Virus record (IMG/VR): IMGVR_UViG_3300022839_000060
Span: 1-31,878 of that record
Length of the DNA stretch: 31,878 nucleotides
Reading direction: 5' to 3' (one strand)
Origin: a virus
Taxonomy: Duplodnaviria; Caudoviricetes
In this document: piece by piece, positions 1 through 31,878 of the stretch
Position numbering within the stretch: the first letter of the stretch is position 1
Layout of the letters: every line of letters begins with the position of its first letter
Made by a program: the position numbers and the translations under genes
Notes under the pieces: model-generated
Seen by the model: the letters and a program-made list of their open reading frames with translations, nothing else
Databases searched by the model: none
Told to the model about the DNA's origin: nothing

Positions 1-160
1 GGGCTGCAATCGTGGTCGCCATAATCATAGACGGGAGCGCGCCTTGGGCCGCATACGGCGCATGCGTGTCTGTGACGTTTTACGGTGCGCTCTTGCATTA
101 TTGCTTCATGCACGACGAATAAAAGCCCCCCACCCGACTGAGCATCTAAAAGGAAACGAC

Positions 161-352
161 ATGATCCAGCTTATCTTTATGAACGCCAACGCCACGCCTC
201 GGATGACGCTTATCAACTGCGATGGCGCGTCAGTTGCGCCCATCATGGCATGGTATGCCGCATATAACAGCGGCGACAAATACACCGTGACGCGCGACGG
301 GCGATCGATGCCCGCTGACGCCATGATCGTTGAAGGACAGGTGAAGCCATGA
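161..352 (+). CDS. small hypothetical phage protein (63 aa)
   Basis: AAAAGGA RBS before ATG 161 (preferred over the TTG start at 44); stop overlaps the next start (ATGA 349-352). Confidence 0.7.
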   Translation: MIQLIFMNANATPRMTLINCDGASVAPIMAWYAAYNSGDKYTVTRDGRSMPADAMIVEGQVKP

Positions 353-567
353 GCCACGACAACACAGGCGGGCCAGCATTCCCACCGCACCATGACCCCA
401 AGCACCACCCGAGCGGCATGACCTTGCGCGACTGGTTTGCGGCCCATGCGCTCGCAATGGTTATGAAGCGGTTTCAGCCCGGTTCTGATCCGTCGGGTGA
501 GGACATTGCGTTGCAGGCTTATTTCATCGCCGACTCCATGATCGCTGAGCGTCAAGGCGAGCCCTAA
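349..567 (+). CDS. conserved small phage protein (GGPAFP...GMTLRDxFAA...AY.IADxM family)
   Basis: Recognisable widespread phage motif GGPAFP / GMTLRDWFAA / AYFIADSMIAER; coupled to upstream gene. Confidence 0.85.
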   Translation: MSHDNTGGPAFPPHHDPKHHPSGMTLRDWFAAHALAMVMKRFQPGSDPSGEDIALQAYFIADSMIAERQGEP

Positions 568-572
568 ATAAC

Positions 573-628
573 AAAAGCCCCGCCCTTTGGCTTGCCTCCC
601 GGATCGGTGGAGGGGCCTTGGGCGGGGC
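573..628 (-). terminator. long GC hairpin with U-tract on minus strand
   Basis: gccccgccc 577-585 pairs with gggcggggc 620-628; inner cctcc/ggagg; A-run at 573-576 gives UUUUGUUAUUU on minus strand. Confidence 0.5.
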
Positions 629-661
629 GGATGAGGCAATGTAGCATAGGAGAGATGCGAA

Positions 662-1009
662 ATGACAAGGATCAACGAGGACAAGCGAAGCGCTTACAAC
701 CTAATGGTCGTATGCGACCCCGCATCGGAAAAAATGCTTGTCGCCGCCGCATTCATGGATCTTTCTGCTGCGGGCTTTGGCCGGGACAAGCTGCTTGAAA
801 TGATCGACAGCGAACACTGGCTGGGGCCAGTGCCAAGGTTCGCAGATATGCCAGACCCCGCGCGCATGTCGGCAAACACGCCAAAAGTTCCTACACTCCG
901 ACGACCTGACGGGAGGGCCGTGGCTTATTCGTCTCTGCCCGCGTCGGTTCAAGCCGACATGCAGTCTCGCGTTCGCCCTCTTATTCCCCGACGCAGATTT
1001 TCCTACTGA
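662..1009 (+). CDS. hypothetical protein (115 aa)
   Basis: AGGAGAG upstream; fits the plus-strand gene array. Confidence 0.7.
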   Translation: MTRINEDKRSAYNLMVVCDPASEKMLVAAAFMDLSAAGFGRDKLLEMIDSEHWLGPVPRFADMPDPARMSANTPKVPTLRRPDGRAVAYSSLPASVQADMQSRVRPLIPRRRFSY

Positions 1010-1056
1010 TGGATGACTTAATCAGCGCTCAACGATAACACAAAAGGACCAACGGC

Positions 1057-1272
1057 ATGTGCCAAGAAATCCGCTACCTCGACGACATCATTGACGACAT
1101 GGGCATGGCGCGGGCCGCTTTCGGCGACAGTCTGCGCACGCACATCCCAGATGGCGACCTGCCGCGAACGCCCGACAACTGGTGCTGCTGCAACGTGGAC
1201 ATCAACGCCACCGCGGCCGCGCTCGGGCTGACCGTGGATCGGTCTGACAACCTGCGCACGGTGATCTCGTGA
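1057..1272 (+). CDS. hypothetical Cys-containing protein (71 aa)
   Basis: AAAGGA RBS; GC3-rich codons; MCQE...WCCCNVD. Confidence 0.75.
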   Translation: MCQEIRYLDDIIDDMGMARAAFGDSLRTHIPDGDLPRTPDNWCCCNVDINATAAALGLTVDRSDNLRTVIS

Positions 1273-1283
1273 TGGAGGAGAGA

Positions 1284-1457
1284 ATGCCCGACCAGGACAC
1301 CGAAGGCCGCGACCTGTCCCCGGCGATGCAGCGCACGAGAGATAAATTCCGCCAGCATGTGGCGCAGCGTGAACGCGAGCGTGTCCGCGTCGCGGAGGAG
1401 GAAATGAAGGGCCTGCGGTGGCTGGCGCAGCGCGATCAAGGAGGCGCTGATGGATGA
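1284..1457 (+). CDS. small charged helical hypothetical protein
   Basis: GGAGGAG RBS before ATG 1284 (alternative starts 1269/1272); overlaps next gene. Confidence 0.65.
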   Translation: MPDQDTEGRDLSPAMQRTRDKFRQHVAQRERERVRVAEEEMKGLRWLAQRDQGGADG

Positions 1458-1878
1458 CGTCCGCTACGGGGCCGATCACTTCGCGGCGATGCTCCGCGCG
1501 GCAACGCCTTGGTGCGAGGGCGCAGACAAAGCCCCGCCACCGCCCCCGCCGCCCGAGGCGCTGCCCCTTACTCGCGCGCCCCGCGTCAAGCGAGGGCCGC
1601 AACAGCGCGACCTGCCATACGAGAGCCTGAAGGGTGCGACGTTCCCCATCACCCTCGATGACGGGCAAGAGATGCTGATCGAGGATCTTGTCCGCGCGTG
1701 CCGTGTTCTACAACGACGCGGACGCACCAACCGGAACTTTGAGCACATGCTGAACATGCGCGTTGCTGGCGCGACCTTTGCCGAGATTGGCGCGGCGGCG
1801 GGCATATCGTCGGCGCGCGCCAACCAACACATGCGAGTTATCTGGCACTGCGCGTCGAAAAGCCCGATTATCCGCTGA
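1450..1878 (+). CDS. DNA-binding protein with C-terminal sigma-70 region-4-like HTH
   Basis: AGGAGG RBS; C-terminal MLNMRVAGATFAEIGAAAGISSARANQH fits the T-x-x-EIG...G-IS..R..Q HTH pattern; poly-Pro linker. Confidence 0.7.
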   Translation: MDDVRYGADHFAAMLRAATPWCEGADKAPPPPPPPEALPLTRAPRVKRGPQQRDLPYESLKGATFPITLDDGQEMLIEDLVRACRVLQRRGRTNRNFEHMLNMRVAGATFAEIGAAAGISSARANQHMRVIWHCASKSPIIR

Positions 1879-1893
1879 CAGAAGGAGGCGACC

Positions 1894-2088
1894 ATGACGC
1901 CCGAAACCATCCAGCGCGCCGTTGACACCATCCGCGAAATGCAGCGCGACCCCGAGTCCGCGCATTTGGCCGAGGAAGACCTACACCAAGCGGTTCTCGC
2001 CGCCATCGCAGGCGGCCTTGTAGACGACCCAGCGGAATGCGCTCGCGTGGCGTTGACGACCGCAGAGATGACGTTCCCGCGCTGGTGA
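1894..2088 (+). CDS. conserved small phage hypothetical protein (64 aa)
   Basis: AAGGAGG RBS; DPESAHLAEEDL...FPRW. Confidence 0.8.
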   Translation: MTPETIQRAVDTIREMQRDPESAHLAEEDLHQAVLAAIAGGLVDDPAECARVALTTAEMTFPRW

Positions 2089-2096
2089 GCTCAGCA

Positions 2097-2125
2097 TTGC
2101 TCGCATGTGCGCGGTGCCATATGAT
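2097..2125 (+). promoter_or_regulatory. sigma-70-type promoter
   Basis: TTGCTC (2097-2102), 17-nt spacer, TATGAT (2120-2125). Confidence 0.6.
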
Positions 2126-2130
2126 CGGCG

Positions 2131-2260
2131 GGCGTCGCGGCAAAGCGGTCCCTGCGTGGCGACGGCCACGCGCATCGGGTGAAGCGCCAGCCGCGACGCA
2201 CCCCACCTTATGACCGGCCCCACTGTCTCGGCCTCGTTGCCCCGATACGGGCCGGTCTTC
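2131..2260 (+). ncRNA. candidate structured small RNA
   Basis: 10-bp stem gcgtcgcggc 2132-2141 / gccgcgacgc 2190-2199 enclosing a gcgtggc-gacg-gccacgc hairpin; second hairpin 2212-2257; starts at the predicted +1 of the promoter. Confidence 0.45.
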
Positions 2261-2527
2261 TCACTCCCCCCTGATCGCCTCATCTCGGCGGGCGAAGTGA
2301 TCCACCGTCATCCAATGCCGGCGCGAGCAATCGCGAAGCTCCACCCGATCCCGCGCCCACAGCGCCCCCACCACATCAGCGCCAAGATCCCCCGCAGGGA
2401 CCGCCACGGGATCGGCGCACGGCGCGGCCAGCCCCGGCGAGAGCGCGCGCAAGACGCCGGGAGCGACAGGCGCGGTGCGGCCGCACGCGGACAGCGCGAC
2501 CGCCACCAGCACAATGGCGATCCTCAT
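2261..2527 (-). CDS. Rz1: o-spanin (Rz1-like lipoprotein, 88 aa)
   Basis: MRIAIVLVAVALSA|C lipobox; Pro-rich body with C...DC; ATGA overlap with i-spanin stop. Confidence 0.8.
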   Translation of the reverse strand: MRIAIVLVAVALSACGRTAPVAPGVLRALSPGLAAPCADPVAVPAGDLGADVVGALWARDRVELRDCSRRHWMTVDHFARRDEAIRGE

Positions 2528-2853
2528 TGCAGCATTCCCCTGATCCGATCGCCCTGATCCGCCGACAGGCACGGCGCCCCGGTGCGAATGTCGTCCAGCG
2601 CCATCAGCGCATTCAACTCGCGCCGCCGCGCCGCGATGCCATCGGCCTCGCGCTTTGCGGTGAGCACCGCCGCCGCGTCCACCGCTTCTGTCTGCGCTGC
2701 CACCTCCGCGGCTCTGGCGGCCACACAGCGGCCCCGCTCCGATTGGACGCCCTGTTGGTGAGCGAAGAACAACGCCGCCCCGCACAGCGCCGCCGCAGCG
2801 CCCCAGCGCCACGCTCGCGCGGGGACGAGGCTCAGGAGTGCGAGGGGCGCCAT
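2524..2853 (-). CDS. Rz: i-spanin (Rz-like, 109 aa)
   Basis: N-terminal TM, Ala-rich coiled coil, C-terminal Cys; TGATG coupling with endolysin stop; lies between endolysin and lipoprotein. Confidence 0.75.
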   Translation of the reverse strand: MAPLALLSLVPARAWRWGAAAALCGAALFFAHQQGVQSERGRCVAARAAEVAAQTEAVDAAAVLTAKREADGIAARRRELNALMALDDIRTGAPCLSADQGDRIRGMLQ

Positions 2854-3692
2854 CACGCGGCCCCCCGGCCCATCTGGCCCTTGATGAACCACACCGCGCC
2901 GCAGACAGCGGCCAGCGCCACGCCGATCCCGATGCCCCACGCCAGCGGGCCCTCGACGCCGACGAAATCCTTCAGGGTGGTCGCGACCACGCCAATGGCC
3001 GACACGGCCGCGCCGGTCGTGATGCTCGCCTTGACGGGCGACTTGATGATCGACGTCGCCGCTTCCTTCGCGTCGGGCCGCTGCGCAAACAGCCCGGACG
3101 ACCTGAGCGCGGACATGAACACGCCGGCGTATCCCGCGATCAGGTCCGCCCGATCCGTCCCGTTGACGATCGCTCGGGCGCCGAAGAAATCCGCGTGACC
3201 AGGCGCGATGTAATCCGTCAGGCGGCGGCCGGTGAAGGTGCCGAAAATCATCCCGTCCCAGATGATCTTTGCCGCGATCTCCGGGTCACATGCCAGGTCG
3301 GGCGTCTCGATCAGATCCACGCCAAGCCGGTCGCCCGTCCGCTGGTAATTGGCGCGACCCGTGAGCTGCACGAACCCGCGGCCCTTGAACCGCTTCCCAT
3401 CGCCCGCCTTGGTGTTCCCCAGATCCTTGCGGCCCTCATATGCCGCGCCGCTGGCGATCTCCTCCATGTAGCGGAACCGCCCCGTTTCGTGGTGCGCGGT
3501 TGCGAGCACATAGGCGATTTCCCCGAGGCACGCGCCGCGGCTTTGCCCTTCGACAACGAGGGCGCGCAGCGGCTTCGATTGCCACTCCGGGATGCTGCCC
3601 CGATAGAGGGGGCGAAGCACGGCGCCGAGAAAAGTGTCCATTGCGCCCGAAGGCATCAGCGGCGCAGCGCCGCCATTCCAAGTTTCGGCCAT
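2853..3692 (-). CDS. glycoside hydrolase family 19 endolysin with C-terminal hydrophobic helices
   Basis: LATAHHETG, YEGRKDLGN, DGKRFKGRGFVQLTGRANY, ARAIVNG motifs; GGGAGG RBS before ATG 3692. Confidence 0.9.
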   Translation of the reverse strand: MAETWNGGAAPLMPSGAMDTFLGAVLRPLYRGSIPEWQSKPLRALVVEGQSRGACLGEIAYVLATAHHETGRFRYMEEIASGAAYEGRKDLGNTKAGDGKRFKGRGFVQLTGRANYQRTGDRLGVDLIETPDLACDPEIAAKIIWDGMIFGTFTGRRLTDYIAPGHADFFGARAIVNGTDRADLIAGYAGVFMSALRSSGLFAQRPDAKEAATSIIKSPVKASITTGAAVSAIGVVATTLKDFVGVEGPLAWGIGIGVALAAVCGAVWFIKGQMGRGAA

Positions 3693-3711
3693 GTCGGCCT
3701 CCCGTATGTGT

Positions 3712-3741
3712 GGAAAGACCGGGGCCATGACGCAGCCCCGG
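3712..3741 (-). terminator. possible weak terminator after the giant gene
   Basis: ccggggc 3719-3725 / gccccgg 3735-3741 stem followed by UCUUUCC on minus strand. Confidence 0.35.
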
Positions 3742-3745
3742 CGCG

Positions 3746-6700
3746 TCACTCAGCGGCTTTTCTCGTGCGATCGTGCAGCTCGATGGCCCGCCGGTGAATG
3801 TCGTATTGCTGGAGGCGAAGGCGCTCCAGCGCCGTCTCCTTGGCGTCTTCCGCCATGCTTGACGCGCGAACCAAGCCCTCCTGCTTTCGCAGGCTTGAGA
3901 GGATCTTCGCATAAGCGTTGAACGGGCCGATCAGCCGCAAAAGCACTGGATCGCGATTGCGAGCGGCCAAGGCCTCCTCAGCGCGACCGGCGCCGGAAAG
4001 TCCCTTTAGTTCGAACTCCAGCGCCGATGTGGCGTCTGAAATCTTATCGTATGCCCGCCACGTCGGCATCTCCCCGAAGGTGCGCGTGTAAAAGTTGCGC
4101 ACGAAGGGAACCTGGTCGAGATCCAGCGGCCGCCCTGCGCTAAGGTCTTCACCCGTCCTGATGGATCGCGTGATGAGCCGACCCACGCCGCCGGTGTAGG
4201 CGCTGAAAAGGTGGTCGATCTGCTCGGGCGAAATGTCAATCCACCCCCCGCGGAACGTGTTGCCGCCGGTCGAGTCGTTCAGATATTTTGTGAGAGACTT
4301 GGACCACGACGAGACGCTGGGATAATACTGCTCGCTCATCGGGCGCAGATCGCCGGGGTAGCTTGGCTTGATGGTGCTGTCCATGAAGTTTTTATTGCGC
4401 ACCACCTCAGAGATAGGGTCCAGCACGGTTGGGATTGCCATGGCGAACAAGTCTTGCCCGCCAAGGGGATTGAACGAGTTCAATATGGCCGAAACTATAA
4501 CCCCCGCGCTTTCGGCCGGAGTTGACCCGTGCAATGCCATCCGACCCATTTCGGTGCCCGCGACCTTGAACACGTTGTAGCCGTAGGAGATCGGCATTTT
4601 CCCAAACTCGCCTGACTCACCAAGCCCAAGCGGCGCCCACGCAATGACGATGTTACGCTCTCGAACGTAGTCATCAAGTTTTTTATATTCGTCATCATCC
4701 CCAGAAGCCAGAATGGCCTCCAGGAGACCCATGAACATATAGCTCCCAGCCAACGCACGCGCTGTGTTGCTATTTTTGAGCGTCGTGAACATGGCGGCAG
4801 AGCCCTGCATCGCGGCGTTGAAGAACATATATGCGGCGTTGATGGCCGGGGTTGCATTGCCCTTTGCGTTAAAGTCCACCGTCACGTTTCGGGCGATAAT
4901 CGCAGCCGCCGTGCGGGGCACGCCAGCATCCACGGCTGCTTTGTAGGCCGCGATGCGGATTGCGTTCTCGCCTGTGCTGGTGACAACTTCGATTGCTGCG
5001 AATATGCGGCCCGGACCCGCATCCCAGAGCTTCTTCATCTTCTTTTCGGTCGTGGCGCCCGAAACCATGTCCTTGAACGCCTCGACGTCCTTGAAGTCGA
5101 TGTATGACACCTTGCCGCCATCGGCCACAAAGTCCTCTGCCACCTGCTTCCAACGGCTGTTGCCCATGCCGCTAAAATACTGAGCAGCCCCAAGAAACGC
5201 GCCGAAGTAATTCTTATACATCGAAATAGCAAGGCTCTTTTGGGTAAGCCCGCCGATCTGAATGCCCGCCGTCTGGAGGTCTCGCAGCATGTTTACGGAG
5301 AACCACTCAATGTTCCAAGTCGTGTTGAGTGCCGAAATGGTTCTTGTCAAAGCCCCCACGATGCTAACGAATGCACGAACTAAAGCGCTTCCGTTTTCTG
5401 GGTTCATGCTTTTCAAGCCCGCGGCGATGTCCGGGTTTTGGATCGTGATCGCCACCTCCTTCCCGCCGATCTTCACGATCATCACGTTGTCGGCCATCCG
5501 GCTGGGCGGAGTAGACTTGAACTTGACCTGCTTGCGGCTCACCATCACCGGGTCGCCAGTCACGGGGTCGATCACCATCACCTTGGATTTGCCGATGGAG
5601 CGCGTCACCTCTCGCCGATCAACCTCCCACGCCGCAGGGTTCGGGTTCGCCGTCACGAAGCGCAGAAACGTCTTGCCGACGCGGTTTTTCTCACTGCGCA
5701 CGATCGTGCTGGCCGCCTGCGTGAACGCATAGGCAAGCGGGCTGTCCGAGCGCGACCGGCGCCCGGTTCTGGCCCGGCTCTCCTGCCCGCGGATGTCGAA
5801 GCCCCGGCCTATGCCGTAGCCACTGTCGGCCTCCTCATCCTTAAACCCGCGAAGGGGCACATAGTTGCTGTAGACGGATCGCATGGCGTCGGCGCTCTCT
5901 TGCGCGATCAGCCCAGACGACACCTGAAGGTCAAGCGCCTGATCGAGCATCCGCCGCACCCGGCGCGACACCTGCCGGTAAACCGCGGCTTGCGGGGTTG
6001 CCTCCGCGCGCGTGATTATCGCGGCTGCTTCGTTCGCGCTCATGCCCGATCCGCCAACCACGTCAGGATCGGTCACGGCCTGCACGAACTGATGGTCCGG
6101 GTTATCGACTTCGTAGAGGCGCGCAACCTGCTCGTTTGCCTCGGCCGCGTGCATGGCCGCCAGATAGTCGTCCATGTCGGTGCTCTCGATGCCCGCCTTA
6201 TCCATCACCTTGATGATGGGACGCACCTGCCCGTCATAGAACTTTTCAAGGCGTGCCCCCGTGCGCCCGATGTAAAGGCTGGCGATGCCATAGGTGTCCT
6301 GGTTGAGCGGGGTAGGGGCTCCCGTTGCAGCCTCAACCGCGCGCTGCTGACGCAAGGTGTCGGTTCGGGTGTTCACAAGGCTTCGCTTCCAAAACGTGCC
6401 CAAATCTTGCCAGCTTTGCGCCTTCAGCAGCTCGCCCCAATTCCACGGCGCAAACATGCGCGCAAGCTCGCCGCGTGTGCGGGTCTCATAGGTATCAAAC
6501 GGACCAGGCGGCACGTTTCGGCGCTGCTCGCGGCTAACGATTGTCACGCTGTCGTCGTGGTAGATCACATAGTTGAACGTCCCATCGCCCACCCTGCGCG
6601 ACCGCCCGTCGAGAAAGCGGTGGCCCGGAATGCCCGCGGCGTGCATGGCCAGCGACGCCGCCTGATCGCCGCCCAGCTTGCGCGACAAGGCGTTGTAGGC

Positions 6701-9700
6701 GGCTTTGCCGCTCGATGCGGGCCGCTCGCCGTCGAGCAGGCCGCGCATGGCGTCGCGCACGCCTTGCGGCTGTTCGGACATCGGGGTGTCGAACGTCAAC
6801 ATGCTCGCGTCTTCGGGTATTTCGACGGTGTAGAGCGCGCCGGGCTGGCTGTTATCAGAAACGACTTGAGAAATTTCCGAAGCCATTTTGTCAAGAAGAT
6901 CAACTTCAAGTTTTAGTTCTTCAATCTCAATTCTTCTGGTTTTACCATAAGGGCCGTGCTCCATAGCAACAGCCTTGATTTTTTCACGGGGAACCTTGCT
7001 GGCATCAGTTTCCCCGATCTCCATCCCTGTTGTCGGAAGTTTCTGAACTTGTAGAGATGCAATTTCAAAGCCGACATAGCTAATCATACGCTCCATTGCG
7101 GCTATGTCTTTTTCAAGCGCCAGAGTTGAATTATTAAGTTTATCAATCTTGTCAGTGCGTTCGGATCGCGCCTCATTGAACCATGTTCCAAAGTCACCAT
7201 TGCTGTCGCGCATTCTTGATGCCGGAAAAAAGACACTGGTGAGATCCGCGCCGCTAAGTTTTTCACTTCTAAGAAAGGCGTCTACAACATTAGAAAGTGA
7301 GCTTCTACCACGGTAATCCTGACCGTTATATGTAAAGTATTGCTTTTCTTTACTGTCGCCGTTTGGTTTTGTAAGGATGTCTCGGTAAAACTTTGCCAGC
7401 GACTTCCTGCCCGCGAAATACATGCCCCAGCCGAACGCCTGCGCGCCCTCCCCAGTCCCCATGGCCGACGTGCTGAATTTGGGGAACTTGTGCGGCGACC
7501 CATGGAACGCTGACTGATCGCGCTCCACAAAGCGGCCGTCCGGGCCGCGCACCCGCGCGCCGATCGCGCCGCTGTCCACCCGGCCAAACGTGCCATCAGT
7601 GCTGTTGAAGCCGTTGCCTTGCACCCAGTTGCCGATCGCCTCGATGACCGACTTGATCTTGGCAAATGCGCGCGCCACCACGTCCGGGGTGCTCTTGCGC
7701 TTGCCGTCCGCCCAAGCCGCAAATTCCTCTGCGATCGCTTCCTCACGCCATAGCGCCGTGTCGCCCTCTGGATACAGCGCCTTGACGTTGTGTTTTTTGA
7801 TCCACAGCGCATCGGCCCGCTTGCTCAGGGCTGACCACTCGCCTGTCGTGAACATGCCACCAAGGTAGAGCGCGTGGATCGCTTCATGGTTCAGCGTGCC
7901 CGTGAAATTGTCAGAAGTCGTGTTGATAACAATCGTGCGCGATCCGTCAGAGGCCATCCTGAAGGCGCCCTGAGCGCTGCTACCGCTTTCAACGACGAGC
8001 GCCACGTCCTTGAGCCCCAGCGCGTCCAGACGGGCACGCAGATCGCCTATCTGTGCGGCGATCATGGTCTGGGTCGTGACTGGGCCGCGCCGCTCAGATG
8101 TGGCGGGCTGAGCGAGAGGGTTCATTTGAAAACGAATGCGAGCGTCTTCGGGGTCAAAGGTTCCCTGGTTGTCGGTAGACTTGATCTGCTCCGGGTCAAA
8201 CGCGATCCAAACGCGATGCTTCACGCTGCCAGATGTAATTCGGCCTCCACCCATGTGGGTGATGCCGTCGTGCCCCATTGCGCGAAGCGCGTCCTGCATG
8301 ATCTCGGCGCCCTCATAGCTGGGCATCCCCTCTGCGGACAAAGCGTCTTCGGCCAGCCGATAGGCGTCTTCGTTCGTCACGCTGCCATCAAAATCAGCTT
8401 CGTATCGGCTGAACGCCTCGGTCCACGCTTTGATGTCTGCCTTAGCCTCCATGTCCAACGGGTTCTGGATGGACAGGAAAACTTCGTAGATACCCGGCGT
8501 TACCTTGTCGCCACGAGCGATGATCGCCTTTGCGCCCTTCTCGGTATAGGTTTCAGCCATCTCGCGTAGTTGGGTGAAATATCCACCCATGCCCATCAGG
8601 CCATAGTTGCCCGCATAGGTGTCGAACATATCAAAGCCAAAGCGTGCCGTGCCGTGATAGACGGTCAGCGGGTTGCCGTCGGCATCGACCACCTTGCTTT
8701 TTCGGAACCATTTGTTGAACGCGGTGTCGCTCGCATCGCCGCGCCGCTCGCGGGTGACGGTGCCGTTCACCGCGTCAACAAACTTGGTGCGCTCGGCCGC
8801 GCTGAAAAACTGGAAGCCGGGCACGGCCCCGCCGGACTTGTAGGCGGAATAGTGCCCCCCGTTGGCCTTGGCGATCGCCAGCACGGCCGAATACGCCTCT
8901 CTCGACAGGCGCGCGCCGCTGGTGGCGACGAACACGGGCATGTCGCGCTTCACATGGCGCGTTTCAGCTAGGTCGAACTGCACGCCAGCCACCGGCGCAA
9001 GATCCGCGACTTCAGGCGCATCGACAGGAAGCGGGGCGTCCTTCGTTTTGGGCTCCAGGCGATCAGCGATGGAAAGCCCCTCCATCGCGTCGAAAAGCTG
9101 GTCGATATTCGTTTCGCCGGTGAAATCCACACTTTTCTGCGACAACGCGGCGGCGATTTCAGGATCGGACTGCTTCTCCAGAACGATGATCTTTGTGGCG
9201 ACCTTCGTTCCAGCGCGCTCGAAAGTGACCGCAGGCAAGGCGATGCTGGCAACCTCATAGACGCCCGACATCCCGCGCTCGGCCATCACGCGCGCATAGG
9301 CCTTGTCCGCAGCGGGGCCGACAGGCACAAGCGCCACGATCCGTCCGCCGTTGCGCAAGTGCGTCGCGGCCTTGGCGACATGCTTGAACGCCGTTGATCC
9401 GCCGACGCCAAACGGCGGGTTCATTACGATCGCGTCGAATTTGTTGACGACGTGCAGATCCTCGAACGTGCCCGTCTGCACATCCGATCCTGGCGCCGCC
9501 AGCGCAGCCCGCGAGGACAGCGACGGGGAGGGCTCGATCAGCACCCGATTGCTGGTGTCGGGCATCCAGCGCGCAATGGCTCCGTCCCCGGCCGAAGGCT
9601 CCAGCACGTCCTCAAGGGTCTTGATGTTGGCCAGTTGCACCATCTTGAGACCGACCGGCTCTGGCGTGGCGTAGAAATCCGCGCCCTCGCGCTGGTCGCG

Positions 9701-12700
9701 GCGCTGCCCCTTGCGCTCAAGGCGCCCGAAGAAGCGCACCTTTGCCTGCTGCCAAGGCGTTATGCCGCCCCCAAGCCGTCGATCCGCCTCGCGCCCGCCA
9801 GTCCCGTCGCTGGCCGTGGCGCTATGCGCGGCCGTGTCCGAGAAGGCCTCGATAAAGGAGTCGCGCAGGGATCGCGCATCGTCCCCCAGCGCAAGGTTTT
9901 CCGCAGTGCCGGCACGCGCGGCCATCGTGTCCGCAAACGCCTGCCGCTCCCACATGGTCCCGGTGTTCAGGTAGCGCATGACCGCGTTGGTCTTCATGCC
10001 CAGCCGGGCGCCGCGGCCCTCTTGCTGGATGGCGCGCGTTGGGCGTGTTGGCAGGCCAAGGTTGAACATCACGCGCTGGTGCATGCCCGTCGTGTCGTGA
10101 AGCGAAATGCCGCTTTCGCCCGCGTCAGACTGCACGATCAGCAGGTCAAGCCCAGAGCCATCCCGGTTGAATTCATCCTTGGACGCTTCGCGCTTCTTCG
10201 GAGACACGGTGCCGTTATAGACAGCAGCGCGCTTGCCGAATGTCTCGGTCAGCGCGGCAATCGGGTTGGCGTAATCCGCGAATTTCAGATCAGCGACATA
10301 TGGGTTTCGCCGCAAAAATTCGTCCATGTAGGGCTGGGCGTAGACCTCTTTCTTGATGTTGAGGCCTTGCTCCGACTTTACGTTGATTGTGATCTTTTGG
10401 CCCTTGGGTATGGACACGCGGAACGGGTCAAACCCAGACCCCTTGTTGTAATCGTGGAACACGAACACCTTGCGCCCCATTGCGAGGTGTTCCTCGATCA
10501 TGGGGATGACGGCGCGCGCTTTGATCGCCTCAAGCAATCGCCGCTGCTCAAGAAACCCGAAATTCTTCTTGATGATCTGCTCGTAAAGCGGCCGAAACTT
10601 TCCACCGTCAGCCGACATCAGGAACGTCACCGCCTGGTCGATGCGCTCGCCCACGCTGTCGTCCACCGAAACGAATTTGCGGTCGTAGTCTTTGTCCACC
10701 AGAAGCGCGCGACCGGACAGCGCGCCTGACTGCTTCAAATCGTTGTGAAATTGGACCTCGAACAGCTCAGATTGCACTCGGCTTTCAGGCTGCGTCAGCT
10801 TGTTATAACGGATGCGGAAGCCAAACTTCTCGACCATGAACAGGTTTCGCCCGCTCTGGCGTGATCCGCTTGGCGTGATCCCGGACTTGGGATAATCGAA
10901 CAGATAACCGTTCGCGTAATCAACATTTTTTGCATAGGCGAACGGCGTCGCGGAGAGAAACACCACCTTAGAGCGCGGCTTCGCCTTAATTTCCGCACGG
11001 ACGATTTCCTCGGCCGCGTAGAGCTTTTTATTGAGCTCGTCGCCTCGCTTGGTTCGCTCGATCGTGGGTCGGCCTTCGTCTGCCAGCGCCTTGATTTTCT
11101 CCCGGATGGGGCGGATGTCCTTATGCGTGCGAACGCGCTCGCGGACGCCATCGGGATGCAACGAAAGGGCGCGCAGCGCGGTCAGCGCAAGCGTGTCGCC
11201 CGCACCTGCGTTGCTCATCAGGTTGTCGGCTTCGTCGGTGACAATCAGATCCCAATCGGTGTCGCCCAATATCTGGTTGTCACCCATGTTCGCGTAGGTC
11301 GTCGTCACAACGCCGGTGCCAGTGCTCGACGTGTTGGCCAAGCGGTTGGTCTTGACCTTCAGGCCATTAGCGGCCTTTTCCCAGCCAATCAAAATCCCGT
11401 CGCTCGGCGCGATGACGAGAATGTTCGCGTTCGGGTTCTGCATCAGCGTGCGCTTGATGATCCCCAAGCCCGTGAAGGTCTTCCCGGTTCCGGTTCCGTT
11501 GGTGAACATCATGCCGAATTTGCCGTCAACGATCAGCCGCTTTTCGGCCTTCACGACGTCATCCTGCTGCTCGGCAAACAGGCTCGGCAGGGTCTTGCGG
11601 ACGTTCTCAAGATCAGCGGCGACAAAGGCGCCCGGCGTCAGGTCATCGGCGTTTCGATCATCGCCTTCCTGAACGATGCTTTCTCCGCCTCGTTCATCGG
11701 AGCTTCCCGTTCCGCCATCAGCACCGCTTCCTCCACGTCCTCCAGCGCTGGCAGGCTTAGAAGCCCCGCGCGCGCCACCGCGCGGCTCTCCCACAGCAGC
11801 GGGCCGATTTTGAGAACCAGAGCGGCCACCATCCCGCTGCCCGTCACTGCCGTCAATCGCGCTTCCTCCAGCGCCAGCGCCTTGCCCAAGTGCTCCTCCG
11901 GCAGTGGAAACATCTGCATCGCCCACGAGGTTTCCAGCGTTTGCGTTTCCGCTATCCGGTTCCACACCGCCGCGTTTGCCTGATACATCGGTCGTCTCCA
12001 AGTTGGCGTCAATTTCCGCGAGGGCGGCGCGAACGGCATCCGGCCCGTCCATGCCAGAGACATCCCCACCCATGTCCTCGGTCATATCACGCGCGCCGTT
12101 ATACCAAGACCGGAGATATGGCCTTAGCTTGGCAACCGTGGTGCCCAAGTCGCTTGCAATCGCAGACGCGAACGCCTTGAAAGTCCGCGCGCCACGCTCG
12201 ACGTGATACACAGCCATCTCAGCGCCAAGCGCCATAATTTCAGGGTCGATGCCGACGTTGAGCTGGTTCTTTAGCTTGTCCTTCAGCTTGGCGCGAATTT
12301 CAGCCATCCGCTCATCAGTGACAAGCGTATTTTTGCCACCGGCGGGCGTGGGCGCTGCCGTGGGCGCGGGCGGCGTGGGCGCTGCCGTGGGCGCGGGCGG
12401 CGTGGGCGCTGCCGTGGGCGCGGGCGGCGTGGGCGCTGCCGTGGGCGCGGGCGGCGCGGGCGCTGCCGTGGGCGCGGGCGGCGCGGTGGTGGCCGTGGGC
12501 GCAGACGGCGTTCCGAACATATCGTCCTGATCGCGCGCGCCGAGGTCGAACAAGCCGTCATCCGGCGCCTTCTGCGGGGCCTTCGGGCGCATGGGGGCCT
12601 TTGCGCCTTGCGCGGCCATCTGCGCCCCGCTCGCCTGCTCAGCGCCGGGGATGACCGCCTGCGGACCTGCGGCGGTGATGTCGGTTGCGCTGGGCGTCAG

Positions 12701-15478
12701 CCCTTCTTGCGCGCCTGCTCCGCTTGCTGCTCCTTGCTCGGAAAGAACCGGCGCTGCATCTCCGCCAGGGCGAACCCCGTTAGTCCCGCCTGGAACTTCG
12801 TCGCTGGCTTTGATGGCGTCGAGGAACTGCTTGCGGGCTGCGCCGACTGTGAGGCTTCCATCTTTGACGCCTCGGGCTGCTTCATTGAGCGCATCTGAAA
12901 TCGGTCCTTTTCTCTGTGACAGCTTCTCGATCGTCAGGGACAGGCGATCATTCGTCGCCATGCCAGCCGCGTTGGCCTTACCGTCAAGCACATTTCCCGC
13001 AGACGATAGCATGTCCTCGTCCCGGATTACCGTTTTGAACGCGGATTTGGTCATGCGCAGCGTTTTCATCGCGTTGTCGAGGACGCGGGCACGCTCGCGG
13101 ATCAAAGTGTCGGTGAAAACTTCCTCGCCAAACAGGCCACCTTGGGTCTCCTGCGTGAAGCCTGCGTTTTGGATCTCGCCAATCAGCAATCGTGCTTCGT
13201 TGGCGGTTCTGGGCTTGGCGGCGATCAAGGCCGTGGCCACAGCAGCATGTTGGGACTTGTCGGTGACAAGGCGCCCGATCTCTGCGCCTTGTGCATCAGG
13301 CAAGCGATCGTTGACCACTAGGCCCCAAGCGTCATCGCTCAGTTTGGCCAGATCAGCGCCGTCACGATAAGCAGTGCGTTTCGGCGGAATAAACTTGGCG
13401 GCCTCGGCGCCCATGCCCGCGCGGAACACACGCGCGATGTCGCGTGCTTTTGTGCTCTCGCCACCTTCAGCCAGGTTTTTAAGCGCACCCTCAGACATGG
13501 CGGCTTCAGCAGTCACGCCATCCGCTTCGCGCAGAACCTTCGCGCGCAGGGTGACATCGGGCTGCCCGGCCGCCTTGGCGCGCTTGGCAAGGTCAAGGCG
13601 CTGATGCCCATCCACGATGTATCGGGTGCCGTCGTTGGCCTCCCATACAACCGCGATGCCGGAATAGTCGTTGCTCCACTGGAAGTCGCCCGCCAACGCG
13701 CCGGTGACGCCTGCCGCATCGCCGCCGTCCTTGAACTGGAACCGCTTCGGGTCCGCGACAACGCTCTCCGGGTCGAGCATGACCAGATCGCCATCCGCGG
13801 CCACTGCGGCCGCGGCAACCTCGGGGGCCTGCGGGTTGGCGGCGTCGGGCTCGGCCACGGCCACCGGCGCGGGAACGGGCACAGGCTCCGTCGCCATGTT
13901 GAACGACGCGGGGTCGCGGATCGCCGGATTGCGCGGCGGCGCGACGGGCGCCGGAGGCGGGGGCGGCGCGGTGCGAGGATCGCTGGGCGACCTGGCGCCA
14001 GCGCGCTCGTCATCGCGCAGCGCGGACGTGTCGGGCAGGGGCGCGACCTGTCCCGGCTGCACGGGCGGCGTAATCGCAGGCGGGGGCAGGCGCAGGATCT
14101 CGGCAACGCGGCGCTTGCCCGCCTCGATCAGCTCGTTGCTGTTCGCCGACGCGCGGTCGGCCGGGGTCAGAAACGGGCTGTCGGGGCTGGACATATCCAC
14201 GTCGGCCGCGGCCAACGCCGCTGTCGCCGCTTCGCGCGATGTGGGCGCCACGCCGTCGTCGAGCGCCTGCTGCACCGCTTCGGCGCGCTCGGCGCCTGAC
14301 ATCGACATGATGTCGGGGATTGTGTCGCCCGCGCCCAGAAGCACCTGCACGTCGTCCATGAGGCTTGCCGCCGGCGTTGCCTCGGGGTCAGCGCGCGGGG
14401 GCGCTACAGGCGGCACAGGCGGCACAGGCGGCGTGCCAGACGCCGGGTCAAAGAGATCCACCGGATCGCCTGGGGCGGGGGGAGGCGCGTTCGGGTCACG
14501 TCGCGGCGGAGCGCCACTGACGGCCATGCTTCCCGCGCCGATGCCGCCGCCTAAGATGGCGCCGACAAGCGCAGCCTCGCCAACATTCGCGAACTGGCTG
14601 CGCTCGGGGTCATAAATCCCGATTGCGACGAGGTTGTTCAGCCATTGCGACAGCCCCTCTTGCGCCGCTTCCTCGCCCGCCGACATCGTGAGGTGCGCCA
14701 GCACGCGGACCAGCTTTTTTGATGCGCCGCCGGTTAGGCGGTCAAGCGGCTTGAGCGCCCGCAGGATGGGCACGGCCTCCGTTGTGCCGATAAGCGCGCC
14801 AAGCCCCGCGGCATTCAGCGCGTCCTCTTCGCTGGCGCCGTTCATCAGGGCATCGTCATACTGAGACCCTGCGCCTACGGCCGAGCCAGCGACAACGATG
14901 CCGGGCAAGCCTGTGACAACCGCGGCGACAAGGAATCCGGCCATGGAGCCAGCGCCTTGGGGGAGCGTCGAGGTGAAAAAGTCACCGTCATAGGCGGGAT
15001 TTGTCTGGAACGTGTCCTTGGCGAAGTCGCTGATGCCTTGGCCCGCAGCGTAGAGGGCGGTGCTTTTTGCGGCGGGGTTGTCCATCCGCGAGCCGAACAT
15101 CTGGCGCGTTTGCTCCGCGTTTTGCTCCGCGGCGACAAGATCTCCAGAGATGTCCTCACCAGTGGCGCCGCGGCGAGCAAGGTTCACCATGATGCCCGAG
15201 TGATACTCCTCGGACTGCTCTTGCATCCGCGCCTGCTGCTCGTTGCGCTGCCCCTGCGTGTAGGCGCGCACGGCGGCCACGCCTTTGGTGGCGACACCCG
15301 CCATGTCAACAAAGCCTCGCCCCACCGAGTTTATGGCGCTGCCGAAGCGCCCTTGCCCGGTGTCGATTGCTGGAGCGGGGGTGGCGGCGGGCGTGACTAT
15401 ATCGTCAGCCCACCAGTCGTCCTGCTTGCCATCTTCAGGCTTCGCGATCTGATCCGCTGTCCACCAATCTTCGCTCAC
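3746..15478 (-). CDS. giant DarB-like polyvalent virion/ejected protein (3910 aa): ParB-like, SF2 helicase, N6-adenine MTase, 2x ART-like, HExxH metallopeptidase, LPD38-like C-terminus
   Basis: IVDGHQR (DGHQR 13598-13612); GTGTGKT (11477-11497), DEAD (11225-11236), FLSATP, QQEGRGAR; DFYATP, VLEPSAGDG, NPPF (9410-9421); YHGT..GGYFT..AFDPEQIKS; HEAIH (7874-7888)+EEAIAE; FHGS..GWGMYF..NYVIY; PTVLDPISEV..NKNF..SPEQIDH. Confidence 0.9.
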   Translation of the reverse strand: MSEDWWTADQIAKPEDGKQDDWWADDIVTPAATPAPAIDTGQGRFGSAINSVGRGFVDMAGVATKGVAAVRAYTQGQRNEQQARMQEQSEEYHSGIMVNLARRGATGEDISGDLVAAEQNAEQTRQMFGSRMDNPAAKSTALYAAGQGISDFAKDTFQTNPAYDGDFFTSTLPQGAGSMAGFLVAAVVTGLPGIVVAGSAVGAGSQYDDALMNGASEEDALNAAGLGALIGTTEAVPILRALKPLDRLTGGASKKLVRVLAHLTMSAGEEAAQEGLSQWLNNLVAIGIYDPERSQFANVGEAALVGAILGGGIGAGSMAVSGAPPRRDPNAPPPAPGDPVDLFDPASGTPPVPPVPPVAPPRADPEATPAASLMDDVQVLLGAGDTIPDIMSMSGAERAEAVQQALDDGVAPTSREAATAALAAADVDMSSPDSPFLTPADRASANSNELIEAGKRRVAEILRLPPPAITPPVQPGQVAPLPDTSALRDDERAGARSPSDPRTAPPPPPAPVAPPRNPAIRDPASFNMATEPVPVPAPVAVAEPDAANPQAPEVAAAAVAADGDLVMLDPESVVADPKRFQFKDGGDAAGVTGALAGDFQWSNDYSGIAVVWEANDGTRYIVDGHQRLDLAKRAKAAGQPDVTLRAKVLREADGVTAEAAMSEGALKNLAEGGESTKARDIARVFRAGMGAEAAKFIPPKRTAYRDGADLAKLSDDAWGLVVNDRLPDAQGAEIGRLVTDKSQHAAVATALIAAKPRTANEARLLIGEIQNAGFTQETQGGLFGEEVFTDTLIRERARVLDNAMKTLRMTKSAFKTVIRDEDMLSSAGNVLDGKANAAGMATNDRLSLTIEKLSQRKGPISDALNEAARGVKDGSLTVGAARKQFLDAIKASDEVPGGTNGVRPGGDAAPVLSEQGAASGAGAQEGLTPSATDITAAGPQAVIPGAEQASGAQMAAQGAKAPMRPKAPQKAPDDGLFDLGARDQDDMFGTPSAPTATTAPPAPTAAPAPPAPTAAPTPPAPTAAPTPPAPTAAPTPPAPTAAPTPAGGKNTLVTDERMAEIRAKLKDKLKNQLNVGIDPEIMALGAEMAVYHVERGARTFKAFASAIASDLGTTVAKLRPYLRSWYNGARDMTEDMGGDVSGMDGPDAVRAALAEIDANLETTDVSGKRGGVEPDSGNANAGNLVGDADVSTAGGALGQGAGAGGSAIDGSDGQRDGGRSGSQNRPAAVGEPRGGARGASKPASAGGRGGSGADGGTGSSDERGGESIVQEGDDRNADDLTPGAFVAADLENVRKTLPSLFAEQQDDVVKAEKRLIVDGKFGMMFTNGTGTGKTFTGLGIIKRTLMQNPNANILVIAPSDGILIGWEKAANGLKVKTNRLANTSSTGTGVVTTTYANMGDNQILGDTDWDLIVTDEADNLMSNAGAGDTLALTALRALSLHPDGVRERVRTHKDIRPIREKIKALADEGRPTIERTKRGDELNKKLYAAEEIVRAEIKAKPRSKVVFLSATPFAYAKNVDYANGYLFDYPKSGITPSGSRQSGRNLFMVEKFGFRIRYNKLTQPESRVQSELFEVQFHNDLKQSGALSGRALLVDKDYDRKFVSVDDSVGERIDQAVTFLMSADGGKFRPLYEQIIKKNFGFLEQRRLLEAIKARAVIPMIEEHLAMGRKVFVFHDYNKGSGFDPFRVSIPKGQKITINVKSEQGLNIKKEVYAQPYMDEFLRRNPYVADLKFADYANPIAALTETFGKRAAVYNGTVSPKKREASKDEFNRDGSGLDLLIVQSDAGESGISLHDTTGMHQRVMFNLGLPTRPTRAIQQEGRGARLGMKTNAVMRYLNTGTMWERQAFADTMAARAGTAENLALGDDARSLRDSFIEAFSDTAAHSATASDGTGGREADRRLGGGITPWQQAKVRFFGRLERKGQRRDQREGADFYATPEPVGLKMVQLANIKTLEDVLEPSAGDGAIARWMPDTSNRVLIEPSPSLSSRAALAAPGSDVQTGTFEDLHVVNKFDAIVMNPPFGVGGSTAFKHVAKAATHLRNGGRIVALVPVGPAADKAYARVMAERGMSGVYEVASIALPAVTFERAGTKVATKIIVLEKQSDPEIAAALSQKSVDFTGETNIDQLFDAMEGLSIADRLEPKTKDAPLPVDAPEVADLAPVAGVQFDLAETRHVKRDMPVFVATSGARLSREAYSAVLAIAKANGGHYSAYKSGGAVPGFQFFSAAERTKFVDAVNGTVTRERRGDASDTAFNKWFRKSKVVDADGNPLTVYHGTARFGFDMFDTYAGNYGLMGMGGYFTQLREMAETYTEKGAKAIIARGDKVTPGIYEVFLSIQNPLDMEAKADIKAWTEAFSRYEADFDGSVTNEDAYRLAEDALSAEGMPSYEGAEIMQDALRAMGHDGITHMGGGRITSGSVKHRVWIAFDPEQIKSTDNQGTFDPEDARIRFQMNPLAQPATSERRGPVTTQTMIAAQIGDLRARLDALGLKDVALVVESGSSAQGAFRMASDGSRTIVINTTSDNFTGTLNHEAIHALYLGGMFTTGEWSALSKRADALWIKKHNVKALYPEGDTALWREEAIAEEFAAWADGKRKSTPDVVARAFAKIKSVIEAIGNWVQGNGFNSTDGTFGRVDSGAIGARVRGPDGRFVERDQSAFHGSPHKFPKFSTSAMGTGEGAQAFGWGMYFAGRKSLAKFYRDILTKPNGDSKEKQYFTYNGQDYRGRSSLSNVVDAFLRSEKLSGADLTSVFFPASRMRDSNGDFGTWFNEARSERTDKIDKLNNSTLALEKDIAAMERMISYVGFEIASLQVQKLPTTGMEIGETDASKVPREKIKAVAMEHGPYGKTRRIEIEELKLEVDLLDKMASEISQVVSDNSQPGALYTVEIPEDASMLTFDTPMSEQPQGVRDAMRGLLDGERPASSGKAAYNALSRKLGGDQAASLAMHAAGIPGHRFLDGRSRRVGDGTFNYVIYHDDSVTIVSREQRRNVPPGPFDTYETRTRGELARMFAPWNWGELLKAQSWQDLGTFWKRSLVNTRTDTLRQQRAVEAATGAPTPLNQDTYGIASLYIGRTGARLEKFYDGQVRPIIKVMDKAGIESTDMDDYLAAMHAAEANEQVARLYEVDNPDHQFVQAVTDPDVVGGSGMSANEAAAIITRAEATPQAAVYRQVSRRVRRMLDQALDLQVSSGLIAQESADAMRSVYSNYVPLRGFKDEEADSGYGIGRGFDIRGQESRARTGRRSRSDSPLAYAFTQAASTIVRSEKNRVGKTFLRFVTANPNPAAWEVDRREVTRSIGKSKVMVIDPVTGDPVMVSRKQVKFKSTPPSRMADNVMIVKIGGKEVAITIQNPDIAAGLKSMNPENGSALVRAFVSIVGALTRTISALNTTWNIEWFSVNMLRDLQTAGIQIGGLTQKSLAISMYKNYFGAFLGAAQYFSGMGNSRWKQVAEDFVADGGKVSYIDFKDVEAFKDMVSGATTEKKMKKLWDAGPGRIFAAIEVVTSTGENAIRIAAYKAAVDAGVPRTAAAIIARNVTVDFNAKGNATPAINAAYMFFNAAMQGSAAMFTTLKNSNTARALAGSYMFMGLLEAILASGDDDEYKKLDDYVRERNIVIAWAPLGLGESGEFGKMPISYGYNVFKVAGTEMGRMALHGSTPAESAGVIVSAILNSFNPLGGQDLFAMAIPTVLDPISEVVRNKNFMDSTIKPSYPGDLRPMSEQYYPSVSSWSKSLTKYLNDSTGGNTFRGGWIDISPEQIDHLFSAYTGGVGRLITRSIRTGEDLSAGRPLDLDQVPFVRNFYTRTFGEMPTWRAYDKISDATSALEFELKGLSGAGRAEEALAARNRDPVLLRLIGPFNAYAKILSSLRKQEGLVRASSMAEDAKETALERLRLQQYDIHRRAIELHDRTRKAAE
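11638..11988 (-). CDS. putative nested +1-frame gene (116 aa) inside the giant gene
   Basis: GGAG 7 nt before ATG; mostly G/C-ending codons in this frame while the host frame becomes A/T-ending and low-complexity; helical protein-like sequence. Confidence 0.6.
   Translation of the reverse strand: MYQANAAVWNRIAETQTLETSWAMQMFPLPEEHLGKALALEEARLTAVTGSGMVAALVLKIGPLLWESRAVARAGLLSLPALEDVEEAVLMAEREAPMNEAEKASFRKAMIETPMT
12345..12506. repeat. 27-bp tandem repeat (about 6 units) encoding PAPTAAPTP linker
   Basis: ggcgtgggcgctgccgtgggcgcgggc x4 exact, one copy with a single substitution, one degenerate copy. Confidence 0.95.
12697..12894 (-). CDS. possible second nested +1-frame ORF (65 aa)
   Basis: AAAGGA 10 nt upstream of ATG; local drop in host-frame GC3; same +1 frame as 11638-11988. 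Confidence 0.3.
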   Translation of the reverse strand: MRSMKQPEASKMEASQSAQPASSSSTPSKPATKFQAGLTGFALAEMQRRFFPSKEQQAEQARKKG

Positions 15479-16638
15479 AATGGCGTCCTCCCAGGAAGGC
15501 CGTTCGGGGCTATGTAATCCGTCCCGGGCGGAAGCGCGTCTCGCTCCTCCCGGGTCTTCGGGCGAGGAATTTCAGCGCCACGCGGCGCGGTCGGCGCGGC
15601 AGTCGTTGCTTGCACGGCCGCCTTCATCGCTTTTGCTACCACCTCCTGAGCGGGCAGACCAATATTTTCGGGGCTGGTCAGAACCGCGGAGAAAATCTGG
15701 TTGTAAAGTTTCTCGTTGGCGTCAGCGGCCATCTTGATCGGCTTTCCGTCTGGACCGTCCACTTCCACCACCTTATTGCCCACGCGATAGCCTACAGTGC
15801 CGTCATTCGTGCGGATGATCGTTCCGCCGTTCGCCATCGTCTGGGCAAACTCGTCAGCCCGGGCGGCAAGGGCGCGCGTCTGCGTAGCTTCGTCAGCCGC
15901 CACCCTTTCGGCCAGCATTCTCTCTTGTAGCTCACGGTTTAAAAGCCCCTCGCTGGCACCTTCCTTCGCGGCAAGGGCGGCGGCGTCGGCTCGACTCTCG
16001 GCAAGCGCTGTCGCCGCGTCCGCCGCCGCTCCAACGCCTGTGGCCGCCGCGTCAGTGCCCCTCTGGTTGGCAACGGTGGCGGCGTCTGCGTTGACACCGG
16101 CGGCGGCGGCGTCGCGCGCGGTGGCGGCGGCGCGCGTCTTGTCGGCTTCGCTGGACACAAAAGCCCGCTGCTCTGCCGCGCTCATAGCGTCAAACTCGCG
16201 CTTGGCCTGTGCGTCCAAGTTGCCGCGGAAATAGGCGAGATCGCGGTCTTCAACCATCTGCGCCCTCGCATCGCCGCGGACGGTGGCGGCGTCCTCGCGC
16301 GCAAGAACGGCGGCGTCGGCGGAGTTGCTAGCGCGCAGGTTCTCAAGCTCCATGGCAAGCCTGGCCGCTGCGGTCTGAGCGCCCGCGTTGGCGCTGCGCG
16401 TGGCGGCGTTTTCGACTGCCTGAAAGGTTTGACCTTCCTGCCGCTCGCTGGTCGCGAACGTGCGCTGCGCCTTGTTTTCGTCAGCCTGAAAATCTCGCCC
16501 TTCCTTCGCCATAAGCTGATCGCGCGCAAACTTGATCTCAGCCTGCCGCTCCTCCTTCGCATCCGTCGCCTGCTGCACCAAACCCTTGCCCACACCAGCG
16601 GCCGCGCCTGCGAGCGCGTATGAAAAAATCCCGGCCAT
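15475..16638 (-). CDS. probable internal virion/ejection protein (387 aa)
   Basis: Gly/Ala-rich N-terminus MAGIFSYALAGAAAGVGKG, long Ala-rich coiled coil; C-terminal ALPPGTDYIAPNG motif; position before the giant protein. Confidence 0.7.
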   Translation of the reverse strand: MAGIFSYALAGAAAGVGKGLVQQATDAKEERQAEIKFARDQLMAKEGRDFQADENKAQRTFATSERQEGQTFQAVENAATRSANAGAQTAAARLAMELENLRASNSADAAVLAREDAATVRGDARAQMVEDRDLAYFRGNLDAQAKREFDAMSAAEQRAFVSSEADKTRAAATARDAAAAGVNADAATVANQRGTDAAATGVGAAADAATALAESRADAAALAAKEGASEGLLNRELQERMLAERVAADEATQTRALAARADEFAQTMANGGTIIRTNDGTVGYRVGNKVVEVDGPDGKPIKMAADANEKLYNQIFSAVLTSPENIGLPAQEVVAKAMKAAVQATTAAPTAPRGAEIPRPKTREERDALPPGTDYIAPNGLPGRTPL

Positions 16639-16639
16639 A

Positions 16640-17329
16640 TCACATGCCCCCCTTGTCCATGCGGCGCTGCTCGGCGCGGCGCTGCTGGCGGTTCATCGGT
16701 GGGGAGCCACCAGCAAGAGGCGTCGGCCCGGACGGCGGCGGCGCAGCTTCGGACGGCATTCCACCTAGCATCAGGCCACCGGGCGCCGGCCCGCCAGTGT
16801 CGCCGGAAATCATCCCTTGGTTGGCGCGGATCTCCTCCATCGCGGCGGCCGAGCCCTCCTTGGTCACAATGCCCATGCCCTGAAGCGCCACGCGCACCTC
16901 ATCGAAGGCGCGGATAATCGTCCCCTGGAGCTTCTTCTTGTCCTGCGAAAACGCGAACACGTTCGCTTCCTCCGACCGCTCGATCACGTTCTCAATGATC
17001 TCGTTGATCCCGTGCAGCATCACATCGTCGGGCACCTTGGACTTCGACTTCTGCACCGCCTGCATGACGCGCGTGACGATCGCCGCCGACACCAGCGCGA
17101 CCCCTTCGGCCGGGTCTTCGGTGTCGAGCGACGTGATGATTTTCGACCTGGCCGCCTTGTCGTTCAACATCAGCACGCCCGACGCCACGAACTTGTCATA
17201 GGTCTCTTGCTCGCCAGCTTCGGCCGCCACGCCGGGGTCCGCCGGGTTGGTTACGCCGAACACCGCATCGGATGTCGCGCCGCCGGGCGCGGGCGGCTGC
17301 ATGCCGCTCATATTGTCGGGAAGTTGCAT
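16640..17329 (-). CDS. probable internal virion protein (229 aa)
   Basis: GAGG before ATG 17329 (preferred over 17356, which abuts the terminator U-tract); helical core with Pro/Gly-rich ends. Confidence 0.7.
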   Translation of the reverse strand: MQLPDNMSGMQPPAPGGATSDAVFGVTNPADPGVAAEAGEQETYDKFVASGVLMLNDKAARSKIITSLDTEDPAEGVALVSAAIVTRVMQAVQKSKSKVPDDVMLHGINEIIENVIERSEEANVFAFSQDKKKLQGTIIRAFDEVRVALQGMGIVTKEGSAAAMEEIRANQGMISGDTGGPAPGGLMLGGMPSEAAPPPSGPTPLAGGSPPMNRQQRRAEQRRMDKGGM

Positions 17330-17356
17330 GGCTCGCCTCGCTGGGGAATTGCGCAC

Positions 17357-17388
17357 AAGAAAAAACCCCGGCCGTTGAGGGCCGAGGT
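17357..17388 (-). terminator. Rho-independent terminator
   Basis: minus strand ACCUCGGCC-cucaac-GGCCGGGGU followed by UUUUUCUU. Confidence 0.8.
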
Positions 17389-17415
17389 CTGGGTCGCCGG
17401 ATCAAAGGGGGGCGA

Positions 17416-18339
17416 TTAGGCGGAGCGAACCACCTGTCGGGCTTCGCGGTCGTAGATGTATCGACCTGCCGTGCGCGATGGCGCCGAAGCGGCAGCAGGG
17501 GGCGGTGCGGATGAATTTCGCGAGAACCGTTCGCTCGGCGATTGGAATTGCTCGTTGGTCGGGATCTTGGCGCTCTCAAGCCGCTTGTAGTCAATGCCAT
17601 AGCTGTCGGTCAGGCGGCGTTGCTCCGCGCTGGCCGCGTCCGTCTCCGCACCGGCGGCCATGCCAGTCATCGCGCCCTTGCCAAGCCCGCTCACCGCTTC
17701 GCCGACCAGAGCGCCGTTGCGCTCAAGCCAGCCGCCAGTGCTGAACAGGCCGCCCGAGGCGGGCGTGGCCGCGCCCGTGGTGGCCGTCCCCGCCTGAGCG
17801 ACGCCCGCCGGTCCAGCCGCACCAGGCATTCCCGCCGCGCCCGTGGTGCCAGCGCCCGTGGTGGCCGCGCCCGTGGTGGCGCTGTCCAGCGCGACGCCTG
17901 CGGGGCCGGCAGCGCCCGGCGCTCCCGCAGCCCCCGTGATCGGCGGTGGGGCCTTGGCGAACGTGTTCGCAAGCGGATCGACGTTGAAGCCCAAGCCGCC
18001 AAGCGCGCCGCCCGTCACCGCGCCAGCCACCGCGCCACCCGCAGCACCTTCGAGAATGTCCCCGCCAGTGATCGCCGCCATGCCGCCGCCGATGGCCGCG
18101 CCATAGCCCGCGCTCGTCAGCGCGCCCGTCATAATCCCCGCAGCCGTTCCACTCAGCCCAAGAGAGGACGTCACCCCCGCCGCCGCCGCGCCCCAACCGC
18201 CCGCCATGGCGCCGACACCAAGCGCGGCGCCCGCGGTGAACACGACCGCGGCGATCATAAAGACCGCGCCAATGATCTTGCCGATCGTGGACTTCGTGAC
18301 CTTTTTGAAGAATTTCTTGACGCTGCTGAAAAAGCCCAT
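17416..18339 (-). CDS. probable ejection/DNA-pilot protein (307 aa)
   Basis: MGFFSSVKKFFKK amphipathic start followed by Gly/Ala-rich hydrophobic helices; GGGAGG RBS. Confidence 0.75.
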   Translation of the reverse strand: MGFFSSVKKFFKKVTKSTIGKIIGAVFMIAAVVFTAGAALGVGAMAGGWGAAAAGVTSSLGLSGTAAGIMTGALTSAGYGAAIGGGMAAITGGDILEGAAGGAVAGAVTGGALGGLGFNVDPLANTFAKAPPPITGAAGAPGAAGPAGVALDSATTGAATTGAGTTGAAGMPGAAGPAGVAQAGTATTGAATPASGGLFSTGGWLERNGALVGEAVSGLGKGAMTGMAAGAETDAASAEQRRLTDSYGIDYKRLESAKIPTNEQFQSPSERFSRNSSAPPPAAASAPSRTAGRYIYDREARQVVRSA

Positions 18340-18429
18340 GACGGCCTCCCGTGTTTATCTGTCTGAGGGGTTGAACATATCAGCTATGGCCGTCTGGTTG
18401 TTGGCGGCGGGGGCGGAAGCGGGATCGGC

Positions 18430-19158
18430 CTAGGCAACGAGCGGGTCCCACTCGATGTTGATCGCAAAAAACGTCTCGGTGACGGCGACCCGCCTGTCGA
18501 GCTCGCGGCGGGCAAGACCGATCTGCGCATCACGCTGCTCCGCGCTCATGTTCGTGTTCGCCATGATGCCTTGAAACTGCATGCTGTAGTTTGCCTGCGC
18601 CGCGTTGAGCATTCCTGCCGCGTTGGACTGCTCCGCCGCGCCGAGGTTCATCTCCGCCAGCCGCGTTTGCATGCCACGATCCAGCCCGCGCTCCGAGGTG
18701 TCGGATGCGATCTGCGTTGCCTGCCGCTGCGCGCTTGCGGTCACGTCCGCCGCTTGCAATTCCTTCTGCGCGGCGATGTCGGTCTGCTGGATGTCCTGAC
18801 GCGCTGCGATGTCGTTCGCCGCCAAGCGCTCCTGAGCCGCGATCTGCTGGCCCTGAAGGTCGCCGCTCTGCGTGAAGTCCTGATAGGACCGATTGGCCGC
18901 CGCGCCCTGCGCCGCGTTTTGCGCCGCGATGGGCATGGCGCGGTCGATCATGGCGCCGCTGGCCGCGCCCGCCGCCATGGACGACGAGAGCAAGCCCCGC
19001 GACGCCGCGGTCTGCATGCCCTGCGTGCGCGCCTGCACCATCAGCGGGCTATCTCTGGCGAGAAGGCCCGTCATCTCCTTGGCGACGTTTTGGTTTTGGT
19101 TTGGGTCTTGCGGCTTGGGAACGGTGGTCATCCCCGTGACGGTGGGCGTGAGTGCCAT
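18430..19158 (-). CDS. probable ejection/pilot protein (242 aa)
   Basis: Gln/Ala-rich helical protein with RGLLSSSMAAGA motif typical of podovirus internal proteins. Confidence 0.7.
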   Translation of the reverse strand: MALTPTVTGMTTVPKPQDPNQNQNVAKEMTGLLARDSPLMVQARTQGMQTAASRGLLSSSMAAGAASGAMIDRAMPIAAQNAAQGAAANRSYQDFTQSGDLQGQQIAAQERLAANDIAARQDIQQTDIAAQKELQAADVTASAQRQATQIASDTSERGLDRGMQTRLAEMNLGAAEQSNAAGMLNAAQANYSMQFQGIMANTNMSAEQRDAQIGLARRELDRRVAVTETFFAINIEWDPLVA

Positions 19159-19161
19159 GGG

Positions 19162-20868
19162 TTATCCGATCTTTTCGATTTCGAGGTGGGCGTAGAGCTC
19201 GCGCTCGCCAGTCTCACCAGAGTCACCAAACCCAGCGCCTCCGTATGAAGTTTGGCAGTAGTGCTGGAGCTCAATCACAGTTGTTGCGCCAAGCGTGAAA
19301 ATACCAACGATCGCGCTTTCAACGTATCCGTTGTCGGAAGAATACGCATAGTTTGAACTGCCGATTAAGAGCGTAGCTGACGCAGTGATGCTGTATAGGC
19401 GCGCTGCGTTGCTGTTCACTCTGTAAGCAAATGCGCCACCGCGAACACGATACGTCCCCGCTAGTAGGGTTACTCTGTTGCTGGCAAGGGATGCGCCGAC
19501 GCTGTTATGCTGGACGGTGTTCAAGTCCCGCGTGCGCCACGCTCCTGAGTCAAACGTGCCGCCGTTTGTGCCGCTGGCCTGCGTTTCTTGCACGATTAAA
19601 AATTGGCGAGCGGCCGTGATCGTCGGGTTGCCCGACACCCCATCGCCGTTCGTGACGGTGATGCCGGTTCCCGCGGTGAGCGTCCTTGCAGCCCAGGTGC
19701 CCGCCGCGGTGCGCGCAAGCAAGCCGTTCCCACCGGGCTCGACCGCCGTGCGAACCTGCGCCGCCGTCAAGTCCACCGGAGCGCCGGCGCCCGCCGCCGC
19801 CGCACGACCCTTGATCGTAGCTTCCGCCATGTTTGCCAGCTTGGCGTTTGCAAGCGACGCATCGACCGGCGCGAACGTAATCGTGGGGTTGGCCGTCAAG
19901 CCGTTGCCGTTCGCAATGGTAATCCCGGCCCCTGCGATAAGCGTGCGCGTTGACCAATTTCCCGACCCGCCATTCACGAGCATGCCCGAAGACGGGGGAG
20001 CGATGATCGCCCGCGTTTGCGTGGCGTTCAAATCAACGGGTGCGCCCATGCCTGTCCCATCCGCTCGGCCCTTGATTGTTCCTTGCGCGGCGTTCGCCAA
20101 AATAGCGTTCGTCACCGAGCCATTGGCGGGATCGGCAGTGATCGTCGGATTTCCCGCAACGCCATCGCCATCCGCGACGGTAATGCCGGTTCCTGCGGTA
20201 ATCGTCCGCGAAGCCCACCCGCCCGCCGTGATGCGCGCAAGCAGTCCGCTCGTCCCCGGCTCCACGATAGCCCGAACGCCACCACCCGTCAGATCCACGG
20301 GGGCGCCAGTGCCAGCGCCAAGCGCACGGCCTTTTATCGTCGCCTCTGCCATGTTGGCCAGCTTCGCCGCTGTCACCGCGCCATCCGCCAGCTTCGCCGT
20401 CGTGACCGCGCCATCCGCCAGCTTCGCCGCTGTCACCGCGCCGTCGGCTGGAACGACCCCGACCACCGTGCTGTTGAGCCGGAACACGGTCCCGTCATAC
20501 CGCAGCGTCACAATCCCACCGGCCAAGATCATCCCGGCCACAAGCTGATCGCCGTTGAAATCGCGGATCTGCTTCGCGCCCAAGCCGTTGATGTTGACAG
20601 TGCTCGCCCCGGTGTTTCCAGCGCCCGCGAGCATGTCCACCGCCGTGCCCGGCTCGTAGCTGGGCAGCGCAGGCGAAAACGCCATGGCATAGGTGTTCGC
20701 GGGGCCAGTGCCCGAGGCGAACATAACGCGCCCGGACAGCATCTTGGCCGACGTGGGCAACGTGTCGAACGCGGCCTCGACGGCTTGGAAGCTCACACTG
20801 ACGTCCGTGGACCGCGCCATGGTGAACGGAGCCGCTGAGCCTGCATAGTTGAAGAACGTGTTAGACAT
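19162..20868 (-). CDS. tail fibre protein (568 aa)
   Basis: N-terminal anchor with NTGASTVNINGLGAKQI; ADGAVTxAKL repeats; three ~80-aa repeats; distinct lower-GC C-terminal domain. Confidence 0.85.
   Translation of the reverse strand: MSNTFFNYAGSAAPFTMARSTDVSVSFQAVEAAFDTLPTSAKMLSGRVMFASGTGPANTYAMAFSPALPSYEPGTAVDMLAGAGNTGASTVNINGLGAKQIRDFNGDQLVAGMILAGGIVTLRYDGTVFRLNSTVVGVVPADGAVTAAKLADGAVTTAKLADGAVTAAKLANMAEATIKGRALGAGTGAPVDLTGGGVRAIVEPGTSGLLARITAGGWASRTITAGTGITVADGDGVAGNPTITADPANGSVTNAILANAAQGTIKGRADGTGMGAPVDLNATQTRAIIAPPSSGMLVNGGSGNWSTRTLIAGAGITIANGNGLTANPTITFAPVDASLANAKLANMAEATIKGRAAAAGAGAPVDLTAAQVRTAVEPGGNGLLARTAAGTWAARTLTAGTGITVTNGDGVSGNPTITAARQFLIVQETQASGTNGGTFDSGAWRTRDLNTVQHNSVGASLASNRVTLLAGTYRVRGGAFAYRVNSNAARLYSITASATLLIGSSNYAYSSDNGYVESAIVGIFTLGATTVIELQHYCQTSYGGAGFGDSGETGERELYAHLEIEKIG
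20357..20446. repeat. 30-bp tandem repeat x3 (ADGAVTAAKL)
   Basis: gccagcttcgccgctgtcaccgcgccatcc repeated three times with few substitutions. Confidence 0.9.
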
Positions 20869-22933
20869 TGCCTTTCACCCTCCCTCTCTTTGAGTAATCC
20901 AGCGTGAGAACAGACAGGGTGTGCGGCGCCTCGCCCGCTGCATCCGTGCTTATGGCGAGGCTGATGTTGAAGCCGATCGCGTTCAGCTCAACGTCCGCGG
21001 TCCCAATCACCTGAGCCGACCAGTTGAACGCATTCCAAAACGAGGTATCCCAGAAACCGCCACCGCCTCTGACCGAGAAATCTTGCGATTGCGCAGGGGC
21101 TTGGTCCGGGTTTCCGTAGGAAAATTCAGCAGTCGCGGTCAGGCTGTTGGATGAGACCCCATCAACCTCGACGTGTGCGTAGTGCCACTTCTTGTAAATT
21201 CGCGGCGTGCCTGCGGCGAAAAACGCAAGCCGAACCATTGCCGTCAGGTTTGCCCCGTCAAAATCAACGCCGCTGTCGAAGTGGTAGACGAACCCGTCCG
21301 CCCCCCCGATCATCGCCTTGTCGGTTCCATCAGGGCCAAGGCCCGAAAACGCGCAATGCGCGATGATCGGCAGATCCATCGGCATGATTTCGGGGAATTT
21401 GCGCCCGACGTAGAGCGAAAGCCCCGACCCGTCCGAGTAGAAAACGCGGTAGAGGTCCAGGCTGCGCAGGCGCATCGACGCGACCGGAGTGTCGCCGCGG
21501 GCATCGGCAAGCTGGATCAGCTTCTCGACCGAACCAGACAGGCCGCCCATCCGCCACCCACCGAGCGCCTGCGTGGCGGTCAGTTTGCGGATCGCGCCCG
21601 TGTCCATGTAGATCGGGGTGTTGATGAGCTGCGCGGTGTGCCGAACCGCGCCGCTATCTCCAGACACAGGAACCATCCGAAAGTCCGCGGCGCTGGTTCC
21701 CGTGACGTAATCCACCCGGCCTTTGGCAAAGAGCGTCAGCACGCCAGCCGATTTCACGGCGCCCACCGGCTCGTCGCCGACCGCGATTTCACCGGCGCCA
21801 GCGATCGCCCGGAAGTCCAGCGGCTCCCCGATGCCGGAAAACAGCCACGATCCAGCGTCGAACGAGAGCCACAGGTGATGCCCGTATTCCGCGACATGGC
21901 GAGGGGTGTCGAAGGTGCTGGGGACCGGCGCGCGGATAAAGGTGAACACCGACCCGTCCCACTCGAAGGCGCGGCCGACGCCATTGGCGCCATACATCCG
22001 CATCAGCGACTTGGCGCCGAAAAAGTTGTGGTTGAGAAATTGATAGGTGCCGCCTGGGGGAAGCACATTCGCGGTATCGGCGCCGGCAAGATCCGCGGAC
22101 CCGCCCGCCGTTGTAGCGGTTGCCGCGGTGAATGCCCCGCCCGCCACAGAGGACAGCGCCAAGTAGCCAGCGGCGTCATTGTCGCCCCAGTTGCCGCTCG
22201 TGAGGATAACGCGATCCACGGTCGCCGTGACGCCCCCTTGGGTCAGCGTCTCGCCCTCGACAAAGGCGTCGGTGCCGTCGGTGAATGAAATCGTCCGCCC
22301 GAGGTTCTGAGCCGTCCATCCCGTCGCGCTGGATTTGAACAGCACGGCCGACGCGGCGCCGGTTGCATCGCGCACGGCATAGTCGAACCCGCCGAACGAC
22401 CAGACGCCGCGCACGGGGCCCTCGCCTGCGGGCTTGGCGATCAGCGCGCGCCGCCGGGTCCGCTCCGCCAGCAGCCAAGCGGTGTTCTCGGCGTCGCTCG
22501 GGGCGCCGCCCGTCACGGCGACGCTGGCGCTGGTGGCCACATCGGACGACGACACCTCCAACGCTTCGCCCAATGCGAACGTGCCCGTGACGGCGGCAAG
22601 AGCGACGTATCCTACAGCATCGCCGCCCGCGACAGTTCCGGCCGTCACTGTGGCGTCAACGACCACGATGCCCGTAGCGCCGCTGGTCGCGCCCGTGAGC
22701 GTGTCTGCCGCCGAGATCGCCGCACTCCCGCTTGAGAAGTAGATCATGGCGTAGGCGGCGTCCGAAGGGGCCGGGAGGCCATCCATGCGCTCGTATCCGG
22801 TCAGGCGCCGGTAGCCCTTGATGTCGGGCTCGTAATTAAAGCCGCCGATCGCGCTCCCCGGCGACATTGCCATCGCGGGGGTCGCAAGGTCCAAGCCGCC
22901 GGCGAGCGCGAATGAAACCGGGATCTGGGTCAT
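20861..22933 (-). CDS. tail stabilisation/nozzle-like protein (690 aa)
   Basis: beta-rich; N-terminal GGLDL..P motif; C-terminal GGFWDTSFWNAFNWS; ATGA overlap with adaptor stop; synteny. Confidence 0.7.
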   Translation of the reverse strand: MTQIPVSFALAGGLDLATPAMAMSPGSAIGGFNYEPDIKGYRRLTGYERMDGLPAPSDAAYAMIYFSSGSAAISAADTLTGATSGATGIVVVDATVTAGTVAGGDAVGYVALAAVTGTFALGEALEVSSSDVATSASVAVTGGAPSDAENTAWLLAERTRRRALIAKPAGEGPVRGVWSFGGFDYAVRDATGAASAVLFKSSATGWTAQNLGRTISFTDGTDAFVEGETLTQGGVTATVDRVILTSGNWGDNDAAGYLALSSVAGGAFTAATATTAGGSADLAGADTANVLPPGGTYQFLNHNFFGAKSLMRMYGANGVGRAFEWDGSVFTFIRAPVPSTFDTPRHVAEYGHHLWLSFDAGSWLFSGIGEPLDFRAIAGAGEIAVGDEPVGAVKSAGVLTLFAKGRVDYVTGTSAADFRMVPVSGDSGAVRHTAQLINTPIYMDTGAIRKLTATQALGGWRMGGLSGSVEKLIQLADARGDTPVASMRLRSLDLYRVFYSDGSGLSLYVGRKFPEIMPMDLPIIAHCAFSGLGPDGTDKAMIGGADGFVYHFDSGVDFDGANLTAMVRLAFFAAGTPRIYKKWHYAHVEVDGVSSNSLTATAEFSYGNPDQAPAQSQDFSVRGGGGFWDTSFWNAFNWSAQVIGTADVELNAIGFNISLAISTDAAGEAPHTLSVLTLDYSKRGRVKGNV

Positions 22934-23622
22934 GCGATCGGCCTCATCGCGCGGAAGCTGAGCGTGGGAAGCTGGTCGTTCGCCAAGCGCAAACGCGACT
23001 TCGCGGCGGCCAGCTTCCAATCGGGCAGTTGCTCAAAACTCTCGGTGCCCACTGCGAGCAAGACCAACGCCTCACGCCAAATTAGGCTGTGATATTGCGC
23101 GGGCATCTCAGGAACGTCGGTGTCCACCTCAAGCGACTGCGGGGCCTTCTGATATTCGCCGCGGATCTGATAAACGATGTCGGGCGTGGGCCAAATGACA
23201 AGCTCGCCCTGCGGATTGACGCTCCACTCGATCGGGCGGTTTCTCGCATCGCGCGCTTTGCCGGTCAGGCGCTTCGAACGAAAATCCGGCCACTCGATGA
23301 ACTTCAGGCTGTTCTCGCGACGGTTGGTATCGTTTGGGTCCGAAATCGTCACGTCCGCGGTCTTGATGAATTTTGAATGCCGCGTGGCATCGAGGCTCAC
23401 CGCACCGTAGACGCCAAGATCGGCAAGCAGCACCTTGCTGAACTCATGGCGCATCCAGAGCCAGTCGTTCTTCATCTGCTGGACGTCGATCCAAGCGTCA
23501 TAGGTCCAGCCGATGATCTTTTTGATGTTCCCGGTTTGGTTCACAACCGTCGCAGGGAGTGCAAGGCCAGACACGGTTCCGCTCTCCTGCGCCGTCTTGC
23601 GACACAATTCCAGAAACGTCAT
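22930..23622 (-). CDS. head-tail adaptor protein (230 aa)
   Basis: MTFLELC start, W.WM, IWPTPD..Y, DTDVPEMPAQYH motifs of podoviral adaptor proteins. Confidence 0.8.
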   Translation of the reverse strand: MTFLELCRKTAQESGTVSGLALPATVVNQTGNIKKIIGWTYDAWIDVQQMKNDWLWMRHEFSKVLLADLGVYGAVSLDATRHSKFIKTADVTISDPNDTNRRENSLKFIEWPDFRSKRLTGKARDARNRPIEWSVNPQGELVIWPTPDIVYQIRGEYQKAPQSLEVDTDVPEMPAQYHSLIWREALVLLAVGTESFEQLPDWKLAAAKSRLRLANDQLPTLSFRAMRPIA

Positions 23623-23623
23623 G

Positions 23624-24082
23624 TCAGCCCCGCTCGATCAGTTGGTAGGGCTCGCGCTTGACCTTTTGCCAACCGACCAAGCGGCCGTTCTCGTCACGGA
23701 CAGGGCGGTCTTGCACGGCGTTATCCAGCGCCTGAGTCACCGAGTTTGGGACGACGACAGGGACGTCGCGCATCATTTTGAATACGCGCCCGTTGATGGA
23801 AACGCGCCCATACGGAAGCTGGCCTTCAAGGACCGCCAGGCGGATTTCGCTAAAACCGGGCTTTATCCGTGGCTCCTTGGCGGGGTGTCGATTGCCCTTG
23901 TGCAAGGCCTGAACCGAAGGCTCGCCTTCATCTGGCAAGACGTATTCATCCTGCTCGTAAGCGGTTCGGATGGTCGCAAGGGTCTTTGCGCCCGTGTGAT
24001 GCTGCGAGACATCCAGACCAAGATGGACGGCTACCGTTCGCAGCTCCGCCGGGGTTGCTTCGTTGAGCTTTATCGTCGGCAT
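23624..24082 (-). CDS. conserved hypothetical head-module protein (152 aa)
   Basis: AAGG upstream of ATG 24082; VSINGRVF..RDVPVVVP..V..AL.NAV motif. Confidence 0.7.
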   Translation of the reverse strand: MPTIKLNEATPAELRTVAVHLGLDVSQHHTGAKTLATIRTAYEQDEYVLPDEGEPSVQALHKGNRHPAKEPRIKPGFSEIRLAVLEGQLPYGRVSINGRVFKMMRDVPVVVPNSVTQALDNAVQDRPVRDENGRLVGWQKVKREPYQLIERG

Positions 24083-24113
24083 TTCAAACTCGCCTTGCTG
24101 GGGGGTGCGCAGC

Positions 24114-24144
24114 AAAAAGCCCCGGCCGTTGAGGGCCAGGGCTT
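24114..24144 (-). terminator. Rho-independent terminator
   Basis: minus strand AAGCCCUGGCC-cucaac-GGCCGGGGCUU followed by UUU. Confidence 0.8.
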
Positions 24145-24171
24145 AGGTCGCTGCGTCAGTCTGGGTAGGCG

Positions 24172-24411
24172 TCAGGCTGCGGTGACGAACCCGGCCAGCA
24201 CGAGGGCCGCGATTATCCGGTTGACCGCGACGGAGATTTCGGTGCCGGATGCGCTGGTGGTGAGGTCGGCGATGGCGGGCTGCGGCTCCATCGGCCCGGC
24301 GGTGCCGGCGAGCAGCGATCCGAGCACCTTCGTGTTTTCCGTCAGGGTGCCGCCGCCCCCGACGCGCAACGCCAAAATGGCATTCTCGCGGGTGTAGGTG
24401 TTGACAGGCAT
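24172..24411 (-). CDS. small head fibre/decoration-like protein (79 aa)
   Basis: TAAGGAG RBS; C-terminal AIADL...VNRIIAALVLAG resembles head-fibre C-termini. Confidence 0.65.
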   Translation of the reverse strand: MPVNTYTRENAILALRVGGGGTLTENTKVLGSLLAGTAGPMEPQPAIADLTTSASGTEISVAVNRIIAALVLAGFVTAA

Positions 24412-24421
24412 GGGTCGCTCC

Positions 24422-24727
24422 TTATTTCCCGCGCGAGGCGATGTAGTGGTAGACCTTCCCGTTCACCGAGACGGTGGTTCCCACGGTGACGCCCGGCGCG
24501 TCGCCGCCAACGGTGCCCGCATAGGCGGTGATGCCGTTGCTCGTGACCTTCGACAGCGCACCTGCAAGGGCGACGGTGGTGCCCGGGGTTGCCTTGAACC
24601 ACTCGGCGCCGGCGTTGGCGTCCGTGATGTTGATGACGCGGATGTGGTCAGGAATGAACCCCAACAGAAGATTGATGGCCGCTCCGGTTCCGGTATAGGT
24701 GCCGACGTAGCTGTTTCCGACGCTCAT
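24422..24727 (-). CDS. putative capsid decoration protein (101 aa)
   Basis: AAGGAG RBS; YTGTG...LGFIPD..VIN beta-rich; directly after major capsid. Confidence 0.7.
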   Translation of the reverse strand: MSVGNSYVGTYTGTGAAINLLLGFIPDHIRVINITDANAGAEWFKATPGTTVALAGALSKVTSNGITAYAGTVGGDAPGVTVGTTVSVNGKVYHYIASRGK

Positions 24728-24753
24728 GGCGTGGCTCCTTCTTGGCTTCAGGC

Positions 24754-24794
24754 AAAAGCGATACGGGCCGCGCGATCATGCACGGCCCGTATCG
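24754..24794 (-). terminator. terminator after major capsid gene
   Basis: perfect 12-bp stem cgatacgggccg 24759-24770 / cggcccgtatcg 24783-24794; CUUUU on minus strand. Confidence 0.75.
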
Positions 24795-24799
24795 GGGCA

Positions 24800-25798
24800 T
24801 CACAGGGCGGAGACGGCGACCTCGTAGCGCATCATCCAGTCGTCGTTCAGGATGACAGCAGCGTGCCACCCCTTCCAAGCCATCACGCCCCGCTGACCGA
24901 GCGGATCGTCCTTGGTCTTTTTGCCGGCGCTGATGACCGTCGGGCTGATCGAATCGCCGCCGCGCATGGGAACCGTCGCCCAAGCGTATTTGCCGAAGAT
25001 CAAGATCGGGTAGACGTCGATGTTCGTGTCGTCGGCCGCGACCATGCCGGTGGAGCCGACCGAGGCGCCTGCGCCGAGGAACGGCGCCAGATCCGGGGAC
25101 AGGATGTAGCGGACATCCTCGACAGACCCGATTTCGTATTCGGAAACCGTGCTGCGCGTCCCGTAATCCGCCACGTCTTTGAAGCCTGGCATGGAGCGGA
25201 TGTCGCTCTCCAGGTCCGTGTGCCCCACGGCGATATAGGCGCCGTGGACCGAGCGCGTGCCGTAGAGCACGCTGGAGCTGAGGATCGAGGTGATCTTCTG
25301 CGCCTTCTGGGCCTTCATCGAGCGGATGATCGCCCGCTGCTTCGTCAGCGAGATCGCGTGCGCCGTCGCGTTGCGCGCGGTGCCGGTGGCGTAGGTGACG
25401 CTGGTGCCGCCCTTGACGACGCCATAGTTCAGCGCCTCCATCGTGCGGCCGATGTTCTCGCCGTGCATCTCGGCCATGCTGTTGATGACCGGATCTTCGT
25501 GCGTGTCCTCGATCACGTCCGTGAAGTTCGACCAGTCGCCATACTGCTGGAGGCTGACGGTCACATCCTCGTAGGCGAAGGTCGTCCCATCGGGAGTCAC
25601 ACCCTCGACCAGCGGCGTGGTCGAGGCCGTGAACGGGATCGGGCGCCGGAACTTCATCTCCAAGCCCTTGTTCTTGGGCATGGGCTTGGTTTCGCCCAGC
25701 TTGTCCAGCACCATGACGGGCCCGGCGTGCCGAAGCATCTTGAGGGCGGCATAGGTCTGCGTGCGCGGCGAGATCCCCGCATCGGTATATTTCACCAT
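24800..25798 (-). CDS. major capsid protein, N4-gp56 family (332 aa)
   Basis: MPKNKG..KFRR, LVEGVTP, LQQYG, EIGSVEDVRYI, DPLGQRG..WK motifs; AAGGA RBS. Confidence 0.93.
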   Translation of the reverse strand: MVKYTDAGISPRTQTYAALKMLRHAGPVMVLDKLGETKPMPKNKGLEMKFRRPIPFTASTTPLVEGVTPDGTTFAYEDVTVSLQQYGDWSNFTDVIEDTHEDPVINSMAEMHGENIGRTMEALNYGVVKGGTSVTYATGTARNATAHAISLTKQRAIIRSMKAQKAQKITSILSSSVLYGTRSVHGAYIAVGHTDLESDIRSMPGFKDVADYGTRSTVSEYEIGSVEDVRYILSPDLAPFLGAGASVGSTGMVAADDTNIDVYPILIFGKYAWATVPMRGGDSISPTVISAGKKTKDDPLGQRGVMAWKGWHAAVILNDDWMMRYEVAVSAL

Positions 25799-25825
25799 CG
25801 TCTATTCCTTCGAGGGTTGTGCGCC

Positions 25826-26710
25826 CTACCGCTTGCCCATTCCGGCCGCCACCATCTGGTTGAACATCGCCAAGTGGTCGCCATCCTTCGGGATGCCCGA
25901 AGCGGATGAACGACCCTCGCGACGAGGCCCTGCGGTGGAAGCGATCTGGCGTTGTCGGCGGCTACGCTGGGCGCTTGGCGGATCGCCGGGCGCCAGAGGG
26001 TCTTTTTGGTGGAATTGCTGAAACCGCCGGATCAGGTCCGCCGCTTCCATGGGGTCTTCGATCTGCCCCCCATTGCGCTGCGCCGCTTGGCGATCGGCGA
26101 GGGGTTGATCCATGATCCAAGTCCCGAACGCGCTTTCGTTCGCGGCGACATAGGCCATGCCGCCGGGGGCATGGCGGTCGAGGTCAGCGCGGTTGGCTGC
26201 GTGGCTTTGGGCAACGCTCTGCTCGGCTTCGGCAAGCTCGGAGCCTTGCGCCGCGATCATCGCCGCAAGCTGAGACTTGAGCTGTCCAAGCTCCGCGTAG
26301 AGCGGTGCGGAAATCTCCGGGAAGTCCTCCAAAACGCTCGCCCTGGCAGCGGCGAAGTCTTCGGTTCCCGCCGCCTCAGTTACCGCGGCCATCTGCTTGC
26401 GCATGGCCGCGACACGTCCCTGTGCCGACCGTTGATCGCCGCGCAGCTTGACGTTTTCAGCGCGAAGAGCGGCCACCTTGTCGGCGCCGTCCTCGTCCTC
26501 GTCATCGTCGTCATAGCCGTCGGGATCGTCATCGTTGTCACCAGCGGTGCTCTCGTCAGCGTCGGGCGGCGTGTCGCCGGCCTCGGCATCGGGGTCTTGC
26601 TGGCTTTCGTCGCCTTCATCCGGGAACTGCTTGAGCATCTCGGACCAGAGAACGTCAGCGTCGTCTAAGCCGTCCGCTTGCGCAGACGCATCATCAGGCT
26701 CAATCGCCAT
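25826..26710 (-). CDS. scaffolding protein (294 aa)
   Basis: highly acidic N-terminus, coiled coil, position between portal and capsid. Confidence 0.75.
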   Translation of the reverse strand: MAIEPDDASAQADGLDDADVLWSEMLKQFPDEGDESQQDPDAEAGDTPPDADESTAGDNDDDPDGYDDDDEDEDGADKVAALRAENVKLRGDQRSAQGRVAAMRKQMAAVTEAAGTEDFAAARASVLEDFPEISAPLYAELGQLKSQLAAMIAAQGSELAEAEQSVAQSHAANRADLDRHAPGGMAYVAANESAFGTWIMDQPLADRQAAQRNGGQIEDPMEAADLIRRFQQFHQKDPLAPGDPPSAQRSRRQRQIASTAGPRREGRSSASGIPKDGDHLAMFNQMVAAGMGKR

Positions 26711-26819
26711 GAGGTATTCCCTTTCGGGTGGTCAGGGGTGGCGCCGGTCCCACGAGGGGAGCTTTGCCGGGATCGGTCAGGGAGAAGCGGCATGGCCGCC
26801 GGTCCAAGACGCGATTTCG

Positions 26820-27011
26820 TCAGCCTTTGGGTGGTTGCCCAAGGCTTTGGATGGCCCGAAGCGCCGCAATTTGGCCTCGGGCAAACTCGGTGTCTGGCAT
26901 GTCAACGCGATGCGCCTCGGTGACGAGGCGGGCGCGGTCCAGCATTTCCTTGGCGCGCTCGGTCACGCATCGCCACGTATCGCTGTGGCGATCAACGCGG
27001 GGGGCATCCAT
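26820..27011 (-). CDS. small conserved protein between portal and scaffold (63 aa)
   Basis: TGATG coupling to portal stop; TEFARGQIAALRAI motif. Confidence 0.75.
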   Translation of the reverse strand: MDAPRVDRHSDTWRCVTERAKEMLDRARLVTEAHRVDMPDTEFARGQIAALRAIQSLGQPPKG

Positions 27012-29272
27012 CAGACGGACCCCCCAGAACTAACGCCGGTGCGCTCCTGCATTCCAACCTCGACCGCCACGCCGCGCTCCTTGCTGGCACGGTCCTCGCG
27101 CCTGTCGAACGCTTTGGCGGCGCGATCGGCGTCGCCCTTGTTGGAAGCCTCCGCGGAAGTCATCATCGCGGTATCCTGCTGGATCAGGGCGATTTCCTTG
27201 GCCATCTCGTTGGTGGCGTTAGCCATGCCAACTTTGGCGTCGAGCTCTGCGTCGGCCTGTTCGATCTTGCGCGTCTCGATCTCCATTCGCCGCTGCTCGG
27301 CGCCGCCATCGCCCTCCGCCTCCGCTGCCTGAGCCGCCATGTCGTCCAGCATCTTTTTGAACTCATCGTCGGTCAGGATGATCTCGTCGGCCTTCAGCAT
27401 GTGCGCCTGCATGATCCGCCGCAAAAGCGGCAGGCCGTTGTCGCGCAGCATGGGGCCGAACACTGGATGGCCCCCGTAGCGATCCGCCATGGCGATCAGG
27501 TTTTGCGCCTGCATCTCGCGCACCATCAAGACGCTGGAGCCGCGCGCGATGACCTTGTGGTCGCCCTTGATTTCCTCGCGCGGGCTGAACTGCATGTTCC
27601 AGTCGAAAAATCGCCGGATCAGCGTCTCGGGCACGTCGTCATCGAACTGCTTCACGATCTTGCGGAACACGATGTTGCCCGCCGACGTGAGGATCGCCAT
27701 GCCCTGCGCGGTCTTCGTGACGCCCGTGCCCTGCTCGCCCTGCGCAAACGCGGGCATGCCTGCAACCTCATCCGCCAGCATCATGGCGCGCTGCTCGATC
27801 GCGAGCATTTCCCCAAGCGCGCTGTTGACCTGGAACATATCGAACGGCTTCGCGCCCCCCATGTTTCCAATGCTGTCGCGCTTCCACACCTTGAAAGACC
27901 GCGGTATCCAATCGCCGTCTTCCGGCTCGATCTGCGTCTTGTCGATGACAATTTGCGGACCAGCCGTGGCGCCGCCGTGGTCGAGGATAATCCGCCAGAC
28001 GCCGTTGATGATGCTCTGCGCGTCGTTGAGAAGCGACGGCATCCCTCGGCCAAAAATTGACGCCTCGTCAGGCTCGATGCGAAACACCGAATACAGCGTC
28101 TCGCCGCTGTCGAGCGGGTAGGGCGCCACCTTCAGGATCTCATAATCGCAAAACCAGACGATCGCGTTCACCTGGTCCAGAATGTCGTATTTCTCAGCTT
28201 CGTTCTCGCCCTCTTTGTCACCGGCGTCCTGGTAGAGCCCCTTCAGGTCGCCCGCCTCGATCGGCCCCGAGTATTCCCAGACGCAGTAGCAGCCCTTGTC
28301 TGTCGTCACCGCGCCCTCGCCTATGGCGCGCAGCTCGGACAGATACGCGCTTTCGCTTGTGCTGGCCGGGGTTTGAATGATCCGACGGATTGCGTCGCGG
28401 TCAAACCCATCCTCCTTCGCAAGCTCGCGCATCTGCTTTTTGTTCAGCATGTGGCGCTCAAAAACACCCTCGCCGTCCTCGACGTTGGCCACGCTCATGT
28501 CAGGAAAAAAATTCCACGGGTCCACGCGCTTCACGGTCGGCTGTTCGGGCTCGGTCCAGACCAGATCGAAAGCGTCTTCGGGGAGGCGATCTTCTTCACC
28601 CGGCGGAGCGGACGACTTTTTCCAGCCGCGGCGCTTTTTGCCACCGGCGATCGGGCCCTTTACGACCCCGGCGCCCATCTTGCACGCATCCATGATGACG
28701 ACGCGAGCCTTGGCGGGCCAATTCGACTCGTCAAGCTGATCCTTGATCTGCTCCTGCATGCCCGCAGCGCGCCTCACAGCCTCCTCACGCTCCGCCACCA
28801 ATTTCTGAGACACCGACGCGGCAGAATTGGCAAGCTGCCCTGCCGCCTCTGCGCCGGGCTGGCCCTGCTGCGCCTGAGCGGTGGCCGTCGCCTCGTCGGT
28901 GATCTGAGTGGCTTCGAGCGCAACGCGCACAAGCTGGGGATATGCCGTCGCCTCGATGCCCCAGTTCAAATCGTCGGTCGGAAACAGCATGTCGCTCAGC
29001 TTCGCGGCCATGGCGTTGGTCTTCACCCGCGTCACGTTGACGAACACCTGACTGCGCTCGCTATCGTCCAGCAGCTTTTGCGTCTTCTCGTCATAGACGC
29101 CATGGAACCGGCGCAGGTCGTCCAGCCACCGCACCTCAAGCTCGGAGCGATCCCCCTCGCGGCGGCGGACTTCCGTTTTCAGGTCATCAAGAACGCGAGA
29201 CGATGCGTTCATCTTTTGTGCGTTTTCATCGCCATCCTTGACGGTGGCGGCGTCTTGCGTGTTGTAGGCCAT
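27011..29272 (-). CDS. portal protein (753 aa)
   Basis: SQVFVNVTRVK, GAGVVKGP, RVDPWNFFPD, IFGRG, C-terminal helical barrel; follows terminase. Confidence 0.9.
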   Translation of the reverse strand: MAYNTQDAATVKDGDENAQKMNASSRVLDDLKTEVRRREGDRSELEVRWLDDLRRFHGVYDEKTQKLLDDSERSQVFVNVTRVKTNAMAAKLSDMLFPTDDLNWGIEATAYPQLVRVALEATQITDEATATAQAQQGQPGAEAAGQLANSAASVSQKLVAEREEAVRRAAGMQEQIKDQLDESNWPAKARVVIMDACKMGAGVVKGPIAGGKKRRGWKKSSAPPGEEDRLPEDAFDLVWTEPEQPTVKRVDPWNFFPDMSVANVEDGEGVFERHMLNKKQMRELAKEDGFDRDAIRRIIQTPASTSESAYLSELRAIGEGAVTTDKGCYCVWEYSGPIEAGDLKGLYQDAGDKEGENEAEKYDILDQVNAIVWFCDYEILKVAPYPLDSGETLYSVFRIEPDEASIFGRGMPSLLNDAQSIINGVWRIILDHGGATAGPQIVIDKTQIEPEDGDWIPRSFKVWKRDSIGNMGGAKPFDMFQVNSALGEMLAIEQRAMMLADEVAGMPAFAQGEQGTGVTKTAQGMAILTSAGNIVFRKIVKQFDDDVPETLIRRFFDWNMQFSPREEIKGDHKVIARGSSVLMVREMQAQNLIAMADRYGGHPVFGPMLRDNGLPLLRRIMQAHMLKADEIILTDDEFKKMLDDMAAQAAEAEGDGGAEQRRMEIETRKIEQADAELDAKVGMANATNEMAKEIALIQQDTAMMTSAEASNKGDADRAAKAFDRREDRASKERGVAVEVGMQERTGVSSGGSV

Positions 29273-30021
29273 CAGTAGCCAGCCCTCCCGTCAGCAGGTC
29301 TTGTCGATGATTTGGACCACCCGGCGTTGCCTACCGGGCGGACGCGAGCAACCAGCCGCCCAGAGGCGACCAGGTATCGAAGGCAATCCATTGCGTGATC
29401 GGTTTTTTTGATGATCTTGCCGTTTTCGTCGCGGCGGTAGAGTGAATATTCGTGGCGAAAATTGCTGAGCGTGTTGAAAACCTTGATGCGGCCCTCGCTC
29501 AAGCCCTCCCAAACCGCGTAGATCCCGCTTTCGACGCCGTTGTCCGCGTTGGTGATGTGAAGGCCGAGCTCCCGATAGGCGATCATCAGTTGCTCGCCGT
29601 CCTTCTGCGCCCGCCCATTCGCCGCCGGGTCGATCACGCCTTGAACCCAGTCGCCCCGGGCCTTGATTGCGGCCGCGTGAACGGCCGGCTTTTCGTGCCC
29701 GCGGTAATGCTCGGAGTAGACGTAGAGCGTCCGCTCCTCGCGGTTCCATGCCCCCCACAATGCCGCCGTCTTGTTCCAACCAACGTCCATGCCGTAGGCG
29801 CGCGGCCAATAGTCGGGGATCTCAAACGGCTTCACGACGATCTCGTCCCACGGGATCGGGTAGATCGCACCGGCGCCGAGCGATGGCGTGCCCCTTGAAC
29901 GGGGGCCGCGCAGGTGGGGCAGCGTGCCCCGGAGCAATTCCGCCTTGGTGGCGGCGTCGAGGTGCGGAACGTCGTCCCATCCAGCCGAGACGACATAGCG
30001 GCTGGGGCTGATTTCGGGCAT
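29272..30021 (-). CDS. terL: terminase large subunit, C-terminal nuclease half only (P22 gp2-like, 249 aa)
   Basis: WDDVPHL, RGTPSLGAGAIY, GMDVGW, VIDPA, NGVESGI, LYRRDENGKIIK..DHAMDCLRY; no Walker A/B. Confidence 0.9.
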   Translation of the reverse strand: MPEISPSRYVVSAGWDDVPHLDAATKAELLRGTLPHLRGPRSRGTPSLGAGAIYPIPWDEIVVKPFEIPDYWPRAYGMDVGWNKTAALWGAWNREERTLYVYSEHYRGHEKPAVHAAAIKARGDWVQGVIDPAANGRAQKDGEQLMIAYRELGLHITNADNGVESGIYAVWEGLSEGRIKVFNTLSNFRHEYSLYRRDENGKIIKKTDHAMDCLRYLVASGRLVARVRPVGNAGWSKSSTRPADGRAGY

Positions 30022-30338
30022 CAGTTGTTTGACCCGACGTGCAGCTTGTCCCCGATTTCGACCTCCATTCGCTCGAAACGGGCATCCATGCGATTGACCA
30101 CCCGCAAAATCTCCTCCAGCCGAGTGAAGATCACAGCAACGTCGCGCTCGACGGCTGACTGGCGGGCTTCCAGCGTCGTGACGCGGACATCACTGCGGTC
30201 TTGGCGCCGCTCAAGTTCATCCAGCGAGCTTGTGCGTTGGCCGACCCAGACGCCGGCGCCGATAACACCGGCCAGAACCGTCCAGGCGACGATCATCGTG
30301 ACCGAAAACGGGCGCTCCCCGTTGCTGGCCCCGCTCAT
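30021..30338 (-). CDS. single-TM coiled-coil protein (105 aa), possible lysis/membrane accessory
   Basis: N-terminal TM (VTMIVAWTVLAGVIGAGVWV) then heptad-rich region; ATGA and TGATG couplings on both sides. Confidence 0.7.
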   Translation of the reverse strand: MSGASNGERPFSVTMIVAWTVLAGVIGAGVWVGQRTSSLDELERRQDRSDVRVTTLEARQSAVERDVAVIFTRLEEILRVVNRMDARFERMEVEIGDKLHVGSNN

Positions 30339-30748
30339 CGGGCCCCCTCCGCTTCGGTGCGCCCGAAGATCACGGCGGGGATGGCGGGCCACAGCATCAA
30401 AATGGGAGTGACGGCGAAAAACGCGGCAGCGCCACCCGACCAGATCACTGAAGCGGCGACCGCGCCGACGATCGAGGTGGGCAGATCACCCAGCCACCAG
30501 TCGCGCAGCACGCGCACCGTGGGGCGTCGGTAGTATTGCACGGCCTCCCAAGCAAACCCCCATAGCGCAATGGTGGCCAAGGCTGCGGCGGTGGGATTGG
30601 CGCCCAGAAACAGGAAGCCAAAGCAAACCCATGCCGAGATTGCTTCATGGGCCAGTTGGTTCTGAGCGACTCTATGAGGGCGTTGAAGCTCGCCCCCGTC
30701 GCTCGTTGTGGTGTCTGCGATCAGGTCTCGCAGGCGGCTGGCGATCAT
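30335..30748 (-). CDS. multi-pass membrane protein (137 aa)
   Basis: 3-4 hydrophobic segments; H...WE..Q...D...D pattern; coupled to neighbours. Confidence 0.7.
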   Translation of the reverse strand: MIASRLRDLIADTTTSDGGELQRPHRVAQNQLAHEAISAWVCFGFLFLGANPTAAALATIALWGFAWEAVQYYRRPTVRVLRDWWLGDLPTSIVGAVAASVIWSGGAAAFFAVTPILMLWPAIPAVIFGRTEAEGAR

Positions 30749-31128
30749 CGGTCAGTCTCCACCGCAGTCAGCCCCATCGCTGCAATCGCTGCAAGCCCGT
30801 CTTCGCCCAAGATCGCCGTGATCTGCGTTGGCGATGCAAGCGGGCTGTCGTCCCCCTGAATGAGCGCCACAGCCGCTTGAGCGCGCGCGGCGCCCGCCAT
30901 GTTGACCAAGTTGTCGGTGTCCCAAGAGGGCCGCGCAAGCGCTGATGTTGCCAGTCCTAAGAACTGGGTTCCGATTATGCCAGACGCAGCGGAATACAAG
31001 TTCCCAGCGTCGTCCTTCCATGTTCCGCCGTTATAGGTCAGGGCATCGGCAGGACCGAACGCGAGGACCATTGCCAAGTGGTTGGCGTCAGAGACCATAG
31101 ACACGGGGCAGGCGATTGTAATCCTCAT
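30745..31128 (-). CDS. hypothetical protein (127 aa), possible fibre-associated protein
   Basis: starts right after the upstream stop; ATGA overlap with next gene. Confidence 0.7.
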   Translation of the reverse strand: MRITIACPVSMVSDANHLAMVLAFGPADALTYNGGTWKDDAGNLYSAASGIIGTQFLGLATSALARPSWDTDNLVNMAGAARAQAAVALIQGDDSPLASPTQITAILGEDGLAAIAAMGLTAVETDR

Positions 31129-31129
31129 G

Positions 31130-31878
31130 TCAGTATCCCCCGGTCACATTGACGGTCCATCCACGAGCGCGCAGGGTGTCGATAGCGGGCCGTCCTGTGC
31201 CCACGGACGGAGCCGTCCCGCCTGACTGGTCAAACTGGCGCGTCCCAGCCGCAATGCCCGAGGCGACAAGAGATGTGAGAATGTTGTCGATACTGGCTTC
31301 CGAAAGATTTGTGTTGGTAAAGGCGTCGGCAAATAAGCCCCCGCTTATATCGTCAAAGAAATTTGCTGGAAAATTGGCAAGTGAGTCACAGTTAGCCCAA
31401 GTTAGAGTGAAATTACTGCCGGAAGATGTGTCAAGCAAAGTCATGGTCACTATGCTGCTGTTGCCAATCCACGCCGCTCTAAAGTTTTCGACCACAGACG
31501 TGTCATACGAAGGAACCGTTACCTGGCCTGTGCAGCCCTCCCACGCAGACTGAAGATTTGTGCACGAGGACATATCGAGCAACGGAAATTGCGTGATTTC
31601 CGATCTGCCCCTCCAAAATAGGCGCATATTGGTAACTGCGCCGTAACTGGCGACCGCACCATTTGCGACCATTTCCGCCTCGGCTGCGGCCTTTTCGCCA
31701 GCGGTTAGCGAGCCGCTGCGAATAACCTGGCCCACCAGCGCTCCGCCGGGAAAGTATTGGCCGTTGCTTCTTCCGCCTACCTCATAGGCTCCCGCCGGAA
31801 TTGTCACCTCATAAGACGCCGTGCCCACATCGGTGCCGAGCACCATAGTTCCCGTCCAGCCACCAGCGGGAACGGTGA
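31130..31878 (-). CDS. C-terminal part of BspA/DUF285-like repeat protein (possible second fibre/adhesin), cut by window end
   Basis: frame stays open to the window end; ~23-aa repeats D[MT]SxxxN[FL]xx[AT]Wx[GN][CN]. Confidence 0.7.
   Translation of the reverse strand, partial: TVPAGGWTGTMVLGTDVGTASYEVTIPAGAYEVGGRSNGQYFPGGALVGQVIRSGSLTAGEKAAAEAEMVANGAVASYGAVTNMRLFWRGRSEITQFPLLDMSSCTNLQSAWEGCTGQVTVPSYDTSVVENFRAAWIGNSSIVTMTLLDTSSGSNFTLTWANCDSLANFPANFFDDISGGLFADAFTNTNLSEASIDNILTSLVASGIAAGTRQFDQSGGTAPSVGTGRPAIDTLRARGWTVNVTGGY

Follow-up and report, generated by a model that had tools for sequence, protein, structure and literature searches.

The question raised by this locus is whether a 116-codon open reading frame (ORF), contained in the coding region of a giant phage gene, is itself a gene and what its product would do for the giant. 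The stretch of DNA analyzed, referred to here as the window, is 31,878 nt in length and represents a podophage virion module, with portal, capsid, adaptor and tail-fibre genes on the minus strand. Most of 10500–13500 recurs in sequencing runs of salt-lake metagenomes, two of which are possible sources of this DNA; among the 17 runs listed there is none of RNA, and contigs of four DNA runs compared over 11400–13200 gave no further evidence on the ORF among the differences listed. The ORF at 29272–30021 encodes a terminase large subunit of only 249 aa (the nuclease part), and there is no terminase ATPase family match in the four ORFs between it and the end of the window. Features of the giant and of the ORF within it are listed below.

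3746..15478, minus strand: giant polyvalent gene, 3910 aa, phrog_10691; the last gene of the virion module, followed by the endolysin
11986..12331, minus strand: helical domain upstream of the nested gene, common to Bcep22/LASTA-type DarB-like giants
11996..11999, minus strand: Shine-Dalgarno (SD) sequence GGAG of the nested gene, with a 7-nt spacer to the ATG
11638..11988, minus strand: nested gene of 116 aa in the giant's +1 frame; own ATG and SD, homologues, selection and a predicted fold
11641..11989, minus strand: G/A/S/D/R-rich linker, giant residues 1164–1280; the giant frame across the nested gene
9802..11638, minus strand: SF2 SWI2/SNF2-like ATPase domain (Walker A 11497, DEAD 11236, QQEGR 10027)
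9046..9781, minus strand: adenine-N6-type methyltransferase domain, C-terminal to the ATPase (EPSAGDG 9601, NPPF 9421)
8158..8686, minus strand: ART-PolyVal domain of the giant (PF18760, E 9e-23)
4102..4696, minus strand: LPD38 domain of the giant (PF18857, E 3e-41)

The giant gene and the ORF within it

The PHROGs match of the giant has a score of 1599 bits. Its Pfam-type content consists of a ResIII/Helicase_C ATPase, a methylase, ART-PolyVal and LPD38; LPD36 is absent from its Pfam matches. The predicted structure of residues 1285–2145 has a pLDDT of 92, and the top Foldseek matches of this model are motors of the CSB, Chd1, DDM1 and BRG1 type (E about 1e-12). The Walker A and B, DEAD, EPSAGDG (residue 1960) and NPPF (residue 2020) motifs are intact. 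A polyvalent methylase-helicase dyad with a SWI2/SNF2-related ATPase, an NPPF adenine methylase, LPD38 and ART-PolyVal in one phage protein is described in the main text of Iyer et al. (2017, PMC5512222), where the words "overlap", "frameshift" and "TnpV" are absent and "nested" is used for a hairpin alone. The window giant has the same four components, but the order of ATPase and methylase is reversed, with no LPD36-methylase N-terminal to the helicase. In DarB the methylase is before the helicase, whereas in the window giant the ATPase is before the methylase. The giant also has a Pro/Ala/Thr tandem-repeat linker (PPAPTAAPT units, window positions 12283–12530), and contigs of relatives break or vary there. 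In one close relative (run X3) a block at 12766–12861 is strongly divergent, yet only 3 letters differ over 11400–12374; the block reads as a local domain-patch exchange.

The nested ORF starts with an ATG at 11988, 7 nt downstream of the GGAG, and extends for 116 codons to a TGA ending at 11638, as an earlier, sequence-only reading of the window had stated. That reading had also described G/C-ending codons in the nested frame, which are found at 92 of 116 positions, and exactly 22 A/T-ending codons among the first 38 of the giant frame in the overlap. The giant frame has 54 G/C-ending codons of 117 across the overlap and 2820 of 3794 outside it; one other stretch, an A+T-rich insert at giant codons ~2670–2850 (window ~6930–7400), has an even lower GC3 of about 0.35. 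The low-complexity character of the giant linker (residues 1164–1280) is evident, and the ORF does end just before the helicase, at giant residue 1280, i.e., 48 residues ahead of the Walker A sequence GTGTGKT (residue 1328).

The A+T-rich insert lies in what appears to be another ART-like part of the giant, with HGSPH at 7504. Its +1 ORFs are all 54 codons or shorter, and a second nested gene at this position is unsupported, as are further genes in the +1 ORFs 12894–12697, 13719–13513 and 10998–10795, all judged from this genome only. A GTG at 12069, which gives 143 aa, was rejected as the start of the nested gene; in homologues the frame is closed at a median of ~12 codons above the ATG.

Such an ORF could be a shadow of a GC-rich linker and no gene at all. 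When the giant was recoded synonymously, the same codons were stop-free in the +1 frame in 142 of 300 recodings, and an SD-led ATG +1 ORF of at least 116 aa was present somewhere in the giant in 81 of 300. This genome alone thus proves little, and proof has to be comparative.

Comparative evidence for a separate gene

Loci for comparison were picked by a match to the ATPase, so that the nested ORF itself plays no part in the selection. The first round comprised the best 80 of 359 viral matches and 79 loci from 131 genome matches, and the second round, with more distant queries, the best 80 of 272 and 73 loci from 470. Removal of duplicates left 219 loci: 192 giant-embedded, 22 solo, two frame-broken and three with too little upstream DNA. 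Among these best matches, the nested family is present in the +1 frame at all 192 distinct giant-embedded ATPase loci and at none of the 22 solo ATPase-methylase loci. In L154 and L285 the nested gene is present with one frame break just after it, and the ATPase is then in the nested frame.

The 130 distinct homologues from the first round are 116–150 aa in length. The start codon at the aligned position is ATG in 127 and GTG in three, and an SD-like 4-mer is found at 97 of the 130, compared with 919 of 12266 other +1 ATGs (7.5%). Frame, start, SD, length and fold are all kept down to 12% identity. Omega, pooled over 24 disjoint pairs, is 0.30 in the nested frame and 1.63 in the giant frame, and it is lower for the nested frame in 23 of the 24. 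Columns that are 70% conserved number 23 in the nested protein and three in the giant, and the nested frame is the better conserved at all divergence levels except the nearest. In 38 close, non-independent pairs 461 single changes are synonymous for the nested protein but nonsynonymous for the giant, and 84 are of the opposite type. Conservation and omega both favor the nested frame, which implies that the giant's linker is largely a shadow of the small gene.

These comparisons of aligned loci strongly support the interpretation of the 116-aa ORF as a real, separately started gene. The sequence-only reading had proposed a real nested gene missed by annotation, and had suggested looking for a +1 ORF with a ribosome binding site in homologous giants and comparing dN/dS in each frame; on both counts the proposal is borne out. 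The shadow-ORF reading is refuted by the same data, and its probability is negligible.

A different reading is that frameshifting or re-initiation lets the giant end or start in the +1 ORF. The distance from the end of the ORF to the start of the ATPase, about 60 nt or less in most loci, would fit this reading, as would the position of the ATPase in the nested frame in L154 and L285; however, a stop still intervenes between the two in both of these loci. The conserved ATG and SD, with an in-frame stop right before the ATG in 12 of 130 homologues, also argue against it. Slippery heptamers are rare (3 of 130 tails and 9 of 130 heads) and SD-led restarts in the giant frame occur in 10 of 130, and frameshifting or re-initiation is rejected as very improbable.

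A whole gene with its own start inside another phage gene has a precedent in the spanin gene Rz1, which is embedded in Rz; their products are thought to cooperate (PMC9144972). The nested gene is likewise a complete ORF that is out of frame with the gene around it, has a start signal of its own and is under purifying selection. It differs in that it is not a lipoprotein or lysis gene: the window protein (P0001) has no Cys, the gene lies in the giant, outside the lysis cassette, and its product is predicted to be a soluble helical domain of 116–150 aa encoded within an 11.7-kb virion-module gene. It also differs in that the host frame, i.e., that of the giant, is the degenerate one. Nested phage genes and DarB helpers are known kinds, and what appears new is this family and its strict tie to the giant-embedded ATPase-methylase. 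A linker in a polyvalent protein can arise from the presence of a second gene, and the +1 frame needs to be considered when virion proteomes and knockouts of these giants are interpreted.

The result adds a widespread and unannotated protein family, hidden in genes that occupy a fifth of a phage genome. The nested protein has relatives at the 47–95% level, and its family comprises 302 clusters (50% identity) at E ≤ 0.001 among 1.84 billion representatives. The same 8 records of cultured phages (6 phages) are matched whether the query is the ATPase or a nested protein. In the five of these six phages that were inspected (Ruegeria phage 45A6, ZX1, Skulduggery of Pseudomonas fluorescens SBW25, Parlo and Vibrio 1.232.O) the nested ATG, SD and +1 frame are present and the annotation covers the giant only; a Comamonas plasmid record likewise has the giant annotated and the nested gene unannotated. 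The available parts of the Parlo and ZX1 papers describe the giant alone, and those of PMC10386132 and PMC8788219 hold nothing relevant to the nested gene. The family, its fold and its tie to the packaged ATPase-methylase are undescribed in the open-access article texts searched. A second SD-led +1 ORF, of 70 aa, is present in the giant of Klebsiella phage ZX1 (L006:7336–7548). Four Acinetobacter loci (L122, L129, L158 and L173) have a short giant of about 1240 aa, in which about 190 residues precede the nested gene.

Association with the enzyme module

The domains of the window giant were searched for by blastp, which misses distant copies, in flanks of up to 7 kb around the 130 nested genes. 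The ATPase is present in 130 giants (by selection) and the methylase in 126, followed by the upstream helix (63), LPD38 (36), ART (17) and the ParB region (14). Of ten window domains, the ATPase and methylase alone travel with the nested gene. The sequence-only reading had named a helicase, methyltransferase and ART cargo as the partner of the small protein. The ATPase-methylase part of this stands; with 17 of 130 giants for ART against 126 for the methylase, restraint of ART is unlikely as a general role.

The 22 solo enzymes are of about 850 aa, 20 being short and two lengthened by an apparent intein in the Walker A region. Walker A and NPPF are retained in the six inspected. The presence of solo copies without the nested gene argues against a simple antitoxin that is required whenever the enzyme is expressed. 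Most of the solo group belongs to a single Bacteroidota-rich clade, so that 0 of 22 represents few independent events. The solo SNF2-methylase family of ~850 aa is found in L130–L132, L135, L139, L150, L162, L166, L171 and L230–L246, and many of its members lie in Bacteroidota prophage or mobile regions. An apparent intein at Walker A of a solo enzyme is seen in L142 and L143.

Adjacency to the enzyme is not strict, since in some loci 400–960 nt of other giant sequence is found between the nested gene and the ATPase. Over 38 shared loci, distances between nested proteins correlate with those of the ATPase with a rho of 0.62 and with those of the upstream helix with a rho of 0.46, a difference that is only modest, and linkage alone could produce both correlations. 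Mean-field covariance of 218 paired sequences (effective number 163), an underpowered analysis, gave top inter-protein scores of 0.56–0.78 that are scattered and form no cluster.

The small gene could be a hitch-hiker, a real late gene with a host or capsid target that is held by descent and linkage only. Covariance that gives no binding signal, variable spacing to the ATPase and survival of the small domain in fusions away from the giant are all consistent with this. Against it, all other giant domains swap around the nested gene while the ATPase-methylase stays, and a different enzyme module has a different nested family, as described below; it is distinctly improbable.

The nested family is absent from six giants that have the upstream helix but no match to the window ATPase. 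In Bcep22, LASTA, POI1126 and Itty13 an SD-led +1 ORF of 105–108 aa is in the slot instead, and in PBC5 and BKO1-TP3 no ORF is seen in that slot. The unannotated slot ORFs are as follows.

L221:7359–7682, +1 frame of the Bcep22 giant
L222:7410–7736, +1 frame of the LASTA giant
L223:7335–7652, +1 frame of the POI1126 giant
L226:7878–8201, +1 frame of the Itty13 giant

The slot ORFs of Bcep22, LASTA and Itty13 have weak matches to TnpV (PF14198) with E values of 0.003–0.045, below the cut-off. These TnpV-like ORFs resemble the nested gene in being in the same slot and in the +1 frame, with an ATG and SD, before an enzyme module. They differ from it in sequence, which is unrelated, and in the partner, which is a methylase-then-SNF2 module; this module follows the slot ORF in Bcep22 and LASTA. 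An hhalign comparison of the nested family with the four slot ORFs gives a probability of 0.3%, and TnpV is absent among the 25 of 51 families listed for 148 members of the nested family. Klebsiella phages ZX1 and LASTA are of one genus and both have the upstream helix, but their enzyme module and nested gene both differ.

The small protein, its proposed role and its freed copies

The window protein has a net charge of -6 and a pI of 4.8. Homologues are mostly acidic, with a median pI of 5.1 and a net negative charge in 105 of 130, and Cys makes up 0.1% of residues across the family. Conserved residues are W9, N10, P63, E67, P80, E87 and D/E95, of which E67, E87 and D/E95 are near-invariant. 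Structure prediction of the protein alone, also suggested in the sequence-only reading, gives a confident fold: the AlphaFold2 model from 148 sequences is an all-helical domain with seven helices (pLDDT 95.1, pTM 0.88). The protein has no match in Pfam, PHROGs, PADLOC or NCBIfam, and the model has none at E ≤ 0.001 by Foldseek against PDB and BFVD. The best VIA fold match among 48,161 chains has a Z of 4.5 and an rmsd of 3.7 with 80 aligned residues, and the best ESM Atlas score, 0.87, is to an unnamed entry. A likeness to the T4 gp59 helicase loader (ESM Atlas 0.82–0.84) is under the lead threshold, and a likeness to PrmC_N/HemK (5 of 148 members, best E 0.0015; PDB E 0.38) is unsupported among the fold matches listed. 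The modeling and searches suggest a new family with no recognizable family or fold match, the absence of a match being no proof of a new fold.

The reading we favor, with a probability of roughly 0.45, is that the nested protein is a chaperone or safety catch matched to the packaged ATPase-methylase module, which it is predicted to bind. Translation of the small protein would take place on the late transcript, concurrently with that of the giant, and the protein would bind the ATPase-methylase while this enzyme is being synthesized late in infection. The bound enzyme would have no access to DNA before the giant enters the particle for injection. The giant is presumably packaged and injected, in analogy to P1 DarB and JC1 gp69, and the complex would dissociate during packaging or on ejection. 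Through nesting, helper and enzyme would remain one cassette during domain shuffling among giants, and the cost to the giant would be a floppy linker. This reading is favored because the gene accompanies the giant-embedded enzyme only (192 of 192 versus 0 of 22 solo) and because of precedents in P1 Ulx and JC1. The change of nested gene with the enzyme module and the small, mostly acidic character of the protein are also consistent with it.

PMC9024508 and PMC12810830 name Ulx as a factor in the localization of DarB in phage P1. The Bcep22-like phage JC1 has a DarB-like giant in its virion, and no homologue of the P1 helpers is known for it (PMC9144972). DarB-like podophage giants were expected to need such an accessory factor, and the nested protein is a testable candidate for it that is present in cultured phages whose hosts are harmless. 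Like the proposed nested chaperone, Ulx is a small accessory of a large packaged methylase-helicase. It is encoded by a separate 17-kDa gene, however, and no PHROGs, Pfam or NCBIfam match connects the nested protein with Ulx. Class I type III secretion chaperones are small and acidic and are encoded beside a cognate cargo that passes a narrow channel. They are alpha/beta dimers, unlike the all-helical nested protein model, and the likeness is an analogy only.

Ulx is itself a virion protein that is co-ejected with the Dar system (PMC9024508, PMC12810830). The nested protein could similarly be a co-injected accessory subunit. It would enter the particle together with the giant, and the newly infected cell would require it so that the translocase-methylase can be loaded or activated on incoming DNA. 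The co-occurrence data, i.e., giant-embedded versus solo enzymes and the methylase in 126 of 130, are identical for this alternative. However, solo enzymes with intact motifs manage without the nested gene, and for an activator, in-frame fusion would be a simple solution that is seen at none of the 192 giant loci. We consider this alternative unlikely, though the most probable of the rivals.

The small domain is also found outside the overlap. Metagenomes were scanned with a query selected to favor fused forms, and 41 loci were recovered, of which 32 are nested within a long giant frame and nine are without one. The ATPase is downstream in 28 of the 32; L194, L198 and L202 end too soon, and L201 is unexplained. 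Four of the nine are broken or partial. Three related and intact loci have an in-frame fusion of the giant helix, the small domain and an unnamed bacterial domain, and are listed below.

L181:5620–6864, freed fusion gene
L180:325–1590, freed fusion gene
L183, freed fusion gene

Omega for the small domain in these three related sequences is 0.10–0.15, and no giant is found within 6 kb of the freed fusion in the sole locus with long flanks. L181 adjoins a BrxHI/DrmD-like helicase and a VapE-like gene, and a broken copy, L188, adjoins a PDC-S37/Hhe-like helicase. Of the 149 family representatives, 32 have C-terminal extensions of at least 45 aa, some of which retain remnants of the giant. Purifying selection on freed copies implies that the domain has a use beyond the overlap, possibly as an inhibitor or sensor. 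Selected freed copies with no giant nearby count against a pure packaging chaperone, which would not need them.

A trans-acting inhibitor or immunity factor would act in the infected cell or lysogen, neutralizing the giant of a related superinfecting phage, and would have been captured by cells for the same use. The selected freed copies, the C-terminal extensions and the two freed contexts with long flanks, which both adjoin defence-like helicases, are consistent with this role; however, these contexts are just two and one is a broken copy, and the protein has no PADLOC match. In addition, no sigma-70-like promoter is present in 11500–12800 (0 found, 0.2 expected) and neither a promoter nor a terminator was detected near the nested gene, so expression in a lysogen has no visible basis here. 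Such a factor is rather unlikely.

The chaperone reading may be extended, tentatively and as something possible rather than probable, to a rule of one enzyme module and one out-of-frame keeper. Each translocase-methylase cassette would carry a cognate chaperone or inhibitor gene in the preceding linker, of the new family for the ATPase-methylase and TnpV-like for the DarB type. These genes would be the Ulx-like helpers so far missing for Bcep22-like podophages, and the keeper domain would be captured by bacteria for sensing or disarming antirestriction proteins that enter the cell.

Other fused forms vary in their partners. P0041 and P0045 share a C-terminal region that is presumably helix-turn-helix-like from its appearance (no library match), and the P0038, P0061 and P0070 fusions have tails that we take to be clamp-like (no library match). 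P0055 has a tandem duplicate of the small domain together with DUF6794.
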